The position numbers and the translations under genes are program-made. Of a DNA stretch of 64,000 nucleotides, positions 1-64,000 are shown in pieces. The notes beneath the pieces were generated by a model. The model was given only the letters and a program-made list of their open reading frames with translations, searched no databases and was not told the origin of the DNA. Numbering within the stretch: the first letter of the stretch is position 1; the number at the start of each line of letters is the position of its first letter. The DNA is from a bacterium. GTDB lineage: Bacteria > Patescibacteriota > Minisyncoccia > Phycocordibacterales > Zambryskibacteraceae. The stretch lies in contig JAUSGI010000008.1 in assembly GCA_030649135.1 (NCBI GenBank), positions 81,935 through 145,934 of the forward strand. The letters run 5' to 3'.

Positions 1-98
1 TGTTTTTCCCCAAACTTTTTGGCCGCTATAAGCAGCACAACCGCCAGACCGGAGACGGCAAAAGAGATTATAAATATCAAATCTAGAGCTGGCATGCG

Positions 99-551
99 CT
101 AATTAACGGAAAACCGCACAAAATGTCCTATTTCAGCACGCTCGCCGAATTTCTGTACGGTATTGTTTATAAGGTCGCTGATTTTTTGTCCGGGGTCTTT
201 GATAAATGGTTGCTCGAGCAGTTCGGCAGTATCGGTTGGATTCATGGCAGCTATGTGCATGCAAATATCGCGGGCGATAGATTTGAATTCGGGATTTTTG
301 GCGACAAAGTCCGTCTCGCAAAGGAACTCAATCATCACCCCGACCGTCTCACCGGTATGAATGTAAGAGACTACTGTGCCGGCTCCGAGAGTGCGGCCGC
401 CTTTCTTAGCGGCGATTTCGGCCCCTTTTTCCTTGAGAAGGATTATGGCCTTGTCTTTATCCCCCTCCGCCGCTTCCAAAGCCTTCTGACATTCCATGAT
501 GGAGAGGCCGGTTTCTTCGCGCAGAGCTTTGATTTCAGCTGTGGTAATCAT
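99..551 (-). CDS. tsf: Elongation factor Ts (short form)
   Basis: 150-aa ORF. N-terminal UBA-like 'ITAEIKALREETGLSIMECQKAL' and a 'TDFVAKN' core are typical of EF-Ts. It lies immediately downstream of rpsB, as in the conserved rpsB-tsf pair. Confidence 0.85.
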   Translation of the reverse strand: MITTAEIKALREETGLSIMECQKALEAAEGDKDKAIILLKEKGAEIAAKKGGRTLGAGTVVSYIHTGETVGVMIEFLCETDFVAKNPEFKSIARDICMHIAAMNPTDTAELLEQPFIKDPGQKISDLINNTVQKFGERAEIGHFVRFSVN

Positions 552-553
552 CT

Positions 554-1279
554 TTAAACCTTTGGTTCTGCTGGTTCCGCTGGTACTGTTTCCCTGCCTT
601 TCTTATATGCAGTCACCAACGTTTCTAGGATAAAGGCAATGCTTTGTCTCGAGGAGTCGTTACCGGGGACGGCATAGTCAATTTCGTAGAGGTTAGAATC
701 AGAGCCAGCCAGGGCTACCACCGGAATGTGCATTTTGCGTGCCTCAGCGACGGCTATGGATTCTTTTTTAGGGTCAATGACTACCAAAAACTTCGGTAAA
801 GATTTAAGTTGAGCCAGTCCTCCGAAATAAATAGTAAGTCTCTCAATCTCACGGTCGAAAAGCAGGCGTTCTTTTTTGGTGTATTTGCCTAGCTCACCTT
901 TTTCTCTTTGTTCGACAAGCTCTGCCAGCCTGGCAATACGTTTCTTGATTTCAGAAAAATTGGAGAGAGTGCCCCCAATCCACCGACCGGCGACATAAGG
1001 CATATCAAGTTCCCTACCGGCTTTCTTGATAGCTTCTCTTGCTTCACTTTTGCCTCCGACCCAAAGGGCCACGGCCTTTTCCTTGCCTTTCTCTTCCACA
1101 AAAGCTTGTGCCTTCTCCAGTTCCTTACTGGTTTTCTCCAGGTTGAATATTTCGAGATTATTTTTGGAGCCGAAAATAAAGGGTTTGGCAGACGGGTGTC
1201 TGCGAGATTTTACGAAACCGAAGTGAGCTCCAACAGCAAAAAGAGCATTCACCGCCGAAGCTTTGTTGATTTTCTCCAT
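554..1279 (-). CDS. rpsB: 30S ribosomal protein S2
   Basis: The ORF finder opens this frame at 1330, but the S2-like N-terminus 'MEKINKASAVNALFAVGAHFG' begins at an internal ATG at 1279. The rest shows S2 family similarity throughout. The stop abuts the tsf start. Confidence 0.9.
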   Translation of the reverse strand: MEKINKASAVNALFAVGAHFGFVKSRRHPSAKPFIFGSKNNLEIFNLEKTSKELEKAQAFVEEKGKEKAVALWVGGKSEAREAIKKAGRELDMPYVAGRWIGGTLSNFSEIKKRIARLAELVEQREKGELGKYTKKERLLFDREIERLTIYFGGLAQLKSLPKFLVVIDPKKESIAVAEARKMHIPVVALAGSDSNLYEIDYAVPGNDSSRQSIAFILETLVTAYKKGRETVPAEPAEPKV

Positions 1280-1322
1280 GGTCGATAAGTTTAGCAGAAA
1301 AGCCCGTCTCTTACAAGGATAG

Positions 1323-1355
1323 AAAAACACCCTCGACTGTTGCCAGCCGAGGGTG
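1323..1355 (-). terminator. Rho-independent terminator (minus strand) between the GC-rich two-gene operon and rpsB
   Basis: An 8-bp stem (caccctcg / cgagggtg) encloses a 12-nt loop and is followed by a T-run on the minus strand, seen as an A-run at 1323-1327 on the plus strand. Confidence 0.5.
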
Positions 1356-1388
1356 TGGTGACTGTTGGGTCTGCGGGAGCGCGGACGC

Positions 1389-1646
1389 TTAGCTGGGCGT
1401 TTCCTGTTTTCTTACCTTCCTTTTCTTGCGAAAAGGAGAGTCACGGTGTAAGACGGTACACCACGCCTTACCGTCGCTTCCAGCCTCGGCGCTACCAGAT
1501 ATATAGCCCCGGTAGTCTACGAGGATGTCCTCAGAGCCGGACATGCCAGGCGTGTGGTTTTCGCACCACTTGATCTCCAGCATTTCCTTCGTGGAGTCGG
1601 CATCTCCTTCACACCCTGGGCAGTAGGGGCGCGCCGTCTCGCTCAT
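1389..1646 (-). CDS. Hypothetical small Cys-rich protein (CPGC...WC...WC), possible zinc ribbon
   Basis: Strong SD 'AGGGAGGG' lies 4 nt upstream of the ATG at 1646. That ATG overlaps the stop of the upstream ORF as ATGA, a translational-coupling arrangement. The region is distinctly higher in GC than its flanks. I recognise no family for the protein. Confidence 0.5.
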   Translation of the reverse strand: MSETARPYCPGCEGDADSTKEMLEIKWCENHTPGMSGSEDILVDYRGYISGSAEAGSDGKAWCTVLHRDSPFRKKRKVRKQETPS

Positions 1647-1900
1647 AGCGCCCTCCCTGCAGTCCACAGACCAAGGTCGTAGAGACGGCGTTTGTCGAGG
1701 TTCGCGTCGTACCTACAACGACTGCACTGTACCCTGATAGACTCGCCTTTCACGAGCCCCATGATGACCATCTCGGCCTTGCAGACGAAGTGTATGGCCT
1801 GGTTGTTCTCGATGGTGATGGTTCTCGGGTTCTTCGTCTGGTCAATCCGTAGGATAGGGGGTAGGTCATCCTTATCACTCAAAAATGCTAGGAGATTCAA
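1643..1900 (-). CDS. Hypothetical protein, first gene of the GC-rich two-gene operon; start codon uncertain
   Basis: ORF whose TGA stop overlaps the ATG of the downstream gene. The first in-frame start is a TTG without an obvious SD; internal ATGs fall at residues 44 and 47. The C-terminus carries 'VQCSRCRYD'. Confidence 0.35.
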   Translation of the reverse strand: MNLLAFLSDKDDLPPILRIDQTKNPRTITIENNQAIHFVCKAEMVIMGLVKGESIRVQCSRCRYDANLDKRRLYDLGLWTAGRAL

Positions 1901-1960
1901 ATAGTTCGGAGCGGCCTAACCCCACCTTACCTAGAAATATAGAAAAATCAACCGGGGTGT

Positions 1961-2746
1961 ATGATTAGTTTTATGTTGAATAAAGAGACCCCAAAAGGCA
2001 GGGATTATAGCCAAGATATCCGTTGGCTACTCGAAGAAAAGTATCATGGTCAAATGAGTGAGGCGGCCCAGACGGACATAGAAAGAATTAAACAGGGTGA
2101 GCCCGTAGCCTATGTTATTGGCTTTGTGGATTTTCTGGGGTGTAAAATTGACCTCTCGCAAAAGACTTTGATTCCTCGAGCAGAGACGGAATTTTGGGTG
2201 GAACAAGCAATCAGAAGCATCAAGAAGGATGTTCCTACAGGGGTAAGGTGTCTTGATATGTTTGCCGGGTCTGGATGTATTGGGGTTGCCGTGCTTAAGA
2301 ACATCCCTTTTTCGACAGTAGATTTTGTGGATTGTGACGCTACAGCGATTACACAAATTGCCATCAACTGTAAACTAAATGGTATCGAAGCGTCTCGTTG
2401 GAAGGTCATAAAATCGGATGGGTTTCAACGTGTAGACGACTCGTATGATTATATTTTTGCCAATCCGCCATATATTGCCAAAAACAGAAGGAGTGATGTG
2501 GCAGAATCTGTCTTAACCCATGAACCGCGCGGAGCACTTTGGGGTGGTACCGACGGCCTCCTCTACATTAAAACTTTTCTCGACCAAGTAAAAGAATATT
2601 TGAATGAAGGGGGCACGGTCTATATGGAATTCGATACTCACCAGAAAGACGAGATAGAAAAGATTTTAATGACTAAAAGTTTTAATAAAATTGATTTTTG
2701 CCAAGATCAATTTGGTAAATGGCGATATCTCGTTTTAATTGCCTAA
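1961..2746 (+). CDS. prmC: Release-factor glutamine N5-methyltransferase PrmC/HemK
   Basis: SAM-binding '[11 protein letters not shown]' and the catalytic 'NPPY' motif are present. The gene converges on prfA. Confidence 0.85.
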
Positions 2747-3628
2747 ATTGGCCGCTGTGGCTTCGAGAATCGGTCCCATCTCCCCTTTCATGATTCTTTC
2801 TATGTTATGCCACGACTCCTTGAGACGGTGGTCGGTAATGCGGTCCTGGAGAATATTATAGGTACGAATCTTCTCCGAGCGGTCCGCGGTACCAATTTGA
2901 GATTTCCTGTCTGCGGAATACTTGGCCTCTTCCTCCTCCTCTTTCTTAGCTTCAAGCTTGGCAATGAGAATGCTCATAGCTTTCTCACGATTCTTTAATT
3001 GGCTTCTCTCGGCAGTAGAGCGCACATCAATGCCGGTTGGTTTATGGATAATCCTGACCGCAGTTTCGATCTTATTAACATTTTGACCCCCGGCACCTCC
3101 CGACCTGGAAGTTTCTATCTCTAAGTCGGAAGGTTTGATTTCAATGGTAGTTTTTTTGCGTAACGGCAGAATAGCCACAGAAGCAGTCGAGGTGTGGACC
3201 CTGCCCATCTTTTCCGTCGCGGGTACTCGTTGGATGCGATGTACCCCAGTCTCGAAGCGTAGTTTCTTATAAACATCCCGTCCGCGTATTTCAAACGCCG
3301 CTTCCTTATAGCCCCCCAGCGATGTATCAGAACTGTAGAGCGGGGAGACCCCCCAGCCTTGGAGAGCGGCGTAGAGGGTATACATTTCGGAGAGTTCTCT
3401 GGCAAAGAGAGCCGCCTCCTCCCCTCCGGCACCGGCACGCACTTCCAGGATAATTTCATTTGGGAACTCATCGTCTTCTCCTGTAATTTTTTCTGCCGAA
3501 AGAATTCTGTCCATCTCCTCAAGCATCATTTGTTTCGACTCCTCGTCTTCGGGAGGCAGGCGTAAAAGAGCCTTGGCTAAATAGGCAGTCTTGGGATTAT
3601 TTTTATATTTTTCTATATCAAAACTCAC
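2735..3628 (-). CDS. prfA: Peptide chain release factor 1
   Basis: Carries the GGQ motif ('[11 protein letters not shown]') and a PAT tripeptide ('RVPATE'), which is specific to RF1. Confidence 0.85.
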
Positions 3629-3930
3629 TTCTTCTTGCTACGACTTGTCCCGAGCTTCGTCGAGGGAACCTTTCTAGGAGTAGCTTGCGCCTGTCTTTGT
3701 TTGAAGCGTTCGACTCGACCTGCGATATCGAGCGTGCGCACCTCTCCGGTATAGAAAGGGTGGGTAGCGGAAGATATTTCTACCCGAAAAACAGGATACT
3801 CTTTCTTGTCTACTTTGGCTTTGGCGGTTTCCTTGGTCACAACCGTGGAAGGAATGATAAATTCTGTGCCATCAGAGTTATCGATAAAAAGTACCGGTCG
3901 ATAATTGGCGGGGTGAATTTCTTTTCTCAT
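3625..3930 (-). CDS. rpmE: 50S ribosomal protein L31 (type B, no Cys motif)
   Basis: Starts 'MRKEIHP' and contains 'HPFYTG', both typical of L31. Confidence 0.8.
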
Positions 3931-3953
3931 TGGAACTCTATTATATCAGCAAA

Positions 3954-5390
3954 TTAGAGGTTCTGCAACGGGTTAATCATGGTCAGCTGGATGTTCGAGG
4001 CCCTGTTCATCACCTGATTTCCATAGCTTAGACCGACATTTGCTCTACCTCTGGTGTAGCAAGTTTTACCGGAGTAATATCGACAAGCGGCACTACGCTC
4101 ATCGGTAAAGTCTTGGGAGCCGGCACCAAGATTTCCAAGTAGAATAGCCGAAGCCATAATGGCATCGGCCGGGTTCCAGGGGTCAGGATTCGTCTTGCCA
4201 ACCGCCGAGGCAATCTGACTTTCGATAAGGTTCCAGGTCGAAGGAATAAACTGGGCCGGCCCCATAGCGCCACCGTATCCCGGGACACCCGCAATAGGAC
4301 ACGAAACTCTAGTCCCCAAAGCGTCTCGTCCCAGATTTTTTAAAATAGTTTGCAAGAGCGGCAGGTCACGTGTCGGGTGAATACCGTTTAAAAACATTCT
4401 GCCTGTGTTGACCCCCTTGGTCTCACCGGTGGCAAGGTTCGTGATTACACAAGAACCGACATTTGCCCCGAGGTTTGACTCTTGTTGGAGGATTGCCAAA
4501 ATAAATGCCGGTCGCACTCCCGTTTTGACGCTTGCCGTTTCGGCATATTGGAGGGCCGTACCGAAGGGAATCGCTCCGGCATCTCTTAGTGGAAAGAGTA
4601 CGGCTTTAATCTGTGCTGCCTTAGCTTGTCTGTCTGCCAAGACTTGTTCGTAAGTTTTTTCTTTGGTCTGGTTAATAGCCAGGAGGGTCTTTTTCTCGGT
4701 CTGGTCTATTTCCACTTCTTTCTTGGATGCTTCCATGGCGGCGCGGGCAGCCGCCTCGGCTTCCCTTTTTTTATTCAGAATTGCTTTCTCCGTTTCGGTC
4801 AGGGTTCTGGTGGTTCTTAATTCGGTAAATAGGTCAGCCAGCGCCTGCTCGGTGGAAGCATAGGTATCTATGTCTATAAAAAATTCAGAAAGATTCTTGT
4901 CGCTTAACATGGCCTCGACTAATGAATAAGAATTGATATCGTTTGTCTTACGCAAAATATCAGCAATGGCGTTTTTACCCTTCGTGATGCGGGTATCAAG
5001 TACTACAATTTCTTTTTGCTTGACCGCGATATCTTTTGTCAGGTTAGCTATAGCAATATTTTTCCCCTTGATATTAGCTTGGGCGGCCTTTATTTTGGCA
5101 GTAAGAGCTGCAATGTCTCTAGTAAATGAGGCGCTGTCCTGTTTAGTTTTATTGAGCGTTACCGTCCATTCAGCAATCTCTTTATTACAGGCTTCAAGCT
5201 CTTGTTCAAGTTGGGCCCGACTCTTATTGGCGATTTGGTCGGTACAGGCATCTTGAGCGAGAGCGGAGTGATAATTGGGAACAATCAAAAAGCCGATAAC
5301 GAGTATCGAGACGGAAATTATTTGGAGTGGATTAAACTGGAGGTGTTTCTTTTTTGACTTCACTTTCATTGGTTTCAATAGTTTCCTCAC
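3954..5390 (-). CDS. Membrane-anchored coiled-coil protein with a C-terminal lysozyme-like / lytic transglycosylase domain
   Basis: An N-terminal TM segment is followed by a long Ala/Lys-rich coiled coil. The C-terminal domain carries 'AILQQESNLG' and 'GPAQFIPSTW', resembling the SLT catalytic region. The start may be the internal ATG near 5369. Confidence 0.55.
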   Translation of the reverse strand: MRKLLKPMKVKSKKKHLQFNPLQIISVSILVIGFLIVPNYHSALAQDACTDQIANKSRAQLEQELEACNKEIAEWTVTLNKTKQDSASFTRDIAALTAKIKAAQANIKGKNIAIANLTKDIAVKQKEIVVLDTRITKGKNAIADILRKTNDINSYSLVEAMLSDKNLSEFFIDIDTYASTEQALADLFTELRTTRTLTETEKAILNKKREAEAAARAAMEASKKEVEIDQTEKKTLLAINQTKEKTYEQVLADRQAKAAQIKAVLFPLRDAGAIPFGTALQYAETASVKTGVRPAFILAILQQESNLGANVGSCVITNLATGETKGVNTGRMFLNGIHPTRDLPLLQTILKNLGRDALGTRVSCPIAGVPGYGGAMGPAQFIPSTWNLIESQIASAVGKTNPDPWNPADAIMASAILLGNLGAGSQDFTDERSAACRYYSGKTCYTRGRANVGLSYGNQVMNRASNIQLTMINPLQNL

Positions 5391-6003
5391 CTTCTTTGCC
5401 CTTCTTTTCCACTTCTATTTCCGAAAGGTCAACCGGTAGAACCTCTTCCTCCTTCTCTTCTCGTGGAGCCGATACCAAAGCCACCACTTCCTCCGGATTT
5501 TCTTTAAGCTCAACACCCGATGAAAGTATAATGTCTTTAGCTAGAATCTGGTCACCGAAATTGGCTAGAGGGCTTATGTCTATATTGATGCTATGGGGTA
5601 AATCTTTTGGCATCGCTTCTATTTTGAGTTTGTAGAGCACTTTTACGAGCATTCCGCCCAAATCTTTGACTGCCGGTGAAACCCCGATAAATTCGAGAGG
5701 TAATTCCACTTCTACTTTGTGGCCTTTTTCAAAGACATAGAAATCCGCATGACGAGGCACGCCGGTAATGGGGTCGAGGTCCACATCTTGGATTAGGCTT
5801 TCCTTAATACCTTCTGGTGTCTCTAGGGTCACTACGCTTGATTCCCCTGCTTCCTTCCAAACCTTTATAAAGTCAATCTTGGGAACAGAAATCGAGGTAG
5901 ATGCTTCCTTTTTACCATAAAAGACTGCGGGAACCTTTCCCGCTTTTCTGATTTGATCCAATTTATCGGCCTTATTCCGTGCCTCTGCCTTCAAGGTAAG
6001 CAT
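5332..6003 (-). CDS. rplY: 50S ribosomal protein L25 / general stress protein Ctc
   Basis: The L25 N-terminus 'MLTLKAEARNK...GKVPAVFYG' is followed by an acidic C-terminal tail. Confidence 0.8.
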   Translation of the reverse strand: MLTLKAEARNKADKLDQIRKAGKVPAVFYGKKEASTSISVPKIDFIKVWKEAGESSVVTLETPEGIKESLIQDVDLDPITGVPRHADFYVFEKGHKVEVELPLEFIGVSPAVKDLGGMLVKVLYKLKIEAMPKDLPHSINIDISPLANFGDQILAKDIILSSGVELKENPEEVVALVSAPREEKEEEVLPVDLSEIEVEKKGKEGEETIETNESEVKKETPPV

Positions 6004-6012
6004 ATCTCCATC

Positions 6013-7656
6013 TTACTCGATTGCGATGTGAGATTCAAGATACTCCAAAGTGCCGTTCACCTTCTTGCCGGGGTTGAAGATATTTTGTGGGTCGAAAATT
6101 TCTTTGGTTTGTTTGAAGAGTCCCAGTACCTTCGGCGAATACATTTTATTTAAATACGGAGTGCGGACGATGCCGTCATTATGTTCAGCAGTAGTCGTTC
6201 CCTTATACTCCGCTACTAAGTCATAAAACTTATCAGCAACAATTGGAATCTTTTTTCGCTCACTTTCTTTTCTCAAATCCATAAGCGGAATGATGTGGAA
6301 ATTGCCGTTACCCGCGTGTCCGGCGATATTAGCCTCTATACCCGCCTCTTCAAGAATTTTGAGCGCCCGCGGCAGAAATTCCGGAACTTTCTCAGCCGAG
6401 ATACAGAAATCATCCACGAAGGGGGCCGTTCTTTTACCCTTGACATGTTTTCTCAATAGATTAAACGACTCTCTGCGCATGACCCAGAATTTTTCTTCTT
6501 CAGAATCCTTTTCTATCACTCTTGACCAGACATTAAACGACTTGAGAGCTTCCATAACTTTTTTAACCTTTTCTTTTACTTCTCCTTCTGCTTGTTCAGC
6601 TATCTCTACCAAAATGATGAGTTTGGGTAAACCAAGCATTCTTAATCCAATAAGAATTTCTGGAATAAATTGCGCGGCAAATGATACGAGTCCGGTTCCG
6701 GCTTTTCTGGCAATTTCTGGCATGAAGCGGATACCTAGCTTGAGCGTATCTTCATCAAAGGTCTCGAGACTCTCTGGGTCATGGGGCAAGATAGCATTGA
6801 CCACTTGCGGAAGCTCATCCCATGATTTTAAGAAAAGTGCGACCATGTCGTGATACTTTTTTTCAGGCACTAACTTTAGTTTCATTTCCGTGACGATGCC
6901 AAGTGTCCCCTGCGAACCCACCAAAAGCTTATTTATGTCAAACACCTGGTGTTCGACATCCCAGACATTCCAAAGGTAATATCCGGCAGAGTTTTTTGAT
7001 ACTTTAGGTTTTGCTTGTGCCAGAGCTTCTTTATTATCTTCCACCAGACTGAATATCTTTTGGTAAATACTGCCCTCGAAATCTCCTTGTGCCATCTTGA
7101 CATCAAGTTCGGTTCTGGAGAGAGGCTTGACTACATACTCATTGCCATCAGCGAAAATCACTTTTGATTCCAGAATAAAGTTTTCCATTTTGCCGTAGCG
7201 TAAACTTCTCTCCCCCGCACAATTATTGCCAAACATACCACCGAGAGCGCACAAATTTTTTGAAGCCGTAAAGCAAGGCAAGATGAGTCCTTTTTCTTGC
7301 GTCCTTTGCTCAAAATCACGATAGAACATTCCCGGCTCTACCAACACAGAGGTTAAACCTTTGTGCTCGGAGATCTCAGCCATTTTATTAAGATATCTTG
7401 TCACGTCGGCGACTACCGACTCGCCGAGTGGTCCACCGGTCATATCCGAACCGGCTGCTCTGACGGTGACAGAATTACCAGGATTCTCCCCTACCCATTT
7501 GACAAGATTCTTCAAGTCTTCGGTATCTTTCGGGAATACCACAAGCTTAGGCTTCACTTCAAACAATGAGGCATCGTGCGAATATGTCTTGAGGGTCGCT
7601 TCGTCATCCGAAATATCGCCTTTAAAAAATTTCCTGACTTCTTCCGCTAAGGTCAT
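6013..7656 (-). CDS. FAD-linked oxidase (GlcD / D-lactate dehydrogenase family)
   Basis: 547 aa. An FAD-binding PCMH-type N-terminal domain ('VTVRAAGSDMTGG') is followed by a C-terminal FAD-oxidase domain. Confidence 0.65.
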   Translation of the reverse strand: MTLAEEVRKFFKGDISDDEATLKTYSHDASLFEVKPKLVVFPKDTEDLKNLVKWVGENPGNSVTVRAAGSDMTGGPLGESVVADVTRYLNKMAEISEHKGLTSVLVEPGMFYRDFEQRTQEKGLILPCFTASKNLCALGGMFGNNCAGERSLRYGKMENFILESKVIFADGNEYVVKPLSRTELDVKMAQGDFEGSIYQKIFSLVEDNKEALAQAKPKVSKNSAGYYLWNVWDVEHQVFDINKLLVGSQGTLGIVTEMKLKLVPEKKYHDMVALFLKSWDELPQVVNAILPHDPESLETFDEDTLKLGIRFMPEIARKAGTGLVSFAAQFIPEILIGLRMLGLPKLIILVEIAEQAEGEVKEKVKKVMEALKSFNVWSRVIEKDSEEEKFWVMRRESFNLLRKHVKGKRTAPFVDDFCISAEKVPEFLPRALKILEEAGIEANIAGHAGNGNFHIIPLMDLRKESERKKIPIVADKFYDLVAEYKGTTTAEHNDGIVRTPYLNKMYSPKVLGLFKQTKEIFDPQNIFNPGKKVNGTLEYLESHIAIE

Positions 7657-8501
7657 AGCATATTAAATATTTTCAGCCGGCCGAGAACCACTTTTTTCAT
7701 TTCCTCCACTCCTTCGGCCAAGAATTTATAAGGTGCTATTTCACCCGACTTAAGACCTTCCTCGATTCCCTCTTTGTAAGCAACCCTTAATTCGGTATTG
7801 ATATGAATAATTCTGATACCGGCCTTGATTGCCTCCCGAAATTCCTCTTCTTGATTTCCGGAGCCGCCGTGCAGCACCAACGGTATGCCGACAGTTTCCG
7901 CAATAGCCTGAATGCGTTCGATATTAAGCTTGGGCTCACCTGTTTTCACTATGCCGTGAACGTTACCGACGGATGGCGCAAGCATGGCCACACCGGTAGC
8001 TCTCACAAACTCAAGTGCCTCTTCAGGCTTGGTTTGTGTTTCAAGCGAAACACCTTCAGGCAGGGCATCAAGCAGTTTGGATGATTTGCCTATAAAACCA
8101 AGTTCCCCCTCTACTATTATTTCCGTATTTTTAGAACGAGCATATTCCACGACCTCTCTGGTCATTTTAACGTTTTCCTCAAGTGTTTTATCTGCAGCAT
8201 CGATGATAACGCTATCGACTCCTGCATCAATGGCCAACTTTGCCTTTTCCACGGAATAAGTATGGTCGGCGTTAATAAAAACCGGTAGACCGTTTGCCCT
8301 TGCGGTTTTTACCAAAGAAATCACCTCCTCAAGTCCGATGAAGTCCCGCTCCCCTTCGGAAACCCCGATGATGACCGGGACACCCAGCTCCTTAGCTGTC
8401 TCAACTACCGCCTTGAACCCTTCCGAGTCTGAAATATTGAAATGGCCTATAGCCACTTGTTTCTCTTTCGCCCAAGCTAGGTATTCCCTTAAAGTTTTCA
8501 T
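7653..8501 (-). CDS. fba: Class II fructose/tagatose-bisphosphate aldolase
   Basis: The ORF is open back to 8765, but the conserved N-terminus 'MKTLREYLAWAKEKQVAIGHFN' starts at the ATG at 8501. The 'HGGSG' and 'DHT' metal-binding region matches class II aldolases. Confidence 0.8.
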   Translation of the reverse strand: MKTLREYLAWAKEKQVAIGHFNISDSEGFKAVVETAKELGVPVIIGVSEGERDFIGLEEVISLVKTARANGLPVFINADHTYSVEKAKLAIDAGVDSVIIDAADKTLEENVKMTREVVEYARSKNTEIIVEGELGFIGKSSKLLDALPEGVSLETQTKPEEALEFVRATGVAMLAPSVGNVHGIVKTGEPKLNIERIQAIAETVGIPLVLHGGSGNQEEEFREAIKAGIRIIHINTELRVAYKEGIEEGLKSGEIAPYKFLAEGVEEMKKVVLGRLKIFNML

Positions 8502-8532
8502 TCTTACAATTCTATCATGATATACTTTCTGT

Positions 8533-9519
8533 ATGCATGACTTCGTAGCCATAGGCGAGACTACTATTGACGCGTTTATAAAGCTTGAGAATGCGAGTGT
8601 CAATTGCGATGTAGATAAGGAGAATTGCAAAATCTGTCTGCCTTTTGCGGCCAAAGTGCCGTATGAGTTCGTGGTCGAGGTACCGGCGGTCGGTAATGCG
8701 GGCAATGCCTCCGTGTCTGCTAGTCGCTTGGGCTTGAAGTCCGCCCTCGTTGCCAATATCGGCAAAGATAGCGATGGAGAAAAGTGTTTGCGCGCACTGG
8801 AGGCAGACGGAGTCTCGACCGAATATATCGGTATCCAGGAGGGTGAGAAAACTAATTACCACTACGTGCTCTGGTACGAAAGTGATAGAACTATTCTCCA
8901 GAAACATAGTAAATTTATATACAAACTACCGGATATTGGAGAGCCAAGCTGGGTATATCTGACTTCTCTTGGGAAAGATTCGGATAAATATCATACCGAG
9001 ATTGTCGAGTATCTTAAAGGCCATCCCAACATCAAACTTGCCTTCCAACCTGGCATATTTCAAATTGGTCTCGGTAAAGATAAGCTCAAAGATATCTATG
9101 GGAGAACAGATATATTTTTTTGTAACGTTGGAGAAGCAGAAAAAATTCTGGGCATCGATACTTTGGGCATAAACGAGCTTTTAAAACGTATGCAGGCTCT
9201 CGGACCCAAAATTGTGGTTATCACAGATGGACCGAATGGAGCATATGTCTTTGACGGTAAGGATATCTTGTTCCAGCCACCCTACCCCGATCCCAAGCCC
9301 CCTTACGAACGCACCGGAGCGGGCGATGCCTTTGCTTCGACGACGGTGGCCGCTCTGGCGCTTGGTAATGACCTCCCTACCGCTCTCTCATGGGGTGCAG
9401 TCAATTCAATGTCCGTGGTTCAACAAGTCGGCGCCCAAAAAGGTTTGCTCACCCGCCCTCAAATCGAAGAATATTTGAAAACTGCCCCTCCCGATTTCAA
9501 AGCCAAGCAAGTAAAATAA
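8533..9519 (+). CDS. PfkB-family carbohydrate/nucleoside kinase (ribokinase-like)
   Basis: Carries the anion-hole motif 'TGAGDAF' and the ribokinase-like fold signature 'AVGNAGN'. Confidence 0.7.
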   Translation: MHDFVAIGETTIDAFIKLENASVNCDVDKENCKICLPFAAKVPYEFVVEVPAVGNAGNASVSASRLGLKSALVANIGKDSDGEKCLRALEADGVSTEYIGIQEGEKTNYHYVLWYESDRTILQKHSKFIYKLPDIGEPSWVYLTSLGKDSDKYHTEIVEYLKGHPNIKLAFQPGIFQIGLGKDKLKDIYGRTDIFFCNVGEAEKILGIDTLGINELLKRMQALGPKIVVITDGPNGAYVFDGKDILFQPPYPDPKPPYERTGAGDAFASTTVAALALGNDLPTALSWGAVNSMSVVQQVGAQKGLLTRPQIEEYLKTAPPDFKAKQVK

Positions 9520-9521
9520 TA

Positions 9522-10508
9522 TTACCGCTTTATAATTTTGTTGACTGCTCCGATAATACTTTTGGTGCCCATACCGTAGTGTTCTATGAGTTCATCTGGA
9601 GTTCCGGATTGGCCAAATTGGTCGTCTACGCCCAGAAACTCCATGGGCACCGGGAAATTTTTAGCTAAACATTCCGCCACGGCAGAACCCATACCACCAC
9701 GAATTTGATGTTCTTCCAGAGTTATTATCCTGCCAACTTTCTTGGCAAATTTTACAATACTTTCTTCGTCTAAAGGTTTAATGGTCGCAAGGTTCACTAC
9801 TTCTACTTCAATCCCCTGCTCCTCAAGCTCTTTAGCTGCTAGGAGTGCTCTGTGAAGAAGCGCCCCGGTAGCAATGATACCCGCTTGGGGCTTTTCGCTA
9901 GTCCAGTAAGTTTCTGCTTTACCAATCTTGAAGGGTGTTTGTTCTGTTGTTATAATAGGCGTCTTTTCACGGGCGAGGCGTATATAAACCGGCGTGCCTG
10001 TATCCACGCTTGCCAAAGTGGCTTTCTTGGCTTCTATGGCGTCGCAAGGAGAAAGTACCATCATGCGAGGAATAACGCGAGTGATAGCGATGTCTTCTAT
10101 GGCCTGATGCGTCCCGCCATCAGGACCGACAGAGATGCCGGCATGGGAGCCGATAATCTTAACTGGCCTATCGTTATAACAAATATTGGTGCGAATCTGC
10201 TCCCAATTCCTACCGGGAGAAAACATGGCGTAAGAGCTGATGAAAGGAATCTTGCCCATCGCCGCTAAACCGCTGGCTACTCCGGCAAGGTTTTGTTCGG
10301 CCACTCCAACTTGAATAAATCGGTTCGGAAATTTCTCGGCAAACAGATTCATCTTGGTAGACTCTGTCAAATCAGCGCAGAGCCCCACTACCTGCATGTT
10401 TTTCTCCCCTGCCGCCAAAAGTCCTTCGCCGAATCCTTGCCGAATCGGTATTTGTTCTACATCCTTATCAAATATCTTCGTATTCAGTTTTAAGTCAGGG
10501 TTTAGCAT
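9522..10508 (-). CDS. Transketolase, C-terminal (pyrimidine-binding) subunit
   Basis: Transketolase Pyr and C-terminal domains, with 'GSHAGISVGPDGGTHQ'. Confidence 0.85.
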   Translation of the reverse strand: MLNPDLKLNTKIFDKDVEQIPIRQGFGEGLLAAGEKNMQVVGLCADLTESTKMNLFAEKFPNRFIQVGVAEQNLAGVASGLAAMGKIPFISSYAMFSPGRNWEQIRTNICYNDRPVKIIGSHAGISVGPDGGTHQAIEDIAITRVIPRMMVLSPCDAIEAKKATLASVDTGTPVYIRLAREKTPIITTEQTPFKIGKAETYWTSEKPQAGIIATGALLHRALLAAKELEEQGIEVEVVNLATIKPLDEESIVKFAKKVGRIITLEEHQIRGGMGSAVAECLAKNFPVPMEFLGVDDQFGQSGTPDELIEHYGMGTKSIIGAVNKIIKR

Positions 10509-10531
10509 TATTTATAGTGAGTTTATCGAAC

Positions 10532-11143
10532 CTACCTATTTTTATTAGTCCATAAATTATCCCACCAACTTGACGGGTCCTCGCTTAAAGCTATTTTAGC
10601 CAGGGCCTTGCCACTTTTTGTCTTGAATCTTTCCAAGTATTTGTCCTTCTCGCCCCCTTCACCCGGTTTTCCTTCTAACCAAATCAAAGCTTCTTTATTG
10701 CCTTGCCAAACGTACTCTCGTAAGAGAAAAAGTTGGTCAATCAGGTCAGCCTCTTTGGCTATTATAGCCTCCACGCTTTCCCGCTTGTCATACTCGTCGG
10801 CGATTTCCTTCAAATCTCCGAAGGGCAAAGTGCCGAGTTGTTCAGCTTTAATCTCCTCGTCGAAGATTTTGACATATTTTTTGTGAATCCAGTTGTGGTC
10901 CCCCGTTCTGACTTCGCCCATATCATGAGTAAGGCACATCATCACAACCTTATAAGGATCCGCTTTCTCCATTTTGGCCAAAAACCAGCCTATTAATGTT
11001 GCCCGATAGGAGTGAGTGGCAATATTGTCTGACATGTCATCCGTCAGAAGAGTTTGGCGGTGCATGCGCGGTAATTTGCGCATGGTACCCATTTCAAAAA
11101 GGAACCTGACTATCTTTTGTTCGTTTGAATCACTCATGTTCAC
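10532..11143 (-). CDS. HD-domain phosphohydrolase (YfbR-like 5'-nucleotidase family)
   Basis: HD motif ('HSYRATLI...LTHDMGE'). The gene sits between the two transketolase subunit genes. Confidence 0.6.
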   Translation of the reverse strand: MNMSDSNEQKIVRFLFEMGTMRKLPRMHRQTLLTDDMSDNIATHSYRATLIGWFLAKMEKADPYKVVMMCLTHDMGEVRTGDHNWIHKKYVKIFDEEIKAEQLGTLPFGDLKEIADEYDKRESVEAIIAKEADLIDQLFLLREYVWQGNKEALIWLEGKPGEGGEKDKYLERFKTKSGKALAKIALSEDPSSWWDNLWTNKNR

Positions 11144-12023
11144 TTCTTATTTTACCGCCCAGAGTCCGTAATTCGGACAAAGCCACATCACCCTGTTTAT
11201 CAGCCGGCACTTTATCGGTCGGACCTTTGCCGGGAGGACTGCCGTGCCAGCGGTAATCACGTTCAAATTCCGGAACTCCCTTACCTGCGATAGTATGAGC
11301 AATAATTACGGTTGGTTTGCCGAATATCCCCTTAGCCGCCTCGAAGGCATCAGCAATTTCTTCGATATTGTGCCCATCTATTTCAATCACGTGCCAATTC
11401 CAAGCGCACCATTTATCGGAAAGTGATTCAAGTGGCATAATATTTTCGGTATACCCCTCTATCTGGATATTATTTCTGTCTATTACGGCAGTCAGGTTGT
11501 GTAGCTTCTCTTTGCCCGCAAGCATGGCTGCCTCCCAAGTCTGCCCGCAATCCTGCTCCCCGTCGGAGAGGAGCGCGTAGATGCGTCGCTCACTTGTCAG
11601 ACCGTAGTCAATCTTATCGGCAAGCGCCATACCAACTGCTTGGGAAAGCCCGGAGCCAAGTGGTCCGGAACTGGACTCTAACATTGGCAAAAAATCTCGG
11701 TGCGGATGTCCCTGCAGGCGTGAGCCGAACTTTCGGAGAGTCTTGAGCTCTTCGACCGGAAAATAACCGGCATGAGCCATGGTCGAGTAGAGCACCGGAC
11801 AAATATGGCCATTCGAGAGTACCAACCTGTCCCGTTCCGGCCAGTCTGGTTTCTGGGGATTATGCTTCAGGGTATGAAAGTATAGTACGGTAAAGATATC
11901 GGCCATATCTAAAGGTCCCGCGGTATGCCCGGAGCCGGCGGTAATAAGCGCTTCAATAAGCGAGATGCGAATGTTATTCGCCTTCTCTTTAAGTTCGGTT
12001 AATTTTTCGTCAGTGATTTCCAT
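11130..12023 (-). CDS. Transketolase, N-terminal (TPP-binding) subunit
   Basis: 'GSGHTAGPLDMADIF' and 'LSDGEQDCGQTWEA' match the TPP-binding motif. Confidence 0.85.
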   Translation of the reverse strand: MEITDEKLTELKEKANNIRISLIEALITAGSGHTAGPLDMADIFTVLYFHTLKHNPQKPDWPERDRLVLSNGHICPVLYSTMAHAGYFPVEELKTLRKFGSRLQGHPHRDFLPMLESSSGPLGSGLSQAVGMALADKIDYGLTSERRIYALLSDGEQDCGQTWEAAMLAGKEKLHNLTAVIDRNNIQIEGYTENIMPLESLSDKWCAWNWHVIEIDGHNIEEIADAFEAAKGIFGKPTVIIAHTIAGKGVPEFERDYRWHGSPPGKGPTDKVPADKQGDVALSELRTLGGKIRSEHE

Positions 12024-12559
12024 AATTCTTGAAAGCCCGACCCGACCACCAACCTATCTGCGCCGGCATTTTGGAGCGCCTGATAGTTGGTAATATTGAT
12101 TCCCCCATCAATGCTCATCGGCACTTGGGGAAACTTTTCTTTAACCTTTTTTATTCTATCAAAAATCTGTTCATCTAGCGGATGTCCTTGCGCGCCAATC
12201 TGGGCGATAGACATGAGATGGATAAAATCTATTTGAGGTACAAGCGGGGAAACTTCTTCTAACGGTGTTTCGAGTTCTACTGCCAAGCCAATCTCCACTT
12301 TGCCTTTAAACTTACTAATCTTTTCTTCGAGAGTATGAACGATAATTCTCTTGGCTCCCCTCTTCACCCAGCGCTCTACAATTTCTCCTGGTTGCTTTAC
12401 CATCAAGTGCACTTCAAAGTTGATGCCCAGAGGCTCTATCCAGATATCTGCCTCGAGCGTATCAAGGTGCACCAATCTTACCTCCTTTGGTATCTGGGAG
12501 AGCTTAAAATCTAAATCGGCAATGTTGGTAGGTAAAATAGCCGGGATAATTTCACTCAT
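11999..12559 (-). CDS. rpe: Ribulose-phosphate 3-epimerase
   Basis: 'HLMV', 'IHLMSI', 'SIDGGIN' and 'GADRLVVGSGF' align with the Rpe catalytic motifs. Confidence 0.7.
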   Translation of the reverse strand: MSEIIPAILPTNIADLDFKLSQIPKEVRLVHLDTLEADIWIEPLGINFEVHLMVKQPGEIVERWVKRGAKRIIVHTLEEKISKFKGKVEIGLAVELETPLEEVSPLVPQIDFIHLMSIAQIGAQGHPLDEQIFDRIKKVKEKFPQVPMSIDGGINITNYQALQNAGADRLVVGSGFQELWKSLTKN

Positions 12560-13028
12560 GAATACGATTCATTTTAGTAATACGCCTCGCATATTTTTCC
12601 GTATTCTTAAATGGAGTATCGAGCCATTCTTTGACCACCTCTTTCATCTCTTCTTCGGTGATAAATCTCGCTCCTAAAGAAAGTACGTTGGCATCGTTGT
12701 CAGCTCGGGAGATCTTGATGATTGACTCGTGCTCTTCTTGCACTACGCATTGTCCCTGTCCATAATAAACCGTAGCCCGGACGTTATTAAATTTGTTGGC
12801 CGCCATGCCTTCTCCCTGGCCGGAACCGCCCAGGACAATCCCTCTCACTTCATTGGGGTGCATTGAGACTTCGCGGGCTACTGGAATGATGAAATCGGGA
12901 TAGTCGTCTTCCTCGTTGTATTCAAAGGCACCCTTATCCCCCACTTCGTAACCAAGCCCCTGGAGAAAAGGAACTAGTTTTTCCTTAAGTCCGAATCCGG
13001 CATGGTCAGAACCTACGAAAATTTTCAT
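12552..13028 (-). CDS. rpiB: Ribose-5-phosphate isomerase B
   Basis: Starts 'MKIFVGSDHAGF' and contains 'GIVLGGSGQGEGMAANK', consistent with the RpiB/LacAB fold. Confidence 0.85.
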   Translation of the reverse strand: MKIFVGSDHAGFGLKEKLVPFLQGLGYEVGDKGAFEYNEEDDYPDFIIPVAREVSMHPNEVRGIVLGGSGQGEGMAANKFNNVRATVYYGQGQCVVQEEHESIIKISRADNDANVLSLGARFITEEEMKEVVKEWLDTPFKNTEKYARRITKMNRIHE

Positions 13029-13029
13029 A

Positions 13030-14019
13030 TCATTTGATGTGCGAGCCTAACTTAATAACATGCTCTAAGAGCGTGTAGCAGTACCCCATTTCGTTGTCAT
13101 ACCAAGCGAGCACTTTCACCAAGTTACCGCCGACCACGCGAGTGAAGTTAAGGTCGGCAATCGAGCCGTAGGGACTACTTAAAATATCCGAGGAGACCAG
13201 TTCTTCTTCAGTAACAGTGAAGATTCTTTTCCACCTCTCCTCGCCCGATGCTTTCTTCAAAATGTTGTTTACCTCCTCGACGGTAGTTGCCCTTTTGGAT
13301 ACAAAGGTGATGTCTACAATAGAACCAGCCACAACCGGTACCCGCATAGCGATGCCATCGAACAATCCGTTAAGCTTGGTAAATGCTTTAGTCACAGCAA
13401 TAGCGGCACCTGTGGAGGATGGCACTATATTTTGCGCTGCAGCGCGTCCCTCCCGGAAGCCTCTCTGGGAAGGACCATCCACTAAAGACTGTGAAGCTGT
13501 ATAGCCGTGGGTAGTGTTCAAAACCGCTTTCTCTATACCGATGGCTTCATCGAGAATAGCAATTAAAGGACTGCCGGCATTGGTGGTACAGGAAGCATTG
13601 GAAGTAATAAGGCAAGTAGAAAGTTTTTCTTCATTTACCCCCATGAGTACTGTGGCTCCCTCAATACCCCCAATCGGTTCATCTTTCATCGGAGCAGTTA
13701 CCACTACCCTCTTAGCTCCGGCATCAAGATGCGCCTTCGAGCCGGCGTAGCTTGCAAAAAATCCCGTGGATTCAATAACTACATCTATATTGAGTTCTTT
13801 CCATGGCAGGTTACTTGGGTCTTTCTCCTGGAAAAATTTAACATCAAATTTGCCGTTCCAGTTGCCGTAAACGGTGTCATGCTTTAATAGATACTCAATG
13901 TTCTCCCGGTCACCCAAGTCGTTAACAGCCACCACCTCGACCTCCGGTCGCTCGACAGCCAATTTATAAAAAGCCCTGCCGATTCTACCCGCCCCATTGA
14001 TTGCCACTCGTATTGCCAT
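13030..14019 (-). CDS. gap: Glyceraldehyde-3-phosphate dehydrogenase
   Basis: 'INGAGRIGR' and the catalytic 'ASCTTNA'. Confidence 0.9.
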   Translation of the reverse strand: MAIRVAINGAGRIGRAFYKLAVERPEVEVVAVNDLGDRENIEYLLKHDTVYGNWNGKFDVKFFQEKDPSNLPWKELNIDVVIESTGFFASYAGSKAHLDAGAKRVVVTAPMKDEPIGGIEGATVLMGVNEEKLSTCLITSNASCTTNAGSPLIAILDEAIGIEKAVLNTTHGYTASQSLVDGPSQRGFREGRAAAQNIVPSSTGAAIAVTKAFTKLNGLFDGIAMRVPVVAGSIVDITFVSKRATTVEEVNNILKKASGEERWKRIFTVTEEELVSSDILSSPYGSIADLNFTRVVGGNLVKVLAWYDNEMGYCYTLLEHVIKLGSHIK

Positions 14020-14020
14020 C

Positions 14021-14464
14021 CTAGAATTGTACCATAGCGCCTATATCAATAAAGTGTCGAGCGCTAAATCCAGCCGGAAGTTCCAAGACGTATTGGACTA
14101 CTTGATTGGGATAGAAAATTTGTGGAAAAGTATCCGGCGATACTTCCTTGTTTATATCAACAACACGAAAATTATTATCAATCCAGACGATATCAATGGC
14201 AAAACGCATATCTTTCATCCAAAAGCCGTCTTGAACCGGATTACCAAATATAAAAAGCATACCCGTTCCTGCCGGAAGCGTTTTCCTACCCGACAAACCC
14301 TTGGCGCGCGTTTGCGGGGTATCAACTACCTCAACTTGTATGCTGGTATCGTTTATTTTTATAATTTTTGTCTGGCTTTCGGGAACTACTGGGCGGCTGA
14401 AGAACAGAAAAACTGACCCGAGTATAATGAGGAGTCCCAAGACAAGAAAGAAGAAATTCTTCAT
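14021..14464 (-). CDS. DUF192-domain protein (COG1430)
   Basis: An N-terminal TM segment is followed by DUF192-like 'AKGLSGR...GMLFIF...MKDMRFAIDIVW'. Confidence 0.6.
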   Translation of the reverse strand: MKNFFFLVLGLLIILGSVFLFFSRPVVPESQTKIIKINDTSIQVEVVDTPQTRAKGLSGRKTLPAGTGMLFIFGNPVQDGFWMKDMRFAIDIVWIDNNFRVVDINKEVSPDTFPQIFYPNQVVQYVLELPAGFSARHFIDIGAMVQF

Positions 14465-14477
14465 CTTTTTATTATAA

Positions 14478-14503
14478 CAAACCCCGCCAGAGGCGGGGTT
14501 TGT
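14478..14503 (-). terminator. Rho-independent terminator built on a CCCCGCC-AGA-GGCGGGG palindrome (REP-like family member)
   Basis: 'aaaccccgccagaggcggggttt' is a perfect 7-bp GC stem flanked by A and T runs, so it can terminate in either orientation. It lies 23 nt downstream of the RRM gene stop. Confidence 0.65.
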
Positions 14504-14526
14504 TCACTAACTGCTTTCGCAGTTAA

Positions 14527-14808
14527 TTACATAGGTCGACGATCGCGAGGAGCGCGAGGCTCTAGCGGGCGAGCAACATTGACAGTCAACTTTCTACCTT
14601 CGTAGTCTTGACCATTGTACATGTTAATCGCTGCTTGAGCTTCATCATCATTTGACATCTCGACGAATCCGAAACCTTTGCTTCTGCCGGTCATGCGATC
14701 AATAATAATTGATGCAGAGGAGACAGCTCCAGCCTTTGCGAACAAGTCGCTAAGGGCTGCTTCTGTCGTGGAATAAGGAATCCCACCGACGTATAGCTTT
14801 GTTGCCAT
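14527..14808 (-). CDS. RRM-domain RNA-binding protein
   Basis: RNP-2 'KLYVGGI' and RNP-1 'KGFGFVEM' motifs. The start is placed at the internal ATG 'MATKLYVGG'. Confidence 0.8.
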   Translation of the reverse strand: MATKLYVGGIPYSTTEAALSDLFAKAGAVSSASIIIDRMTGRSKGFGFVEMSNDDEAQAAINMYNGQDYEGRKLTVNVARPLEPRAPRDRRPM

Positions 14809-14956
14809 TTTATTTGTGCCGACATTTAAGTTAAGCATGTAAGTGTCGGACCGATCTCATCTCGCGCTCTCTCTCGGATAAACCTCAAGTAACCTCTCAA
14901 CGAGAACCTTACATTGCTTGATTATAGCATATAGTCCTAATTTGTGCAAACTTGCT

Positions 14957-15163
14957 TTAACCATCCTTTCTTTTAAACCAACCCTTTAATTTATCCCATA
15001 GTAAGACTCTAAGTCCCAATAACTCTAAACCTACGAGCAAAAGAAAGCCTACCGGTGTAAAAGGGGTGATTACGGACAGCAAGCCGATAATGACCAACAC
15101 CACACCGGTAACTTTTCTGACCTTGGGATTATCAGTCCAAATTTTTTTAAAATATTCTTTCAC
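14957..15163 (-). CDS. Small membrane protein (hypothetical)
   Basis: 68 aa with one or two predicted TM helices and a basic C-terminus. Confidence 0.4.
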   Translation of the reverse strand: MKEYFKKIWTDNPKVRKVTGVVLVIIGLLSVITPFTPVGFLLLVGLELLGLRVLLWDKLKGWFKRKDG

Positions 15164-15424
15164 TTAAAGTGGACAAACCGTATCCCCCCTCTGACATTTA
15201 TCGTAATACTCCTGTGTCACGCAATTTAGAGGGACCCCATAATTTACACAACCCGCCGGACATTTTCCATTGGCATCCGGGTCAACATTACATTGACTAT
15301 TATCTACAGCGGGCGGCGTCAGATAAACTGCGTTTTGTTTGGTGTAAACAAAATAAGAACCTGCTCCGATAACCACAATGGCAGCTATGATAAGGGCTAT
15401 ATTTATAAATCCTTTTTGGTGCAT
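15164..15424 (-). CDS. Small secreted/membrane Cys-rich protein (hypothetical)
   Basis: An N-terminal TM/signal anchor is followed by 6 Cys in the C-terminal 50 aa. Confidence 0.4.
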   Translation of the reverse strand: MHQKGFINIALIIAAIVVIGAGSYFVYTKQNAVYLTPPAVDNSQCNVDPDANGKCPAGCVNYGVPLNCVTQEYYDKCQRGDTVCPL

Positions 15425-15456
15425 ATTGTTCTCTCAATTATACCACGATTCCCAAC

Positions 15457-15544
15457 TGGCGGAGGCGGAGAGAGTCGAACTCTCGAGGGCTTGCGCCCTA
15501 CACGCTTTCCAAGCGTGCGCACTAGACCACTATGCGACGCCTCC
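15457..15544 (-). tRNA. tRNA-Ser (anticodon GGA)
   Basis: Folded by hand. Acceptor is GGAGGCG/CGCCTCC. The D-stem is 3 bp. The anticodon loop is TTGGAAA. A long variable arm (GGGC-GCAA-GCCC) is present. The T-loop is TTCGACT. CCA is encoded. Confidence 0.8.
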
Positions 15545-15603
15545 GTGATTGAAGCATACTAACCCAATTTCCGCCTTTTTAAAATCTCCACCCATATTTT
15601 TTC

Positions 15604-16434
15604 TTACCACCGACCACTCGCTCCCCCGCCACCGGACATTCCCCCGCCGAAACCACCGAAGCCACCGGAGTGGCCACCTCCCCTGCCTCCGCCAATCCAC
15701 CATGGCGGTACTCCGCCCCGCGTGACCGCATTTTTGTAAGCTCGAGAAACCAGAAAGTCGAAAACCAATCCGACCAAAATGCTTAAGCCAATGAACAAAA
15801 CGCCGGATAAAAATATAAATCCCAGAACGCCTCCTATGATACCACCCGCCCACCACGACTTTGACCTACCTAAAATTGAGGCAAAGTAAATTAAGATAAA
15901 GATAGCGTAAGGAAAAAAGTTTGACCAATTCTCACCGCCGGATTCTACCCCAGAAGGTAATTCCTCACCTCCTATAAGTCCGATAATGATGTTAATAGCA
16001 TCATTGATACCGCCATCATAATTGCCCGCCCGAAATGCCGGTACAATAATCTCTCTGATGATTCTTCCGCTGTCGATGTCCGTAACTACCGACTCCAATC
16101 CGTAACCGACTTCTATACGCACCTCTTTATCCTCGAGAGATACCAGAAGAAGCAGGCCGTTATCTTCCTTTTCCTTACCGATTTTCCATTCTTGAAACAG
16201 TTTTTCCGCGTAAGTCTCGATAGTCTCGTCTTCGAGCTTAGGGATAGTGACTACCGTAATTTCATTACTGGTATCTTCTGCAAACTGCGTCAATCTCTGA
16301 TTGAGACTCGAAATAGTTTCCGGTTTGAGAACTTTCGCAAAATCATTGACAAATCCCATCGGCTGGCCGGGAGAAATATAGCCCAGGACAATAGCCGGAA
16401 ATATCAAAGAGAAAACGAGAGCAGACCACCTCAT
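15604..16434 (-). CDS. TPM-domain protein (TLP18.3/Psb32/MOLO-1 family) with a C-terminal TM helix and Gly-rich tail
   Basis: TPM-like 'GFVNDFAKVL...LLLLVSLEDKEVRIEVGYGLE'. The C-terminal 'GGGRGGGHSGGFGGFGGGMSGGGG' is Gly-rich. This protein is classically paired with LemA. Confidence 0.7.
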   Translation of the reverse strand: MRWSALVFSLIFPAIVLGYISPGQPMGFVNDFAKVLKPETISSLNQRLTQFAEDTSNEITVVTIPKLEDETIETYAEKLFQEWKIGKEKEDNGLLLLVSLEDKEVRIEVGYGLESVVTDIDSGRIIREIIVPAFRAGNYDGGINDAINIIIGLIGGEELPSGVESGGENWSNFFPYAIFILIYFASILGRSKSWWAGGIIGGVLGFIFLSGVLFIGLSILVGLVFDFLVSRAYKNAVTRGGVPPWWIGGGRGGGHSGGFGGFGGGMSGGGGASGRW

Positions 16435-16437
16435 CGC

Positions 16438-16995
16438 TTATTCGAGATTTACTGTAGGAGATGTCTCGGCCCCACTAGCTGATTCGAAGTATGAACGTTC
16501 ACCAAAACCAAGCAATCCCGCCAGAATATTCTTAGGAAATCTTTTTACGGAGATATTATAGTCACGAATCATGTCGTTGAAGCGGATGCGTTCCACCGAG
16601 ATACGGTTCTCCGTACCTTCAAGCTGGGTCATCAGGTCTCGCACATTGGAGGAAGACTGTAATTGCGGATAGTTCTCCATCACTACGAGGAGTCTCGCGA
16701 AAGCATTTTCGACTTGGCTCGCAGCGAGGGCCTTATCATTGGCGGAAGTAGCGCCGGCGTAGCGAGTGCGGGCTTCGGCAATATCACCGAAAATCTTTTG
16801 CTCTTGAGTTAAGATGCCTTTAACCGAATTTACCAAGTTAGGGATAAGGTCAAATCGTCTCTGATACTGTGTTTCCACTTTGGCCCACTGGGCGTCGGCC
16901 GCTTCGTTCAATGAAATCAGGCCGTTATAACCAGAAAATCCCCAAATGACGAGAAGAACGAGCACTCCTATAATTGCCAAAACGCTTTTGTTCAT
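16438..16995 (-). CDS. LemA-family protein
   Basis: TM helix followed by a LemA-like domain ('AQWAKVETQYQRRFDLIPNLV'). The start is placed at the internal ATG at 16995. It is paired with the TPM gene. Confidence 0.7.
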   Translation of the reverse strand: MNKSVLAIIGVLVLLVIWGFSGYNGLISLNEAADAQWAKVETQYQRRFDLIPNLVNSVKGILTQEQKIFGDIAEARTRYAGATSANDKALAASQVENAFARLLVVMENYPQLQSSSNVRDLMTQLEGTENRISVERIRFNDMIRDYNISVKRFPKNILAGLLGFGERSYFESASGAETSPTVNLE

Positions 16996-17029
16996 ATCTT
17001 TTTGGTTAGTTACCAAATTGTAAACTAAT

Positions 17030-18694
<1,665 letters not shown>

Positions 18695-19075
18695 TTATTT
18701 AATGACTGCTAAAATATTGTCTTCTTTCAAGAGATAAAGTTCCTCGCCGCCCTGTTCAACTTCGTCATATCCGTATTTGGAAAAGATGACAACGTCGCCA
18801 ACCTTAAGACGCACCGGTACCAATTTTCCCTCGATCCATTTCCCCTCCCCGACGGCTAAAACTTTACCTTGAGCCGATTTCTCTTTGGTCACGGATTCAG
18901 GGAGAATAAAATTGAGTGGAGACTTTTTACCTTGAGCTTGCCCCGCCACGGCGGGGCGCAGTCGAATCTCTTCTTCGGTAAAAGGACGAACCAGAACTCT
19001 GTCCCCAAAAGGCTTGATCTGGGCTTTTGCTTGCCCGGAGTTTTTGCGAGGGGTTTTTGTATTTTTCTTTTTCAT
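18695..19075 (-). CDS. groS: Co-chaperonin GroES with a Lys-rich N-terminal extension and an internal in-frame insertion
   Basis: 'IKPFGDRVLVRP' and 'GKVLAVGEG' are GroES motifs. The protein is 126 aa against about 95 aa typical. The extra 'EIRLRPAVAGQAQ' segment is encoded by the palindrome at 18940-18957. Confidence 0.85.
   Translation of the reverse strand: MKKKNTKTPRKNSGQAKAQIKPFGDRVLVRPFTEEEIRLRPAVAGQAQGKKSPLNFILPESVTKEKSAQGKVLAVGEGKWIEGKLVPVRLKVGDVVIFSKYGYDEVEQGGEELYLLKEDNILAVIK
18940..18957. repeat. REP-like palindrome CCCCGCC-ACG-GCGGGG, in-frame inside groES
   Basis: 'gccccgccacggcggggc' with flank 'ggcggggcaagctc' on the coding strand. It is identical in core to the copy at 28582-28597 and shares the flank with 61547-61560. 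Confidence 0.7.
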
Positions 19076-19124
19076 ATTGCCCGCACATTATATTCAAAAA
19101 AATCATAAAGTCAAATTAAATGGT

Positions 19125-19154
19125 TTGCGTGGCTGGTTTAAATTGTGCTAGTAT
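19125..19154 (+). promoter_or_regulatory. Putative sigma70-type promoter for secG
   Basis: TTGCGT, an 18-nt spacer, then TAGTAT with a TG dinucleotide 2 nt upstream of the -10, about 40 nt upstream of the secG ATG. Assigned by eye only. Confidence 0.3.
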
Positions 19155-19193
19155 AACCCGGTACAGGCCCCTCGACCTTACTCGGGGTAAACA

Positions 19194-19421
19194 ATGGCCC
19201 AGATTCTTCCCTACATTCAGATTCTTTTGAGCATCCTTCTTATAGGAGGAGTGCTCCTCCAGCGCTCGGAAGCCAGCCTCGGTTCCGCCTTTGGAGGGGA
19301 CAGTGCGATAGGAGGTCGTTTCATGCGACGTGGATTTGAAAAAATTCTTTTCAACGCTACGGTAGTAGTGGCTATCCTTTTCGCCCTTTCCGCTTTTGCC
19401 AGTCTTTTCCTCGACCGGTAA
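19194..19421 (+). CDS. secG: Preprotein translocase subunit SecG
   Basis: 75 aa with two TM helices and 'ILLIGGVLLQRSEASLGSAFGG', the SecG signature. Confidence 0.75.
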   Translation: MAQILPYIQILLSILLIGGVLLQRSEASLGSAFGGDSAIGGRFMRRGFEKILFNATVVVAILFALSAFASLFLDR

Positions 19422-19427
19422 GTAACA

Positions 19428-21185
19428 ATGAATTATAAAGAATTGCAAGTGCTTCTCTTGAAGCGCTTCAGTATGCCCAAGGAACGTTTAGTACGCGGAA
19501 TTCTGCGTTCTTTCTCCATAGCGGAAAAGGCGGTGTTCTTTTTCTTAGTCTCGGTCTTTGTATTTTCCGGCACCACTCTCCTATGGAAAGTGAGCAGTAC
19601 CTATCTCGTCGAAGTACCTACCGAAGGCGGCACCCTGACGGAAGGCGTAGTCGGTAATCCGCGCTTTATTAACCCGGTGCTGGCTATATCGGAAGCTGAC
19701 AAGAATTTGGTAGCTCTGCTTTACTCCGGCTTGGTACGCGTCACCCCGGAAGGCCAGACGGAAAATGATTTGGCGGAAAAAGTGGAAATTTCAAATAATC
19801 GCCTAGTTTATACGGTTCAAATTCACCAAGATGCCCATTTCCATGACGGTACGCCAGTGACGGCTGACGATGTAATTTTTACTATCCAGAAAATTATTGA
19901 CCCGAGTATTAAAAGTCCCAGAAGGGGCAATTGGGATGGGGTTGAGGTCGAGAAAATCGACGACAGAACCGTCTCGTTTACTCTAAGACAGGCATACACT
20001 CCCTTCATCTACAACTTGGCGGTAGGCATCTTGCCCAAACATATTTGGAAAAATGTTTCCCCCGACGAGTTTTCCTTTAGTCAGTTTAATACTCTTCCCG
20101 TCGGTTCCGGACCGTATCAGGTTGAAAGTGTCGAGAGAAATTCCGGTGGCATACCCAATTTATACAAATTAATCCCCTTTGAGAACACGCCCGGTAAAAC
20201 ACCCTTTATCAAAAATCTAGTGTTCAGATTTTATCCTAGCGAAGCCGAATTGATTATGGCCCATAACACAAATGCGGTAGAAAGCCTTAGCGGTATCTCG
20301 CCAGAGAGAGTACAGGAGCTCGAAATAAACGATTCCCGCATTGTTTCCTCCGCTCTACCTCGCGTTTTTGCCGTCTTTTTCAACCAAAGTAAATCCAAGG
20401 CGCTTTTAAATAGAGAGGTGCGCCAAGCGCTTGACCTTGCCAGTCCCAAGGAAGAAATAGTCGAAAAAATTTTCGACGGCTACGCTACCGTTATCGACGG
20501 CCCAATGCCCGCCGGCATATACTCTTGGACCAATACCGACAAGAACAGACCTCCACTTGACCAGAGATTAGAGACAGCGCAAGCATTACTTGCCAAAGCA
20601 GGTTGGAAAATGAACACGGAGACGGAAGTGCTTGAAAAGAAATCCGCTTCTGGTACAATGACCTTGTCGTTTGCAATCTCTACCGGTGATGCCCCCGAAC
20701 TTCAACAGGTAGCGAATGAGCTCGTTGCTCAATGGGGAAAACTCGGCGCCAAGGTCAATGTTCTCGTCTTCGAGACTGGTGACCTTAACCAAAACGTCAT
20801 ACGCCCGAGAAACTTCGACGCCCTTCTCTTCGGTGAGGTAGTAAGCAGAGATGCCGACCTGTATCCATTCTGGCATTCTTCTCAGAGAGCCGACCCCGGG
20901 CTCAATATCGCTCTCTATGCCAATAGTCGGGCCGACAAGGAACTCGACAATGCCCGAAGTGCAAGTAACCCGCAAGCGGCGGAAGAAAGTTACAAGGCCT
21001 TCACGAAAGAGTTGGAGGCCGATATGCCGGCAGTCTTCCTCTATACGCCAAGTTTCCTTTATGTCGTACCGGAAAAAATAGCGGCCTTGAGTCTAAACTC
21101 TCTGACGGTTGCTCAAGATAGATTCCTGGGTATTAGAGAATGGTATATCGAAACAGATAAAGTTTGGAAAATATTCGTTAACTAA
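19428..21185 (+). CDS. ABC transporter substrate-binding protein, family 5 (peptide/nickel, OppA/DppA-like), membrane-anchored
   Basis: 585 aa with an N-terminal TM anchor and SBP_bac_5-like architecture. Confidence 0.65.
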   Translation: MNYKELQVLLLKRFSMPKERLVRGILRSFSIAEKAVFFFLVSVFVFSGTTLLWKVSSTYLVEVPTEGGTLTEGVVGNPRFINPVLAISEADKNLVALLYSGLVRVTPEGQTENDLAEKVEISNNRLVYTVQIHQDAHFHDGTPVTADDVIFTIQKIIDPSIKSPRRGNWDGVEVEKIDDRTVSFTLRQAYTPFIYNLAVGILPKHIWKNVSPDEFSFSQFNTLPVGSGPYQVESVERNSGGIPNLYKLIPFENTPGKTPFIKNLVFRFYPSEAELIMAHNTNAVESLSGISPERVQELEINDSRIVSSALPRVFAVFFNQSKSKALLNREVRQALDLASPKEEIVEKIFDGYATVIDGPMPAGIYSWTNTDKNRPPLDQRLETAQALLAKAGWKMNTETEVLEKKSASGTMTLSFAISTGDAPELQQVANELVAQWGKLGAKVNVLVFETGDLNQNVIRPRNFDALLFGEVVSRDADLYPFWHSSQRADPGLNIALYANSRADKELDNARSASNPQAAEESYKAFTKELEADMPAVFLYTPSFLYVVPEKIAALSLNSLTVAQDRFLGIREWYIETDKVWKIFVN

Positions 21186-21198
21186 AATTTAAGGAAAC

Positions 21199-22971
21199 AT
21201 GCTTAATACATTTACGAGTGGTCTGCGCCACAAAAATATTCATAGGAGATCTAACGCACCCATGGTGGCGAAAAAGCCTCATGACATCATTCCGACATTG
21301 GGAGAGAGCATTAGAATCATCCCGCTCGGCGGGGTGGAAGAAATCGGCAGAAACATGACCGTCATAGAATACGGCGAAGATATCATAGTCATTGATGCTG
21401 GCATTAAGTTTACCGACTATGAGACGCCAGGGGTCGACTATATCCTGCCTAATATTAAATATCTCGAGGAACGCAAGGACCACATCCGCGCCTTGGTGAT
21501 TACTCACGGGCACCTCGACCACATCGGCTCCATCCCCTACGTCATTGACCGCCTTGGTAATCCGCCAATCTATACCCGTGAGTTTGGGGCCCTATTGATT
21601 CAGAAGAGGCAGGTGGAATTTCCCCACCTGGCGCCGCTTGATATCAGGATTGTCGAAGCCAACGACACTTCCATCCCGTTAACCGCCAATCTCAAGGTGC
21701 GCTTTTTCGGTGTTACCCACTCTATTCCGGATTCCACCGGTGTCATCATCGAGACCCCTTACGGCGACATCGTCAATACCGGAGACGTGCGTATAGAGAA
21801 CGAAAATGGCGTACCGGACCAGAGGGAAATAGAGCATTACAAAATGTTCAAGGACCGCAATATTCTGCTCTTTTGTATGGACTCGACAAACATCGAACAA
21901 CCGGGCTTCTCGCTATCGGAAACTTTTATTTTGAAAAACATAGACGGGATTGTGGCCGCCGCGCCCGGCCGGATTATCTTAGCCACCTTTGCTACCCAAG
22001 TGGAGAGGGTGATTGAGTTTATCAAGATGGCCCAGCACTATTCGAGAAAAGTGATTATTGAAGGCCGCAGTATGAAAACAAATGTCGAGATTATCAAACA
22101 TCTTAATCTCGTCGAAACCAGCCATATCATTCCGATTGAAGATACTACGAAGTATCCTCCCAACAAGATTATGATTATCACCACCGGCGCCCAAGGCGAA
22201 GAATTCTCCGCTCTGATGCGCATGTCCAACAAGACCCACAAATTTGTCCGTCTGGAACGTTCCGACACCATTGTGCTCTCTTCTTCCGCTATTCCCGGTA
22301 ATGAACGCGCTATTTCCAAGCTGAAAGATAATCTCTATCGTCATGATTCAAAAATTATCACTTATCTTGATTCGGACGTGCACACCTCGGGCCACGGTAG
22401 GCGCGGTGAATTGGAGTGGTTACACAAGCAAATGCCGTACAAATATTTTATGCCGGTGCATGGCAACCACTACAGACTAAAGATGCACGCCGAACTAGCC
22501 GCGAGACTCGGCTGTCCGCGCGAAAACATTATCGTGCCGGACAACGGCAGTATTCTCGAAATTCAAGACAAAGGCGCTAAGTTTGTTAAATTACGGGAGA
22601 AAGCGCCCTCGGAAGATATGGTGGTTGAGGGTCTTTCTATCGGAGATATTTCTGACGTAGTAATCCGAGACAGAAAAATGTTGGCGGAAGACGGTATTTT
22701 CGTAGTTATAGCCCTGGTGAACACGCGCACGGGCTATCTCAAAAAATCACCGGACATTATCGCCAGAGGTTTCGTCTACCTGCGGGAATCGCAGGAATTG
22801 CTTTCCGAAGCGCGGGGCATCATTAAGCGCTCCATCGAAGGCACCACCGTGGGTATGAATCCGATTAATTTTGATTACGCCAAGAACGCAGTCACCGAGG
22901 ATGTCTCCCGGTTTCTCTTCCAACGCACAGCCAAAAAACCGATAGTTATTCCGGTCATCTTAGGAGTATGA
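21199..22971 (+). CDS. rnj: Ribonuclease J
   Basis: Metallo-beta-lactamase 'HGHLDHIG' plus beta-CASP and RNase J C-terminal domains. The start could be the second ATG ('MVAKKPHD'). Confidence 0.85.
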   Translation: MLNTFTSGLRHKNIHRRSNAPMVAKKPHDIIPTLGESIRIIPLGGVEEIGRNMTVIEYGEDIIVIDAGIKFTDYETPGVDYILPNIKYLEERKDHIRALVITHGHLDHIGSIPYVIDRLGNPPIYTREFGALLIQKRQVEFPHLAPLDIRIVEANDTSIPLTANLKVRFFGVTHSIPDSTGVIIETPYGDIVNTGDVRIENENGVPDQREIEHYKMFKDRNILLFCMDSTNIEQPGFSLSETFILKNIDGIVAAAPGRIILATFATQVERVIEFIKMAQHYSRKVIIEGRSMKTNVEIIKHLNLVETSHIIPIEDTTKYPPNKIMIITTGAQGEEFSALMRMSNKTHKFVRLERSDTIVLSSSAIPGNERAISKLKDNLYRHDSKIITYLDSDVHTSGHGRRGELEWLHKQMPYKYFMPVHGNHYRLKMHAELAARLGCPRENIIVPDNGSILEIQDKGAKFVKLREKAPSEDMVVEGLSIGDISDVVIRDRKMLAEDGIFVVIALVNTRTGYLKKSPDIIARGFVYLRESQELLSEARGIIKRSIEGTTVGMNPINFDYAKNAVTEDVSRFLFQRTAKKPIVIPVILGV

Positions 22972-24119
22972 TGCGATTCATACCGGTTTTCGCGGCCAGC
23001 CTCTTTCTCTCCGTACACTTTGGCAGTACCCTTTACTTCCATTCTTCTTTCTTAAACGATTACTTCAAACCTAATGTCGTCAGTTTTCTCTTTCTCCTTG
23101 GAGCCCTCGGTAATATTTTTCTTTTTTTATTTGCTCCTAAGTTGATTCAACGATTCGGCAAGCGTCCTCTGCTCTTTTTTTCCCTCGTCCTAACCGCCGC
23201 CAGTACGTTTATTTTCGCTTTAACTATCACCCGACCAGTGATTATTTTTGCTTTTATCGTCTACAGTAGTTTCCTGCCCATGGTTTATTACTGCCTTGAT
23301 GTTTTCCTGGAAGAACTATCGACAAATGCCAAGACGGGGGAAATCCGGGGTATTTATCTTACTGTATTTAATGCCGGCATAGTCGTGGGACCGCTTATTC
23401 TGGCGATCTTGGCGCAAGAGGGCCCGCCTACTAAATTTCTGTATTTAGTGGCGGGTCTGTTGTTAATACCGCCGGCGATACTAGCGCTTTTTTCTTTCAA
23501 ATCTCAACAGCCTAAAGCGCACAGCCCCTACCACCATTCCCTGCGATTGCCATTCGGCGATTGGTGGCATTCCAAAAACATTCAACGCGTTACTTTAGCC
23601 AGACTAACACTCGAATTGTTCTTCGCCTTTATGGTTATCTATGTTCCAATTTATCTCCATACTGGGCTTGGTTTCGCGTGGTCAGAACTTGGTATTATTT
23701 TCACCGTTATGCTTCTGCCTTTTGTGCTGTTCGAGTGGCCAGCAGGCGAACTTGCCGACCGTCTCCTGGGGGAAAAAGAGATTATGAGTGCCGGTTTTTT
23801 CATTACTGGCATATCTCTGCTCATCATGCCTTTTATAGGGAAAGTATTTTGGGCATGGATGGCTATCCTTTTTATCTCAAGAGTTGGAGCGAGTCTAATC
23901 GAGGCGATGACCGAAAGTTATTTCTTTAAACATATCAACGCGCGTGATACCGGTCTGATAAGCATTTTTCGCTTAACCCGTGCGTCCGGTTTCGTTTTGG
24001 GCGCCATAGTCGCCACTCTGACTTTAAATTTTTTCTCGTTCGATAAAATTTTTTTTGCTCTGGCGGTGATAGTCTTCTTCGGTCTCAAACAAAGTTTGTC
24101 TCTCAGAGATACGCGGTAG
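22968..24119 (+). CDS. MFS transporter
   Basis: 383 aa with about 11-12 predicted TM helices, typical of the MFS fold. Confidence 0.65.
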   Translation: MMRFIPVFAASLFLSVHFGSTLYFHSSFLNDYFKPNVVSFLFLLGALGNIFLFLFAPKLIQRFGKRPLLFFSLVLTAASTFIFALTITRPVIIFAFIVYSSFLPMVYYCLDVFLEELSTNAKTGEIRGIYLTVFNAGIVVGPLILAILAQEGPPTKFLYLVAGLLLIPPAILALFSFKSQQPKAHSPYHHSLRLPFGDWWHSKNIQRVTLARLTLELFFAFMVIYVPIYLHTGLGFAWSELGIIFTVMLLPFVLFEWPAGELADRLLGEKEIMSAGFFITGISLLIMPFIGKVFWAWMAILFISRVGASLIEAMTESYFFKHINARDTGLISIFRLTRASGFVLGAIVATLTLNFFSFDKIFFALAVIVFFGLKQSLSLRDTR

Positions 24120-24130
24120 AAAAATTTATA

Positions 24131-24162
24131 AAAAAATAGGACCCGCCAAGTAGGCCGGGTCC
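24131..24162 (-). terminator. Hairpin terminator for island gene a (GGACCCGCC...GGCCGGGTCC followed by a T-run on the minus strand)
   Basis: An A-run at 24131-24137 on the plus strand precedes a GC hairpin at 24139-24162. Confidence 0.5.
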
Positions 24163-24199
24163 TGTGGCAGTTTGGGGAGGTCTGCCAACCTTTACTTCT

Positions 24200-24388
24200 C
24201 TACTCGGCGGGTCGGAACTTACGACGAGGCCGACTTTGTTTCAGGTCTTCGTCACACCCTACCATCTCCCTTTCTATCACATCCTGGTCAGAGAGGTCTT
24301 CATCCTCCGACCCATGCATCAGTCCAAAACCCTTAAGGAGTCGAATTTCCTTACTCGAAGGATCTACGCCTGTCTTTCTCTTTTTCAT
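24200..24388 (-). CDS. Island gene a: small acidic hypothetical protein
   Basis: 62 aa. SD 'AAGGAG' lies 6 nt upstream of the ATG. The gene sits in the ~60% GC segment and is followed by a hairpin terminator. Confidence 0.5.
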   Translation of the reverse strand: MKKRKTGVDPSSKEIRLLKGFGLMHGSEDEDLSDQDVIEREMVGCDEDLKQSRPRRKFRPAE

Positions 24389-24514
24389 CTGGGCTCCTTA
24401 TGTCCTGCTTCCCTTTCGATTATGTTCAGGGTGAAGGCTTACAGACACTAACGCTCTGTCCTTTAGAGTGGCATGAACAAGCTAGTTTGTCAATTAGTTG
24501 TAATCGTTGTATAG

Positions 24515-24544
24515 AAAAAGGACCCTCCATGCTGGCAGGGTCCC
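24515..24544 (-). terminator. Hairpin terminator for island gene b (AAAAA-GGACCCTCC-N-AGGGTCC)
   Basis: 'aaaaaggaccctccatgctggcagggtccc'. It is near-identical in design to the hairpin at 25517-25545. Confidence 0.5.
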
Positions 24545-24621
24545 GTTGTGAGTTGAGGCCGTGTCCTCAACTCGTTTGTACTTAGGCGTGACATCGGCAC
24601 GCATTGGGATCTGAAACTCTG

Positions 24622-24852
24622 CTAGTCCCCGATCGCCCCACTTCGTGAGAACGGGCGAGAGACGCCCGGTAACACCCGGGACGGATCCATCCCGAGGCGC
24701 TGCCTCAGCCACGCGACCCACTCCGGATAGCTCGGAGTGAGAAGCACGACGACCTCGTCGTAGGTCGGCGTGTCCCCAAGCACGTCGCACACGGCTGGCA
24801 AAAGAAGCCGGCGTGTTTCCTTGTCGAGTCTCCGACCCGATGCGTCATTCAT
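24622..24852 (-). CDS. Island gene b: hypothetical protein
   Basis: 76 aa with a strong SD 'GAGGAGAAGG' upstream of the ATG. The gene is GC-rich. Confidence 0.5.
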   Translation of the reverse strand: MNDASGRRLDKETRRLLLPAVCDVLGDTPTYDEVVVLLTPSYPEWVAWLRQRLGMDPSRVLPGVSRPFSRSGAIGD

Positions 24853-25085
24853 TGCCTTCTCCTCATCGCGCTTTGCGCGACTTTAAACATTTAGCAGTGC
24901 GTCCTCTTGCGAGGCCTATACGCACTGCGGTTCAGCCCCCTCTGTGCGGGGAATCGATACTTGATTATATTTTCTTTCTCAAAGAACTAACTGTTTCGCC
25001 CTTTCGGACTCATCAGCGCAGATACACATCTGCGAACAGCGGGAAGTTTTGCTGAGATACTTCCCGAAACTCTGGGTTTGCACGG

Positions 25086-25406
25086 TTACCCCTTCTTCTT
25101 CTTGCTACCGGCACCCATGCCAGCGGCCATCCGGCGCTGCTCCTCCGCGCGCTCGCTCCGGTGGGCGAGGTAGCGCTTGTGCGCCGCCTCACGGATGGAG
25201 GCCGAGAACTCGGTCTCCTTCCGACGCCGCTCGGACAGCATGCGCCTGGCGCACGCCAGGCGTGGCCGCCAGAAATCGGAGGTCGCGAGTTGCTTGTCGA
25301 GCTCGACCGCGGCGATATCCGCCGCAACGGTCGAAGTGGCGACCTGCACCGGCAGGGTGCAGGCCAGAAACTCTATCACTCGGCCAATGGAGCGTGTCGC
25401 ATTCAT
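25086..25406 (-). CDS. Island gene c: hypothetical Ala/Arg-rich protein with a KKKKG tail
   Basis: 106 aa with SD 'AAGGAGAA'. Upstream on the minus strand lies TTGACAA-N17-TATCAT. Two hairpins follow downstream. Confidence 0.5.
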   Translation of the reverse strand: MNATRSIGRVIEFLACTLPVQVATSTVAADIAAVELDKQLATSDFWRPRLACARRMLSERRRKETEFSASIREAAHKRYLAHRSERAEEQRRMAAGMGAGSKKKKG

Positions 25407-25516
25407 GGCGTTCTCCTTATCGTGCCTCCCCTTCGTCTATACTTAGGGTGAGGACTTTCTAGCTACAATGATAGCATAATACAACTTATTTGTCAATGGC
25501 TTTAAATAGTTAAAAG

Positions 25517-25545
25517 TAAAAGGGCCCTCCGTGTAGGCAGGGCCC
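25517..25545 (-). terminator. Hairpin terminator for island gene d (AAAA-GGGCCCTCC-N-AGGGCCC)
   Basis: 'aaaagggccctccgtgtaggcagggccc'. Confidence 0.5.
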
Positions 25546-25564
25546 AGTCGAAACGCCACCTAGT

Positions 25565-25960
25565 CTAGTAACTGGTGGGGAAAGCAGATGTCAGCGCCTC
25601 CCCCTGGTCGCTTGCCGGGTTGGGGTTGAACCAAACCCGAGAGATGGACCCATGGCCGATGTGATACACGCCGGCCAGAGTACATGAGCCATCCCGCTGT
25701 GCGGGGTGATGTACGAACACCCCGAAACGCAGACGGGCCAGCGCGGCCGCGATGCAGAACGGCACATCCGCGACGGCATAGACGAAGCCATCGCCATGCT
25801 CGCGGACGTAGTCCGCGAGCCCATCCGTGGTGACGAACACCGTGGGGTCCTTCACGATCTCCACGTAAACACCGTGGAGAGTTCGCATCGCCCGCCGCTG
25901 TGTGGGCGACATGTCGTAACGCGATAACCAATAAATCCTCCCGATGTAAATTCTGTTCAT
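25565..25960 (-). CDS. Island gene d: hypothetical protein
   Basis: 131 aa starting at the ATG at 25960 ('MNRIYIGRIYW...'), with SD 'GGGGGAA'. Upstream on the minus strand lies TTGACAA-N17-TATTAG. No family recognised. Confidence 0.5.
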   Translation of the reverse strand: MNRIYIGRIYWLSRYDMSPTQRRAMRTLHGVYVEIVKDPTVFVTTDGLADYVREHGDGFVYAVADVPFCIAAALARLRFGVFVHHPAQRDGSCTLAGVYHIGHGSISRVWFNPNPASDQGEALTSAFPTSY

Positions 25961-26068
25961 GGTTCCCCCACTCTGCCTCCCATTTCTCGGAGGGCTATAG
26001 GTAATACAACCTTGGTCTGCTCTCACTAATAGCACAGCACAATTCTCTTGTCAACAGCGTCCATAAAT

Positions 26069-26503
26069 CTAATACACATTTAGGAGTTTGAAAATTGGAG
26101 CAAGGAACGGGTCGAAATGAGTACCGTAGACGGTGGCGCCGAAGAGTCCGCCGGCAACCACAATAAAAAATAGTCCGATAATAGCCAAGGGAATTATGAT
26201 GACTGGCAAGAGCATTTTAGACCATCTAACGTAAGCCAGAGAAATAATGCCGAAGATAGTGGCAGTGATAAGAATAAAAATTTTATACATGGTTACCAGA
26301 GGACTATCCCCCGCCAAATTAGCGCTCATGTAAGCGGTGACAACCGTAGCAATAGCGCCCAGCTCACCGACTACGAGCAAAGTTCCTTTGATAGGGAGCC
26401 AGTGCGGAGAGTCCAATAATTTTTTGAAACGCATTAGTTCAAAAACAGTATAAGTTGTCAAAAATGCTATGGGGTAGTGTATCACCAGTGGATGAATGTC
26501 CAT
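26069..26503 (-). CDS. DUF2231-like membrane protein
   Basis: 'MDIHPLVIHYPIAFL' matches the DUF2231 N-terminal signature and is followed by 4 TM helices. Confidence 0.55.
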   Translation of the reverse strand: MDIHPLVIHYPIAFLTTYTVFELMRFKKLLDSPHWLPIKGTLLVVGELGAIATVVTAYMSANLAGDSPLVTMYKIFILITATIFGIISLAYVRWSKMLLPVIIIPLAIIGLFFIVVAGGLFGATVYGTHFDPFLAPIFKLLNVY

Positions 26504-26504
26504 T

Positions 26505-28154
26505 TTATTTCTTATTTTTTATTATAGCTTTTATAAAAGCCGTGAAAAGAGGGTGGGGGGAAAGAGGTCGCGCTTTGAACTCCGGATGAAATTGCGTTGA
26601 GAGATAAAATGGGTGAGCATTTTTAGACAATTCAGCTATTTCGCAAAGTCTCCCGTCTGGAGACATGCCGGAGAAAATCATGCCTGCCTTATTAAGTCTT
26701 TCAATATAAGCAGGATTAACTTCAAAACGATGCCTGTGTCTCTCGGAAATTTTATTTGTCGCGTAGGCCTTGTGGGCAAGAGTCTTTGGTTTAAGAACCG
26801 CCGGCCAAGCACCCAGGCGCATGGTGCCGCCAAGTTTACCGTCTTTAATTTTATCTTTCTGCTCTTCCATGACATCTATCACCGGGTATTTGGTTTCTTT
26901 ATCTACTTCCGTAGTGTGTGCACCCTTGAGACCGGCCACATGCCGTGCGTACTCCACTACCGCCAGTTGCATACCGTAACAAAGCCCGAGATACGGAATC
27001 TTCTTTTCCCTCACAAACTTAATTGCGCTGATAATGCCCTCCACGCCGTTGGAACCAAAACCACCCGGCACTATCACTCCATCGTAATTTTTAAGTTCAC
27101 TTACTTTGCGTTTACCCGTCTCGTATTCTTTGGCATTTATCCAGACTAGTTTAGGCTTCACGCTTTGCCAATAGGCAGAGAATTTGACAGCTTCTATAAC
27201 CGACACGTAGGCATCGGAGAGCACAAAGTCTCCGGTGTCGAAATATTTACCTACTACCGCAACCCTCACTTCCCTCTTGGCGGACTTGGTTTTAGAAACA
27301 AATTTTTTCCAGGCGACTAAATCCTTTTTGCGTGGTTTGAGACCGAAGTGGCCGAGAATCCTTTGACTTAACCCGTCCCGTTCAAAATTTATCGGCACAT
27401 CATAAATACTTTCGATATCCGGCGCTGCAATGATATCCTCACTCGACACGCCCGTGGCCAGAGCGATTTTCTCCTTCCGCTTCTGGTCAATCGACACCTC
27501 GCTTCTTGCGATAATCATGTCCGGTTGGATACCGTAGGAATTGAGTTGGCGGATAGCATTTTGGGTAAGTTTGGTTTTCATCTCGCCGAGCTTGCCCGGC
27601 ACAGGAAGATAAGAGACCATCACGAACATAACGTTTCTTGGTTCTCGAATTTTCATTAGGCGGGCTGCTTCGAGAAAAATGGCATTCTGATATTCGCCGA
27701 CCGTACCGCCGATTTCGAGTACGGTAATATCCGCATTAGTTTTAGAAACTGAATGATGAATACGATTGAATATCTCTTCCGTTACGTGATAGACCGGTTC
27801 CACACACTTGCCGTTGTATCCAAGAGCGCGCTCTTTATCTATAACATGTTTAAGAATCATGCCATTGGTCAGATAATTTTCCGAAGGCATATCGGCATTG
27901 AGGAAACGTTCGTAATTGCCCATATCCTGGTCAGTCTCAAGACCGGAATCCAGCACAAAGACTTCTCCATGTTCGACCGGATTCATGGTGCCGGCATCGA
28001 CATTTAAATAAGGGTCAGCCTTGATCAGACTGACCGAGAAACCTTTTGACTGGAGAATGGCGCCAATAGAGGAGGTGGCGATACCTTTGCCGACTCCCGA
28101 CATTACTCCGCCCACGACAAAGATATATTTATACCGACCTTCCTTTTTTCTCAT
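26505..28154 (-). CDS. pyrG: CTP synthase
   Basis: A synthetase domain ('GGVMSGVGKGI') is followed by a GATase domain ('GLCYGMQ'). Confidence 0.95.
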   Translation of the reverse strand: MRKKEGRYKYIFVVGGVMSGVGKGIATSSIGAILQSKGFSVSLIKADPYLNVDAGTMNPVEHGEVFVLDSGLETDQDMGNYERFLNADMPSENYLTNGMILKHVIDKERALGYNGKCVEPVYHVTEEIFNRIHHSVSKTNADITVLEIGGTVGEYQNAIFLEAARLMKIREPRNVMFVMVSYLPVPGKLGEMKTKLTQNAIRQLNSYGIQPDMIIARSEVSIDQKRKEKIALATGVSSEDIIAAPDIESIYDVPINFERDGLSQRILGHFGLKPRKKDLVAWKKFVSKTKSAKREVRVAVVGKYFDTGDFVLSDAYVSVIEAVKFSAYWQSVKPKLVWINAKEYETGKRKVSELKNYDGVIVPGGFGSNGVEGIISAIKFVREKKIPYLGLCYGMQLAVVEYARHVAGLKGAHTTEVDKETKYPVIDVMEEQKDKIKDGKLGGTMRLGAWPAVLKPKTLAHKAYATNKISERHRHRFEVNPAYIERLNKAGMIFSGMSPDGRLCEIAELSKNAHPFYLSTQFHPEFKARPLSPHPLFTAFIKAIIKNKK

Positions 28155-28180
28155 TCAGATGATTCTATCACACTCAATAT

Positions 28181-28387
28181 CTAAGACATTTTGGGGATAA
28201 TAAAGATGGCCAAAATGTATGCGACAAGTCCCGGTACCACCCCGCTGAATATAACTACGAGGAGCCAAACTAGGCGTAATGGCACTGGGTCAATGCCGAA
28301 GTACTCCCCCAGTCCTCCACAGATACCGGCAAAAACCTTGTTGGTATTACTGCGATATAATTTCTTGGTTTCCATATTGGTTTCCAT
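28181..28387 (-). CDS. PspC-domain membrane protein
   Basis: 'KKLYRSNTNKVFAGICGGLGEYFGIDPVPLRL' matches the PspC domain. The start lies in a tandem 12-nt duplication (METN-METK), and the ORF is open back to 28459. Confidence 0.65.
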   Translation of the reverse strand: METNMETKKLYRSNTNKVFAGICGGLGEYFGIDPVPLRLVWLLVVIFSGVVPGLVAYILAIFIIPKMS

Positions 28388-28426
28388 ATTGGAATTATAA
28401 CAGATTTCAGGTATCGTATGAACTAT

Positions 28427-28663
28427 TGCGGGATCGTCTAATGGTAGCCTGCCCGCCATCGCTGGGAGTTGAGCTGGGAGATCGTCTAATGGTAGGACAC
28501 CTCCCTCTGAAGGAGGTTATCTTGGTTCGAGTCCAAGTCTCCCAGCTCAGGCCCTAGCAGGCGGGGACATCGCCATCCCTGCCCCGCCGTGGCGGGGTGA
28601 AAAGGCGAGCATCTTGCTTGTCCCGGCCAGCCGGGCGGGAGTCGAGTCCAAGTCCCGCAGCCA
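28427..28663 (+). pseudogene. Fragmented tRNA-Gln(UUG)-like gene interrupted by GC-rich palindromic insertions and by an intact tRNA-Gln(CUG)
   Basis: Segments match the intact tRNA-Gln(TTG) at 39279-39352 in collinear order. 28427-28447 matches nt 1-21 (21/21). 'GACATCGCC' at 28567-28575 matches nt 22-30 (9/9). 'GGCGAGCATCTTG' at 28604-28616 matches nt 39-51 (12/13). 28647-28663 matches 'TCCAAGTCCCGCAGCCA' (17/17). They are separated by inserts that include ccccgccgtggcgggg. Confidence 0.55.
28475..28545 (+). tRNA. tRNA-Gln (anticodon CTG)
   Basis: Hand fold. Acceptor is TGGGAGA/TCTCCCA with a U1-A72 pair, as in bacterial tRNA-Gln. D-stem is GTC/GAC. Anticodon stem CCTCC/GGAGG encloses loop CTCTGAA. 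The T-arm is CTTGG-TTCGAGT-CCAAG. No CCA is encoded. Confidence 0.75.
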
Positions 28664-28711
28664 GGTTTGCTATAACTAAGCGCATGAACAAATGTGCTAC
28701 AATAAGAACAT

Positions 28712-29602
28712 ATGAACAAAATAATCATTGCGCTGGCTGTAATCATGATTGCTGGTTTGGGTGTTTACTTTATAAACAAGAGTCCTACAAAGGTAGTAAA
28801 TCCTCCCGAAAGCCAGAATACTACTGCTACCACTACGCCCATAGCGAAAGAAGAAAATCCAAGCGAATCGATTATCGGTAAATCGGTCGAGAATCGCGAC
28901 ATCATCGCCTACCACTACGGCACCGGTGAGACGGAACTATTGTTTATTGGCGGGATACATGGCGGATATTCGTGGAATACGGCACTGGTCGCATTTGAGT
29001 TGATGGACTATCTCAAGGCAAGCCCCAATATCATTCCCAAGAATATAAAAGTGACGGTCATTCCGGTACTGAACCCGGACGGTTTGAATAAAGTTGTCGG
29101 CACTGCTGGTCGCTTTACCCCATCGGATGTGCCGTCGCCAATATCCGCCACGGTGGCTGGTCGCTTTAACGCCAATACCGTTGACCTTAATCGTAACTTC
29201 GACTGTGACTGGAAAGCTTCAGGCACATGGCAAAGCAAAACCGTCAGCGGCGGAAGCAGGGCTTTCTCCGAACCCGAAACCCGGGCAATCAAAAGCTACG
29301 TAGAATTAAACAAACCAGACGCAGTCGTGACCTGGTATAGTGCCGCAGGGGGTGTCTATGCCTCCGAGTGCGGTAAGGGCATTTCCGCCGAAACCCGGGC
29401 TATCACAAAAGAATTTGCCGATACCTCCGGCTATCCTGCTTTTGATGATTTCGACTTCTATGAGGTAACGGGCGACATGGTCAATTGGTTTGCCAAGAAT
29501 AATATCCCAGCCATCAGCGTGCTTCTCACGAACCACACAGACACCGAATGGACAAAAAATCAGAAAGGCATCCAGGCTCTCCTCAAGTATTACGTCAAAT
29601 AA
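28712..29602 (+). CDS. Secreted M14 / AstE-AspA-superfamily zinc-peptidase-like protein (paralog 1)
   Basis: TM anchor, then 'GGIHGGYSWN' and 'VDLNRNFDCDW' (M14-like DxNRNF motif). The canonical HxxE appears altered. Confidence 0.5.
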   Translation: MNKIIIALAVIMIAGLGVYFINKSPTKVVNPPESQNTTATTTPIAKEENPSESIIGKSVENRDIIAYHYGTGETELLFIGGIHGGYSWNTALVAFELMDYLKASPNIIPKNIKVTVIPVLNPDGLNKVVGTAGRFTPSDVPSPISATVAGRFNANTVDLNRNFDCDWKASGTWQSKTVSGGSRAFSEPETRAIKSYVELNKPDAVVTWYSAAGGVYASECGKGISAETRAITKEFADTSGYPAFDDFDFYEVTGDMVNWFAKNNIPAISVLLTNHTDTEWTKNQKGIQALLKYYVK

Positions 29603-30471
29603 TGCCCAGGAAGGTTATTGTTCCGGTTGTCATTGTCATCTTGGGTATTGGTGCGTTTGTGCTGTTTAATTTTTACGGAAAATCTAGAGAAGCGCCATCG
29701 ATAGTAGACTTAGAGCCCAAGTGGCCCCAATTCGAAGTCATCGGCCAATCCGTCGAGGGGCGCAAAATTGAAAGTTATACATATGGAGACGGAGATAAAT
29801 ATGTGCTGTTCGTGGGTGGCATCCACGGGGGTTACGAGTGGAACAGTGTACTCCTCGCTTATCAATTCATCGACTACTTGGCGGCCAATCCTACTACCGT
29901 ACCCCCCAATTTAACTATCGCAGTAATACCTTCGGCTAATCCTGACGGAGTCTATAGAGTGGTAAGCAAAGAAGGTCGTTTTACCAGCACCGATGTTTCT
30001 ACCGACAAAGAAACCCTGGCCTCGGGACGTTTTAATGCGCACAAGGTAGACCTTAATCGCAACTTTGACTGCAATTGGAAACCGACAAGCCTGTGGCGAG
30101 AGAAGACCGTGAGTGCCGGCTCCGAGCCATTCTCCGAGCCGGAAGCAATGGCACTGCGAACATTTGTTTTAGAAAACAAACCGGATGCCGTTATCTTTTG
30201 GCATAGTCAATCCAACGCTGTGTACGCATCAGAGTGCCAGTCAGGTATTCTTCCGGAAACACTTGATATCATGAACGCCTACTCGCGTGCGTCAGGATAC
30301 CAGGCGGTCAAGTCATTTGACAGTTACGATGTCACAGGCGACTCTGAAGGGTGGCTCGCTTCTATCGGTATCCCGTCCATTACGGTCGAGCTTAAAGACC
30401 ACGAGAACATAGAGTGGGAGAAGAACCTAGCCGGTATCAAAGCTATACTCGGATACTATTTGACAAAATAA
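29602..30471 (+). CDS. Secreted M14 / AstE-AspA-superfamily zinc-peptidase-like protein (paralog 2)
   Basis: Same architecture ('GGIHGGYEWN', 'VDLNRNFDCNW'). The start is the ATG overlapping the upstream stop (TAATG). The ORF is open back to 29548. Confidence 0.5.
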   Translation: MPRKVIVPVVIVILGIGAFVLFNFYGKSREAPSIVDLEPKWPQFEVIGQSVEGRKIESYTYGDGDKYVLFVGGIHGGYEWNSVLLAYQFIDYLAANPTTVPPNLTIAVIPSANPDGVYRVVSKEGRFTSTDVSTDKETLASGRFNAHKVDLNRNFDCNWKPTSLWREKTVSAGSEPFSEPEAMALRTFVLENKPDAVIFWHSQSNAVYASECQSGILPETLDIMNAYSRASGYQAVKSFDSYDVTGDSEGWLASIGIPSITVELKDHENIEWEKNLAGIKAILGYYLTK

Positions 30472-30519
30472 GCGAGGTGCGATATACTAGAGCGGTAAAT
30501 CAGTACTCACAGGTTTCGT

Positions 30520-31752
30520 TTGGAGATTATCTCTATTACGCAGACGCAAGTCTATAAACCTCACGAGCGAGGTTTATCTTATATGCAAAATGGAAATCGC
30601 GGCTTTAGGCCGCAAAATAGAGGACGTATAGGCAAGTGGCCCCAGAAGGCCTTTTCTGACGTGTCGAAGTTTATAAATAAGGATATTATCAACCTTGAGA
30701 CGGAGCACTTCGCGCCGGAACATTCTTTCGCCGATTTCAAATTCCAAGAAATATTGAATCAAAATATCAAAGCGAAGGGCTACATCACTCTTACGCCTAT
30801 TCAGGATAAGGCCATCCCCTATGTTATGGCCGGCAAAGATATTGTCGGTATCGCCAATACCGGTACCGGTAAGACGGCCGCTTTCCTTATCCCACTTATC
30901 AATAAAATTATTCTCGACTCCCGAGAGAAGGTCCTGATTGTGGTACCCACCCGTGAGCTGGCGCACCAGATAGACGAGGAGCTACGAGTTTTTGCCAAAA
31001 ACTCAAACCTTTTTTCCGTGCTCTGTATTGGCGGTGTCGGTATGGGTAAACAGATTAGAGAACTCTATCAGAGACACCATTTTGTCATCGGCACACCCGG
31101 GCGTTTGAAAGACCTCATGGAACAGAAAGTACTTGACCTCTCCGGATTCAAGACTATCGTCCTTGATGAGGCTGACAGAATGCTCGATATGGGCTTTATT
31201 CGTGATATGCGTTTTATGATGTCAAAAATGCCCAAAGAGAGGCACACGCTCTTCTTCTCCGCCACTTTATCGCCGGAGATTGAGAAACTTATTCATGAAT
31301 TCCTACGCGAACCGGTGCGTATCTCGGTGAAAACTCAAGATACTCCCAAGAATGTACACCAAGATGTGGTGAGAATTCCGAAAGATAAAACCAAACTGGA
31401 TATCCTTCACAATCTTCTTACGCAAGTGGAGTTTAGTAAGGTGCTCATCTTCGGCCGTACTAAACACGGAGTAGAGAAGCTTGCCCATGAGTTAGGAAAG
31501 CGAGGTTTCAAAGCCGAATCTATCCACGGCAACAAGAGTCAACCACAAAGACAGCGAGCGCTGGAGCTCTTCAAGCACGACCACGCCCAAGTGCTTACCG
31601 CGACCGATGTGGCCGCACGTGGTCTCGACATTTCCGATGTGACACATGTCATCAACTTTGATTTGCCGGCTACCTATGACGACTACGTCCATCGTATCGG
31701 CCGTACCGGCCGCGGTAGTAAGTCAGGCAAGGCCCTCACATTTATCGAGTAA
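30520..31752 (+). CDS. DEAD-box ATP-dependent RNA helicase
   Basis: Q-motif, 'ANTGTGKT', 'VLDEADRMLDMGF', 'SAT' and 'HRIGRTGR'. The exact start is uncertain. Confidence 0.85.
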   Translation: MEIISITQTQVYKPHERGLSYMQNGNRGFRPQNRGRIGKWPQKAFSDVSKFINKDIINLETEHFAPEHSFADFKFQEILNQNIKAKGYITLTPIQDKAIPYVMAGKDIVGIANTGTGKTAAFLIPLINKIILDSREKVLIVVPTRELAHQIDEELRVFAKNSNLFSVLCIGGVGMGKQIRELYQRHHFVIGTPGRLKDLMEQKVLDLSGFKTIVLDEADRMLDMGFIRDMRFMMSKMPKERHTLFFSATLSPEIEKLIHEFLREPVRISVKTQDTPKNVHQDVVRIPKDKTKLDILHNLLTQVEFSKVLIFGRTKHGVEKLAHELGKRGFKAESIHGNKSQPQRQRALELFKHDHAQVLTATDVAARGLDISDVTHVINFDLPATYDDYVHRIGRTGRGSKSGKALTFIE

Positions 31753-31753
31753 A

Positions 31754-32170
31754 CTAACGTACAGTCAGAGTACCAACCATACCCATAGCGCGATGATTGC
31801 CGATTGAGCAGTAGTATTGGAAAGAGCCAGTCTTATCGGCGACAAAGGTAATCGTTTGTTCTTCTCCGACTTTAAGGGTACGGGTGGCGACACCAAATTC
31901 GTCTATCTTTAAGTCGTGAGTGCCGTTCACGTTCTTAACGGTAATTTTAACAGTATCTCCTTTATTGACCACCAAGGTCGTAGGAGTAAATGAGAAAGGA
32001 ACCGCCTCGATATTAAATTCCTTAACTCCGATTAAGTTAGTTTGTACCTCCTCTTCCAGCACTTTTTCTTCCACTACTGCCGTTGGCGCAATACTTTTAC
32101 TTTTGAAAAGTAGGAAACCGCCAACAATCAGGACAACAACAATGACAACTGAAATTATTTTATTATTCAT
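31754..32170 (-). CDS. Membrane-anchored plastocyanin-like (type-1 blue copper, cupredoxin) protein
   Basis: The C-terminus 'GSFQYYCSIGNHRAMGMVGTLTV' parallels plastocyanin 'YSFYCSPHQGAGMVGKVTV' (Cys/His/Met ligands), with an upstream His in 'VNGTHDLKIDEFGV'. There is an N-terminal TM helix. The gene is the last of the ftsE-ftsX operon. Confidence 0.7.
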   Translation of the reverse strand: MNNKIISVVIVVVLIVGGFLLFKSKSIAPTAVVEEKVLEEEVQTNLIGVKEFNIEAVPFSFTPTTLVVNKGDTVKITVKNVNGTHDLKIDEFGVATRTLKVGEEQTITFVADKTGSFQYYCSIGNHRAMGMVGTLTVR

Positions 32171-32181
32171 GATACTTTAAA

Positions 32182-33123
32182 TTATACCTTCAAGTACTTT
32201 CTAATGGCAAGAGCGCTCGAGAGCGCGCCGATAGACACTCCGGAAACCATAATGATGGAAGCAATCTCCAGGAAGTGGCGAAAATAATAAGAGAAGATAT
32301 TGAAGCCTACAAAGAAACTTTCGGTAGTACTGCCAAGCCAGTAAGTAAGGGGTAAAAGGATTAGCAGAGTCAAGAGGCCTGCCACCACTCCGTAAATAAT
32401 GCCAACCACCACGAACGGTCCCCTGATGTAGGTGGTCGAGGCACCCACCAAGCGCATGACACTTATCTCATCCCGAGCGAGGTAGATGGTCAGACGAATG
32501 GTATTGAAGGCAATCAGCACGGAAATAATGGCCAGAAAGAGCGTCAAGGCGAAACCGAGCCGGTCAGCGGAGGAAATAATTTGTGTCAGTTTGTCTATGG
32601 CCACTTTGTTCTGAAAGTAATTAACTCGGTCAATAATAGGCACACCGCCGGAGGCAAGCGCGCTCCCACTCTCCAGAAACTCGGCTACGGAAGCGTACTG
32701 GGCTGGGTCCCTGGCTCTGACATTAAGAACCGCCCCCAGCGGATTTTCACCCAGCTCATTAAGAGCGGAAAGAATGGGCTGGTCACTTGCGTGTCTCTCT
32801 TTGAAGGCAGTGAGCGCCTCCTCGCGCGAAACATAAGTGACCAAAAAGACTTCGGAGAGAGATTCAATGGTATGTTTAATATTTAAAATATCCTCTTCTT
32901 TGGCCGAAGTGACAAAAGTGACGTTAATATCAATCTTATTTTTCAATTCGGCCAGAGTAGTATCGAGAATGGCGCTGGAGAAAGAAATGAGACCAATAAC
33001 CAAAAGTGTAACCATCATCACCAAAACGGAGGCGAGAGTAACCGTGCCGTCTCTCCAGAAGTTGAAAAATCCGGTGCGTAGGATTCTCTTTAATTTTGTC
33101 CAAAACATTTGCTTTTTCGTCAT
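32182..33123 (-). CDS. ftsX: Cell-division ABC transporter permease FtsX
   Basis: 313 aa with 4 TM helices and a periplasmic loop. It overlaps the ftsE stop. Confidence 0.8.
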   Translation of the reverse strand: MTKKQMFWTKLKRILRTGFFNFWRDGTVTLASVLVMMVTLLVIGLISFSSAILDTTLAELKNKIDINVTFVTSAKEEDILNIKHTIESLSEVFLVTYVSREEALTAFKERHASDQPILSALNELGENPLGAVLNVRARDPAQYASVAEFLESGSALASGGVPIIDRVNYFQNKVAIDKLTQIISSADRLGFALTLFLAIISVLIAFNTIRLTIYLARDEISVMRLVGASTTYIRGPFVVVGIIYGVVAGLLTLLILLPLTYWLGSTTESFFVGFNIFSYYFRHFLEIASIIMVSGVSIGALSSALAIRKYLKV

Positions 33124-33800
33124 ACGAAATATTTGCCGGCTTTTTCATCGCGGACAATCTTGCCTCGATTCATGGCCACGACGCGCTTCTTCAACAAATC
33201 AATTATACCTTTATTGTGCGTGGCGAGTATGACGGTGGTGCCAAGATCGTTAATCTTTTTTAATATCTGCACTATGTCGTAGGTATTGGCTGGGTCAAGA
33301 TTGCCTGTCGGCTCATCGGCAATAATGATATCCGGTTCGTTGACCAAGGCGCGGGCAATAGCTACTCGCTGCTTCTCACCGCCCGAGAGTTCGCGCGGAA
33401 AATTCCAAATCTTCGGCATCAAGTCTACCAATTCAAGAACATGGGGAACATCCGACTCTATCTCACTATCCGTTCGACCAGCTGCTTCCATGGTGAAGGC
33501 GATATTCTCGTAGACGGTCTTATTGGGCAGAAGCCGAAAATCTTGGAAAACCATGCCCACTTTTCTGCGAAAGGCATCAATTTCTTTCTTGTTGAGAGTG
33601 TGGATATTGGTAGATTCGTAATACACGGAACCTTCGGTCGGCTTTTCTTCCGCGAGAAAAAGTTTCAAGAGTGTGGTTTTGCCGGCACCGGATGGTCCGA
33701 CGATAGAGATAAATTCCTCCGGCTCGATTGAGAGCGTTACCTCCTCCAGAGCTATGGAATTATCGGGATAAATTTTAGACACACGGTCAAAAACAATCAT
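33120..33800 (-). CDS. ftsE: Cell-division ATP-binding protein FtsE
   Basis: Walker A 'GPSGAGKTT', the ABC signature 'LSGGEKQR' and Walker B 'IIIADE'. Confidence 0.85.
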
Positions 33801-33862
33801 GTCTCTCTATTCTATCATGCGACTATCCGCCCAACAAGATAAAATATGCTATATTATCAACA

Positions 33863-34450
33863 ATGAAGGGACGAATTATCGTTATAATTGCTGTTTGCGC
33901 CGCTGGGATAATATTTTTTATTAGCACTTACCCATCGAAAACCGTGCGGTCTTTCCCGAACCCTGATTTACCCCTTGTCTCCCCTGTGCTCTCTGCTCCG
34001 CCCATAGACATACTATCCGGTAATGACCCGCTATTGGCTACCCGAGCATGGATGACCTTCCAGAACTATCTGGAATTTGCCCGCACTCATAATCTACCAG
34101 GGATAAAAAGTTTGTCTCATCAAATTTCCGACACATGTAATGACCCTGTAAAAGAGCAGAGGTGTTTCGCTCTGATGGACAGCGTGTACATTATGGCTAG
34201 TAAACTAAAGATGGACGAATTCAAACATATCCAAGCAGACCGACGCCAGATTATGATGTTTACAGATGGACCGATAGTGGCAATTCTTTATTTCACCAGA
34301 GATGAAAGCCTTACTCCCAAGATGCTCGGCCTTAGGTTTTGTTTCGAAGAGACAACGACACCGGGAAGATGTGTCGAGGCTGATCCCAAACTGCGCGACC
34401 AGGATGGCAACGGCTGGTGGGACAACGTTGAATCACTTTTCTACCGTTAG
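33863..34450 (+). CDS. Hypothetical membrane-anchored/secreted protein
   Basis: 195 aa with an N-terminal TM helix and several Cys. No family recognised. Confidence 0.4.
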   Translation: MKGRIIVIIAVCAAGIIFFISTYPSKTVRSFPNPDLPLVSPVLSAPPIDILSGNDPLLATRAWMTFQNYLEFARTHNLPGIKSLSHQISDTCNDPVKEQRCFALMDSVYIMASKLKMDEFKHIQADRRQIMMFTDGPIVAILYFTRDESLTPKMLGLRFCFEETTTPGRCVEADPKLRDQDGNGWWDNVESLFYR

Positions 34451-34464
34451 TTCAAATACGCTTC

Positions 34465-34890
34465 CTAGGACCTGTCGGTACTTTTCAATGCCAAGAGAGC
34501 CAACACCAGAATATAAACAATGTGTTCGTCAAGCAGAGGATGGTTGGCAGGCGGGAAAGCGGCCAAATACATTAACAAGAACATAAGACTGCCGGCAAGT
34601 GCTCCCCAGACAACCTTCCTATTAAGTAATAGGGTAAGTCCCACGGAGAGAAGTCCCAGCATAAAGAGCCAATCAACCACGGGCATCCCGGAGAGACCCT
34701 TGAAAAATTCCGCCAAAGGCCCACGGGTGGCATTCATTAAGAATCCAGAAGTGGGCGAACCGCCGTTAATCCAAGCTTTTTCGCTTGTGGTGGCAAAGCC
34801 GAGTCCGAACAACTTATCGACAAACGCCCAAAGGAAAATTAGACCCATTGATAAACGTAGCGCGAGCCAAACAATTTTTTTCTTCTTCAT
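34465..34890 (-). CDS. DoxX-family membrane protein
   Basis: 141 aa with 4 TM helices and a DoxX-like sequence. Confidence 0.55.
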   Translation of the reverse strand: MKKKKIVWLALRLSMGLIFLWAFVDKLFGLGFATTSEKAWINGGSPTSGFLMNATRGPLAEFFKGLSGMPVVDWLFMLGLLSVGLTLLLNRKVVWGALAGSLMFLLMYLAAFPPANHPLLDEHIVYILVLALLALKSTDRS

Positions 34891-34931
34891 ATGCGCTTAT
34901 TATAACATGTGATAAAATGTAATATCATATT

Positions 34932-35348
34932 ATGTGGATAGGTTACGCTTTATTGTCAGCTATCTTTGCGGCCGCGGTCGCTATTCTTGCTAAAATCGGC
35001 CTGAAAAATGTTGACTCGACTCTGGCAACCACTATCAGAGCTGTGGTTATGGCGCTTTTTCTCCTCGGTGCCGCTCTTGTATTGCAGAAATTCTCGCTCA
35101 TCAAAACTGTCGGCAATCAAACTCTGACTTTTATTGTCTTTTCCGGCGTGGCCGGAGCTCTCTCCTGGCTCTTTTACTTCCTCGCTCTTAAATACGGTCC
35201 GGCTACCGGTGTAGCCGCTTTAGATAGACTAAGTGTCGTCTTTGTCGTCATTCTCGCCGCCATATTTCTCGGTGAAGCTCTAACCTTTAAATCCGTCACC
35301 GGTCTAGTATTACTTGTCCTCGGAGCCCTTCTCCTCGTCTGGAAGTGA
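34932..35348 (+). CDS. EamA-like (DMT superfamily) small transporter
   Basis: 138 aa with 4 TM helices and an EamA/DUF6-like sequence. Confidence 0.5.
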   Translation: MWIGYALLSAIFAAAVAILAKIGLKNVDSTLATTIRAVVMALFLLGAALVLQKFSLIKTVGNQTLTFIVFSGVAGALSWLFYFLALKYGPATGVAALDRLSVVFVVILAAIFLGEALTFKSVTGLVLLVLGALLLVWK

Positions 35349-35355
35349 AAAAGTC

Positions 35356-35640
35356 CTACTTATCCAACTTTTTATAAAGAGTACCGGTAAAAATAAGGAT
35401 TACAAGACCAATTAAAAATAAATACCACGGGTTATTCTCGAATATCAATACGCTTCTGATAATCCCTTTCACCCCTTCAGAGACTGCAACAGCGCCGAAA
35501 AGTGCAAGCAGAGCAAAGGTGAGCGGATACCTTTTAAAAACAGATTGACCCTTCTTCCCCGCCATATTATTTACCTCCTCAGTCAGTTTCTCTAAATCTT
35601 TCAGTAAGTCAAGCTGACTACGCGGTTCTGATTCGTTCAT
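35356..35640 (-). CDS. Hypothetical small membrane protein
   Basis: 94 aa with an acidic N-terminus and 2 TM helices. Confidence 0.4.
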   Translation of the reverse strand: MNESEPRSQLDLLKDLEKLTEEVNNMAGKKGQSVFKRYPLTFALLALFGAVAVSEGVKGIIRSVLIFENNPWYLFLIGLVILIFTGTLYKKLDK

Positions 35641-35674
35641 GGGTATATTCTAACAGAGTTTAGATTTCATACAC

Positions 35675-36244
35675 TCATTGCATCTCCAACACGGCTTCTA
35701 GAGCTGATGGTAGACTGCTTACTCCGTCACTGCCGCTAAAATGCCCCTTGTTGTGTTCTACGATTATCTTGGCCCCGGCCTTTTCTTTCCAGGATTCCTG
35801 ATTTTCCGCTAAAACAAAAGGGTCATTATCTGAAAAGATAGCAACCGCTTTGTTTACCACTCTTTTTACTTTCTCATCGTTGCGTGGCGTATTGACCCAT
35901 GGTCCGGCAATTCTTTCTTCCTCTTCAGTCTCCAGATTACGAAGATTGTAAAACCCAGCTACGAATACAGCCCCGCCAATTTTAACTCCTTCCGGCAAAG
36001 TTTCGAGATACCTGATAATGGCCTGGCAGCCGATACTATGTCCAATAAAAAATGTATTGATATCGGCTGTTCCCACTAAGTTACTCAAAAATGGAATCCA
36101 TGTTTCTATCTTTGGTTCTGACGGGTCTGGCATTGCTGGCACAAAAACTTCGAAACCTCTGGCTTCTAGTTCTTTCTTCAACCACGGAAACCAGCATTCT
36201 TCGGGATGACCATCCCAACCGTGAATTATGTAGACTCTTTTCAT
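35675..36244 (-). CDS. Alpha/beta-hydrolase-fold serine hydrolase (YdeN/RBBP9-like)
   Basis: 'IIHGW' and the GxSxG motif 'GHSIGC'. The start is placed at the ATG 'MKRVYIIHGW'; the ORF is open back to 36277. Confidence 0.6.
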   Translation of the reverse strand: MKRVYIIHGWDGHPEECWFPWLKKELEARGFEVFVPAMPDPSEPKIETWIPFLSNLVGTADINTFFIGHSIGCQAIIRYLETLPEGVKIGGAVFVAGFYNLRNLETEEEERIAGPWVNTPRNDEKVKRVVNKAVAIFSDNDPFVLAENQESWKEKAGAKIIVEHNKGHFSGSDGVSSLPSALEAVLEMQ

Positions 36245-36249
36245 ATAAA

Positions 36250-36810
36250 TTACTTTTGGGCGCTCATAATAAAACACGGCGGAATATTACGAAGTTCAAA
36301 TTGAGTATTAACGGCATCTTTATTAAAGTATTTATTCAGTAGGCCAAGCATTAGCGGAGAATACTGGTGAAAGACGATAAATTTACCGGTACTCTTGAGC
36401 ATTGCGAATGTATCACCCACTATTTTTTCCCGCTCAAGAGACTTCAAGATGGAAAAGGGGATGCTGGAAACTACTAAATCGATAGTGGCCTCGTTCCTGC
36501 GGCTTAATTCTCGGGAGGCTTCTTGGGCTGTTCCTTTGATAATTTTCAGTCGGGAATCTTCTATATTTTTTAAAACTTTCAAAAACTTTGGATTCGTTTC
36601 CACCACGATAAGCTCTCCATCTTCCGGCATTCTTTTCAGTATCTCCATTGTCAGCACCCCGTCCCCGGGGCCATATTCTACTACCCGGCGCAGTGCCCTA
36701 CCGTCAAACTGGCGCACCACAGCGTTCACCACATATTTAGAACTACGCGTTAGCGCGCCGATTTGACTGTCCAGGAAAGCGACCTTGAAAAAATTTAATT
36801 GTTCCAGCAT
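36250..36810 (-). CDS. Class I SAM-dependent methyltransferase
   Basis: SAM motif 'VVEYGPGDGVLT'. Confidence 0.6.
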   Translation of the reverse strand: MLEQLNFFKVAFLDSQIGALTRSSKYVVNAVVRQFDGRALRRVVEYGPGDGVLTMEILKRMPEDGELIVVETNPKFLKVLKNIEDSRLKIIKGTAQEASRELSRRNEATIDLVVSSIPFSILKSLEREKIVGDTFAMLKSTGKFIVFHQYSPLMLGLLNKYFNKDAVNTQFELRNIPPCFIMSAQK

Positions 36811-36814
36811 GTTG

Positions 36815-37390
36815 TCAGACTACGCGGAGGAGGAAAAGTAGTATTTCTTTCCCCAGAAAGATATAGACCGCGCAAGTTATCCCTTCTCCAATAAATACCC
36901 CCAGCAGAAACTTTTTTTTATCTATCTTCAGCGAACCGCAAACATAGCATATGACATCGGTGGGCGTGAATGGAAGCATACTCCAAAGGATAACGATTGG
37001 CAATTCATTTTTCTCGATTACCGACTTTAATTTGGCTATCTGTGTGGGATATTTGCGTTCGAAAAATTCGCTTAAGTGGAGAAATTCAGAGAAGTAATAG
37101 ACAACGATGGAAGATACCATAATGCCAACTAGGGTTAGGATAAAAAGCGGCTTTAAGGGCAGGAATAAAAGTCCCAGTATTATTAAATAGGTTACCGGAA
37201 TCAGAGTAAAACCGCGTAGGCATCCTAATACTAAATAAACCCAGTAACGTACATAAAGGGGTGCATCCACTACTCTGGTTATCTGCTCCACGATGAATCC
37301 TCTCTGGAAAAAATACAAATAAAACGCCGCAATAATTACGAGAAGCCATATATCTCTAGCGACGAGCTTTGTTTGGGAGTGAGTTTCCAA
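36815..37390 (-). CDS. TVP38/TMEM64 (DedA-like, VTT-domain) membrane protein
   Basis: 191 aa, multi-pass, with a VTT-like core 'LRGFTLIPVTYLIILGLLF'. Confidence 0.55.
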   Translation of the reverse strand: METHSQTKLVARDIWLLVIIAAFYLYFFQRGFIVEQITRVVDAPLYVRYWVYLVLGCLRGFTLIPVTYLIILGLLFLPLKPLFILTLVGIMVSSIVVYYFSEFLHLSEFFERKYPTQIAKLKSVIEKNELPIVILWSMLPFTPTDVICYVCGSLKIDKKKFLLGVFIGEGITCAVYIFLGKEILLFLLRVV

Positions 37391-37437
37391 GAGTTTTGCT
37401 AGTAGTAATTCCTAAATCTTCATTTTTTATCTTACCA

Positions 37438-37674
37438 TCAGGTGCGAACTTGTTCTTGAATCCTTTTTAGGTTTTGCGAAGCCTCATTGTATCGTTCCTC
37501 AACAGTATCGTGTAACCAAGCTGATGAAATCTCTTGATTATTACCACCCGATTCTTTAACTAGACCCGCAACTTCTGCCAAGTGAAAAATGTATGGTGTT
37601 TTTGCTTCGTCATTGCGCACATGGTCCTTGTGTGCGTGCGATGCGAATTCTTTTGCTTTTGTAATTATGTCCAT
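37438..37674 (-). CDS. Truncated HD-domain protein (SpoT/Rel-like hydrolase N-terminal fragment)
   Basis: 78 aa. 'EFASHAHKDHVRNDEAKTPYIFHLAEVAGLV...AWLHDTVEE' parallels 'AFTFALRAHQGHERLSGEPYLKHLSETALIL...GLLHDTIED' of the rel gene at 51423. The fragment ends shortly after the HD motif. Confidence 0.5.
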   Translation of the reverse strand: MDIITKAKEFASHAHKDHVRNDEAKTPYIFHLAEVAGLVKESGGNNQEISSAWLHDTVEERYNEASQNLKRIQEQVRT

Positions 37675-37712
37675 ATTTTTGATGTTTCTTAGAGTCCGAA
37701 CCTGTCTCTACA

Positions 37713-38348
37713 CTAGAGATCTACTCGGTGTAATCCTTTTTTCTTTATTAGACTGCCTAGAAAGATGCAATTGCGGCCATGCTTCCCGTTGACGAATATT
37801 TCATCGCACTCACATTCACCAAGAACACCTTTAAAGTACTCGTAGTCCATCTCTTTGGGCGCAAAGATTACAATATCATTCGTTATAAACTCTTTGATAT
37901 CAGAAATCAATTTAGCTAAGTCAGGATTTACTAGAGACCTTTTTTCTGCCGAATAGTTTGGATATTTCTCAGGGTACCAGTAAGGAATATCGTAAATAAC
38001 AATATCCGCAGCAATACTTTTGAGTAAATCGGTATCAGTCACATCTCCCAAAACTAATTTAACTTTTTCAAGCAGACCTGCTTTTTCTAAATTTTCTCGA
38101 CATGCTTCCAATACTTTTTTATCTATATCGACACCAATAGCTCCCTTGAACACTGGTGCTAAACGTTCAAGTGTAACACCAACCGCACAGCAGAGTTCGA
38201 GTAAAATCTTATTCGTATTGCCAATGCGTTCTCCAAGCCATTTTGCAGCCGTAGGATTGTTGGATAGGTAGAGAGATAATGCATCACCAGCGATATCTTC
38301 CCGGTATCCTCTTTTTTGTATGAGTAAACTACGAACGTTATCGTACAT
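37713..38348 (-). CDS. Class I SAM-dependent methyltransferase (RNA/small-molecule MTase-like)
   Basis: Motif I 'LELCCAVGVTLERLA' and 'GVDIDKKVLEACRENL' indicate a Rossmann-type MTase. The start is the internal ATG 'MYDNVRS'. Confidence 0.55.
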   Translation of the reverse strand: MYDNVRSLLIQKRGYREDIAGDALSLYLSNNPTAAKWLGERIGNTNKILLELCCAVGVTLERLAPVFKGAIGVDIDKKVLEACRENLEKAGLLEKVKLVLGDVTDTDLLKSIAADIVIYDIPYWYPEKYPNYSAEKRSLVNPDLAKLISDIKEFITNDIVIFAPKEMDYEYFKGVLGECECDEIFVNGKHGRNCIFLGSLIKKKGLHRVDL

Positions 38349-38415
38349 AATCTCTATTTTAACAGATTTAGGCTTCAACAATAGACACCTGCGATTTTTG
38401 ACAATTTCAAATTTT

Positions 38416-39276
38416 TTAAGAGATTTTCCCGAAGAAGTCCTCAAGTCCCTGATGATTCATTGTATCGTCATAACCCTGCTGGATCGTCTGAGACAAACAG
38501 TTAAACCTGGTGTCTATTCTGAAAATTGGTAAGTTCTTCTTTGGCTGAATTACAGCAATGTTTTTCTTCTGGCGTATTTTCTCAATAAGATTGGGTATTT
38601 GCTCGTAGTGAGCGGGCATGCTCCAAATCGCTTCCTGTAGTGCAGTTGTTTCATCGCGTATGAGAAGCCAGCGTAAAATTTTACGGAAGAAAAACATTTT
38701 AGGCAACGGCATAGGCGGTCTTGTAAGAACTATCAGGATATTATCTTCATCAAAAACTCTTTCTAGCCCAGAAACACTACCAATAGTGCCGTCATAGTAA
38801 CACCGGCCCCCAAAACAAACCTTTCCTTCAGAAAAATAAGGAACGGCACAGCTTGATCTTAATAGTTCATAAAAATTTATTGGATCATCTTTCGAGAAAA
38901 AAACAGAAGTTCCAGTTTCAGCATCGGTAACGCCAATTTCTAATTTAGTTGGGTTACTCTTAAATGCGGGAAGATTTAATGGATATCGCTTTTGAAGCAT
39001 TTCATCGATAAGAAAATTAATGTTCATGACACGTTTACCGATGGGGAATTTCCAGGGAGTAACAAATTTACCAGATCTTACTAAGTCCTCCCAAATCGGT
39101 TGGATGAGATTCTCCTGGCCGCTGACAAGATACGAATATACTGCTGCTGCACCTGAGCTTGCTACAATACGATGGAGTTTTTTAAAGCCGTATCTCTTCC
39201 CAAGTGCGGACACGACTCCAGCATGATAGGCAGTAATCATTCCGCCGCCCTGCCCAATGATACAAAATTGATTCAT
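38416..39276 (-). CDS. Patatin-like phospholipase
   Basis: Oxyanion 'GQGGGM', the serine lipase motif 'ASSGA' (GxSxG) and the C-terminal 'DG' dyad. Confidence 0.7.
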   Translation of the reverse strand: MNQFCIIGQGGGMITAYHAGVVSALGKRYGFKKLHRIVASSGAAAVYSYLVSGQENLIQPIWEDLVRSGKFVTPWKFPIGKRVMNINFLIDEMLQKRYPLNLPAFKSNPTKLEIGVTDAETGTSVFFSKDDPINFYELLRSSCAVPYFSEGKVCFGGRCYYDGTIGSVSGLERVFDEDNILIVLTRPPMPLPKMFFFRKILRWLLIRDETTALQEAIWSMPAHYEQIPNLIEKIRQKKNIAVIQPKKNLPIFRIDTRFNCLSQTIQQGYDDTMNHQGLEDFFGKIS

Positions 39277-39278
39277 TT

Positions 39279-39352
39279 TGGCTGCGGGACTTGGATTCGA
39301 ACCAAGATACTCGCCTTCAAAGGGCGATGTCCTACCATTAGACGATCCCGCA
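39279..39352 (-). tRNA. tRNA-Gln (anticodon TTG)
   Basis: Hand fold. Acceptor TGCGGGA/TCCCGCA, anticodon loop CTTTGAA, T-arm CTTGG-TTCGAAT-CCAAG, CCA encoded. Confidence 0.8.
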
Positions 39353-39401
39353 ATAGGTCCAATTTATCAAAATTCTATCCCTTTCGCCACCTCCATAAAA
39401 T

Positions 39402-39671
39402 CTATTCTAGTGTTCTCAAGAACTTAAGAATAGATTTGCCATCATCAGTTAAAGCATGGCGCACACTATTATTATCATTCCTTTTCATCACAATACCAGA
39501 AAGCGCTAACCGCCGGATATGATCTGCCCCTGTTTTGTAATTTATTATCAACATGTCAGATATCTCCGTGACTGACAACTCGGGAGATTTGGCTAATAAC
39601 TCCATTATTTCTATCCTTCTATGGTTTGAAAACCCTCTAACTAATTTTTGCAGTTGTTTAGGTTTTCTCAT
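39402..39671 (-). CDS. ArsR/SmtB-family winged-helix transcriptional regulator
   Basis: 'HRRIEIMELLAKSPELSVTEISDMLIINYKTGADHIRRL' matches the ArsR HTH. Confidence 0.65.
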   Translation of the reverse strand: MRKPKQLQKLVRGFSNHRRIEIMELLAKSPELSVTEISDMLIINYKTGADHIRRLALSGIVMKRNDNNSVRHALTDDGKSILKFLRTLE

Positions 39672-39703
39672 TCTATACTGGTGTTCTTGAGAACATAAGA
39701 ATG

Positions 39704-40747
39704 CTATTTGACAGTGTCGGCGAGAGCAAGCTCGAGAGCCAGTTCTGGGATACTGGTGCGGCCGGAGTCTTCGTAAGCAGTAATGAAGCGCAGGAGAACG
39801 TCGGCAGTTAGGTCAGTCCCAGCTTTGTCTCTAAGGGTTTGCAAAAACTTAAAGTCATCTTCACTAACTTCTCCGGCAATATATTCGTCCATACCTGCTT
39901 TGAGCCGCAGGAGAAAGAGGAAACGCAGGCGCTCGAGAATAAGTTTGGCGAAAAGTTTCATCTCGGCATTGGCTCCGGCGGCGCTCTGGATTGCTTTCAT
40001 CCCCTTTTCTAAATCTTTTTCGACAATCGATTCGAGAATCTGGCGCACCAGCTCCGCTTTCGGCGCACCAGTTACTTGTTCTATCTCCTCTCTGGTTATC
40101 TTCTTACTTTTGGTAGAAGAAAGCACTTTTTCCAAAATCCCATGCGCATCGCGGAAAGAGCCGTCACCCAGTAGCGCCACCAGTTCCGCCGCGGCCGGCT
40201 CAAGCGCTGCGCCCTCCTTTTTCGCCACCGAGAGTGCGAAATCTTTGAGCGTCGCTTGATTGGGTTGTTTGAACGAAAAAGTTTGGCAACGAGAAATCAC
40301 CGTCTCCGGCACTTTCTCAAGTTCGGTGGTAGCTAAGATGAAGACCACATGCGCCGGTGGTTCCTCAAGAGTCTTTAGAAACGCGTTCCAGGCATCTTTG
40401 GTAAGCATGTGCACTTCGTCGATAATGTAGACCTTATATTTGGACTCGAATGGCAAAGTATTGACCGATTCCCGAATCTCCCGCACGTCGTCGATACCAC
40501 GGTTGGAAGCGGCGTCCATCTCGACGAGGTCATTGGCCGAGGTGCCAATTTCTCGCGACAAAATTCTCGCCATGGAAGTCTTGCCGGTACCTCGTGAGCC
40601 AGAGAAAAGGTAGGCATGGGAAATATTGCCGAGTTTGATTGCCCCTTCCAAAACTTTGACAATATGACCCTGCCCGATAATATCTCCAAAGGTTTGGGGA
40701 CGATATTTGCGGTAAAGCACTCCCCCGCTCTTCTCTCCTTTTTTCAT
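39704..40747 (-). CDS. dnaX: DNA polymerase III subunit gamma/tau (short)
   Basis: 'YRPQTFGDIIGQ', Walker A 'GSRGTGKTS', 'DEVHML' and sensor motifs. Confidence 0.85.
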   Translation of the reverse strand: MKKGEKSGGVLYRKYRPQTFGDIIGQGHIVKVLEGAIKLGNISHAYLFSGSRGTGKTSMARILSREIGTSANDLVEMDAASNRGIDDVREIRESVNTLPFESKYKVYIIDEVHMLTKDAWNAFLKTLEEPPAHVVFILATTELEKVPETVISRCQTFSFKQPNQATLKDFALSVAKKEGAALEPAAAELVALLGDGSFRDAHGILEKVLSSTKSKKITREEIEQVTGAPKAELVRQILESIVEKDLEKGMKAIQSAAGANAEMKLFAKLILERLRFLFLLRLKAGMDEYIAGEVSEDDFKFLQTLRDKAGTDLTADVLLRFITAYEDSGRTSIPELALELALADTVK

Positions 40748-41727
40748 GAACGTAGTATATCAGATACTATTTTGTTAACCTCGTTTGCGTTGTTCGTTTC
40801 CATAAGTTTGGCGCGTAAATCCCCTGCTTTATCAAAGCCCGTAACGTAGGCCTTAAAATGTTTCTTCATCACAGAAAAGTTTTTGTACCCACCGAGCAGT
40901 TCTTCAAATAACTTTGTGTGCTCAACCAGCACCCGCAGTTTTTCTTCGGTTGCCGGAACATATCCTTCCACAAATAGCCACGGGTTTCCGAAAATGGCCC
41001 GGCCGAGCATGACACCATCACAGCCCGTCTCTTCGACTCTCATCCTTGCTTCTTTCAAATCTTTAACATCCCCATTACCCAAAATTAAAGTGTCTTTACC
41101 ACTTGCATCACGAATCTCGACTGCCAGTTTGACAAACTCCCAACGAGCGGGCACCTTCGACATTTCTTTCCTGGTACGAGCATGAATGGTAACCATCGCC
41201 ACTCCCTCTTTAAGCATTTCTGACAGCCAGCTCTCCAGGTCAGGACGACTGTACCCTATACGAGTTTTGACCGAGACAGGTAGTGTGCTAGCCCCTTCTT
41301 TAGCCGCCCTTACAAGCTCCCGAGCCAGCACCACGTTCTTCATAAGTGATGCGCCGGCACCTTGTTTCTCGATACTTTTGTCCGGACAACCCATATTTAT
41401 ATCGACACCATCAAAGCCAAGCTCCTTTGCGAGCTCGGCGGCTTTTTTCATATGTTCCGGAGAGGAGGTAAAGAATTGCGCCACGATTGGCCGCTCCGCT
41501 TCGCTATATTCCAGATTCTTCAAAAGTTTCTTTTTCCCCTCTTCCGGCGCAAGTGCCAAGCCGTCGGCAGAAGTAAATTCTGTCCACATCACGGCGGGTT
41601 TACCCCGCCCACCTAGGCGGGGCGAGCCGTACTTAGCGATTATTCTGCGAAAAGCGGCATCCGTAACATCCGCCATGGGAGCGAGGACGAAAACAGGTTT
41701 TTCTATTTTCTGCCAGAAATTATCCAT
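40744..41727 (-). CDS. dus: tRNA-dihydrouridine synthase, carrying an in-frame 10-aa palindromic insertion
   Basis: 'FVLAPMADVTDAAFRRII', 'MWTEF' and the TIM-barrel Dus family. The inserted 'SPRLGGRGKP' lies between the conserved 'AKYG' and 'AVMWTEF' and is encoded by the palindrome at 41603-41622. Confidence 0.8.
   Translation of the reverse strand: MDNFWQKIEKPVFVLAPMADVTDAAFRRIIAKYGSPRLGGRGKPAVMWTEFTSADGLALAPEEGKKKLLKNLEYSEAERPIVAQFFTSSPEHMKKAAELAKELGFDGVDINMGCPDKSIEKQGAGASLMKNVVLARELVRAAKEGASTLPVSVKTRIGYSRPDLESWLSEMLKEGVAMVTIHARTRKEMSKVPARWEFVKLAVEIRDASGKDTLILGNGDVKDLKEARMRVEETGCDGVMLGRAIFGNPWLFVEGYVPATEEKLRVLVEHTKLFEELLGGYKNFSVMKKHFKAYVTGFDKAGDLRAKLMETNNANEVNKIVSDILRS
41603..41622. repeat. 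REP-like palindrome CCCCGCC-CACCTA-GGCGGGG, in-frame inside dus
   Basis: 'ccccgcccacctaggcgggg', with an adjacent ggcggg-ttta-ccccgcc half overlapping at 41594-41609. Confidence 0.7.
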
Positions 41728-44068
41728 TCACGTCCTTTTCCGTCAATTCTATTTCCGAGCCTGAAGTAATTTCACCGGATATCATCTTCTTGGCAATAAC
41801 CTGTTCAACAGTCTCCTGTATGGCGCGATTAAGCGGCCGGGCACCGAACTTCGGGTCCATACCTTTTTTGGTTAGAAATGATATCAAAGAGTCGCTGATT
41901 TTAAGAGTGATGCCTTGTTTCTTCAGACGTAAGGTGAGGTGGGACAATAAGCGTTTAGACACCTCACGTAAAGATGCTTCGTCGAGGGGATGGAATAGTA
42001 TCACGCCGTCAAAGCGATTCAATAACTCCGGTTTGAAAATTCCCTTGGCGATTATCTCATTAATAATCGTTTCGCGCGCCAGGGAAAGGTCCTTACCGGA
42101 CTTGACGTATTCAAAGATGAGGTCACTCCCAGCGTTGGAGGTGGCGACAATGATGACATTTCTGGCACTCACCTTTTCGCCCCGCATGTCCGAAAAGATT
42201 CCCTCATCTATAATCTGGAGAAATAAGTCCAGTACTTTCGAATCTGTTTTTTCAAATTCATCAAGCAAAAGAACGCCATACGGGTTCTCACGAAGCAAAG
42301 TAGTAAGCGTCCCCGGCGTCTTGGACTCAAATGAGCCTATCAATCTGTTTAACGAGTCCGGAGCATTATATTCGGACATGTCGAGACGAAGTAATTTGGA
42401 TGCTTGGCCGAAAAAGACTTCCCCCAAAGCTTTAGCCGTTTCCGTTTTACCAACTCCGGTAGGGCCGATAAACAGAAAAGAGCCGGCGGGTCTTAACGGA
42501 TTGCCTATGCCGGAGCGGGCGCGTCTGACAGCGTCGCTCACCGCCTTAATCGCATCATCTTGACCCACAATCCTCTCCTTGAGAATAATCTCAAGATTCA
42601 AGAGCTTGTCTTTCTCTTCCGGTTTGACAAAACCGGTTGGTATGCCGGTTTTAGACTTGACCGCGGAGAGAATGTCTTCCTTATTCACTATCCCCCTTCC
42701 ATCTTGGCTCACTTTCGCTGACGATGTCGCTATAAGATCCATGGCGCTGTCAGCAAGCGGTCTGTCCACAAAATATTGTTTGGATGCGGCCACAGCTTCA
42801 GAGAGCGCCGGGTAGGAAATCAAAATATTCATTTGTTTCTCCAAATGGTTGACCTCCGATTCAAGCATTTGCACCAACGCGTCTTCATCGACCGGCAAGA
42901 CATTTACTTTTTCAAAATGTTGTTTAATCTCGCCCAAGGGTTCGAGCAGACGCTGGTATTCCTCGGTATTGGAGACGCCCACAATCTGCATCTGCGACGA
43001 AGAGAGAAAGGGACTTAACAGGGCCAGCACAGAAACTCCGTAACTATTGCCCGCCGACAAAAAAGCGGCCATATTCGGTATGACGAATATGACATTACCG
43101 GCCCTTTCGGACTCTTGCAGCACCTTTATCAGTTCGCGTTCCAATATCTGACCATTACTTGCCGCCGCGGAAAGAGTGGAGATTTCAAAAACCCATATTT
43201 GTTTGTTGCTTAATGCGGCAGACACTTCGTCTTTCTCTATAAGTTTGTGGAGTTCCTCAAGCACTTCCATCTTCCCTACCCCGTCGTCACCGACAAGCAA
43301 AGCATTGGCTTCATGCGACCGGGACAGAGCAATTTCCAGAAGCTTGGCTTCTTCGATATGGTACCCTTCCTCACCCATTGAGTCGGAGATTATAAGTGGA
43401 CGGGCATACTTCATCAGAGAAAATGATTTTCCATACGACCAATCCCGGCCTATGGGGTCTATTTTGAAAAGATTGTCTTTGCCCCACCATCTTTTTGATT
43501 TCAAGATATTAAATCTGACTGACGCGGTCCATGTCGCCGCTCCCAGAAATTCTTCCTCCGTAACGTGATGAGTGAGAATAAAGTTCTTGAATTCGATATC
43601 GGAAGTAAGCAATCCTCCTAGATATCCACGAAGGATGGAATGGCCTCTAGTTAACTTGAAAGAGGCCGATGTTACCTTAGACTTTCTGTTCGATAAAAAG
43701 TTCTTCTGGGATTCCTGGTCTATGCCACAACGCCAAAGTATTTCCCTTCCCAACTTGGCCGACATGAAGCCGTAAGTTAAATCGCCTTCCGGAGAACCGA
43801 AAACTATCAAGGCGAGCTCACAGGCAAATCTACCGGTATCTTTGGAACGCTTAAAATAAAGAGAGTAAAAGAAACAATCAAACAAAGAGAGTATGAGCCA
43901 TAACGAGAAAAAGGCGAGACCAAGACCTATGGACCATATTGAAGTAATAGCGAATAATAAAATAAGGACGGTCTTCACAATACCGCGCGCACGTCGCGGT
44001 AAGGTTTGCTCAAGCAGATAAACCGGCTTCCAGGGGGTAAGTGTTTTCTTTAATGTTTCATAATGCAT
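41720..44068 (-). CDS. Membrane-anchored Clp/Hsp100-family AAA+ ATPase (ClpC/ClpA-like) with a degenerate D1 module
   Basis: Two N-terminal TM helices. D1 Walker A is degenerate ('LLVGDDGVGKMEV'). D2 is intact: Walker A '[14 protein letters not shown]', Walker B 'LLLDEFEK', sensor 'IIVATSN', R-finger 'GARPL'. Confidence 0.7.
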   Translation of the reverse strand: MHYETLKKTLTPWKPVYLLEQTLPRRARGIVKTVLILLFAITSIWSIGLGLAFFSLWLILSLFDCFFYSLYFKRSKDTGRFACELALIVFGSPEGDLTYGFMSAKLGREILWRCGIDQESQKNFLSNRKSKVTSASFKLTRGHSILRGYLGGLLTSDIEFKNFILTHHVTEEEFLGAATWTASVRFNILKSKRWWGKDNLFKIDPIGRDWSYGKSFSLMKYARPLIISDSMGEEGYHIEEAKLLEIALSRSHEANALLVGDDGVGKMEVLEELHKLIEKDEVSAALSNKQIWVFEISTLSAAASNGQILERELIKVLQESERAGNVIFVIPNMAAFLSAGNSYGVSVLALLSPFLSSSQMQIVGVSNTEEYQRLLEPLGEIKQHFEKVNVLPVDEDALVQMLESEVNHLEKQMNILISYPALSEAVAASKQYFVDRPLADSAMDLIATSSAKVSQDGRGIVNKEDILSAVKSKTGIPTGFVKPEEKDKLLNLEIILKERIVGQDDAIKAVSDAVRRARSGIGNPLRPAGSFLFIGPTGVGKTETAKALGEVFFGQASKLLRLDMSEYNAPDSLNRLIGSFESKTPGTLTTLLRENPYGVLLLDEFEKTDSKVLDLFLQIIDEGIFSDMRGEKVSARNVIIVATSNAGSDLIFEYVKSGKDLSLARETIINEIIAKGIFKPELLNRFDGVILFHPLDEASLREVSKRLLSHLTLRLKKQGITLKISDSLISFLTKKGMDPKFGARPLNRAIQETVEQVIAKKMISGEITSGSEIELTEKDVNG

Positions 44069-44074
44069 AAATCC

Positions 44075-44464
44075 TTAGATAAAGAGATTAATTGCGCCGA
44101 GAGAAAAAAGAAACAAAATGATAAGCGGCACGAGCGCCCATAAAACAAACGCTACAGGACCGGCGATAACCAGCAGAAGCAAAACGAGCAACCCGGCCGT
44201 CATCACAAACGTTTTTAAGACAAATCCCACCATGCGCATCAGAGTATTAACCACCAAAGTTTCGAAAAAAACTTCGGGGTTAAGCCCTTTTTGATACTCT
44301 TCATCAAGCCGTCCAAATGGGGCAAACCAAGTTCTAAAGAGAAGTCCCAAGGAGAAAAAGTGACGGACGAACAAAATAAGATTTTTCCAATTGTGAAGTA
44401 AATCTTTTAAGCCATCGGTATAATGCCACCTGGTGTAGAAAGGTAAGAGATAGAAGAAACCCAT
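44075..44464 (-). CDS. Hypothetical multi-pass membrane protein
   Basis: 129 aa with Trp/Phe-rich TM helices. Confidence 0.4.
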   Translation of the reverse strand: MGFFYLLPFYTRWHYTDGLKDLLHNWKNLILFVRHFFSLGLLFRTWFAPFGRLDEEYQKGLNPEVFFETLVVNTLMRMVGFVLKTFVMTAGLLVLLLLVIAGPVAFVLWALVPLIILFLFSLGAINLFI

Positions 44465-44482
44465 GACTTCTTAATTATACTA

Positions 44483-45298
44483 TTAATCTTTGAATTTGTA
44501 GAATACTTTATTTTCGGTACGCAAATCGAGGTAGCGTATCCTGTCGAAGAAATCACTTTGGGCTTTGATGGCGGGGTCGGAGAGAAACGCCTCCAAGTTC
44601 GAGCGGATAAGGACGAGATCGTCCTCCCTTCGCCATATAATCTGACCTCCCTCGGACAGCCCGAGCTTGTAGTCCTCGCTTCCGACTTCCATGGTCAAAG
44701 GTTGAATCTTGAGTGCCGCCAAATTTTCTATAAACTTTGAAAGTAATCGAAAATCTTGAATAGGAGTGAATCTTTTACCCACGGGACTCTCGGCCTGGTT
44801 AGGAGCAAGGTAGGCAAAGTAGACTCCATCCGAAAAGGAGGGCGCGGGAGCAAAAATGAATCCCTCTTCGTCCAGGAAAAAACATTCGGGAGTGCAGTAA
44901 AGGGCAAAAGGCATACGCTCGAGAACTGCTACGAGCAACTCCTGTTGTTCCCCTAAATCCAAATTAACAGACTTGAACCTAGGAAATTCTCCAAGCAGAT
45001 TTTCTCTGATGGCACGCCGCGGATAGATGAGAACATTGGCCCGGGGAATAAGCCAAAGATAGTAACCTGCAAGCCCGCGTCTGACCGTTTGGATAATTTC
45101 TTCTTTATCAACCACATTCTCTCCCAAAATCGTGACATCGGTTATTTGAAAGCGTTCCAGACGAGAAAGATAGATTAGCCAAGAAAGAATGGACAGGAAT
45201 CCAATAGAAAGCAGGGTAAGCCGGATAAGTCTCCTCCTTTTCTTCTTCTCATAGAATTCTCGCGAGTTAAGGACCCTGCCACTCGAAACAATTTTCAT
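44483..45298 (-). CDS. ftsQ: Cell-division protein FtsQ/DivIB (POTRA domain)
   Basis: A basic N-terminus and a TM helix are followed by POTRA-like 'FQITDVTILGENVVDKEEI'. The gene is in a dcw-cluster-like position beside the mur-ligase fragment. Confidence 0.65.
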   Translation of the reverse strand: MKIVSSGRVLNSREFYEKKKRRRLIRLTLLSIGFLSILSWLIYLSRLERFQITDVTILGENVVDKEEIIQTVRRGLAGYYLWLIPRANVLIYPRRAIRENLLGEFPRFKSVNLDLGEQQELLVAVLERMPFALYCTPECFFLDEEGFIFAPAPSFSDGVYFAYLAPNQAESPVGKRFTPIQDFRLLSKFIENLAALKIQPLTMEVGSEDYKLGLSEGGQIIWRREDDLVLIRSNLEAFLSDPAIKAQSDFFDRIRYLDLRTENKVFYKFKD

Positions 45299-45328
45299 AA
45301 GAGAAGTATAACAAATCCTTTAACAATT

Positions 45329-45910
45329 TTAGAAAAAAGAAATGTGATGAGGCCGATACATCGAGTACTCAAGACAGAGAACCTCGTGTGATGGGTCCAT
45401 GTAGTTGACTATCCAAGACGATAGATTGAGTGGGGTCAGACGCTTCGAATAAATGCGTCCGCACTCAAACCGTTTGGATAGAATGCTCTGGATCATGGCG
45501 GCGGTTGTCGTCTTACCGACACTTCCAGTAACTCCCACTACTAGTGGGTTGAGAATCGAAAGAACGTACTCCCGCAGTTGATTGATTGCGAGAAACACGT
45601 CGTGAACACGGATATATTTCAGGCCGTACATGTCGCCGTCGGAGACTCTGCCATCGACCACGAAGACGATATTGCTTCTTTGTCGAAGTTTGGGGATATT
45701 TTTGGTACGATCAAACGCGTTGATGTACCAACCCTCTTCTTTCGGATTGTCTTTATAGACTACGAAGTAGAGTTCGTTTCCCTCTCTAACACCGCCTGTC
45801 TCAAACTCCCTGATGTAGGCGACGTTGAGTCTCATGAAAGATGTTCCGTCACTGACGTTGTGAACCTCTGCTTCCCAGATGGCTCTGATCGTCTCGATAC
45901 TTATTTGCAC
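45329..45910 (-). CDS. Mur-ligase (MurF-like) N-terminal fragment, truncated
   Basis: 'LVVGVTGSVGKTTTAAMI' is the Mur-ligase P-loop, preceded by a MurF-like N-terminal domain. The ORF stops after about 193 aa against about 450 aa expected, and no remainder of the gene is visible nearby. Confidence 0.55.
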   Translation of the reverse strand: MQISIETIRAIWEAEVHNVSDGTSFMRLNVAYIREFETGGVREGNELYFVVYKDNPKEEGWYINAFDRTKNIPKLRQRSNIVFVVDGRVSDGDMYGLKYIRVHDVFLAINQLREYVLSILNPLVVGVTGSVGKTTTAAMIQSILSKRFECGRIYSKRLTPLNLSSWIVNYMDPSHEVLCLEYSMYRPHHISFF

Positions 45911-45920
45911 TTTGTTCTCC

Positions 45921-46628
45921 CTAGGTCAGGTTGACGATGACTGAAACAAGCTCATCAGTGTGAGTGTTGGCGATATCGTGTCCGCCGCCCTCGATGACGT
46001 GGAGTTTGTGGTGGCTCTTGCGCGAAGCAAGAAAATCCTTTACCGACTCAAGCGGAGTAGCAGAATCCTTCTCTCCGTAGATCAGGACGAGTTCGTCCGA
46101 CACTTTCAGCAGGTCCTCTCTGAGATCGAGACCGACGATGTTGCGGTAGGTTTCTCTCATCACGGGACTGGCCTTAGTGTAGTAGGGATTTCTCACCACG
46201 CTCGTAAGATAGAAGTCTCTGGCAAGTACAATGAGTCTTTCCGGCAGGATGGCTTTGAGCCAACCGATCGAGACACTCTTTTTCTCGTACCGGCGAAGAA
46301 TGGCTGGGGAGACGAGAAAGGTCTTGACTGTCTTGTTGCCCGAGACTGCCTTCCAGTGAAGCAAAATCGCTCCGCCGAAAGAGTATCCGAGCACGATGTC
46401 CGGTTTCTCCCTCTGTATAACCCGATCTAAATACCGGCTAAAATCAGAAAGAACCCATGGGTGTTCTGGTTCTTTCTCCCCGCAGAATCCGGGAAGATTG
46501 AAGCGAACAACCTCAAAGTATGTCGAGAGTTCTTCCACGAAGCGTGAGCGATTGCTCCACGCATCCGTGCATCCAGACGATGTATAGTTATCGTGATTCC
46601 AACCGTGGACAAGGAGAATCTTTTTCAT
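45921..46628 (-). CDS. Alpha/beta-fold hydrolase
   Basis: 'LLVHGW' and the GxSxG motif 'GYSFGG', plus a C-terminal 'GGGHD'. Confidence 0.6.
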   Translation of the reverse strand: MKKILLVHGWNHDNYTSSGCTDAWSNRSRFVEELSTYFEVVRFNLPGFCGEKEPEHPWVLSDFSRYLDRVIQREKPDIVLGYSFGGAILLHWKAVSGNKTVKTFLVSPAILRRYEKKSVSIGWLKAILPERLIVLARDFYLTSVVRNPYYTKASPVMRETYRNIVGLDLREDLLKVSDELVLIYGEKDSATPLESVKDFLASRKSHHKLHVIEGGGHDIANTHTDELVSVIVNLT

Positions 46629-46720
46629 GTTTTCACCTTTCGTGGGTTTGTTGTTAAGGATCTGATGTCTGCAGTGGACACTACATTAAATAAATACATT
46701 CGTCAAGATAGTGTTCTTTT

Positions 46721-47986
46721 TTATTTCCTTATTTCAGAGAGTCCGTTCATATAGGGCACCAGTACCTCGGGAATCCTGATGGAACCATCAGCCTGTTGAA
46801 AATTCTCAATCAGAGAAACCAGAATGCGCGGAGTGGGCGCAGCAGTGGCGTTGAGTGAGTGGGCGTATTTAATTTTGCCGTCATCATCTTTATATCGAGT
46901 GTTGAATCTTCTGGTTTGGAAGTCATGATAGTACGATGCGCTGGCAATCTCTCTGTACCTGCCTTCTTTGGGCACCCAGAGTTCGGTATCATAAGATTTG
47001 ACGTGAGCACCCTTGAGGTCGCCGGTACATATCGCTAGCTGTTGATACGGAATACCGAGTGACTCGATAAACTCTTCCATATTTCTGTTTAGTTCTTCAT
47101 GGAACTTCACGGACTCTTCGTGGCTTGCCTCACACAAAATAAGTTGTTCCAGTTTGAAAAACTCATTGACCCGAATCAAACCTTTTACATCTTTTGAATA
47201 GCTGCCGGCTTCGCGGCGATAACACGGCGAAAACGCCAGATACCTCTTTGGCAACTCTGCCTTGTCGAGAATCTCTTCCGCATGATAGGCCATCATCGGC
47301 ACTTCGGCCGTGCCGGCCAGATAATCACCGTCTTGAGTTTGATAAATGTCTTCGGCTCCTCCCGGCAAGTGACCGGTACCGTAGAAGAAATTTTTATGAA
47401 CAATCGCTGGGGCAATGAATGGCGTAAAGTTTTTTCGCAGGAAGAAGTGTTGCGCATAATTCCAGATTGCCCAAGAGAGCATGGCTCCAGCATTTTTCAA
47501 AAAGTAGCCCCGAAAGCCGTGCACCTTGACTCCCCTTTCAAAATCAACCATATCGAGTCCAATCATGAGCTCGGTATGATCTTTAGGCTCAAAGTCGAAC
47601 TTAGGCTTGTCACCCCAAGTTTTGATTACAACATTTTCTTCTTCGCTTGCGCCTTCGGGAACAGAAGCATCCGGCACGTTAGGGACAGAGAGCATCAGTC
47701 CCTGCCATTCATGCATCACTTCCTTTAATGCCTCTTCCTCTCGCCCAAGCTCTACCTTCAGCACTTTCATCTTTTCCAAAATATTGTCGCGTTCTTCGGA
47801 ATTTGCCTTAACTATTGCGTTGTTAGCCACCTTCTGTTCAGCTCGCTTCTCTTCCACTTTGCCTAAGAGCTTTTTACGCTTGTCATCGACTGCGATAAGT
47901 CTATCGATATCGCATTCGATATGTTTCTTTTTAGCCGCGAGTTCGACTAGTTCTCTATTTTCCCTAATAAACTTAATATCAAGCAT
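46721..47986 (-). CDS. serS: Seryl-tRNA synthetase
   Basis: N-terminal coiled-coil arm plus class II core motifs 'FRGYFL' and 'YRREAGS'. The start is the internal ATG 'MLDIKFIREN'. An antisense ORF at 47607 was judged spurious. Confidence 0.9.
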   Translation of the reverse strand: MLDIKFIRENRELVELAAKKKHIECDIDRLIAVDDKRKKLLGKVEEKRAEQKVANNAIVKANSEERDNILEKMKVLKVELGREEEALKEVMHEWQGLMLSVPNVPDASVPEGASEEENVVIKTWGDKPKFDFEPKDHTELMIGLDMVDFERGVKVHGFRGYFLKNAGAMLSWAIWNYAQHFFLRKNFTPFIAPAIVHKNFFYGTGHLPGGAEDIYQTQDGDYLAGTAEVPMMAYHAEEILDKAELPKRYLAFSPCYRREAGSYSKDVKGLIRVNEFFKLEQLILCEASHEESVKFHEELNRNMEEFIESLGIPYQQLAICTGDLKGAHVKSYDTELWVPKEGRYREIASASYYHDFQTRRFNTRYKDDDGKIKYAHSLNATAAPTPRILVSLIENFQQADGSIRIPEVLVPYMNGLSEIRK

Positions 47987-48008
47987 AATACGATACAATA
48001 TTATCATA

Positions 48009-48866
48009 ATGATTCGTGAACTTCTCCCACCTGATTTCCCCGCACTTCTCAAAGAAATTCCTGACGCCCCGCAACGGCTTCGTTACGAAGGCATGTTACC
48101 GAAAGATGGCAATAAGCTTTTGGCTGTCGTCGGTTCAAGAAAGTACTCGAGCTATGGCAGAGAATCATGCGAGTCTATTATCTCCGGACTGTCCGGTTCT
48201 CCCATCACAATCGTCTCCGGCTTGGCACTCGGTATCGATTCTATAGCCCACCGCGCCGCTCTGCGCGCTGGCCTCCAGACTATCGCCATCCCGGGCTCCG
48301 GTCTTGATAGGAAAGTCTTACACCCCCACTCACATGTTAATCTCGCGGAAGAAATTATCGAAAATGGTGGCGGACTCATTTCGGAATACGACGATACGAT
48401 GCCAAGTGGCGCGTGGGCCTTCCCAAGAAGAAACAGAATCATGGCTGGGATGTGCCACGCCACTATCGTCATCGAAGCGGAGAAGCGTTCTGGGACTCTC
48501 ATAACTTCACGGCTCGCCACAGAATATAACCGTGAAGTTGGTTGCGTTCCCGGCCCAATTGATTCTCCCACTTCCGATGGGCCGCATATGCTTATCCGCC
48601 TCGGCGCCGCACTCATCCGAGATGCCAATGATGTACTGGAACTTCTAGGACTCCAGAGAAAGGACGAGAACCTAACACTCGTAGATATAGAAGAGCTAAG
48701 TGATGAAGAGAAAATTTTTATAAAAATCTTAGAGGAACCATGTTCACGCGATGAACTTATCCGTAAATCACAACTCGATATCGGCAACGCTAGCGCTACT
48801 TTGTCACTTCTGGAGATTAAGGGTTTAATTAGCGAAGAACTGGGTGAAGTACGAAAGACGTTTTAA
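48009..48866 (+). CDS. dprA: DNA-processing protein DprA (Smf)
   Basis: 'AVVGSRKYSSYG', 'IVSGLALGIDSIAHRAAL' and a C-terminal winged helix. The start is placed at 'MIRELLPP'. Confidence 0.8.
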   Translation: MIRELLPPDFPALLKEIPDAPQRLRYEGMLPKDGNKLLAVVGSRKYSSYGRESCESIISGLSGSPITIVSGLALGIDSIAHRAALRAGLQTIAIPGSGLDRKVLHPHSHVNLAEEIIENGGGLISEYDDTMPSGAWAFPRRNRIMAGMCHATIVIEAEKRSGTLITSRLATEYNREVGCVPGPIDSPTSDGPHMLIRLGAALIRDANDVLELLGLQRKDENLTLVDIEELSDEEKIFIKILEEPCSRDELIRKSQLDIGNASATLSLLEIKGLISEELGEVRKTF

Positions 48867-48936
48867 ATATTTCAATTCGCATATTTTCCTTGACATTATT
48901 GACACGATATGTTATGCTTCTCGCAGGAGGTGTGTT

Positions 48937-49164
48937 ATGGAGTCAATCATCACGGCCATCATGATTCTCCTTGTTGTGCTATGCACGATCCTCACATTCG
49001 ACAGATGGCTGACTGCTATCCTGTCGGTCGGAGGACTCGCGCTCTACGTGGCCTCGTGGCCTGCCGAGAGCGTGTGGGGTAGCTGGCCAGCGATGCTGGT
49101 CTGGGCCGTCGGTATTCTAATGTGGTTCACAGCGGTCCGCATGTGCATGTCATCAACGGACTGA
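48937..49164 (+). CDS. Small GC-rich membrane protein (hypothetical)
   Basis: 75 aa from the ATG, with a strong SD 'AGGAGGTG', 2 TM helices and about 56% GC. A terminator follows. The ORF is open back to 48844. Confidence 0.5.
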   Translation: MESIITAIMILLVVLCTILTFDRWLTAILSVGGLALYVASWPAESVWGSWPAMLVWAVGILMWFTAVRMCMSSTD

Positions 49165-49169
49165 GCAGA

Positions 49170-49215
49170 TTCCACTGCTCCCCGCCTCGTCGCAAGATTT
49201 GGCGGGTTTTCGTTT
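49170..49215 (+). terminator. Rho-independent terminator after the small membrane-protein gene
   Basis: 'ctccccgcctcgtcgcaagatttggcggg' followed by 'ttttcgtttt'. Confidence 0.45.
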
Positions 49216-49254
49216 TATAATTTGCAAATAAAAAGTTTCTGTAGTATTTGTTAG

Positions 49255-51462
49255 GTGATGCGTTTACTTATAGTAGAGTCGCCGTCGAAAGCCAAGACTA
49301 TCGAGAAATATCTTGGTAAAGATTTTCGCGTGGTCGCGTCCGTCGGGCATATTCGCGACCTTCCCAAATCAAATAAGGCGGCTATTGATGTACCGGGTGG
49401 CTTCATACCGCACTACGAAGTGGTGAAGGGAAAAGAAAGAGTGATTTCGGAAATTAAGTCATTGTCCAAAAAAGCCGACGAAGTCTTGCTCGCGACCGAC
49501 CCAGACCGCGAAGGTGAGGCTATTGCTTGGCATGTCGAGCAGGCGGTTGGATTGAAGTCTCCGAAACGTATTGTCTTCTATGAGATAACCAAAGAAGCCG
49601 TAGAAGAAGCGCTCGAACATCCCCGAGAAATTGACACCAACCTTCGGGAAGCACAGGAAGCAAGGAGGGTTTTGGACCGTTTGGTCGGCTATGACCTTTC
49701 CGGACTAATCTGGAAAAAGGTGCGTTACGGTCTGTCCGCCGGCAGAGTGCAATCCCCCGCTCTGCGCATCGTAATGGAGCGCGAGCGCGAAATACGCGCC
49801 TTTCTACCGGTCACTTTCTGGACTATTACTGCCAATCTCGAAGATAAATCTAAAAATAATCTGGTTTTCGTCTGTTCCCAAGAACCAAATAAAAAAGAGG
49901 ATGTAGAAAATATCATTAATTCTGCCAAGGTCTCCCCTTGGCAAGTTACGGACATCAAGGAAACCAAAGTGGCGCGCGCTCCGCGCGCGCCCTTCATCAC
50001 CTCGACCTTGCAACAGACAGCAAGTTCTCGCCTTGGCATGGCACCCTCTCGCTCTATGTACTTTGCCCAGAGACTTTACGAAGCCGGACACATTACTTAT
50101 ATGCGTACCGACTCCACCAATCTTGGTGGTGCGGCGCGCAAAGAAATAGAGGAGGTGGTGAAGAAAAAATACGGAGCGAATTATTTTGAATCGCACGTCT
50201 TTGCGAAAAAATCTAAAAACGCACAAGAAGCTCACGAAGCCATTCGGCCAACGCACATGAATGTAGAAACGGCTGGGGCGACAGATGGGGAGAAAAAACT
50301 TTACCAACTAATCTGGCAGAGAACCATCTCAAGCCAAATGAAACCGGCGGAAGTCATGCGGACCAAAGTCGTGGCCAACACAGAGGTTAAACCTCTGGGA
50401 TTGGAGTCCGGAGGTTTAACCTCTGGGGAAATGCCGGACTTCTGGCTCAATGGCTCGCGCATTATCTTTGACGGCTGGCTTAAGGCCGACCCACGCTCGG
50501 CTAGTGAGGATATTATCTTGCCGAAAATCTTGACAGGCGACCCGCTCAAGCTCTTGAATATAAGCTCGGAAGAAAAGCTAACCGAACCGCCCGCTCGATA
50601 TTCCGAAGCAGGATTAATTAAAGAACTTGAAAAACGCGGCATCGGCCGACCGTCGACCTATGCTTCCATTATCAAGACACTTGACGACCGTGGCTATGTG
50701 GAAAAAAGGGCTAAAGCCCTTTTCCCCACCGACACAGGTGAAGTGGTCAGCTCATTTCTCGAAGAGCATTTCCCTACCTATATCAGTGATTCCTTCACTG
50801 CGGAAATGGAGGACGAGCTGGACGACATCGCCAACGGTACGCGCACATATAAGAAAACTCTGGCTGATTTTTATACGCCATTTTCAAAAGAAGTAAAAGA
50901 GCGAGATAAAGTCGCCAAAATCACTAACCTAGGCAAAGCGCCAGCGGACTTGAAGTGCCCCGTCTGCGGAGCTAACATGATTATCAAGCTCGGCAAGAGC
51001 GGTAAGTTCTTGTCCTGCGAGAAGTACCCGGAATGCCAAGGGGCACGCACCATGGAAGGCAAGGAGCTTGAAGGGCCTAAAGATACCGGAGAAATATGCC
51101 CTAAGTGCGGCAAGGGTAATCTGGTCACTCGGGAAGGCAAGTTCGGCATGTTCACGGCTTGTTCGCGTTTCCCCAAGTGCAAGTTTGTCAAAAAAGATGA
51201 GGAGCAAGAGAAAGCAAACTCCACCGGTGTAAAATGTCCCGTATGTAAAACTGGTTTTCTGTCGGAACGGCGCGGCCGCTTCGGAATATTCTACAGCTGC
51301 TCAAACTATCCCGACTGTAAGTATGCCATCAATGCTAAGCCTACCGGTGAGACCTGCAAACTCTGTGGTAGTTTGATGATGGAAGGTACGAAAACTATTC
51401 CGGAGAGATGTTCAGATAAAAAATGTCCCAATCACAACCCACACAAAATCAATCAGACCTAG
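49255..51462 (+). CDS. topA: DNA topoisomerase I with C-terminal zinc ribbons
   Basis: Toprim 'LIVESPSKAKTI', the active-site region 'GHITYMRTDS' and four C4 zinc ribbons. Confidence 0.9.
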   Translation: MMRLLIVESPSKAKTIEKYLGKDFRVVASVGHIRDLPKSNKAAIDVPGGFIPHYEVVKGKERVISEIKSLSKKADEVLLATDPDREGEAIAWHVEQAVGLKSPKRIVFYEITKEAVEEALEHPREIDTNLREAQEARRVLDRLVGYDLSGLIWKKVRYGLSAGRVQSPALRIVMEREREIRAFLPVTFWTITANLEDKSKNNLVFVCSQEPNKKEDVENIINSAKVSPWQVTDIKETKVARAPRAPFITSTLQQTASSRLGMAPSRSMYFAQRLYEAGHITYMRTDSTNLGGAARKEIEEVVKKKYGANYFESHVFAKKSKNAQEAHEAIRPTHMNVETAGATDGEKKLYQLIWQRTISSQMKPAEVMRTKVVANTEVKPLGLESGGLTSGEMPDFWLNGSRIIFDGWLKADPRSASEDIILPKILTGDPLKLLNISSEEKLTEPPARYSEAGLIKELEKRGIGRPSTYASIIKTLDDRGYVEKRAKALFPTDTGEVVSSFLEEHFPTYISDSFTAEMEDELDDIANGTRTYKKTLADFYTPFSKEVKERDKVAKITNLGKAPADLKCPVCGANMIIKLGKSGKFLSCEKYPECQGARTMEGKELEGPKDTGEICPKCGKGNLVTREGKFGMFTACSRFPKCKFVKKDEEQEKANSTGVKCPVCKTGFLSERRGRFGIFYSCSNYPDCKYAINAKPTGETCKLCGSLMMEGTKTIPERCSDKKCPNHNPHKINQT

Positions 51463-52967
51463 ACCCACTCGCCAACATTATAAGGAGCATGGTCAACCCT
51501 TTGCCGGAAGACGTTGTCACCGTCAAGAAGGCCTTTACCTTCGCTCTCCGCGCTCACCAAGGGCACGAGAGACTATCCGGGGAACCTTATTTAAAACATC
51601 TGTCCGAAACGGCACTGATACTGGCAGAGCTGGGCGCGGGAGGGCCAACGATTGCAGCTGGATTACTTCACGATACGATAGAAGATGTTGGGGTTAAAAG
51701 AGAGGAAATTGTATCTGAATTTGGAGAAGAAGTCGCTTTCTTGGTTGACGGTGTTACCAAGCTCGGACATCTTAAATATAAAGGTGTTAACCGACACAAC
51801 GAGAGCTTGCGTAAATTATTCGTAGCCATGTCGGAAGATATCAGAGTGCTTCTCATCAAGCTCGCGGACCGCCTACATAATATGAGAACGCTCTCTCATG
51901 TGCCGAAAGAAAAACAAAAAAGGATAGCGGCGGAGACACTCGAAATCTACGCCCCCATCGCCTACCGACTGGGTATCAGAAAGATTAATCGCGAGCTTGA
52001 AGACTTATCCTTCCCTTACGTATATCCCAAGGAATACGAAGAGATGCGAAAAATGCTCAAAGAACGACACTCGGATAGAGTAGAGAGTTTAGAAAAATTT
52101 TCACACTCTGTTCAGAAGGCGCTGGCCAAAGAAGGTTTAACCAAAGCCAAGACAGAGTATCGGGTAAAGGGACTCTATAGTCTATACAAAAAATATCTTA
52201 GATATGATAAAGACCTGGAAAAGATCTATGACGTGAGCGCCATGCGTATCCTAGTGGACTCTATAGCAGATTGTTATCGAGTGCTGGGAGTGATACATGG
52301 ACGCTGGAGACCTTTACCGCGTCGTATCAAAGATTACATCGCTTTCCCCAAACCGAATGGCTATCAGGCCCTACATACAACTATCTTCATTGGAGACGGC
52401 AATATTGTGGAAGTCCAGATTAAAACTCACGAGATGTATCGGTATTCCGAATACGGTATCGCTTCCCACCTTTACTATAAAGAAAACGGTCGCAATAAAA
52501 ATGTCTTGGCCTGGGTCTATGCCCTTTTGCCAAAATCTAAAAAAGCAAACGGCACAGGTACTGTTAAAAGTAAGGATGTGCCCAAATGGATATCGGAGTT
52601 GGCCACATATGAAGAGCCCTCCCAAAATCAACGGCTCTTCCGAGAAAGGCTCACAAGCGACTTTTTCAGCCAAAGAATATTTGTTTTCTCCCCGAAGGGC
52701 GACGTGGTGGACTTGCCTATTGACTCAACCCCCATCGACTTTGCCTATTCGATACATTCCGACATCGGAGACCGCATGACGGGCAGCAAAGTGAATGGCA
52801 AGTTGGTCTCACTTGACACCAAGCTTCACAATGGAGATATAGTTTTCATCATGACTAGCGAATCGGCTAAACCTAATCGCAAATGGCTTGAGATGACCAA
52901 AACCTCAATGGCTCGCCGCCATATCCGACATCAACTTGGGAAACTTAGGAAACCTGACCGCGCTTAG
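51423..52967 (+). CDS. rel: RelA/SpoT-family (p)ppGpp synthetase/hydrolase (HD + synthetase + TGS, no ACT domain)
   Basis: HD 'HDTIEDV', synthetase 'ILVDSIADCYRVLGVIHGRWRP...DYIAFPKPNGYQALHTT' and TGS 'IFVFSPKGDVVDLP'. The start may be the second ATG at 51489. Confidence 0.85.
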   Translation: MSQSQPTQNQSDLDPLANIIRSMVNPLPEDVVTVKKAFTFALRAHQGHERLSGEPYLKHLSETALILAELGAGGPTIAAGLLHDTIEDVGVKREEIVSEFGEEVAFLVDGVTKLGHLKYKGVNRHNESLRKLFVAMSEDIRVLLIKLADRLHNMRTLSHVPKEKQKRIAAETLEIYAPIAYRLGIRKINRELEDLSFPYVYPKEYEEMRKMLKERHSDRVESLEKFSHSVQKALAKEGLTKAKTEYRVKGLYSLYKKYLRYDKDLEKIYDVSAMRILVDSIADCYRVLGVIHGRWRPLPRRIKDYIAFPKPNGYQALHTTIFIGDGNIVEVQIKTHEMYRYSEYGIASHLYYKENGRNKNVLAWVYALLPKSKKANGTGTVKSKDVPKWISELATYEEPSQNQRLFRERLTSDFFSQRIFVFSPKGDVVDLPIDSTPIDFAYSIHSDIGDRMTGSKVNGKLVSLDTKLHNGDIVFIMTSESAKPNRKWLEMTKTSMARRHIRHQLGKLRKPDRA

Positions 52968-53926
52968 ATACTGAAATTGGCGACAGAATAGAGAGACTCG
53001 TCGTCTTCGGATTTTACTGGCTCGTCCTCTGCGAGAATTTTGTCCTCCTCTGTCAGAGCTGGAACGTCTGCTATAGACATGTTTACTTCATGTGAGTTTT
53101 TAAATTCTTTATCCACAATAATTCTTTCAAGTAGAGCTCGTAGGTCATCTTTATTGAAAAAGTCTATCGTCACTCGCCCGCCTTCTTCCTTCTTTTCTAT
53201 TCTCACTCGAGTACCCAATTTCTCTTTAAACAAGCCCTCGATATCTATAAGTTCTTGGTCGATCAACTTGCGGGCACGCTCGACCGCAATGTGACGTGCG
53301 ATACCTTCCGCCTCCCTGACGTTGAGTTTTTTGAAAATAATTTCTTTGAAAAGCGTTTCTTGCTCCTGTGGCCTGTCGGTAAGCATCATGAGTGGCCGGG
53401 TATGGCCCTCGCTAATCTTATTTTCCGATAGAGCGTTAATAATATATTCCGGCAAAGAAAGAATGCGCAGAGAGTTTGAGACAAACTCACGACTCTTCCC
53501 TACTTTCTTGCCGATCTCGTGATGCTTGAACTTAAATTCTTTCGACAGGCGGTCGAAAGCGCGGGCACGGTCAACGGGACTAAGGTCCTCGCGCTGAATG
53601 TTTTCGATGATAGCGAGCTCAAGTTTCATTAGGTCAGTTTCCTCACCATCGCGAATGAGTACTGGTACTTGCGCGAGGCCAGCTAGGCGAGCGGCGCGGA
53701 GGCGCCGCTCGCCGGCCACCAATTCATATTCCACACCAATCCCCCCCTCCTCCTTTTCCACTTCTTTACGCGTCACCACAAGAGCCTGAAGCACGCCATA
53801 TTGGCGGATGGAATCCGCCAAACTCTTGAGCTGAACTTCATCGAAGTCACGGCGGGGCTGGTATGGGTTCGGCTTAATTTTATCCACCTCTATCCAGAAA
53901 ATAGAGTCGTTATAGAATCGGGACAT
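52964..53926 (-). CDS. parB: ParB/Spo0J-family partition protein
   Basis: ParB box 'GVLQALVV...ELVAGERRLRAARLAG', an HTH and an acidic C-terminus. Confidence 0.8.
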   Translation of the reverse strand: MSRFYNDSIFWIEVDKIKPNPYQPRRDFDEVQLKSLADSIRQYGVLQALVVTRKEVEKEEGGIGVEYELVAGERRLRAARLAGLAQVPVLIRDGEETDLMKLELAIIENIQREDLSPVDRARAFDRLSKEFKFKHHEIGKKVGKSREFVSNSLRILSLPEYIINALSENKISEGHTRPLMMLTDRPQEQETLFKEIIFKKLNVREAEGIARHIAVERARKLIDQELIDIEGLFKEKLGTRVRIEKKEEGGRVTIDFFNKDDLRALLERIIVDKEFKNSHEVNMSIADVPALTEEDKILAEDEPVKSEDDESLYSVANFSI

Positions 53927-53969
53927 GCAAATATTATATCAAATGTTTTTATGCTATTCTATGGTAGAC

Positions 53970-54052
53970 GCTGGAGTGATGGAATGGCAGACATGCAGCA
54001 CTCAAAATGCTGTGGGCGCAAGCCCGTGTGGGTTCAAGTCCCACCTCCAGCA
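53970..54052 (+). tRNA. tRNA-Leu (anticodon CAA)
   Basis: Hand fold. Acceptor GCTGGAG/CTCCAGC, 3-bp D-stem, anticodon stem CAGCA/TGCTG with loop CTCAAAA, a 15-nt variable arm (GGGC-GCAA-GCCC), T-arm GTGGG-TTCAAGT-CCCAC. No CCA is encoded. Confidence 0.8.
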
Positions 54053-54053
54053 C

Positions 54054-54632
54054 ATGCTAAATCTTACCGATAAAACTTTGGTGGCATATGTTATTGGTAT
54101 CGCTCTTGGCGATGGAAATCTTTCTAATCCGAATGGACGTGCAGTTAGATTAAGAATAACCTGTGACTCTAAATATCCCTTTTTGATTTCTAAGATTGAA
54201 CAGTCATTAAAGAAATTGGCCCCTAAAAATAAAGTCTCTCGAATCAATAGAGGAGATAATGCCATAGATGTCAGCTGCTATTCAAATCAATGGGAGCAAT
54301 TACTCGGTTGGAAGGCCTACGGTGGCTCAAAAATAAGACAATCGGTTCGCATACCTAGTTGGATATTTAGAAATAAAAAACTTTGTCAGGCTTGTTTGTG
54401 CGGACTATGGGAGACCGATGGTTCGGTTTACAAAGACAGAAAATATATAACAGCAAATTTTGTGACTCAGATTCCAAGCCTCGCACAAGGTGTGGCGAAG
54501 ATGATTCTTAAAACCCGCTACAAGGCTTCTATACAAAAATTGGTCTTATCTGATAACAGAGAAAAATTTACTTTCAGAATTCATAGAAATGCTTCTCAGT
54601 TTATTAAAGAAATGTCTATAGAGAAAAGGTGA
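54054..54632 (+). mobile_element. Free-standing double-motif LAGLIDADG homing endonuclease gene
   Basis: Motif 1 'VIGIALGDGNLS' and motif 2 'LCGLWETDGSV'. The ATG sits 2 nt after the tRNA-Leu 3' end. The frame is open back through the tRNA to 53925. Confidence 0.7.
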
Positions 54633-54770
54633 TACAGCAAGCGTCCATCATAGAATGTGGATTCTCTCTCCCGGCACCCATAATTGACTTCCTATCAGTG
54701 TGATATAAAATTCGTGTTAAACAGTACAAACGCGACTTATCAGATAGAACCAAGGGAGGAGGTGAAGGAC

Positions 54771-55160
54771 ATGACACCAGGCGATAAACTGCAGTTATGC
54801 CAGCAGGTTGGGGAGTGCCTCCGAAACTCTCCGGTAAAAGATTCTCTCACGAAGCGCTGGGAGAATCAGCTCTTCGCGAGGCATCTAGAGTATCCGGAGC
54901 GAAGTCCCCAAATCTGCACGACGGTGCAGTTGGAAATCGGACCTACAACCGGCTGGTTTACACTTGAGCAGACGGGTGGTGGTTTCTTGGCGCACATCTG
55001 GGCGCCAGGCGCCCGAGAGTCCAAGGAGGTCGAGAAGGAGGCACGCGATCTCGGTGACCATCTGTTGTCGGTCCTTCCTGCCTCATGCGTTCGAGTCCGT
55101 TTTGCCAAACCGCACGAGTTCCTCTCTCGTAAAGGGTGGTCAATCCACAACGGCAACTAG
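54771..55160 (+). CDS. Hypothetical protein in GC-rich islet
   Basis: 129 aa with a very strong SD 'GGGAGGAGGTG', about 58% GC and a perfect terminator downstream. The ORF is open back to 54684. Confidence 0.5.
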   Translation: MTPGDKLQLCQQVGECLRNSPVKDSLTKRWENQLFARHLEYPERSPQICTTVQLEIGPTTGWFTLEQTGGGFLAHIWAPGARESKEVEKEARDLGDHLLSVLPASCVRVRFAKPHEFLSRKGWSIHNGN

Positions 55161-55181
55161 GTATAGACGGGCAATCATCCC

Positions 55182-55224
55182 GGGCCTCTCCGACACCGCT
55201 GTCGGAGAGGCCCTCTTCTTTTTT
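55182..55224 (+). terminator. Strong rho-independent terminator
   Basis: A 14-bp stem (gggcctctccgaca / tgtcggagaggccc) is followed by a T-rich run ending in TTTTTT. Confidence 0.7.
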
Positions 55225-55339
55225 AAATTTATTTTCATAAATGGTTAGTTTTTACTGCATGTGCTTGACTTTTAGCATATATCTATTGTATAATCTAAGC
55301 AGAAAATAAAACGATCTTAGCCCAGGGCCCAAGGAGGGC

Positions 55340-55795
55340 ATGATGCACAAGTCACTAGTTTTCGCATGGATATGTGTGATCTGTTGGTCATTCCTTCCGA
55401 ATATTTTGGAACGGAAGCTGGATGGTTTCCACCCTGCGTCGATCCTCGTCCTCGTCTACTCCGTGATGCTCTCGCTCGCCTTTGTACGACTGGGACACGT
55501 AAAGTACATGGGAGAGCCGGTGCACTTCCCGACGGGCATCTTCCTTACCATCGCTGTCGGTACTGCCTTCCTCTGGTTTGTGGGTGACTACTCGTATACC
55601 AGCGCATTCTTGAGCCAGGGTAGCCTGGTCGCGATCATGACTATTTTGGCTTTATCACCCATCGGTGCAACCCTCGTGAAGATGGTTTGGGCAGGGGAGC
55701 TCCCGAACCGTTATCACATCGTGGCGTATGTGGCAGTCCTCATAGCAATCTACTTCACGGCGAAAGGTAATACCATCGCCAACTCAGTCCCCTGA
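55340..55795 (+). CDS. Hypothetical 4-TM membrane protein in GC-rich islet
   Basis: 151 aa with SD 'AAGGAGGG' and GC-rich codon usage unlike the core genes. Confidence 0.5.
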   Translation: MMHKSLVFAWICVICWSFLPNILERKLDGFHPASILVLVYSVMLSLAFVRLGHVKYMGEPVHFPTGIFLTIAVGTAFLWFVGDYSYTSAFLSQGSLVAIMTILALSPIGATLVKMVWAGELPNRYHIVAYVAVLIAIYFTAKGNTIANSVP

Positions 55796-55907
55796 AATAG
55801 ACATTGCGAGTTCAAGCCTCGCATGGGAAAGCTCAACACAGCTTACCGTGCGGGGCTTTCTTATTTTCATAACATACTCTGTATATTTGCAATGTATAAT
55901 AAGATGA

Positions 55908-58619
55908 ATGGAAACCAAGTGGCATACACTAGAGCTTTCGGAAATATTTGAGATATTGAAGTCTAGTGAGCACGGACTCTCAAGCGTAGAGGCGGATCGG
56001 CGGCTTGACGAGAACGGACCGAATAAATTACCGGATTCGAAAGCAGATAGCATCGCGTTTATTTTCCTGCGCCAATTTCGAAGTCCCTTGATTTATATCC
56101 TCCTCGCGGCCGCCCTGACGGTTTTTGTCATGGGGGAAACAGTCAACAGTATCGTTATTATGGCGGTGCTTATTGTTAATGCAGTTATCGGCTCCATCCA
56201 GGAGGGACGGGCCCGCAGTACCATACTTGCCCTGAAGCAATTCGTGGAGACAAAAGCGGTTATTCTGCGAGACGGCAAAGAAGTGATTGCCCCCGATACG
56301 CAAGTAGTAGTCGGGGATATCATCTTACTCCAAGAGGGCGACAGAATAGCCGCCGATGCAAGGTTGATAGTCGCCCGGAATCTAAAAATCGACGAATCCT
56401 CTTTGACCGGAGAGTCCGAGGCGGTGCACAAGACAAGTGACACTCTGGTCAAGCCAGACTTGGCGATGATAGGGGAAAGCAATATGGTCTTCAAAGGCAC
56501 CCACATTGTCCTGGGCAATGGCAAAGCAGTTGTGGTAAAAACCGGAGTGGAAACAGTCATCGGTAAAATTGCCAAAGAGGTTCTAACTATCGAGACAGAA
56601 ATTCCACTTCAGACCAATATCCGTTATCTCTCCAGAATAATTATCGCAATTGCTATTGGCGTCAGCACCGCCATCTTTATCCTTGGCAGCTTTTCCGGTC
56701 AATCTACACGAGAAATGTTTTCTCTTGTCGTTTCCATGCTCGTCTCCGTCATACCGGAAGACTTGCCTATTGCCATCACTATAATTTTAGCCGCCGGCGT
56801 CTGGAGAATGAGTAAGAGAAATGCTCTGGTCAAGCGCCTGCAGGCGGTCGAGGCGCTTGGAGAAGCCCGAGTCATCGCGGTAGATAAGACCGGCACTATT
56901 ACCAAAAACGAGATGATGGTCCAGACTATCTATGTGGATGGTAAAACTTTCGAGGTCGGAGGCATCGGGTATGAACCTAAGGGAGATATCAAACTGGAAA
57001 ATCGGATTATAGACCCGCCCAATCATCCGGAACTTTTGCTAGTCGGCAAAATGGCCGCTTTTTGCGCCAATGCTCGGGTCATGTTTCTGGAAAAGACCAA
57101 GGAGTGGAAAATCTCCGGCGATCCGACGGAAGCGGCCATGTTGGTAGTGGCAGAAAAACTTGGATTTAATAAAGATGATTTGGAACGTGAGTCCCCGCTC
57201 ATATCGGAAATTCCTTTCGACTATAAATTGAAATATCACGTGACCGTTCACAAAGACAATAACCAAAACTTTACAACAATCGTGGGGGCGCCGGAAACTA
57301 TCTTGGGAATCTCGAGCAAAGTCTGGCGTAACGGGCAGGCAGAGCAACTCTTACCGGAGGAGAAAGATGAATTGGTATCCATTTTTTCCGGTATTTCGAA
57401 GAGGGGGCTTAGAGTTATCGCGCTTGCCTTAAGCCCACAGGTGTCAGAAAATGTTAATCAAACAGATATTAAACATCTCACTTTTGTCGGGTTCTTGGGC
57501 CTAAAGGATGCCTTACGTCTGGAAGTTAAGGAAGCCACCAAACGCGCGATCTCGGCCGGCATCAGGGTGGTGATGATTACCGGTGACCACCAAAATACTG
57601 CGGAAACCATAGCGAAAGAAGCCGGTATCTACAGGACCGGTGATATCAGTTTGACGGGCGCAGAAATTGATAATCTGTCGGATACCATGCTTAAAGAGCG
57701 CCTGACCAAAACTTCTGTCTTTGCCAGAGTAACGCCGGAGCACAAGCTCCGCATTATCAATGCCTACAAATCGAGAGGAGAGATTGTCGCGATGACGGGT
57801 GACGGAGTAAACGACGCGCCGTCTCTAGTGGCGGCAGACCTCGGAGTGGCGATGGGCAGAGTCGGCACCGAGGTGGCCAAAGAAGCTTCCGATATCATAC
57901 TCTTGGACGATAACTTCGGCAGTATCATTTCCGCCATTGAGGAGGGCAGGAGTATTTATAAAACTATTAAAAAAGTTGTTCTATATCTATTATCCACCAG
58001 TCTCGGAGAGATTTTTGTTATTGCCGGAGCCATCATCGTTGGGCTCCCCCTACCGCTTTTGCCAACACAAATTATCTGGCTGAACTTCGTCACTGACGGA
58101 TTTTTCACCTTGGCGCTCGCCATGGAACCGAGGGAGGAGGGACTATTGCGCGGCAATTTTGAGAAGCCGAAAAAATATTTGGTTGATGCCCTCATGGGAC
58201 GGCGGATGATTGTCATGGCGCTCCCGATGACGATAGCGACGCTCGTGCTGTTTCAAAATTACTTCAATACTGACTTGGCAAAAGCCTGGACAATTTCCCT
58301 CACCCTCCTGGCAGTATTCCAATGGTTCAATGCTTGGAATTGCCGCTCCGAGAGCGAGTCTATCTTCCAGACTAACCCCTTTGAAAATAAGTTCATGGTA
58401 TTTGCCACCTTGGCGGCCTTTTCCTTCCAGTTGCTGGCTGTTTATAATCCCCTGTTCCAAAAATTCTTACATACTGCGCCGCTTGCGCTTTCCGACTGGT
58501 TGGTTATCATTGCCCTTGCTACTTCTATTGTCTTGGTGGAAGAAGTTAGAAAATTTTTATGGCGCAACAAAAAGTCCTCGTTATCCTTGGCCCTACCGCT
58601 TCAGGCAAGTCAGATTTAG
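55908..58619 (+). CDS. P-type cation-transporting ATPase (type IIA, Ca2+-ATPase-like)
   Basis: Phosphorylation site 'DKTGTIT', 'MITGDHQNTA', 'GDGVNDAPSL', and 10 TM helices. Confidence 0.85.
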   Translation: METKWHTLELSEIFEILKSSEHGLSSVEADRRLDENGPNKLPDSKADSIAFIFLRQFRSPLIYILLAAALTVFVMGETVNSIVIMAVLIVNAVIGSIQEGRARSTILALKQFVETKAVILRDGKEVIAPDTQVVVGDIILLQEGDRIAADARLIVARNLKIDESSLTGESEAVHKTSDTLVKPDLAMIGESNMVFKGTHIVLGNGKAVVVKTGVETVIGKIAKEVLTIETEIPLQTNIRYLSRIIIAIAIGVSTAIFILGSFSGQSTREMFSLVVSMLVSVIPEDLPIAITIILAAGVWRMSKRNALVKRLQAVEALGEARVIAVDKTGTITKNEMMVQTIYVDGKTFEVGGIGYEPKGDIKLENRIIDPPNHPELLLVGKMAAFCANARVMFLEKTKEWKISGDPTEAAMLVVAEKLGFNKDDLERESPLISEIPFDYKLKYHVTVHKDNNQNFTTIVGAPETILGISSKVWRNGQAEQLLPEEKDELVSIFSGISKRGLRVIALALSPQVSENVNQTDIKHLTFVGFLGLKDALRLEVKEATKRAISAGIRVVMITGDHQNTAETIAKEAGIYRTGDISLTGAEIDNLSDTMLKERLTKTSVFARVTPEHKLRIINAYKSRGEIVAMTGDGVNDAPSLVAADLGVAMGRVGTEVAKEASDIILLDDNFGSIISAIEEGRSIYKTIKKVVLYLLSTSLGEIFVIAGAIIVGLPLPLLPTQIIWLNFVTDGFFTLALAMEPREEGLLRGNFEKPKKYLVDALMGRRMIVMALPMTIATLVLFQNYFNTDLAKAWTISLTLLAVFQWFNAWNCRSESESIFQTNPFENKFMVFATLAAFSFQLLAVYNPLFQKFLHTAPLALSDWLVIIALATSIVLVEEVRKFLWRNKKSSLSLALPLQASQI

Positions 58620-59449
58620 CCGTTCGATTAGCCAAGAGATTCGGGGGAGAAATAATCTCTGCCGATTCGCGACAAGTATATAAGGGTCTTGATATCGGCA
58701 CCGGCAAGATTACCAAGCAGGAAATGCGGGGAGTCCCCCATCATCTGCTGGATGTGGTAAATCCTCGAAAACAATTCTCGGCATCGAAATACAAAAAACT
58801 AGCTGATGAAAAAGTACGATATATCGCACAAAAGCATAAGTTACCCATTGTGGTAGGAGGGACGGGGTTTTATATTGATGCCTTGACAGGCAGAGCTAAT
58901 TTTCCGGAGGTGGGACCCAATCTTCTATTACGCAAGAAGCTGGAGAAAAAAACTGCGTCTGAACTTTTCCGAATGTTAAATAAAAAGGACCCCCGGAGAG
59001 CTGGAGCAATTGATTTGAGAAATAAAGTACGTGTGATACGGGCATTGGAAATTGTCGAGGCTCTGGGCAAGGTGCCCCAAGCTAGCCCCAAGCCCCTAGA
59101 ACCTAGCCCCTTTATCTACATCGGCCTCAAACCGGATAATCTTGACGGGAGAATTCATAAGAGACTAATAGAGAGGCTTGATGGGATGATTCGCGAGGGC
59201 AAAAAACTCCACACTCAAGGACTCACCTACAAGCGCATGCACCAGCTCGGGCTGGAATATAGATATGTTGGTATGTACCTACAAGGCAAGCTCTCACGGG
59301 AAGAAATGGTTGATAAGTTATATATTGAAATAAAACGTTACGCCAAGCGCCAAATGACTTGGTTCAAACGCAATAAAAAGATTAGGTGGTTTAAACCGGA
59401 GGAATACAAAAAGATAGAAAGATTAGTAAATGTTCAGCTAAACACCTAA
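58559..59449 (+). CDS. miaA: tRNA dimethylallyltransferase
   Basis: P-loop 'GPTASGKS', 'ISADSRQVYKGLDIGT' and 'VGGTGFY'. Its start overlaps the ATPase 3' end by 61 nt in another frame. Confidence 0.85.
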   Translation: MAQQKVLVILGPTASGKSDLAVRLAKRFGGEIISADSRQVYKGLDIGTGKITKQEMRGVPHHLLDVVNPRKQFSASKYKKLADEKVRYIAQKHKLPIVVGGTGFYIDALTGRANFPEVGPNLLLRKKLEKKTASELFRMLNKKDPRRAGAIDLRNKVRVIRALEIVEALGKVPQASPKPLEPSPFIYIGLKPDNLDGRIHKRLIERLDGMIREGKKLHTQGLTYKRMHQLGLEYRYVGMYLQGKLSREEMVDKLYIEIKRYAKRQMTWFKRNKKIRWFKPEEYKKIERLVNVQLNT

Positions 59450-59842
59450 AAACTTTCGAATTTCAGCTATGGCTAGCATGTCATGGTCAATCATCTGGAG
59501 ATTTCCTAAATCATCAAACTTCCGCCAACTCTTGCCTTGACCCTCATGCTGTATAAGCGGCTGTGAAGAATCGTATTCCTCAACAAAAACGTACTTGATA
59601 TTTTCATCTTCCTTCCAATTAAATTTCTGAACTAACACCCGAACTGGCTTAGATACTTTATATTCTAGTTCTTCAAAAATTTCTCGCTCTAAAGCCGCCT
59701 CTGGAGTTTCCCCTTTCTCTATCCCTCCCCCAAAGAAACCCCAGTAGTTAGGAAGTCTTTTCGCATCCTCGTCTCTATGTTGAAGAAGGATTTCCTTATC
59801 CTTATTGTATAAGGCCAATACTGAAATATTTCTTACTGCCAT
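59438..59842 (-). CDS. NUDIX hydrolase
   Basis: Nudix box 'GGGIEKGETPEAALEREIFEELE'. Confidence 0.8.
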   Translation of the reverse strand: MAVRNISVLALYNKDKEILLQHRDEDAKRLPNYWGFFGGGIEKGETPEAALEREIFEELEYKVSKPVRVLVQKFNWKEDENIKYVFVEEYDSSQPLIQHEGQGKSWRKFDDLGNLQMIDHDMLAIAEIRKFLGV

Positions 59843-59845
59843 ATG

Positions 59846-59916
59846 CGGGCGATCGAGGAATCGAACCTCGGATAGCAGATTTGGAGGCCGCAGTTATACC
59901 ACTTAACTAATCGCCC
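59846..59916 (-). tRNA. tRNA-Trp (anticodon CCA)
   Basis: Hand fold. Acceptor GGGCGAT/ATCGCCC, D-stem GTTA/TAAC, anticodon loop CTCCAAA, T-arm CGAGG-TTCGATT-CCTCG. There is one mismatch at the 31:39 pair. No CCA is encoded. Confidence 0.7.
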
Positions 59917-59939
59917 TTCGAGGGCTATATTAGCACAGA

Positions 59940-60113
59940 CTAAGCTTTCTTCTCCTTATAAACCGTGTGTTTGCGGACGATGGGGTTATATTTTTTAAAC
60001 TCGAGTTTACGCTCTACGGATTTGCGATTTTTGCGAGAATAATAGGTGTGGCCTTTGCCGGCACCCTTTTCGTCCCCTACCGAGACTAGCTTGATGAGAT
60101 GATTCTGCGACAT
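59940..60113 (-). CDS. rpmG: 50S ribosomal protein L33
   Basis: Not in the supplied ORF track because it is under 60 aa. Translation is 'MSQNHLIKLVSVGDEKGAGKGHTYYSRKNRKSVERKLEFKKYNPIVRKHTVYKEKKA'. The pattern 'Y.T.KNKR...ERLELKKY.P..RKH..YKE' matches L33. Confidence 0.75.
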   Translation of the reverse strand: MSQNHLIKLVSVGDEKGAGKGHTYYSRKNRKSVERKLEFKKYNPIVRKHTVYKEKKA

Positions 60114-60226
60114 ACTAGACGGCTATTCGGCAATATAAACCTCTGACCCTTCTTTGGCTGGTTGACAGCCACAGAAAGCTTGTCGTACCAGTGCATCACC
60201 TTGCCAATCGGATTGTCTTTTGACAT
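60086..60226 (-). CDS. Possible small ORF (46 aa) overlapping the rpmG start; function unknown
   Basis: Translation is 'MSKDNPIGKVMHWYDKLSVAVNQPKKGQRFILPNSRLV...'. No SD checked and no family recognised. It may be spurious. Confidence 0.2.
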   Translation of the reverse strand: MSKDNPIGKVMHWYDKLSVAVNQPKKGQRFILPNSRLVCRRIISSS

Positions 60227-60296
60227 GACAATATATGTTACACCATTTATTAGATTTTGCAACTGTCTATAGTGACGATTATGGTATACTTGTAGA

Positions 60297-60581
60297 ATGC
60301 TTACTCCTCAATATTTTGTTCGTGGTTTGACACTGGGTATCGGACTAATCTATCTGATCATTGGGATAGCGAGTTTGCCGTTTACTCTTATGGCAGTAGA
60401 TCCCTCGCCGGATGGTTGGCCGGCTTTTCGTCCGTCAGTTCATCCAATAATACTAGTGCTATTCACATTGTCATTTATTTCAGCTTCAATAATCTTAATC
60501 AGACCGAGTTCCCCATCTAGACTTCGTCGGATATCTTTCTATCTCCCGTTAATAATTACTATCCTGATGTTATGGAAATAA
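60297..60581 (+). CDS. Hypothetical small membrane protein
   Basis: 94 aa with 2-3 TM helices. Confidence 0.4.
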   Translation: MLTPQYFVRGLTLGIGLIYLIIGIASLPFTLMAVDPSPDGWPAFRPSVHPIILVLFTLSFISASIILIRPSSPSRLRRISFYLPLIITILMLWK

Positions 60582-60750
60582 CTTTGGACCAGCTAGCTTG
60601 CCTTAGGCAGATTTTTTAATTAACTTAAAAACAAAAGACGCCCACCCCGCCTCCAGCACGATGCTGAGGGGAAATGAACGAAATCAATATAAAAGTAATT
60701 AGTGTGCCTGGCCGGGGTCTCTCGCGACTCTTCCAGATTCGTCCCTTTAA

Positions 60751-61170
60751 CTATGCCTCCGGAGTCTTGATTGGTACTGGTAAGCCAAACTTTCTGTGAT
60801 AGTCGAGGTCTTCAGCTTCGTAATCGAAAGTTAACTCTTCTCCTTCCGGAATATCATGGGCGGCAATATCAGAATAAATTCCATTTTCTAGAGAACCATT
60901 TGTAATGTTTGGTTCTTTCGAGTGATTGACAAATCGAGCATCATCAAAACATAGAATGTAAATGTCTGGCTTTTCTTTATCAATATAAGAATAGTTTAGA
61001 ATTTGCTCGCGACTATATTCAGAGAGGGCAACTAGATCTTCTTTCTTCAACTCTAAATCAAGGCCTGGAGTAAACTTCCAAGTAGGCGTGCCCTTTTTGA
61101 CGAACTCCGCAGCAAATAATCCAATACCGTTAATTTTACTTGGACCAATTCTTGTTTTAACGAGTAGCAT
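60751..61170 (-). CDS. SET-domain protein (putative protein-lysine methyltransferase)
   Basis: 'GIGLFA', 'FVNHSKEPN' (the NHSxxPN motif) and 'ELTFDY' (the ELxFDY motif). The start is the internal ATG 'MLLVKTR'. The supplied ORF's extended N-terminus is rejected because it overlaps tRNA-Tyr. Confidence 0.7.
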   Translation of the reverse strand: MLLVKTRIGPSKINGIGLFAAEFVKKGTPTWKFTPGLDLELKKEDLVALSEYSREQILNYSYIDKEKPDIYILCFDDARFVNHSKEPNITNGSLENGIYSDIAAHDIPEGEELTFDYEAEDLDYHRKFGLPVPIKTPEA

Positions 61171-61186
61171 ATAACATATTTTATAC

Positions 61187-61273
61187 TGGTGCGCCGGGCA
61201 GGATTCGAACCTGCGTAGACCAAAGGTCGAGGGATTTACAGTCCCTTGCGATTGACCGCTCCGCCACCGACGC
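61187..61273 (-). tRNA. tRNA-Tyr (anticodon GTA)
   Basis: Hand fold. Acceptor GCGTCGG/CCGGCGC with one G-U pair, anticodon loop CTGTAAA, long variable arm, T-arm CAGGTTCGAATCCTG, CCA encoded. Confidence 0.75.
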
Positions 61274-61281
61274 AATAACCA

Positions 61282-61521
61282 TCAATTTATCAGTTTTTTC
61301 AAACCATTGCCACCTTTGTAAGATTTGATCTTCTTTTCTCTCTCAAAAGCTTCTTGTTGTCCCTCGAACAATTCCAAATGGACTATTTCCCACGGACAGC
61401 CAAGTTTTGTAGATAAATTTTGACCTTTATTATGTTCCTTCAGCCTCCTTTTATAATTATTTGAGCACCCTATATAATATTTTCTATTCTTTTTGCTCTG
61501 AAGAATATATACATGCCACAT
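61282..61521 (-). CDS. GIY-YIG nuclease-superfamily small protein (YhbQ/UPF0213-like)
   Basis: 'WHVYILQS...KYYIGCSNN...RRLKEHN' matches the GIY-YIG core. Confidence 0.7.
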   Translation of the reverse strand: MWHVYILQSKKNRKYYIGCSNNYKRRLKEHNKGQNLSTKLGCPWEIVHLELFEGQQEAFEREKKIKSYKGGNGLKKLIN

Positions 61522-61538
61522 GTCCGTGCGATTGATTC

Positions 61539-61588
61539 CGCCCCGCCTCGGCGGGGCAAGCTCCGCCTTTACCCCGCTGTGGCGGGGA
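61539..61588. repeat. Two tandem REP-like palindromes (CCGCCCCGCC-TC-GGCGGGGC and ACCCCGC-TGT-GGCGGGGA) between the GIY-YIG gene and clpB
   Basis: The first copy carries the 'ggcggggcaagct' flank, identical to the groES-internal copy. On the minus strand the pair would act as a terminator for clpB. Confidence 0.65.
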
Positions 61589-61641
61589 CCGACACGATGG
61601 GGCTATTCTAATCGAAATCTGACGGACTTGCAAAAATACTT

Positions 61642-64000
61642 CTATTTCAGCGCAGGTTCTCTGCTTGATACAACTGTACTCACATGACCCGAGCGTTTGC
61701 TCCTCTTAATATCGAAAGTAAATTGGCCATCTTTCACATCAACCGAAACCGTACCACCGGAAAGCACTTTATTGGATATCATCATGGAAGCCACCGGGTT
61801 CAGAATTTTTTCCTGAATCAGACGCTTCAGGGGTCTTGCTCCGTACTGTGGATTATAACCTTCTGCGGCCAAGAGTTCCGACACCGACTCCATGACCGAA
61901 AGGTTGATTTCCTTTTCTGCGAGACGCTTCTTAATGATATCGATTTGGATATTAACAATTTCTTTGATTGCCTCCTTGGAGAGTATGTCGAAGATAATAA
62001 TATCGTCAAGACGGTTGAGAAATTCCGGTCGGAAATGCTCTTTGAGGGTCGAGAGCACTTTCTCTTTAACACCCTCGTAAGTTTCCTTCTCGCCACTGTT
62101 GAAGCCGATGGATTGCATCTTGTCTATGTATTGGGCACCAATGTTTGAGGTCATGATGATGACCGTGTTTTTGAAATTAATAACCCTACCCTTGGCATCG
62201 GTCAGACGACCATTATCGAGGATTTGCAATAAAATGTTAAACACCTCCGGATGCGCCTTCTCAATCTCATCGAAAAGGATGACCGAATATGGCCTGTGTC
62301 GCACAGACTCGGCAAAACTGGAACCTTCTTCGAAGCCGACGTATCCCGGTGGCGCGCCAATCAGTTTGGAGACGGAATGCTTTTCCATAAACTCCGACAT
62401 ATCTACGCGGATGAGTGCCCGTTCATCGTCAAACATAAATTCCGCCAAGGCCTTAGTCAGCTCGGTCTTACCCACCCCAGTCGGACCAAGAAAGATGAAA
62501 GAACCGATAGGACGATTGGGGTCGGAGATACCGGCGCGCGAACGCTTGACGGTGTCAGCAATCTTTTTGACTGCCTCGCCTTGACCGACAATACGCTTCT
62601 TGAGGAATTCTTCCATTCGGGAAAGTTTGGCCGCTTCTTCTTCAAGCATTCTGGAAACCGGGATACCGGTCCACCGACTGACTACCAGCGCGATATCGGG
62701 TGCGGTAATTTCTTCTTTCAGAATGCTCCTGGAACTTTGAAGTTTTTTCAGACGCTTGGCTTTGGCTTCTAATTCTTTCTCCAGACCCGGTATCTGGCCG
62801 TATCGAAGTTCCGCCGCGCGGGAAAGGTCGGCGCGTGCCTCCGCCGCTTCGGCCTCAAGTCGCAGAGTTCCCAGAGTTTTTTTAATCTCCTTGATTTCCC
62901 CTACCGTTTCTTTCTCATTTTTCCACTTCAACTCTATCTCCGAAGTCTTCTCGCGCAAATCGGCAATATCTTTGTCAATAACTTTCAGTCGTGCTTTCAC
63001 TTTAGGGTTCCCGGACTCTTTCTTAAGTGCTTCCTTCTCGATATCTAACTTCATAATCTTGGAGTGGGCATCCTGAAGCACCGGCGGCATATTCTCGAGA
63101 GAAATTTTGAGAAACGAAGATGCCTCGTCTATAAGGTCTACCGCTTTATCCGGCAAAAACCTGTCAGTGATATAACGCGAAGAGAGATTAACGGCTGCTT
63201 GGATAGAATCATCGGTAATACGCACCCCATGATAGAGTTCGTACCTTTCTTTCAATCCACGCAAGATGGTCACGGCATCATCGATAGAAGGTTCCTGAAC
63301 ATAAACGGGCTGGAAACGGCGGGTCAAAGCCGGGTCTTTCTCGATATGTTTCTGATATTCACGCAGAGTTGTGGCACCAATAGCCCGTAGTTCCCCTCGA
63401 GCGAGTGAAGGTTTGAGCATATTGGAGGCATCCATAGCCCCTTCCGCGGCACCGGCGCCGACGATGGTATGAATTTCATCTATAAACAGAACAATTTTGC
63501 CTTCCGATTTTTCGATTTCTTTAATGATATTTTTGAGCCGCTCTTCAAATTCGCCGCGGTACTTGGTGCCGGCAATCAAGAGTCCGATATCGAGAGACAC
63601 CAATTCCTTATCCCGCAGAGATTCCGGGACGTTGCCGCTTGCCATGCGTAGTGCCAGTCCTTCGGCAATGGCAGTCTTACCGACGCCCGCTTCACCGATG
63701 AGAATCGGATTATTTTTGGTACGGCGGGAAAGAATTTGGATAATGCGCGAGATTTCATCATCGCGACCAATAACCGGGTCGAGTTTATTTGCCTTGGCAA
63801 GCATGGTTAGGGAACGGGTGTATTTGGAAAGAGATTTATATTTCTTCGATTCTTTCGGCTCGGTGGGGCTGGTCTTTTTCAGTTCCTCAAGCACCTTTAG
63901 AATTGTTTGTCTGTCGATTTTAAATTTTAAAAGAAGTTCACGCGCTTCTCCCGGAACATCGAGTACCGCGATAAATAGATGCTCGGTGGAAACAAATTCA
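61642..64000 (-). CDS. clpB: Chaperone ClpB (5' end beyond the window edge)
   Basis: D1 Walker A '[10 protein letters not shown]', Walker B '[12 protein letters not shown]', a long middle coiled coil and D2 '[14 protein letters not shown]'. The frame stays open upstream of the annotated GTG to the window end, with N-domain-like '...[10 protein letters not shown]...'. Confidence 0.9.

Follow-up and report, generated by a model that had tools for sequence, protein, structure and literature searches.

Gene content and composition of the islet

A 1.9-kb islet of small genes lies in the chromosome of a groundwater Parcubacteria member (Zambryskibacteria-like), between two convergent core genes encoding a DUF2231 protein and an MFS transporter. 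The islet is accessory, while the genes on either side of it (RNase J, MFS, DUF2231 and CTP synthase) show conserved synteny. Its sequence was assembled identically twice, in the NCBI MAG and in a Logan contig. The window analysed here is the whole 64-kb stretch of DNA around this site. The initial annotation had listed four minus-strand ORFs of 62, 76, 106 and 131 aa, each with a strong Shine–Dalgarno (SD) sequence; all four ORFs (a, b, c and d, respectively) are present, and every quoted SD string was found (Table 1). Gene a corresponds to MDO8590228.1 in the annotation and gene b is unannotated in the NCBI record. There is no integrase in the region of the window examined, and no phage, integrase or transposase gene adjoins the islet.

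The GC content of positions 24501–26000 is 0.57–0.60, against approximately 0.46 in the flanks. The rise previously placed exactly at the stop codon of the MFS gene is thus real but begins elsewhere, as gene a and the spacers have native composition. The excess GC is confined to the coding sequences (CDSs) b, c and d, whose GC3 values (0.75, 0.83 and 0.74) compare with 0.50 ± 0.07 in host genes and correspond to z-scores of 3.6, 4.7 and 3.4 relative to 49 proxy genes; no 300-nt slice of a host gene attains a GC3 of 0.74. The GC content of the five spacers (0.46–0.50) is native. The ‘foreign composition’ attributed to the islet is therefore a property of CDSs b, c and d, which gene a and the non-coding frames lack. 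In b, c and d the order GC3 > GC1 > GC2 is seen in the proposed frames only, the pattern expected of genuine genes with a GC-rich origin. Several long ORFs in alternative frames overlap the islet genes.

Table 1. Features of the islet, in the order of the minus strand (positions in the window)
Feature	Position	Strand	Basis
Promoter-like element of unit d: TTGACA (26054-26049), 17-nt spacer, TG-n-TATTAG (26031-26026)	26026..26054	-	Sequence reading
Leader of d: hairpin CCCTCC-N7-GGGAGG, SD GGGGGAA	25961..26025	-	Sequence reading
Gene d: 131 aa, uncharacterized ~120-aa family, predicted alpha/beta flavodoxin-like fold	25565..25960	-	Family search, predicted fold
Putative terminator T_d: GGGCCCTGCCTACACGGAGGGCCC then U-run	25512..25545	-	Shared pattern, pairing comparison
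Predicted promoter of unit c-HH-b: TTGACA-N17-TATCAT, extended -10 TG (11/12 matches)	25468..25496	-	Consensus scan
Leader of c: hairpin CCTCACCCT-N12-AGGGGAGG, SD AAGGAGAA	25407..25467	-	Sequence reading
Gene c: 106 aa, small protein, predicted helical	25086..25406	-	Family search, predicted fold
Hairpin CGGGAAGU-N11-ACUUCCCG, without U-run, directly 5' of ribozyme	25040..25066	-	Sequence reading, folding
Type III hammerhead ribozyme (HH)	24988..25042	-	Rfam RF00008, custom viral model, MFE fold
Leader of b (type-b), SD GAGGAGAAGG	24853..24987	-	Sequence comparison
Gene b: 76 aa	24622..24852	-	GC3 0.75 > GC1 0.66 > GC2 0.51
3' UTR of b: hairpin GAGTTGAGG-N6-CCTCAACTC (24573-24550), putative terminator T_b (24543-24520), U-run	24512..24573	-	Sequence comparison
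TTGACA of unit a, poor -10 TG-c-CACTCT	24488..24493	-	Sequence reading; unlisted by scan
Gene a: 62 aa, hydrophilic, SD AAGGAG	24200..24388	-	GC 0.50, GC3 0.51 (native)
Putative terminator T_a: GGACCCGGCCTACTTGGCGGGTCC then U-run	24127..24162	-	Shared pattern, pairing comparison

Predicted transcription units and shared signals

Read from its sequence, the islet comprises three predicted transcription units and not four: d, c–ribozyme–b, and a. Unit d has both a promoter and a terminator by sequence, c a promoter only, b a terminator only, and a a terminator and a poor promoter. The view of each gene as an autonomous module had to be abandoned: c and b are linked by a ribozyme with no intervening terminator, the -10 of a is poor, and b is devoid of a promoter of the shared kind, so that the modules are not all autonomous. 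The activity of the promoters and terminators is predicted; they are defined here as consensus matches alone, and generic scans gave no enrichment over shuffled sequences.

An upstream element shared by three genes had been described. It is common to c (TTGACA-N17-TATCAT) and d (TTGACA-N17-TATTAG), both with the extended -10 TG and with 71% identity over 31 nt (family D3), whereas gene a has TTGACA with a poor -10 and gene b has no such element. The element of unit c–HH–b is the best promoter match of the islet. That of d is unlisted by the consensus scan because its -10 ends in G. The leaders of c and a share 74% identity (family D2).

Similarly, the hairpin of shared design thought to follow every gene is found after a, b and d, but not after c. 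Three copies of the pattern GGRCCCKGCCWRCWYGGMGGGYCC exist in the 64 kb (expected, 0), all inside the islet, and the remaining 62 kb of the window has none. All nine base pairs of the hairpin, which carries a conserved bulged base, form in six copies from four genomes, with compensatory changes at two pairs. T_d differs by one base from positions 9435–9458 of locus L002 and closely resembles the copy in L010; T_a, approximately 20 nt from the stop codon of the convergent MFS gene, carries a compensatory U-A to G-C change. A metagenome scan with the terminator pattern gave L010 as the sole additional locus, and neither the terminator nor the leader pattern had an exact match in IMG/VR.

The leader of b contains the motif GATTCCCCGCACAGAG (24955–24940), a bulged hairpin with a GCAA loop (24928–24894) and a small GC hairpin; in place of a promoter of the shared type it has a lone TATAAT at 24973–24968. 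The motif is exactly conserved in L002, L010, L018 and L019, and the leader as a whole is 91% identical to that of L018 over 68 nt (E = 2e-18). Downstream of the gene, the 3' UTRs of b and of L002 gene 2 share 86% identity across 59 nt (E = 1e-10).

A hammerhead ribozyme between genes c and b

The gap between c and b holds a previously unnoticed type III hammerhead ribozyme, which belongs to this class by both sequence and structure. It had been overlooked in the earlier reading of this DNA. Stem I (25034–25017) is followed by CUGAUGA (25016–25010), stem II (25009–24998) and GAA (24997–24995), and stem III is formed by pairing of 25039–25036 with 24994–24991. The conserved catalytic core is complete: besides CUGAUGA and GAA, it includes the A24994-U25036 pair (A15.1-U16.1) and U17 at 25035, after which, between 25035 and 25034, cleavage is predicted to occur. 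The three stems appear in both the MFE and the centroid folds, stems I and II being closed by loops and stem III open.

Against Rfam RF00008 the sequence scored 37.5 bits (2.2 kb searched, E = 6.1e-6), under the gathering score of 48.5. A custom model built from 14 phage hammerheads with the same hairpin-plus-ribozyme layout, in which nine of 15 pairs show covariation, matched it over the full length with 68.6 bits (cmsearch, E = 1.1e-17) and 15/15 standard pairs. Position 17 is C in all 14 aligned phage ribozymes but U in the islet copy; this substitution, together with the score under the Rfam gathering threshold, means that the islet ribozyme may cleave slowly or not at all. We infer cleavage in vivo. 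In an Rfam search of the islet and ten related loci at E ≤ 1, the hammerhead, tRNAs and tmRNA were the only matches, and our literature search found nothing relevant on hammerheads in CPR/Patescibacteria.

The same core is present on 24 IMG/VR contigs, most of which share the layout of stem I. These hammerheads sit in short same-strand gaps between ORFs, many of them with a GC-rich inverted repeat just upstream. Phage hammerheads have been proposed to cut polycistronic RNAs into gene-length mRNAs (PMC3088659). The islet ribozyme resembles the phage type III hammerheads in its complete core, closed stems I and II and open stem III, in the 18-nt stem I hairpin with a GUGU-type loop and the GAAA loop of stem II, and in the GC-rich hairpin just upstream and the location in a short same-strand intergenic gap. 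It differs from them (RF00008; PMC3088659) in its location on a bacterial chromosome away from any phage genes, in its cleavage triplet (GUU instead of GUC) and a U-G pair in stem II, and in the longer gap of approximately 140 nt, containing a conserved leader, that separates it from the downstream start codon.

If the hammerhead is active, the c mRNA would terminate in a 2',3'-cyclic phosphate after a 3' hairpin that protects it. The b mRNA would have a 5'-OH end, with the folded ribozyme first and the conserved leader next. The cut would thus uncouple the two cistrons in stability and translation. In synthetic biology, hammerhead insulators of the RiboJ type are inserted ahead of a gene, downstream of a promoter or of another cistron. 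Placed 5' of a leader, the islet hammerhead would likewise define a 5'-OH end regardless of what lies upstream; RiboJ is derived from sTRSV, whereas the islet ribozyme is natural and unrelated to it in sequence save for the catalytic core.

Proteins encoded by the islet

None of the four proteins has a match in Pfam, PHROGs, PADLOC or NCBIfam, which agrees with their initial description as orphans of no recognized family; c and d nevertheless have relatives. Genes a and b form singleton clusters. Five cassette proteins from related genomes likewise gave nothing above threshold in the same four databases. Among islet and relative proteins together, the weak sub-threshold matches were b to DUF7122 (E = 0.02) and the product of L002 g1 to zf-HC2 (E = 0.14). 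Searches of the PDB with the c and d family profiles returned nothing significant. Structure prediction produced confident models for c and d, although their folds are uninformative as to function. The suggestion of a defence or anti-defence module found no backing, as a–d matched 0 PADLOC families at E ≤ 1. Our guess is that the islet encodes small cytoplasmic proteins with a role in regulation or conflict.

Protein c is predicted to form helices at residues 3–14, 24–36 and 38–41 and a long basic helix at 46–97. It has six relatives, all in Patescibacteria-type contexts, and its homologues in L020–L022 have other neighbours. The GC3 of the c homologues is 0.88–0.98. The fourfold sites of the c genes are saturated, which indicates an old family and not a single recent transfer. 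In L021 the c homologue, located behind an AT-rich promoter region, adjoins core genes that are themselves GC-rich (GC3 0.89 for RNR and 0.81 for GDH), which points to a GC-rich donor. The same locus weakens an explanation of the high GC3 by selection alone.

For protein d we found 59 relatives at E ≤ 1e-3, among which a few, the giant cadherin/RTX proteins, are probably false matches driven by repeats. In one member the domain is fused to sigma-70 region 4. The d homologues in L008 and L009 have other neighbours. Relatives of c and d were detected neither in IMG/VR by pattern scans nor among INPHARED phages by tblastn; the alignment of the d family as a whole was too variable to yield a scan pattern.

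Cassette variation at the DUF2231–MFS site

The initial annotation had envisaged that related genomes might carry an empty site between the MFS and DUF2231 genes. We compared the conserved arrangement CTP synthase, DUF2231, site, MFS and RNase J, and the site was indeed empty, scarred or otherwise filled in relatives, so the islet is accessory. It is vacant or almost vacant in L004, L006 and L007, holds only a scar consisting of a truncated terminator in L012–L017, and carries different cargo in L002, L011, L018, L005 and L048. The relatives differ by single cassettes and hold one or two different ones. The DUF2231–MFS site is thus a hot spot at which cassettes turn over between close relatives.

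The leader of b and the terminator recur in three other genomes around CDSs that are dissimilar to b and to each other; among 47 loci, the leader motif and the terminator are restricted to the window, L002, L010 and L018/19. The UTRs of these shared frames match with E values from 1e-10 to 2e-18, whereas their CDSs gave, in blastn and tblastx, short matches mostly with E > 0.05, the best being a 16-nt identity (E = 4e-4). We considered that the cargos could be diverged or frameshifted homologues, and rejected this as blastn (word size 7) and tblastx revealed no convincing similarity in any frame. We found no mechanism by which cargo would be swapped exactly at the CDS borders, which counts against the interpretation favoured below.

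Origin of the islet

We slightly favour the interpretation that the islet is a tandem array of moron-like cassettes that entered by horizontal transfer, occupy a recombination hot spot and have been reshuffled at the borders of genes. Unit d would exemplify a full cassette, with promoter, hairpin leader, SD, CDS and terminator, while unit a would have a weak promoter or depend on read-through. The cargo CDSs would be drawn from a GC-rich gene pool, the frames of promoter, leader and terminator would be common to the cassettes of related genomes, and cargo would be exchanged by recombination at or near gene borders, in a manner resembling phage mosaicism. As to the transfer into the islet, we infer its direction and its source.

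The layout of a moron consists of promoter, gene and terminator together with a deviant GC content (Cumby et al. 2012, PMC3594210; Juhala/Hendrix concept). Like phage morons, the islet is extra DNA relative to related genomes, differs in GC from the surrounding genes (b, c and d, z = 3.4–4.7, but not a), contains small genes of unknown function and shows mosaic exchange at gene borders. The predicted layout and the deviant GC fit the moron-like genes proposed in the initial annotation; no phage relatives of c and d were found in IMG/VR or INPHARED. Unlike phage morons, the islet lies outside any phage or prophage, with core flanks of conserved synteny and no phage matches; as no phage, integrase or transposase genes adjoin it, it does not conform to the original concept, in which a moron belongs to a phage genome. 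Further differences are the tandem arrangement of the cassettes, the single leader–terminator frame around unrelated cargo across genomes and the linkage of two cistrons by a ribozyme.

The viral affinity of the hammerhead, whose subclass has the same intercistronic arrangement on 24 viral contigs, would also suit the remnant of a degraded prophage or integrated element, of which an early or accessory region was left after loss of the mobility genes. The islet genes are small, mostly ORFan-like and on one strand, and the c homologue of L021 lies beside a tRNA and a LexA/S24-methyltransferase gene. We regard this origin as unlikely, however, given that an integrase, att-like repeats and structural or replication genes are all missing from the islet and its borders, that its flanks are core genes in conserved synteny, that relatives vary by single cassettes and not by a large element, and that phage homologues of c and d were not found in IMG/VR or INPHARED. 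Somewhat less probable in our opinion is that the genes are native to Patescibacteria, their GC-rich codons kept by selection (e.g. for mRNA stability or RNase resistance) and the frames being the lineage's own strong expression signals. The native composition of the frames, the occurrence of the c family in Patescibacteria-type contexts only, the persistence of a third-position A+T of 2–16% in this family despite saturated synonymous sites, and the 5' hairpins, 3' hairpin and ribozyme, which suggest a design for mRNA stability, are all consistent with it. Native genes are at odds with the presence/absence polymorphism of the site and the unrelated cargo that it holds, with the fact that gene a is not GC-rich and with the lack of the terminator in the remaining 62 kb of the window, and a GC-rich donor is the simpler explanation for the c family of L021 with its matching composition.

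Small proteins grouped in a variable hot spot are typical of conflict systems, and the fusion of one d-family member to sigma-70 region 4 could be taken to favour a single functional system (defence, anti-defence or toxin–antitoxin) in which the four proteins act together; the lack of PADLOC matches, the lack of co-occurrence elsewhere (c in L020–L022 and d in L008 and L009 have other neighbours) and the one or two different cassettes held by relatives make this improbable. The likeness to integron cassettes and CALINs, with small same-strand ORFs of varied composition followed by imperfect hairpins with a conserved bulged base, and with cargo unrelated between genomes, would require the shared hairpins to be attC-type sites. 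They consist of only 24 nt plus a U-run, as in intrinsic terminators, and are devoid of the RYYYAAC/GTTRRRY cores, so that the defining sites failed; moreover, three of the four cassettes have their own promoter-like element, gene c has no such hairpin and there is no integrase nearby, and we give an integron-like array very little credence. High-GC stretches within a genome of lower GC are a classic signal of structured non-coding RNA, and several long alternative-frame ORFs overlap the genes, as expected if the ORFs were chance products of high GC. That the segments are non-coding RNAs is nevertheless highly implausible in view of the codon periodicity in the proposed frames only, the conserved protein families and confident fold predictions of c and d, the strong SDs correctly spaced from the starts, and the hammerhead as the sole Rfam match.

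Beyond the favoured moron-like cassettes, it is tempting to speculate, as a rather unlikely proposition, that Patescibacteria possess a dedicated cassette system in which a conserved expression frame takes up GC-rich ORFs that are unrelated to one another, each exchange falling exactly at the CDS borders. The frame would consist of a promoter, a leader with the motif AUUCCCCGCAYAGAG and a terminator with the bulged-G hairpin, the hairpin or the leader could act as a signal for recombination or at the RNA level, and ribozymes would occasionally be drawn in to link frames.

Little is understood of the acquisition and expression of accessory genes in CPR bacteria, whose genomes are tiny. At the locus described here, one non-coding frame recurs around unrelated ORFs of foreign composition, and a hammerhead of the phage type lies between two cistrons. 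If active, this ribozyme would be a natural counterpart of the engineered ribozyme insulators and a case of intercistronic hammerheads in a bacterial chromosome without prophage context. If the re-use of the frame is widespread, the leader and terminator could provide sequence tags with which to find the mobile repertoire of small proteins of these organisms.

Composition and expression signals of the islet

All four minus-strand ORFs (a to d) described for the islet between the MFS and DUF2231 genes are present in the ORF listing (see the table). In a 500-nt profile, the GC content is 0.57–0.60 across 24501–26000 versus mostly 0.42–0.52 in the rest of the 64-kb window. The initial annotation regarded the whole islet as GC-rich; this holds for the CDSs b, c and d, which are GC3 outliers, and not for gene a (GC 0.50, GC3 0.51) or the five non-coding spacers (GC 0.46–0.50), all of host-like composition. 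GC3 values of b, c and d (0.75, 0.83 and 0.74) deviate by 3.4–4.7 sd from those of 49 long window genes taken as proxies (0.50 ± 0.07, maximum 0.69), and a value of 0.74 was not attained by any of 142 in-frame slices (300 nt each) of host genes. Codon-position analysis revealed the order GC3 > GC1 > GC2 in each of the three, which points to genuine genes of GC-rich origin; the order is absent from overlapping ORFs in alternative frames. Thus, the islet represents three GC-rich CDSs in a native-looking non-coding frame (promoter, leader and terminator), plus one gene with host-like composition.

Small genes and other features of the window and of related loci
Feature	Sequence	Position	Strand	Remarks
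Gene a	window	24200–24388	minus	62 aa
Gene b	window	24622–24852	minus	76 aa
Gene c	window	25086–25406	minus	106 aa
Gene d	window	25565–25960	minus	131 aa counted from ATG
Rfam Hammerhead_3 match	window	24988–25042	minus	37.5 bits, E 6e-6
Second GC-rich islet	window	1330–1960	minus	GC about 0.60
ORF of second islet	window	1643–1867	minus	74 aa
ORF of second islet	window	1389–1667	minus	92 aa, Cys-rich
Apparent split tRNA-Gln-like gene	window	28429–28662	plus	GC 0.64, MFE -120.9 kcal/mol, z -4.3
tRNA-Gln(CUG)	window	28475–28546	plus	inside the split gene
tRNA starting like the split gene	window	39352–39282		anticodon read as UUG
First cassette protein	L002	8521–8799		zinc-binding-like motif
tmRNA-like Rfam match	L008	339–436		partial, 57.6 bits
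Coupled ORF and P0004	L009	4126–5372		292-aa ORF, then d homologue
GC-rich ORF	L009	6545–7105		186 aa, GC3 0.81, between truB and rpsO
Site with truncated terminator	L012	4947–5030		likewise in L013–L017
Mini-ORF element	L020	3813–3900		downstream of c homologue
Mini-ORF element	L022	1017–1100		downstream of c homologue

The window contains three copies of the 24-nt hairpin GGRCCCKGCCWRCWYGGMGGGYCC with a U-run behind it, always inside the islet, 3' of d, b and a (0 expected by chance). In six copies from four genomes, 9/9 pairs form, the bulged G is constant and two pairs show compensatory changes; the shuffle statistic (36/500) is weak, since the sequences are few. The predicted promoters of c (TTGACA-N17-TGnTATCAT) and d (TTGACA-N17-TGnTATTAG) share 71% identity over 31 nt, and the leaders of a and c share 74% over 38 nt. 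The idea that every gene forms a module with its own promoter and terminator of the shared type does not extend to b, which has no such promoter, or to c, whose 3' side lacks the shared hairpin.

The second, smaller GC-rich islet encodes two overlapping ORFs (ATGA; GC3 about 0.68) without Pfam match, behind a promoter-like TTGATT-N16-TAAGGT; its terminator, CACACCCTCG-N12-CGAGGGTG-T5, is unlike that of islet a–d. Elsewhere, a tRNA-Gln(CUG) lies inside an apparent second, split tRNA-Gln-like gene, whose 5' piece TGCGGGATCGTCTAATGGTAG equals the start of another tRNA of the window and whose matching 3' piece GAGTCGAGTCCAAGTCCCGCAG follows about 190 nt downstream. The interval folds strongly and could represent an intron-containing or disrupted tRNA.

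Shared frames around unrelated cargo

The leader of b, which combines the motif GATTCCCCGCAYAGAG with two hairpins (one bulged and closed by a GCAA loop, the other a small GC hairpin adjoining the SD), was found again together with the b 3' UTR in L018, in gene 2 of L002 and in L010, a groundwater contig with a cassette downstream of ftsH that was the only further match of a single metagenome scan. Identity reaches 91% over 68 nt for the leader (window versus L018, E 2e-18) and 86% over 59 nt for the 3' UTR (window versus L002, E 1e-10). The four CDSs inside this shared frame (76, 71, 102 and 96 aa) display no convincing mutual similarity by blastn (word 7) or by tblastx in any frame. Upstream of the leader, L002, L010 and L018 carry a TTGACT-N17-TGnTAYNAY promoter; the window carries gene c, a hairpin and the ribozyme described below. 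Conversely, four c-family genes occupy four different frames. Cargo GC3 is 0.67–0.88 in all cases versus 0.33–0.58 in neighbouring core genes.

The first cassette protein of L002, the closest relative, is hydrophobic in an N-terminal segment, and its C-X27-H-X3-C-X2-C motif recalls anti-sigma domains of the zinc-binding zf-HC2 type, with a Pfam match of just E 0.14.

A predicted hammerhead ribozyme in the c–b gap

On the minus strand, the gap between c and b reads CGGGAAGU-N11-ACUUCCCG, then CUGUU/CGCAGAU-GUGU-AUCUGCG-CUGAUGA-GUCC-GAAA-GGGC-GAA-ACAG, a predicted hammerhead ribozyme overlooked in the initial annotation. Its Rfam score lies under the gathering score of 48.5, and consequently it is not listed in a default scan. 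The MFE fold of the gap gives back all three stems, and both core and architecture are those of a hammerhead.

Scanning IMG/VR with a core plus stem II pattern returned 24 viral contigs, most with the stem I layout of the window, in which the cleavage triplet is followed by a stem I hairpin of 18 nt (loop of the GUGU or GAGU type) and this by the core. Many also have a GC-rich hairpin a few bases 5' of the hammerhead. The viral elements occupy short same-strand gaps between ORFs; the distance from the end of the upstream ORF to the core is typically about 45–70 nt, and that from the core to the start of the following ORF mostly 22–85 nt. Fourteen of them served to build a covariance model (100% pairing, compensatory change at 9/15 pairs). 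It matched the window element over its full length (68.6 bits, E 1.1e-17) and gave no second match across 151 kb of related loci. The window element deviates from the 14 at two points only, namely at U17 and, in stem II, by a U-G pair; its cleavage triplet is GUU versus GUC in 14/14. Under the NUH rule, GUU can be cleaved, but more slowly. We regard it as a new member of a known hammerhead subclass that may be active.

Bacterial hammerheads were reported to concentrate in prophages and were proposed to cut long phage transcripts down to gene-length mRNAs (Perreault et al., PMC3088659). We therefore read c, ribozyme and b as a single predicted transcription unit; no terminator was found between c and the ribozyme. 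A cut between 25035 and 25034 would yield a c mRNA whose 3' end is capped by a hairpin and a b mRNA that starts at a 5'-OH, with the folded ribozyme at its front.

Insertion site and source of the cargo

The 216,895-bp contig that contains the window is part of an NCBI MAG with locus tags Q7R69_, and an independent assembly of an identical 6.9-kb contig in Logan argues against a chimera. Relatives keep the order CTP synthase, DUF2231, site, MFS (convergent), RNase J, and the site is a hot spot of variable content. It measures 0 nt in L004, 6 nt in L006, about 100 nt in L007 and about 250 nt (spacer) in L003. One cassette is found in L018/L019, two in L002 (their proteins occur on 49–59 contigs), one encoding a signal-peptide protein in L011, a 163-aa secreted protein on the opposite strand in L048–L053 and a 392-aa ORF in L005. 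In L012–L017, the 95-nt site holds the DUF2231 terminator hairpin beside a truncated shared terminator, AGGACCCTGCCTACACGGAGG, which has lost its 3' arm and looks like the deletion scar of an earlier cassette; their DUF2231 protein (P0072) occurs on 24 contigs, with the short-gap layout in every place returned. No relatives of a–d are encoded at this site in the compared loci.

Protein d, which appeared an orphan in a word-indexed search, has 59 relatives at E <= 1e-3 by exhaustive phmmer, most about 120 aa long and 26–58% identical; in one, sigma-70 region 4 is fused to the d-like part. The few matches to giant cadherin/RTX proteins are probably spurious. In L009, the d homologue P0004 and the ORF upstream of it, which is of unassigned family, overlap by ATGA and are translationally coupled, both being GC3-enriched (0.63 and 0.65) relative to the flanking ribosomal and truB genes; with a further GC-rich ORF in L009, this indicates similar insertions in another genome. 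Another d homologue, P0003, is among the four small ORFs of the 1.4-kb contig L008, which also has a tmRNA-like match.

Protein c has six relatives (50–71% identity), one in Candidatus Sungbacteria. Fourfold-degenerate sites of these genes are just 30–50% identical to the window gene, which amounts to saturation for sites effectively restricted to G or C, and third-position A+T nevertheless stays at 2–16%. This combination first suggested selection for GC-rich codons. However, in L021 the c homologue (GC3 0.98) follows an AT-rich promoter region and adjoins core genes that are also GC-rich (RNR 0.89, GDH 0.81), so that a GC-rich lineage with AT-rich promoters exists. Such a lineage is a plausible donor type, and whole-cassette transfer from GC-rich genomes is the simpler explanation. 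Downstream of the c homologues of L020 and L022, an SD and a 7-codon mini-ORF (MLATGMA/MLPLVMA) precede a conserved segment, ACTTGGCCC...CGGGGAAG...CGCCAAGA, possibly an RNA element or one that encodes a leader peptide; the window lacks it and has the hammerhead in that place.

Predicted structures and overall reading

The models of d (pLDDT 89; a beta-alpha-beta-alpha-beta-alpha layer and three more beta strands) and c (pLDDT 87.5; three short helices and a 50-residue basic helix) are both confident predictions. Searches of solved and viral structures by fold and sequence gave generic similarities only, defence, phage and other family models did not match a–d, and no signal peptide was seen by inspection. 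From hot-spot context, protein size and the single sigma-region-4 fusion, our guess is that the products act in the cytoplasm as small regulators or conflict proteins.

Like phage morons, the cassettes are extra DNA with deviant GC and, as predicted from sequence, signals of their own (PMC3594210); they differ in lying outside a phage genome. Integron cassettes were rejected, as attC cores are absent, the hairpins resemble terminators and promoter-like elements accompany the cassettes. A system dedicated to cassette exchange, with the conserved frame as its defining feature, seems to us improbable. Known processes account for most of the observations: genes gained horizontally at a hot spot, mosaic recombination along gene borders and transcript processing by a ribozyme between cistrons. 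The finding is nonetheless real and somewhat richer than initially described. Beyond the known pattern are the GC excess limited to CDSs, the re-use of one leader and terminator frame around unrelated cargo across genomes and a putative ribozyme chaining two frames.

Follow-up and report, generated by a model that had tools for sequence, protein, structure and literature searches.

Within a 64,000-nucleotide stretch of DNA from a Zambryskibacteria-like Patescibacterium (hereafter the window), we found a broken tRNA-Gln gene that holds a second, complete one. The 237-nt region at 28427-28663 consists of collinear tRNA-Gln pieces (together called the shell) that enclose an intact tRNA-Gln(CUG) at 28475-28545. 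The tRNA-Gln(CUG) gene resident here was probably inactivated by a cargo-bearing member of a family of 39-nt palindromic elements, whose tRNA replaces the gene that it broke. Genes for tRNAs are among the most conserved and are usually single-copy in reduced genomes. In this lineage they appear to have been repeatedly overwritten by very small mobile hairpins, each of which supplies a tRNA in place of the one lost, and the same overwriting appears to recur in other Patescibacteria. A literature search found no published description of tRNA-in-tRNA nesting, of the element sequence or of palindromic elements in Patescibacteria. The parts of the locus, and the intact paralogue elsewhere in the window, are as follows.

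28402-28426, forward strand: upstream region of the resident tRNA-Gln gene, agatttcaggtatcgta, which resembles cgattttcaggtattgta
28427-28447, forward strand: outer (resident) tRNA-Gln piece 1, with the acceptor 5' strand, D-stem 5' strand and D-loop (positions 1-21)
28448-28474, forward strand: left arm of the cargo-bearing palindromic element, CCTGCCCGCCATCGCTGGGAGTTGAGC
28475-28545, forward strand: inner intact tRNA-Gln(CUG), acceptor stem UGGGAGA/UCUCCCA, anticodon at 28507-28509, CCA not encoded
28546-28565, forward strand: right arm of the element, CTCAGGCCCTAGCAGGCGGG, which pairs with the left arm and lengthens the inner acceptor helix
28566-28574, forward strand: outer piece 2, GACATCGCC, with the D-stem 3' strand, position 26 and anticodon-stem 5' strand (9/9 identity to the tRNA of relative L082)
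28575-28603, forward strand: second insertion, the 29-nt hairpin element ATCCCTGCCCCGCCGTGGCGGGGTGAAAA, in place of the 7-nt anticodon loop
28604-28616, forward strand: outer piece 3, GGCGAGCATCTTG, with the anticodon-stem 3' strand, variable region and start of the T-stem
28617-28640, forward strand: third insertion, the 24-nt GC hairpin CTTGTCCCGGCCAGCCGGGCGGGA in the T arm, read straight from the sequence
28641-28663, forward strand: outer piece 4, GTCGAGTCCAAGTCCCGCAGCCA, with the remaining T arm, acceptor 3' strand, discriminator G and CCA
39279-39352, reverse strand: intact paralogue tRNA-Gln(UUG), called by ARAGORN and by Rfam (65 bits), with acceptor stem and body type as in the shell

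All of the pieces in a preliminary description of this DNA, which had noticed tRNA-Gln fragments around a foldable tRNA-Gln(CUG), were found again. The 21/21 match of piece 1 holds for the intact tRNA-Gln(CUG) of relatives L082 and L088 as well as for the UUG gene of the window, and the 12/13 match of piece 3 was reproduced (GTAT to GCAT relative to L082). Over its last 17 nt the final piece is identical to the UUG gene, as described; it extends further back, to 28641, with one T of the T-loop lost. The nine-nt piece GACATCGCC is present, but one position upstream of where it had been placed (28567-28575). ARAGORN and Infernal/Rfam both call the inner tRNA (Gln(CUG) in ARAGORN; RF00005 at 63.4 bits against a gathering score of 29), which has none of its 21 stem pairs mispaired and forms the full cloverleaf of a bacterial tRNA. 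Neither program calls a tRNA for the shell at 28427-28663, which does not form such a cloverleaf, whether contiguously or after removal of defined insertions. The three insertions at the locus are 118, 29 and 24 nt long. The first fills the D-loop, lies directly 5' of a GA dinucleotide, and has arms that belong to the 39-nt GC-rich palindromic element; specifically, the first 16 nt of the left arm are those of the element consensus, and this arm recurs in L004 and in the nested loci L090, L108, L154, L157 and L168. In the minimum free energy fold the two arms pair with each other and the leader and trailer of the inner tRNA (TGAGC/GCTCA) are paired.

In the explanation that we favor, a 118-nt insertion into the D-loop of the resident tRNA-Gln(CUG) would have inactivated that gene. 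The insertion would be a cargo-bearing member of the 39-nt family of mobile elements, its two arms forming a long hairpin stem with an intact tRNA-Gln(CUG) of foreign type at the tip. Transcription would start from the promoter of the old gene. The sequence immediately 5' of tRNA-Gln(CUG) in relatives L001 and L087 is cgattttcaggtattgta, and its counterpart at 28402-28426 is probably a promoter or leader that now drives the whole composite. In the transcript the arms would zip and thereby shield the inner tRNA from the outer halves, which are homologous to it, after which RNase P, a 3' nuclease and the CCA-adding enzyme would free the inner tRNA to take over decoding. The outer halves would be left as a dispensable relic, in which two later GC hairpin insertions destroyed the anticodon loop and damaged the T-loop.

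The identity of the shell was examined by aligning it, with the inner tRNA removed, against the intact tRNA-Gln(CUG) of L082. The alignment score was 113.7, a value reached by none of 2000 shuffles (23.9 +/- 4.8, maximum 42.9); the UUG gene of the window scored 105.8. In L082, whose PyrG is 89% identical, the gene order pyrG-pspC-tRNA ... M14 is the same as in the window, and the tRNA-Gln(CUG), which matches the shell pieces in sequence, is uninterrupted. This intact tRNA has the acceptor stem, the anticodon stem and the T-loop G of the shell: TCGAGTCC in outer piece 4 has a G where the CUG-type genes of L082 and L088 have one too, whereas the UUG gene has an A. A tRNA of the same type lies next to pyrG in L088. 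These comparisons identify the shell as the tRNA-Gln(CUG) gene resident at the locus, orthologous to that of L082. The shell had been taken for a copy of the UUG gene, which we set aside because synteny, the T-loop G and the alignment score all favor the L082-type CUG gene. The related suggestion of a pseudogenised tRNA that acted as a sink for palindromes comes close to the evidence, except that this origin from the UUG gene has to be dropped and that the nested tRNA would be cargo rather than a chance neighbour. A CTG at 28579-28581 could be mistaken for a surviving anticodon of the shell; it belongs to the inserted hairpin, whose motif ATCCCTGCCCCGC..GCGGGGTAAA is also present in the D-loop of the broken tRNA-Gln of L109.

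The uninterrupted gene was found in L082 and L088, both of which are different species from the organism of the window, and we found the same nest in no closer relative, the nearest PyrG besides that of the source genome being 89% identical. The 92-aa PspC ORF has no exact match on record. The arrangement is absent from L084 and L086, and the sequences of L083 and L089 are too short to show it. L190 is broken at the same D-loop position as the shell. Genomes with an identical PyrG protein carry different tRNA-Gln alleles. The host is bacterial, as indicated by its U1-A72 tRNA-Gln and by RNase Y and PyrG of Patescibacteria type; the window and L004 group with Paceibacteria-type relatives, and L112 is Berkelbacteria-like by RNase Y.

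Part of the composite has been assembled twice. An independent Logan assembly (SRR13727527, contig L081) is identical from 28518 onward, reproducing 28518-28663 and beyond, and the 5' junction at 28447/28448 rests on one assembly. Repeats of 16-22 nt are common to the tRNA copies at the locus, and both L081 and the GTDB contig L002 end inside or at such a tRNA, as would be expected if the arrangement were an assembly chimera formed at k-mers common to two Gln tRNA genes. However, the junctions join tRNA to unique GC-rich arms and not tRNA to tRNA at a common k-mer, L190 shows the same D-loop break, and 11 other distinct loci, in metagenomes of different samples, have the same architecture. We therefore regard a chimera as extremely improbable. 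If tRNA genes are indeed overwritten in this lineage, relics and nested genes of this kind mislead tRNA finders and can themselves break assemblies.

The positions of the insertions, in the D-, anticodon- and T-loops, bring to mind an outer gene that still works as a multi-intron or split tRNA, with the three insertions removed and the outer halves joined or held together. Split tRNAs are known from Nanoarchaeum, and archaeal tRNA introns occur at non-canonical positions; the likeness lies in short GC-rich insertions in these loops and in GC-rich arms that join the halves. In addition, the four outer stems are still complementary, and in-silico excision restores perfect outer tRNAs at some other loci. 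The difference is that the host here is bacterial, that outer tRNAs decay and that the element is translated within proteins. By inspection the junctions form no bulge-helix-bulge: the bases at the intron edge, CCTG..., do not pair with the start of the 3' exon, GACA, in a 4-bp helix with 3-nt bulges on either side. Group I introns that interrupt tRNA genes in Patescibacteria are self-splicing, average about 257 nt and lie at 35/36 in the anticodon loop, within the genes for tRNA-Asn and tRNA-Asp (PMC13011429). They share with this locus the phylum and a tRNA interruption that standard tRNA finders overlook, but the gene interrupted here is replaced, not spliced. The inserts of 24-118 nt fall short of the intron average and of the 200-300 nt or more that a group I intron takes up, and the Rfam Intron_gpI model, which recognises the conserved P1-P9 catalytic core, had no match in the window at the gathering score, nor did any intron or ribozyme family within 28300-28800 at E<=10.

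More directly, the whole anticodon loop of the shell has been replaced by a hairpin element that is known from a D-loop elsewhere, so no excision boundary gives back a 7-nt loop, and the T-loop is short of one base. The element is read through in frame within proteins, which means that it does not need splicing; outer tRNAs at other loci are mispaired or carry deletions whereas the inner ones are all perfect; and a second tRNA of the same specificity is present every time. For the locus in the window, given its destroyed anticodon loop, the multi-intron or permuted reading that had been raised as the more provocative option is largely refuted, and we give it very little probability. The arms of the first insertion, for their part, define a wider family.

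The consensus of this family is the 39-nt, GC-rich palindrome CCTGCCCGCCATCGCTACGCTCAGGCGTTAGCaGGCGGG, which starts with CCTGCCC. A search of metagenomes with a right-arm pattern matched 100 stretches, among which 45 records represent the basic, cargo-free form and comprise 38 distinct copies, each in a different flanking context and on low-GC contigs. The basic element is exactly 39 nt long in 32 of the 38 copies. Mean column identity is 96%, and hairpin pairing holds in 97.9% of cells, with compensatory changes, the observed count being reached by 3 of 500 shuffles; this covariation is that of the basic copies, the right arm of cargo-bearing copies being fixed by the search pattern. A GA at the 3' flank is enriched (15 of the 38 basic copies and all of the tRNA cases), and no target-site duplication is evident at the 38 copies. 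The element corresponds to 13 codons with three open frames, and long ORFs (170-1090 aa) continue in frame through about 14 of the 38 copies. In GlmS, for example, this adds a peptide of about 12 residues relative to E. coli GlmS (aligned to PDB 1xff). Shorter related hairpins lie in frame in groES, groEL and dus of the window, and the 16-nt core of the second insertion, CCCCGCCGTGGCGGGG, is repeated inside groES at 18941. Insertions into the T-loop, comparable in place to the third one in the T arm here, are repeatedly seen in other relics (L154, L168, L157, L177 and L185). The family spans several classes of Patescibacteria, with L112 on one side and L004 and the window on the other. Neither the inserts nor the cargo-free element match an Rfam family, and the 64-kb window holds no transposase or nuclease linked to the element. 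Three matches in IMG/VR raised the question of carriage by phages; they lie on GC-rich contigs, have no left arm, and are due to chance.

A close parallel is with the Rickettsia palindromic elements (RPE), which are short GC-biased palindromes of roughly 100-150 nt that have spread through a reduced genome. Ogata et al. are said to have described, in 2000, their in-frame insertion in protein-coding and RNA genes, where they are tolerated as extra surface loops. The 39-nt element is likewise short and palindromic, sits in many unrelated contexts and lies in frame within proteins. On the other hand, it is unrelated in sequence, much shorter and found across several Patescibacteria classes, and in a subset of the family the hairpin ends in a complete tRNA and the whole lies within a tRNA gene of matching amino acid; we know of no RPE that carries a tRNA nested in this way. 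If our reading is correct, Patescibacteria proteins hold an RPE-like family of 13-codon inserts. Integrative elements such as phages and islands also target tRNA genes, maintain tRNA function through the insert and leave a redundant tRNA fragment, but they are kb-sized, code for an integrase and have only the 3' part of the tRNA in duplicate, at attL/attR. The insert at this locus measures 118 nt, contains no ORF and has a complete foreign-type tRNA as its sole gene; it nests in a loop with both halves of the old gene on its flanks, and no tRNA 3' segment is duplicated at the locus. REP elements, which are mobilised by RAYT, are characterised in PMC3733652 by a 5' GTAG or CGTC tag and an extragenic location; the 39-nt element, with its CCTGCCC start and many intragenic copies, does not fit this description.

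Beyond the window, there are 11 further distinct loci at which the tip of the element's hairpin is a whole tRNA, and this lies within another tRNA of the same amino-acid specificity. The cargo and host types are Gln (UUG or CUG), Pro (CGG) and Gly, and the insertion sites are in the D-loop, anticodon loop or T-loop, always directly 5' of GA. In silico removal of the element gives back an outer tRNA that ARAGORN calls in 7 loci. Inner Gln tRNAs are without exception intact (0/21 mispaired stem pairs in 9/9), whereas five reconstructable outer tRNAs have 0, 4, 0, 1 and 3 mispaired pairs. Most outer tRNAs are damaged by mispairs, deletions or added hairpins, and some have no 5' half. Mispairs are present in L108, L157 and L168; perfect stems are kept in L090, L112 and L154.

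These loci also bear on whether anything mobile is needed. A nest might instead have arisen by local duplication or repair, the GC arms being ordinary processing stems. The inner core and the outer tRNA of one and the same locus are 98% identical in L090 and in L157, which means that a simple import model fails there without gene conversion; in the window the inner tRNA and the shell type share 87% identity, and every cargo-bearing copy found among the metagenome stretches from the right-arm search lies in a tRNA gene for its own amino acid. Against a local origin, about nine distinct loci that differ in their outer acceptor stems and use at least three insertion sites have these arms and the inner acceptor stem UGGGAGA/UCUCCCA in common, and the arms are the ends of an element present in 38 unrelated contexts, protein-coding genes included. 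The inner tRNAs of the Pro and Gly nests are just 71-74% identical to the outer ones and were therefore imported, not locally duplicated. Moreover, L082 and L088, which are closer to the window by PyrG, have the uninterrupted gene, whereas the more distant L002 has the inner-type tRNA. We consider a purely local origin quite unlikely. Under the insertion of a cargo-bearing element, acceptor-stem types could spread horizontally in Patescibacteria, and the element would be a miniature mobile element whose cargo compensates for its own damage.

The shell itself is little changed. It differs from the intact gene of the relatives by one substitution and one lost T over about 66 retained positions, in a locus where the flanking intergenic DNA has diverged from L082. 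This near-identity fits a recent event, gene conversion from the UUG paralogue, or continued selection. The last of these would make the shell a selected structured leader and trailer, a tRNA-like clamp whose acceptor and arm helices help the inner tRNA, or the downstream M14 peptidase mRNA, to fold, to be processed or to remain stable. Its 7-nt acceptor halves, whose complementarity had already been pointed out, still form an intact 7-bp helix, and in the predicted fold of the locus the arms and both acceptor stems are paired (z = -4.6 against shuffles). Leader/trailer pairing is present in all of the inner tRNAs, even as unrelated sequence in L190, and L154 keeps perfect outer stems despite two insertions. 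Although L154 and L168 were hit at the same two sites, two pairs of the outer acceptor stem differ between them in a compensatory way. However, the outer 5' half or middle has been lost in L099, L100, L109 and L182 while the inner tRNA stays, so the shell is dispensable, and mispairs are accumulating in L108, L157 and L168. The conservation can also be explained by a recent event or by gene conversion with the near-identical UUG gene (39279-39352) as donor. That paralogue, which has no relics or elements alongside, could have donated sequence to the shell. Taken together, a selected clamp is unlikely.

The restriction of cargo copies to tRNA genes for the same amino acid suggests that the element spreads by homology-guided copying into tRNA alleles rather than by random transposition. 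Such copying was possibly started by small GIY-YIG nucleases, which are encoded at the same loci in relatives. Specifically, a GIY-YIG gene lies at the equivalent locus of L082 and L004 (both by Pfam), L088 and L085, with remnants in L190-L193, and the pyrG-adjacent tRNA-Gln locus of these relatives holds such genes or remnants together with hairpin-split tRNA relics. In the window there is no GIY-YIG ORF between pspC and the M14 gene. We tentatively raise a further possibility, to which we lend less credence than to the replacement itself, that these loci are natural selfish elements of a 'cleave-and-rescue' style that serially overwrite tRNA genes across Patescibacteria. GIY-YIG nucleases, or another enzyme, would break resident tRNA genes, and a palindromic cassette with a recoded replacement tRNA (of another acceptor stem, and possibly resistant to cleavage) would be copied into the break, with the conserved tRNA halves serving as universal homology arms. 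This would fit the confinement of cargo copies to same-amino-acid tRNA genes, the conserved inner and variable outer acceptor stems, the GIY-YIG genes or remnants at the same loci, and the different tRNA-Gln alleles of genomes with identical PyrG. The evidence permits this reading and does not require it.

If tRNA genes are overwritten by such elements, the abundant small GIY-YIG genes next to tRNAs acquire a testable role. A precedent is SegB of phage T4, a free-standing GIY-YIG homing endonuclease in a tRNA region (PMC2330249). Although the Gln locus of the window has no such gene and the ORFs elsewhere (for example at 61282-61521 of the window) are only about 80 aa long and comprise the catalytic domain alone, small GIY-YIG genes do adjoin tRNA genes in these bacteria, with 9 of 11 lying within 200 nt of a tRNA.

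The tRNA-Gln locus at 28427-28663 consists of the pieces of a broken tRNA-Gln (the shell, or outer tRNA) separated by three insertions, the first of which carries an intact inner tRNA:

28427-28447: outer tRNA-Gln positions 1-21
28448-28565: first insertion, 118 nt, in the D-loop
28475-28545: inner intact tRNA-Gln(CUG) within the first insertion (ARAGORN and Rfam, 63.4 bits)
28566-28574: outer piece GACATCGCC
28575-28603: second insertion, 29-nt GC hairpin
28604-28616: outer piece GGCGAGCATCTTG
28617-28640: third insertion, 24-nt GC hairpin
28641-28663: outer piece GTCGAGTCCAAGTCCCGCAGCCA

The foldable tRNA-Gln(CUG) noted in the preliminary description was thus called by both programs, and every shattered piece listed there is present, with GACATCGCC placed one base too high. 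The shell itself was called as a tRNA by neither ARAGORN nor Rfam. Nevertheless, the flanking matches held up on alignment: without the inner tRNA, the shell scored 113.7 against the intact tRNA of a relative, compared with 23.9 +/- 4.8 for 2000 shuffles, none of which reached this value. An independent Logan assembly (L081, SRR13727527) is identical to the window from 28518 onward, and the 5' junction of the first insertion is drawn from one assembly and from analogy with other loci. Since the score lies beyond all shuffles and the independent assembly agrees, the nested arrangement is real and far outside chance. Two independent assemblies, L002 (1-140) and L081 (1-30), end exactly at or inside the Gln tRNA; nested repeats of this kind therefore break up short-read assemblies, and their number in MAGs may be too low.

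The identity of the shell was addressed through its neighbors and paralogue:

26505-28154, minus strand: CTP synthase (PyrG)
true start near 28387, minus strand: PspC-domain protein
from 28712, plus strand: two M14 peptidases
39279-39352: tRNA-Gln(UUG), near-identical paralogue of the shell

Leaving aside the source genome, the CTP synthase is at most 89% identical to its matches, which are MAG proteins of Zambryskibacteria, Parcubacteria and Patescibacteria; the window genome is thus a member of the Patescibacteria (CPR) with no very close sequenced relative. In L082, the contig with the 89% identical PyrG, the gene order pyrG-pspC-tRNA ... M14 is kept, with an intact tRNA-Gln(CUG), TGCGGGATCGTCTAATGGTAGGACATCGCCCTCTGAAGGCGAGTATCTTGGTTCGAGTCCAAGTCCCGCAGCCA, in the tRNA position; contig L088 has this tRNA type too. 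All shell pieces match the L082 gene, including a T-loop G where the window UUG gene has an A, and they differ from it only by a single substitution (GTAT to GCAT) and the loss of a T. Likewise, the DNA directly upstream of the shell resembles that preceding tRNA-Gln(CUG) in L001 and L087. Synteny and sequence together identify the shell as the resident gene of the locus, and not as the tRNA-Gln(UUG)-like copy initially described, a match that was seen because of the near-identical paralogue. Nearby, a block at 24600-26050 has 59% GC (47% for the window overall), and the only ORFs in it are overlapping ones rich in Arg/Pro/Ala and one of 156 aa (25565-26035, minus) with no match in Pfam; the block may be foreign DNA, a structured RNA or an intron.

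The arms of the first insertion, CCTGCCCGCCATCGCTGGGAGTTGAGC and CTCAGGCCCTAGCAGGCGGG, recur within another broken tRNA-Gln in L004, from a Patescibacterium with a PyrG of only 68% identity. JGI metagenomes were scanned with the right arm CTCAGGCNNTAGCNGGCGGGG, which returned 100 stretches, about a quarter of them chance matches on GC-rich contigs without the left arm. From 45 records we obtained 38 distinct copies of a compact, cargo-free element on low-GC contigs, few of them of known taxonomy. Their consensus is CCTGCCCGCCATCGCTACGCTCAGGCGTTAGCaGGCGGG; a length of exactly 39 nt is shared by 32 of the 38, and mean column identity is 96%. Because the right arm was fixed in the search pattern, the diversity of the element is underestimated. 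In the cargo-free copies the proposed hairpin is 97.9% paired, and its inner stem shows compensatory changes (ACG/CGT to ATG/CAT, GCG/CGC and TCG/CGA) in a number attained by 3 of 500 shuffles. ORFs of 170-1090 aa contain about 14 of the 38 copies and run through them in one of three open frames; in GlmS, the peptide encoded by one copy, ASPPSLRSGVSGRG, adds a loop that the E. coli protein lacks. An Rfam search of the element matched no family. As judged from these copies, the arms of the first insertion are shown to belong to a widespread family of palindromic elements.

Six contigs (L093, L116, L128, L152, L156 and L158) share a long, conserved inverted repeat that carries the element at its tip, ...gagtgaaatttttcac / element / ctgggaaaaatttcac... 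(e.g., L093 6230-6440); the structure had no Rfam match and looks like a structured RNA or another repeat. In L097, L114, L160, L163, L109 and L103 a second CCTGCCCG... hairpin occupies the left arm or tip, and L103 has 41-nt variants in tandem. Such elements within elements suggest that hairpin loops are themselves insertion targets.

In 11 further distinct loci, a complete tRNA is borne on the hairpin tip, between ...CCATCGCTGGG..TTGA.C and CTCAGGCCCTAGC.GGCGGG, and the whole unit lies within another tRNA of matching amino acid specificity (a nest). These loci are:

L090, L108, L109, L154, L168: Gln(UUG) in Gln(UUG), outer anticodon loop, after TTTG
L157: Gln(CUG) in Gln(CUG), outer T-loop (GGTTC / GAATCC)
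L099: Gln(CUG), between outer D-loop and outer T-loop
L112: Pro(CGG) in Pro(CGG), outer anticodon loop
L173, L179, L186: Gly(CCC) in Gly, element orientation reversed

GA directly follows the insertion on its 3' side in every nest. For seven loci, ARAGORN called the outer tRNA once the element had been deleted in silico. Judged by its RNase Y, L112 is Berkelbacteria-like; the family therefore extends over more than one Patescibacteria class. The acceptor stem UGGGAGA/UCUCCCA is common to the nine inner Gln tRNAs (in one as a compensated variant), and none of them has a mispaired stem position. Outer acceptor stems vary. Mispairs in the outer genes number 0, 4, 0, 1 and 3; other outer tRNAs carry deletions (L099, L109), took up a further insertion (L154, L168) or no longer have their 5' half (L100/L135/L153 and L182). 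Inner and outer tRNAs of the Pro and Gly nests are only 71-74% identical, so the inner tRNA was imported and not duplicated on the spot. These comparisons show that nests recur and that inner tRNAs stay intact while outer ones decay, and the window locus is a further nest with a D-loop insertion and an already heavily damaged shell.

Palindromic elements of Rickettsia form in-frame inserts in proteins and also insert in RNA genes. The basic element resembles them in both respects, although it is unrelated in sequence and far shorter. Integrative elements that target tRNAs are similar to the nest only in preserving tRNA function, since the nest has no integrase, measures 118 nt and contains a complete tRNA. 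Group I introns were recently described within tRNA-Asn as well as tRNA-Asp of Patescibacteria (PMC13011429), but no Rfam family matches the inserts, and this origin was rejected, as was an archaeal-type intron upon inspection of the junctions. Most likely, the nest is a miniature mobile element of palindromic type that breaks a gene and brings the substitute for it as cargo. Our literature search retrieved no paper with the element sequence and nothing relevant on nested tRNAs or palindromic elements of Patescibacteria.

The whole account draws on comparative sequence analysis. The predicted fold pairs the arms and both acceptor stems (MFE -120.5 kcal/mol, z = -4.6). The composite would be transcribed from the old promoter, the arms would zip into a stem of ~20 bp presenting the inner tRNA, and the latter would be processed and the shell thrown away; CCA would be added enzymatically, because the inner gene ends in GCTC and the old gene encodes GCCA. 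One result speaks against random insertion with later selection: each of the 12 cargo-bearing nests, and four partial ones as well, occupies a tRNA gene whose amino acid is that of the cargo tRNA, and only ~5 of the 38 basic copies are in tRNA relics. Copying into tRNA alleles guided by homology, perhaps following a cut by a nuclease, would account for this confinement. Four observations fit poorly: the surviving shell parts are almost unchanged; the outer stems of L154 are perfect although it has two insertions; the outer acceptor stems of L154 and L168 differ in two compensated pairs, although these loci have both insertion sites in common; and the inner core in L090 and L157 is 98% identical to its own outer tRNA. 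Gene conversion between copies and with paralogues could explain all four. As this cause is hypothetical, a leftover structural role for the shell still has a slim chance of being correct.

Small GIY-YIG genes accompany some of these loci. The window has an example at 61187-61600 (minus strand):

61187-61273, minus strand: intact tRNA-Tyr
61282-61521, minus strand: small GIY-YIG ORF, 79 aa (Pfam 3.8e-16)

Upstream of both lies a 5' tRNA-Tyr fragment (its score is reached by 4 of 2000 shuffles) in pieces GTCGGT / GGCGGAGC / GGAATCAATCGCA, split by two hairpins similar in kind to the second insertion, CCCCGCCACAGCGGGG and CCCCGCCGAGGCGGGG. The same order, from hairpin-split 5' fragment to GIY-YIG gene to intact tRNA, occurs for tRNA-Gln in L004, L019 and L088. 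In the 1.24 Mb fetched, 9 of 11 small (~80 aa) GIY-YIG ORFs are within 200 nt of a tRNA, several at 0-9 nt, a count biased by the many loci picked for their tRNA-Gln neighborhood. The association is similar to that of phage T4 SegB (PMC2330249) and is seen here at the level of genes. Among Zambryskibacteria relatives (L190-L195), contigs with an identical PyrG protein carry differing alleles at the adjacent tRNA-Gln locus:

L190: 5' relic cut at the window's D-loop point, GC hairpin, GIY-YIG pseudogene, inner-type tRNA with its own leader/trailer stem, 3' relic
L191-L193: GIY-YIG remnant and a third tRNA type

L194 and L195, with a different PyrG protein, have an uninterrupted gene behind a promoter region nearly identical to that of L190. 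The differing alleles indicate that the pyrG-adjacent tRNA-Gln locus is a hot spot of replacement.

The second insertion, ATCCCTGCCCCGCCGTGGCGGGGTGAAAA, is another hairpin type, whose motif also occupies the D-loop in L109's broken outer tRNA and whose 16-nt core is found again in groES at 18941. Its CTG was rejected as an anticodon because the hairpin replaces the entire anticodon loop. In-frame GC-rich hairpins were observed in the essential genes groES (18941-18960; 106 GroES residues align to 92 Cpn10 profile positions), groEL (3' end, 17038-17069) and dus (41589-41632). That of groEL is a short relative of the 39-nt element, with CCCGCCATCGCT and GGCGGGCAGG common to both. CCCCGCC-loop-GGCGGGG stems between A and T runs (window 14482-14498; L009, L044, L066) look like ordinary bidirectional terminators, and the hairpin inserts and the terminators of this genome have stem sequence in common.

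Follow-up and report, generated by a model that had tools for sequence, protein, structure and literature searches.

The analyzed window is a stretch of DNA of 64,000 nucleotides (nt). Three co-oriented open reading frames (ORFs) were found on its minus strand, i.e., ftsE, ftsX, and an ORF encoding a cupredoxin of 138 aa, and their coordinates agree with the preliminary description (Table 1). The genes ftsE and ftsX overlap by 4 nt, and a gap of 11 nt separates the stop of ftsX from the start of the cupredoxin gene. FtsE scored 269.2 bits with the FtsE equivalog model TIGR02673, above its cut-off of 264.85, and thus belongs to the FtsE family. For FtsX, both the extracellular domain (residues 65-151, nt 32671-32931) and the permease domain exceeded the Pfam thresholds, which identified the protein as FtsX, although the NCBIfam FtsX models all remained below their cut-offs (FtsX_Gpos: 192.6 bits, cut-off 225). 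The third ORF is identical to NCBI MDO8590237.1, a "cupredoxin domain-containing protein". The transcription unit of the cupredoxin gene is closed by a convergent gene for a DEAD-box helicase, the stop of which is located 1 nt from the cupredoxin stop.

Table 1. Features of the cupredoxin locus (positions in the window)
Feature	Position	Strand	Basis
DUF2231 membrane protein, invariant HPxxxHxP motif	26069..26503	-	Homologues in related loci
pyrG (CTP synthase)	26505..28154	-	Pfam CTP_synth_N, GATase; locus comparison
DEAD-box helicase gene, convergent	30520..31752	+	Pfam DEAD, Helicase_C
Cupredoxin gene, 138 aa	31754..32170	-	ORF list, Pfam
Cupredoxin beta-sandwich domain, residues 48-138	31757..32029	-	AlphaFold2 pLDDT ~98
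Ligand loop Cys121 (31808-31810), His126 (31793-31795), Met131 (31778-31780)	31778..31810	-	Invariant
His85 codon, N-terminal copper ligand	31916..31918	-	Invariant; aligns with plastocyanin His37
Flexible acidic linker, residues 23-47	32030..32104	-	pLDDT 44-59
N-terminal transmembrane anchor, residues 3-22	32105..32164	-	AlphaFold2 helix
Sigma-70-like promoter, TTGCCA, 18 nt, TATAAT	32181..32210	-	11/12 consensus positions
ftsX, permease-like division protein	32182..33123	-	Pfam FtsX_ECD 53.6 bits, FtsX 37.3 bits
ftsE, ABC ATPase of the FtsEX division complex	33120..33800	-	TIGR02673 FtsE, Pfam ABC_tran
Weak promoter-like element 5' of ftsE, TTGTTG, 17 nt, TAGAAT	33809..33837	-	Read from the sequence
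Clade-restricted anchored protein, 195 aa, 5 Cys, divergent from ftsE	33863..34450	+	Homologue comparison
Weak DoxX-like membrane protein	34465..34890	-	Pfam DoxX E = 0.0063, below cut-off

Four further genes of the surroundings deserve mention. In the window pyrG is displaced by 3.6 kb, while in more distant relatives it is located directly 3' of ftsX. It is accompanied by the gene for the DUF2231 membrane protein, homologues of which adjoin the cupredoxin gene in seven related loci and, in L164, a gene for a NOX/ferric-reductase-like flavocytochrome (NOX-like gene); this is noted as context, and a literature search on DUF2231 retrieved nothing relevant. Also as context, homologues of the DoxX-like protein (48-50% identity, cluster c19) adjoin a pair of cupredoxin and NOX-like genes in the Peregrinibacteria loci L019 and L026. 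The protein of 195 aa has 74 homologues, all of them clade-restricted, and no Pfam match. Its model shows an anchored alpha+beta domain, and the best Foldseek hits, to NTF2/SnoaL-like folds, were not significant (best E-value 0.09). It was considered as the missing FtsEX partner, but this idea was dropped; the protein has neither a hydrolase domain nor a coiled coil. Its gene is still linked to ftsEX in loci that have no cupredoxin gene, which is again reported as context.

The protein of 138 aa was characterized with regard to domains, fold, and copper site. Two Pfam families were found above their gathering scores, i.e., Copper-bind (PF00127, 36.8 bits, gathering score 21.2) and Cupredoxin_1 (PF13473, 36.5 bits, gathering score 27), and the comparison with solved cupredoxin domains yielded a match at E = 3e-15. 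Cupredoxin and copper-oxidase families were the only ones retrieved from Pfam and NCBIfam, and no hydrolase domain was among them. The AlphaFold2 model revealed a beta-sandwich with the Greek-key cupredoxin fold at residues 49-137, for which Foldseek returned a probability of 1.0 with nitrosocyanin, Cupredoxin_1 of B. anthracis, the N-terminal domain of the Hyphomicrobium nitrite reductase NirK, and auracyanin. Thus the fold occupies about 90 of the 138 residues, and not the entire protein, as had been described before. The membrane anchoring proposed earlier is borne out by the model, which consists of one membrane helix and the beta-sandwich and has no coiled coil. In the alignment, the length of the linker between the two differs from homologue to homologue. 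The anchor is probably not cleaved off, as predicted from the conserved pair Ala28-Pro29 (at least 90% conservation of both residues among the homologues), which places a proline at position +1 of the only A-x-A-like site.

Both motifs quoted in the preliminary description, the C-terminal Cys-His-Met and the upstream His, are present in the protein. BLASTP against poplar plastocyanin aligned H85 with His37, C121 with Cys84, H126 with His87, and M131 with Met92. All four residues, including the upstream His ligand, were the same in each of 42 homologues, and this also held for 74 of 74 true members of the family taken from species-level genomes. The earlier assignment of a plastocyanin ligand pattern is therefore correct for the identity and the order of the ligands, but not for the loop, which has the spacing C-x4-H-x4-M and is two residues longer. 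As judged from its sequence, the cupredoxin is a redox-type protein with a complete type-1 site, which is predicted to bind copper. This agrees with the earlier reading as a "redox-active copper protein of unknown partner".

Next, the transcription of the gene was considered. A sigma-70-like promoter sequence is located within ftsX, at the 3' end of the gene; the -10 box lies over the ftsX stop, and the distance to the ATG of the cupredoxin gene is 10 nt. NTATAAT over the ftsX stop was present in 22 of the 29 distinct loci with a cupredoxin gene, compared to 4 of the 12 without it that have an FtsX of at least 60% identity. In the loci with the gene the last ftsX codon is GTA, ATA, CTA, or TTA and TATAAT is preserved, whereas in the loci without it ftsX ends with GTC, GTT, or ATC and a hairpin terminator follows directly 3'. 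GTA is the rarest valine codon in the window (19%). The cupredoxin gene thus has a predicted promoter of its own, which co-varies with the presence of the gene and is presumably used. A putative promoter element was also read 5' of ftsE; it scored below the threshold of the scan tool, and its -10 box ends 8 nt before the ftsE ATG.

No terminator-like site was found in the gap between ftsX and the cupredoxin gene, and co-transcription with ftsEX is therefore likely, in addition to transcription from the internal promoter. The preliminary description had regarded the cupredoxin gene as the third gene of an ftsE-ftsX operon. This view is in accordance with the common strand, the short spacer, and the lack of a terminator, but not with the strong, independent promoter-like site between the genes. 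Transcription from the latter, which overlaps the ftsX stop, would result in a near-leaderless mRNA, and read-through from ftsEX would probably add to it, since no terminator intervenes.

The cupredoxin is an ordinary member of an already annotated family, and members in public records are already named plastocyanin or cupredoxin. At least 553 species-level genomes contain the family, nearly all of them from Patescibacteria/CPR, and the family has been described in the literature, so that its presence is not unexpected for this type of organism, as had been thought. CPR/Patescibacteria are generally described as being without electron-transport chains (PMC7507113). In two publications (Danczak et al. 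2017, PMC5581439; PMC12931201), the single-domain CPR cupredoxin ("pcy") was proposed to be a surface electron carrier and an electron donor of NirK. When a neighbor-joining tree was built from the 92-aa domain and labelled by gene context, its resolution was too low for a count of the independent origins of the ftsX context.

Clues to a redox partner came from other lineages, in which the cupredoxin gene pairs most tightly with a gene for a NOX/ferric-reductase-like transmembrane flavocytochrome, whose closest solved relative is SpNOX (8qq7/8qt6). The NOX-like gene follows 5-9 nt 3' of the cupredoxin gene in L017, L019, and L026. When eight NOX-like genes were taken as the starting point, a cupredoxin gene was directly upstream of three (L165, L166, L168). 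In L161 this place is taken by an anchored cytochrome b5 with the same anchor-linker-domain build, and in L167 a cytochrome b5 is encoded near the NOX-like gene. L166 and L067 have the cupredoxin gene in the same cluster, with the order HlyD-MacB-MacB-small protein-carrier-NOX. A literature search that combined CPR with ferric reductase, NOX, or cytochrome b5 yielded nothing relevant. Motif and tblastn searches of the 64-kb window revealed no NOX-like protein, NirK, multicopper oxidase, CuA, cytochrome c, or cytochrome b5, and no gene for CopA or CopZ is present there. Motifs of NirK, multicopper oxidases, and CuA were also absent from all of 160 loci. Sporadic ORFs with a CxxCH motif occurred among these 160 loci. 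By analogy with the gene pairs, the NOX/ferric-reductase-like flavocytochrome is the most likely upstream partner of the cupredoxin.

Taken together, the best explanation, in which we have fairly good confidence, is that the protein is a tethered one-electron carrier at the outer face of the membrane, that its partner is encoded elsewhere, and that it is not an accessory of FtsEX. In a Zambryskibacteria-like CPR bacterium, the uncleaved N-terminal helix and the flexible linker would tether a type-1 (blue) copper carrier to the outer face of the cytoplasmic membrane. CPR bacteria are not known to possess an outer membrane, and a soluble carrier would thus be lost. Single electrons would be shuttled via Cu(II)/Cu(I) at His85, Cys121, His126, and Met131. 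By the above analogy, the NOX/ferric-reductase-like flavocytochrome would take up electrons from NAD(P)H in the cytoplasm and pass them through the membrane to the cupredoxin. Candidates for the final acceptor, which is not encoded in the window, are NirK, O2, metal ions, or enzymes of surface repair.

A more specific alternative is that of a dedicated donor, which, like pseudoazurin, would supply electrons to a copper nitrite reductase whose gene lies in another part of the genome. It is possible, but we regard it as rather doubtful. It has been proposed in print (PMC5581439, PMC12931201), the best sequence match (E = 3e-15) is the cupredoxin domain fused to the Hyphomicrobium NirK, and nirK has been reported in Patescibacteria genomes from oxic wells of the Hainich groundwater site. 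However, when ORFs were screened for the motif HC-x6-10-H-x3-6-M, or by tblastn with a NirK core fragment, no NirK-type ORF was found, neither in the window nor at a distance of up to about 6 kb from the cupredoxin gene in any of the 80 species-level loci. A role as NirK donor is compatible with the tethered carrier, for which NirK would be the downstream acceptor. The Hainich groundwater site is also the source of several related contigs.

It is very unlikely that the protein serves in copper handling instead of electron transfer, i.e., as a surface copper chaperone or tolerance protein similar to CopI or to CupA of Streptococcus pneumoniae. CupA is a membrane-anchored protein with a cupredoxin fold from a bacterium that lacks a respiratory chain, and in these respects the two cases resemble each other; yet the canonical His-Cys-His-Met site with its single Cys differs from the Cys/Met-rich Cu(I) sites of CupA. 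The similarity to CopI in NCBIfam was weak, the score of 24.2 bits was far below the cut-off of 280 bits, and the additional His/Met region of CopI is missing. In L058 and L078 the gene two positions away encodes a copper P-type ATPase that contains an HMA domain, but these are only 2 of 73 loci, no CopA is present in the window, and the sole P-type ATPase encoded there is of type II and has no HMA domain.

The linkage of the cupredoxin gene to ftsEX was followed in related genomes, with comparisons spanning about 6-10 kb around each match. The gene adjoins ftsX in 14 of the 80 best species-level loci of the family, and most family members are found in other gene contexts. Among 28 distinct metagenomic loci with an FtsX at least 74% identical, the cupredoxin gene was adjacent in 17, nearby in 2, and absent from 9, while adjacency was seen in none of the 31 distinct loci with an FtsX below 60% identity; the compared loci are phylogenetically related, and these counts do not represent independent events. 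The conservation that could be expected from the preliminary description is thus seen in close relatives, but not in distant ones. In about 21 of the 31 distant loci pyrG directly follows ftsX. The lowest FtsX identity at which the adjacency is kept is about 61% (L065, L049, L023), which is a fairly long persistence for a purely accidental arrangement. In the close relative L107 the cupredoxin gene has been deleted in place, and the remnant "MNNKAIGCYCSMGNHRAVVVEEFTVR", ending with a stop, follows an intact ftsX. Likewise, in the close relative L098 the gene has been lost and ftsEX is intact. The linkage is confined to the Zambryskibacteria-like clade, and the place of the gene beside ftsEX seems to have arisen locally and by chance. 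It would result from a clade-specific rearrangement of the older order ftsE-ftsX-pyrG, and it would not mark a partnership with FtsEX.

These results bear on the earlier suggestion that the cupredoxin was co-opted by FtsEX, i.e., recruited as its extracytoplasmic partner or regulator in the slot of EnvC, PcsB, CwlO, or RipC, by which division might be linked to the copper or redox state. This suggestion was not upheld, and we regard it as very improbable. The association with ftsEX is not conserved across the loci of the family: the order is kept in the mentioned 14 of 80 and 17 of 28 loci, but it is absent from the distant ones, where pyrG is the deeper conserved neighbor, so that in these genomes a gene may lie next to ftsX without a functional reason. 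Natural deletions such as that in L107 suggest that division is normal without the cupredoxin gene. Co-orientation, the 11-nt distance, and the lack of a terminator would fit a common function; against this stand the promoter-like element of the cupredoxin gene itself, a protein devoid of a coiled coil, a hydrolase domain, or a LytM domain, and invariant copper ligands that point to a redox role. Nine other loci, in which the cupredoxin gene is preceded by another FtsX-fold permease (MacB type), could also be taken in favor of recruitment. However, the carrier slot of the MacB cluster may hold cytochrome b5, and the cluster runs into the NOX-like gene, which ties the carrier to NOX and not to the ABC system. 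Between the MacB permease and the cupredoxin, four sequences had at first been taken as ligand-less cupredoxin paralogues, but the alignment identified them as a different small Gly-rich beta protein. A full-text literature search for FtsX together with cupredoxin retrieved nothing relevant. Since the gene is located 3' of one FtsX-fold permease in one set of lineages and of another in a second set, a general functional coupling to FtsX-fold (type VII, mechanotransmission) ABC systems might be envisaged, in which the cupredoxin is loaded, positioned, or sensed by FtsEX here and by MacB-type pumps in sister lineages, or division is gated by the surface redox or copper state, but the evidence weakens this idea, which is very improbable.

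For the window itself the outcome is mostly deflationary, and the adjacency to ftsEX is a matter of local gene-order history. For the family, a tethered blue-copper carrier in hundreds of CPR species that are described as being without electron-transport chains raises the question of electron exchange. The pairing of the carrier with NOX and its replacement by cytochrome b5 suggest a minimal route by which electrons of NAD(P)H could be exported to the cell surface, a route of which no mention was found in the searchable literature.

The cupredoxin was compared with several known systems. With EnvC, PcsB, CwlO, and RipC it shares only the position beside ftsX, which is used for such partners in some bacteria. 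These proteins dock on the extracellular domain of FtsX via coiled coils and carry LytM, CHAP, or NlpC/P60 domains, whereas the cupredoxin consists of one membrane helix and a beta-sandwich only. The "pcy" protein is of the same kind, stems from the same superphylum, and is a proposed surface electron carrier; in the two publications (PMC5581439, PMC12931201) it is tied to NirK, and their passages on this protein mention neither ftsEX nor a NOX-like partner.

Nitrosocyanin of Nitrosomonas europaea (1iby) ranked first both in the fold comparison and among the NCBIfam models, with 42% identity over 79 columns. However, it is a red copper protein with a Glu aligned to His85 and without the axial Met, in contrast to the classical blue set found here. 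The nitrosocyanin model TIGR03096 gave 51.7 bits (cut-off 142.85), and with His85 and Met131 present this assignment was rejected. Plastocyanin shares the fold, the four ligands with their order, and the Copper-bind match, but its loop is C-x2-H-x4-M, and it is a soluble protein with cytochrome b6f and photosystem I as partners, neither of which would be expected here. An assignment as plastocyanin in the strict sense was also rejected, based on the loop spacing and on 34.2 bits with TIGR02656 (cut-off 87.85).

The best sequence match was the N-terminal domain of the H. denitrificans NirK (2dv6, 6tfd). It is also an electron-transfer cupredoxin and has the same C-x4-H-x4-M loop "YYCSIAGHRQAGM" and the same upstream His in "HD" (2dv6), but in Hyphomicrobium the domain is fused to the NirK enzyme, whereas here it is free-standing and membrane-tethered, with no NirK nearby. 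The ligand loops of auracyanin and rusticyanin are also spaced as C-x4-H-x4-M. Auracyanin (Chloroflexus, Roseiflexus; 1qhq, 6kol) serves a full photosynthetic and respiratory chain, while CPR bacteria are not known to have such a chain, and the identity is only about 23%. Nevertheless, like the protein described here, it is a blue copper protein of a single domain that is tethered to the membrane and has His-Cys-His-Met ligands, and in addition to the Foldseek probability of 1.0 the TM score was about 0.57-0.65. Auracyanin is the best analogy for the way in which the cupredoxin would work.

The protein encoded directly after ftsE and ftsX is identical to NCBI MDO8590237.1, a 'cupredoxin domain-containing protein', and it matched solved cupredoxin domains at E = 3e-15. 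An AlphaFold2 model, built from a 42-sequence alignment, contains a helix (residues 3-22), an acidic linker of low confidence (residues 23-47) and a beta-sandwich with a pLDDT of about 98. The preliminary description had assigned the cupredoxin fold to all 138 residues; the fold and a helix of the membrane-anchor type were indeed found, but the sandwich spans only residues 49-137. The helix is long and hydrophobic and precedes a conserved Ala-Pro, and these sequence features suggest an uncleaved signal anchor. As proposed before, the type-1 copper ligand set is complete: His85, Cys121, His126 and Met131 align with His37, Cys84, His87 and Met92 of poplar plastocyanin. The four residues are invariant in all 42 homologues and likewise in every one of the 74 true family members taken from species-level genomes.

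A cupredoxin had been regarded as unexpected for such an organism, but this view was not supported. When one genome per species was scanned, relatives were detected in at least 553 genomes, nearly all of them Patescibacteria from several classes. The named relatives belong to the Zambryskibacteria, Parcubacteria and Minisyncoccia (Patescibacteria group), and many record titles in the comparison bear taxon labels that were assigned automatically and may be incorrect. Furthermore, two publications note 'pcy', a single-domain cupredoxin of CPR genomes, and propose it as NirK electron donor (PMC5581439, PMC12931201), and thus the presence of a cupredoxin is not new.

Several gene contexts recurred in a survey of 73 cupredoxin loci. 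At nine loci the gene follows HlyD, an ABC ATPase and a MacB-type permease, in several cases with a small Gly-rich protein in between; at nine loci the order is a 380-aa protein without assigned family, cupredoxin, diacylglycerol kinase, thioredoxin and DsbB. At five loci the cupredoxin is followed by a protein of 430-445 aa with Ferric_reduct, FAD-binding and NAD-binding domains, which lies upstream at one more. The closest solved relative of this protein (NOX-like in the following) is the bacterial NADPH oxidase SpNOX (8qq7, 8qt6), and its gene starts 5-9 nt after the cupredoxin gene in L019, L026 (both labelled Peregrinibacteria) and L017. Redoxin was present near two cupredoxins.

The reverse test comprised eight NOX-like genes chosen from long contigs. 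A cupredoxin is directly upstream in three cases (L165, L166, L168), a cytochrome b5 is directly upstream in one (L161) and nearby in another (L167), a DUF2231 gene adjoins in one (L164), and two loci have neither a carrier nor DUF2231. The cytochrome b5 of L161 is built like the cupredoxin, with a small redox domain attached to an N-terminal helix by a long polar linker. In the cluster HlyD-MacB-MacB-small protein-carrier-NOX the carrier slot is occupied by cytochrome b5 in L161 and by cupredoxin in L166 and L067. One small tethered electron carrier has taken the place of another, unrelated one. No other aspect of gene context argues more strongly that the family consists of electron carriers that function together with the NOX-like protein, and the exchange further suggests that the NOX-like cluster, and not the cupredoxin as such, is what the MacB association belongs to. 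The pairing, which occurs in several CPR lineages and often downstream of a small Gly-rich protein and an ABC cluster of the HlyD-MacB type, concerns related loci, not the window, and it may represent a minimal pathway exporting NAD(P)H electrons to the surface; the searchable literature contained no mention of a NOX-like/cytochrome b5 pairing. A DUF2231 protein with an invariant N-terminal HPxxxHxP was found beside the cupredoxin at seven of the 73 loci (L021, L035, L039, L044, L045, L052, L056); a role as a membrane partner that binds metal or haem is possible.

That the cupredoxin serves as NirK donor, the role proposed in publications for its CPR counterparts, is unlikely in our view: NirK-type ORFs were absent within about 6 kb of the cupredoxin at every locus. 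ORFs of the multicopper oxidase or CuA type were likewise absent there. Donation to NirK would be compatible, as a downstream step, with the tethered carrier that we favor. A role as copper chaperone or tolerance protein is very improbable. CopA was found near the cupredoxin at two of the 73 loci; in the 64-kb window the search for copper chaperones and multicopper oxidases was negative, as it was for a second cupredoxin, NirK, CuA, haem-c motifs, cytochrome b5 and a NOX-like gene, and the P-type ATPase encoded there is of type II and has no HMA domain.

The three co-oriented genes ftsE, ftsX and cupredoxin were verified by ORF positions and family matches; ftsX and ftsE overlap by 4 nt, and 11 nt separate the ftsX stop from the cupredoxin start. 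Among the best 80 species-level cupredoxin loci, this order on one strand was found at 14 (FtsX 61-89% identical to that of the window), ftsE-ftsX-pyrG convergent with cupredoxin at three, and two genes between ftsX and cupredoxin at one, while the remaining cupredoxins lie elsewhere. Conservation of the linkage in relatives, named before as a check, was confined to close ones: in a metagenome scan, the 28 distinct loci with FtsX at least 74% identical had an adjacent cupredoxin in 17 cases, one at 1-4 kb in two and none in nine, whereas at FtsX identities below 60% it was absent from all 31 distinct loci, both adjacently and at 1-4 kb. These loci are related by descent, so the counts are not independent events, and their genes are simple longest-ORF calls. 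In about 21 of the 31 distant loci, from Paceibacteria-like relatives (L119-L160, e.g., L123:4001-6609; FtsX 44-58% identical), pyrG (CTP synthase) follows ftsX directly or past one small ORF, and therefore ftsE-ftsX-pyrG is the older arrangement. The ftsX-pyrG order is a useful internal control, because it is conserved more deeply than ftsX-cupredoxin and yet suggests no shared function. In two close relatives, L107 and L098 (FtsX 82% and 86% identical), the cupredoxin gene was lost in place with ftsEX intact; in L107 the first and last codons are fused.

A terminator-like site was not detected between ftsX and the cupredoxin gene in the window. The last ftsX codons contain a sigma-70-like site (TTGCCA, 18 nt, TATAAT; 11 of 12 matches), the -10 box of which covers the ftsX stop and which ends 10 nt before the cupredoxin ATG. 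At FtsX identities of at least 60%, NTATAAT across the ftsX stop was present in 22 of 29 distinct loci with cupredoxin; the other seven have longer spacers, several with TATAAT boxes of their own. Without cupredoxin it was present in four of 12 loci, two of these being the recent deletions. The last ftsX codon is GTA, ATA, CTA or TTA with the box kept regardless (GTA is the rarest Val codon of the window, 19%), in contrast to GTC, GTT or ATC in loci without cupredoxin, where hairpin terminators follow immediately. This codon variation with a preserved box, together with the contrast to the latter loci, indicates selection on the DNA motif. The cupredoxin gene is probably transcribed from a promoter of its own into a near-leaderless mRNA, with additional read-through from ftsEX being possible. 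The adjacency seems to carry no functional weight, and the searchable literature does not mention it; that the cupredoxin is an FtsEX accessory, as its place in the operon could imply, is very improbable.

Taken together, we consider it probable that the protein is tethered to the surface and carries single electrons by means of type-1 copper, that its expression would be independent at least in part, that its position next to ftsEX is a clade-specific rearrangement, and that, by analogy to the related loci, a NOX/FRE-like flavocytochrome moving NAD(P)H electrons across the membrane would be the likely donor. The analysis establishes the fold, the ligands, the architecture, the linkage counts and the promoter covariation; copper binding, electron flow, the partners and use of the promoter follow by inference.

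Pfam annotation covered nearly all larger ORFs of the window and gave housekeeping genes, including translation factors, ribosomal proteins, enzymes of glycolysis and the pentose-phosphate pathway, GroES/EL, RNase J, topoisomerase I, RelA/SpoT, ParB and Clp ATPases. Transketolase is encoded by two separate genes with an HD-domain gene in between. Two N-terminally anchored M14 zinc peptidase paralogues, encoded just past the convergent helicase gene and again near the cupredoxin in L007 and L060, may be peptidoglycan-peptide peptidases. The anchored protein divergent from ftsE has conserved Cys, is restricted to Zambryskibacteria and stays with ftsEX even in relatives without cupredoxin; Pfam gave no match for it, and its predicted alpha+beta fold had no significant structural match. 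An element resembling a type III hammerhead ribozyme (Rfam RF00008, 37.5 bits, below the gathering threshold of 48.5; E = 1.7e-6 for 601 nt) has intact CUGAUGAG and CGAAAC cores and a three-way junction fold. Its segment has 55% G+C (about 46% elsewhere) and only short ORFs without Pfam matches, and may be an insertion of foreign or mobile DNA. A LAGLIDADG homing-endonuclease domain is encoded by an ORF that runs through and beyond tRNA-Leu(CAA); the true start of this ORF is probably downstream of the tRNA, and its product may be a mobile endonuclease.

Features of the window and of compared loci of relatives (L-numbers)
Feature	Coordinates	Strand	Remark
ftsE	33120-33800	-	NCBIfam equivalog, 269.2 bits (cut-off 264.85)
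ftsX	32182-33123	-	FtsX extracellular and permease domains
Cupredoxin, 138 aa	31754-32170	-	above Pfam thresholds for Copper-bind and Cupredoxin_1
DEAD-box helicase			convergent with cupredoxin, stops 1 nt apart
M14 peptidases, tandem	28712-30471	+	ORFs overlap by 55 nt
pyrG	26505-28154	-	same strand as ftsX, 3.6 kb away
DUF2231 membrane protein	26069-26503	-	after pyrG; recurs near cupredoxin or NOX-like gene elsewhere
DoxX-like protein, weak	34465-34890		recurs near cupredoxin or NOX-like gene elsewhere
Anchored 195-aa protein	33863-34450	+	divergent from ftsE
Hammerhead-like element	24988-25042	-	segment 24001-26000
Transketolase, both halves	9522-12023	-	N-terminal 11130-12023, C-terminal 9522-10508
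HD-domain gene	10532-11143		between the halves
tRNA-Leu(CAA)	53970-54053	+	
LAGLIDADG ORF	53925-54632	+	domain at residues 156-215
Deletion remnant 'MNNKAIGCYCSMGNHRAVVVEEFTVR*'	L107:4940-5035		directly after intact ftsX; promoter-like TATAAT retained
Carrier-NOX pairs	L161:2575-4802, L166:2714-4814, L165:2982-4820, L168:2992-4817, L017:5998-7739		

Among known proteins, Foldseek matched the model with probability 1.0 to nitrosocyanin, a Bacillus anthracis Cupredoxin_1 protein, the N-terminal domain of Hyphomicrobium NirK, auracyanin and AcoP. The scores with the plastocyanin and nitrosocyanin equivalog models were far under both cut-offs, and thus the protein is a generic type-1 cupredoxin and not a plastocyanin proper. 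The ligand loop of plastocyanin is two residues shorter than the C-x4-H-x4-M loop found here, which is the same as that of the Hyphomicrobium NirK N-terminal domain ('YYCSIAGHRQAGM').
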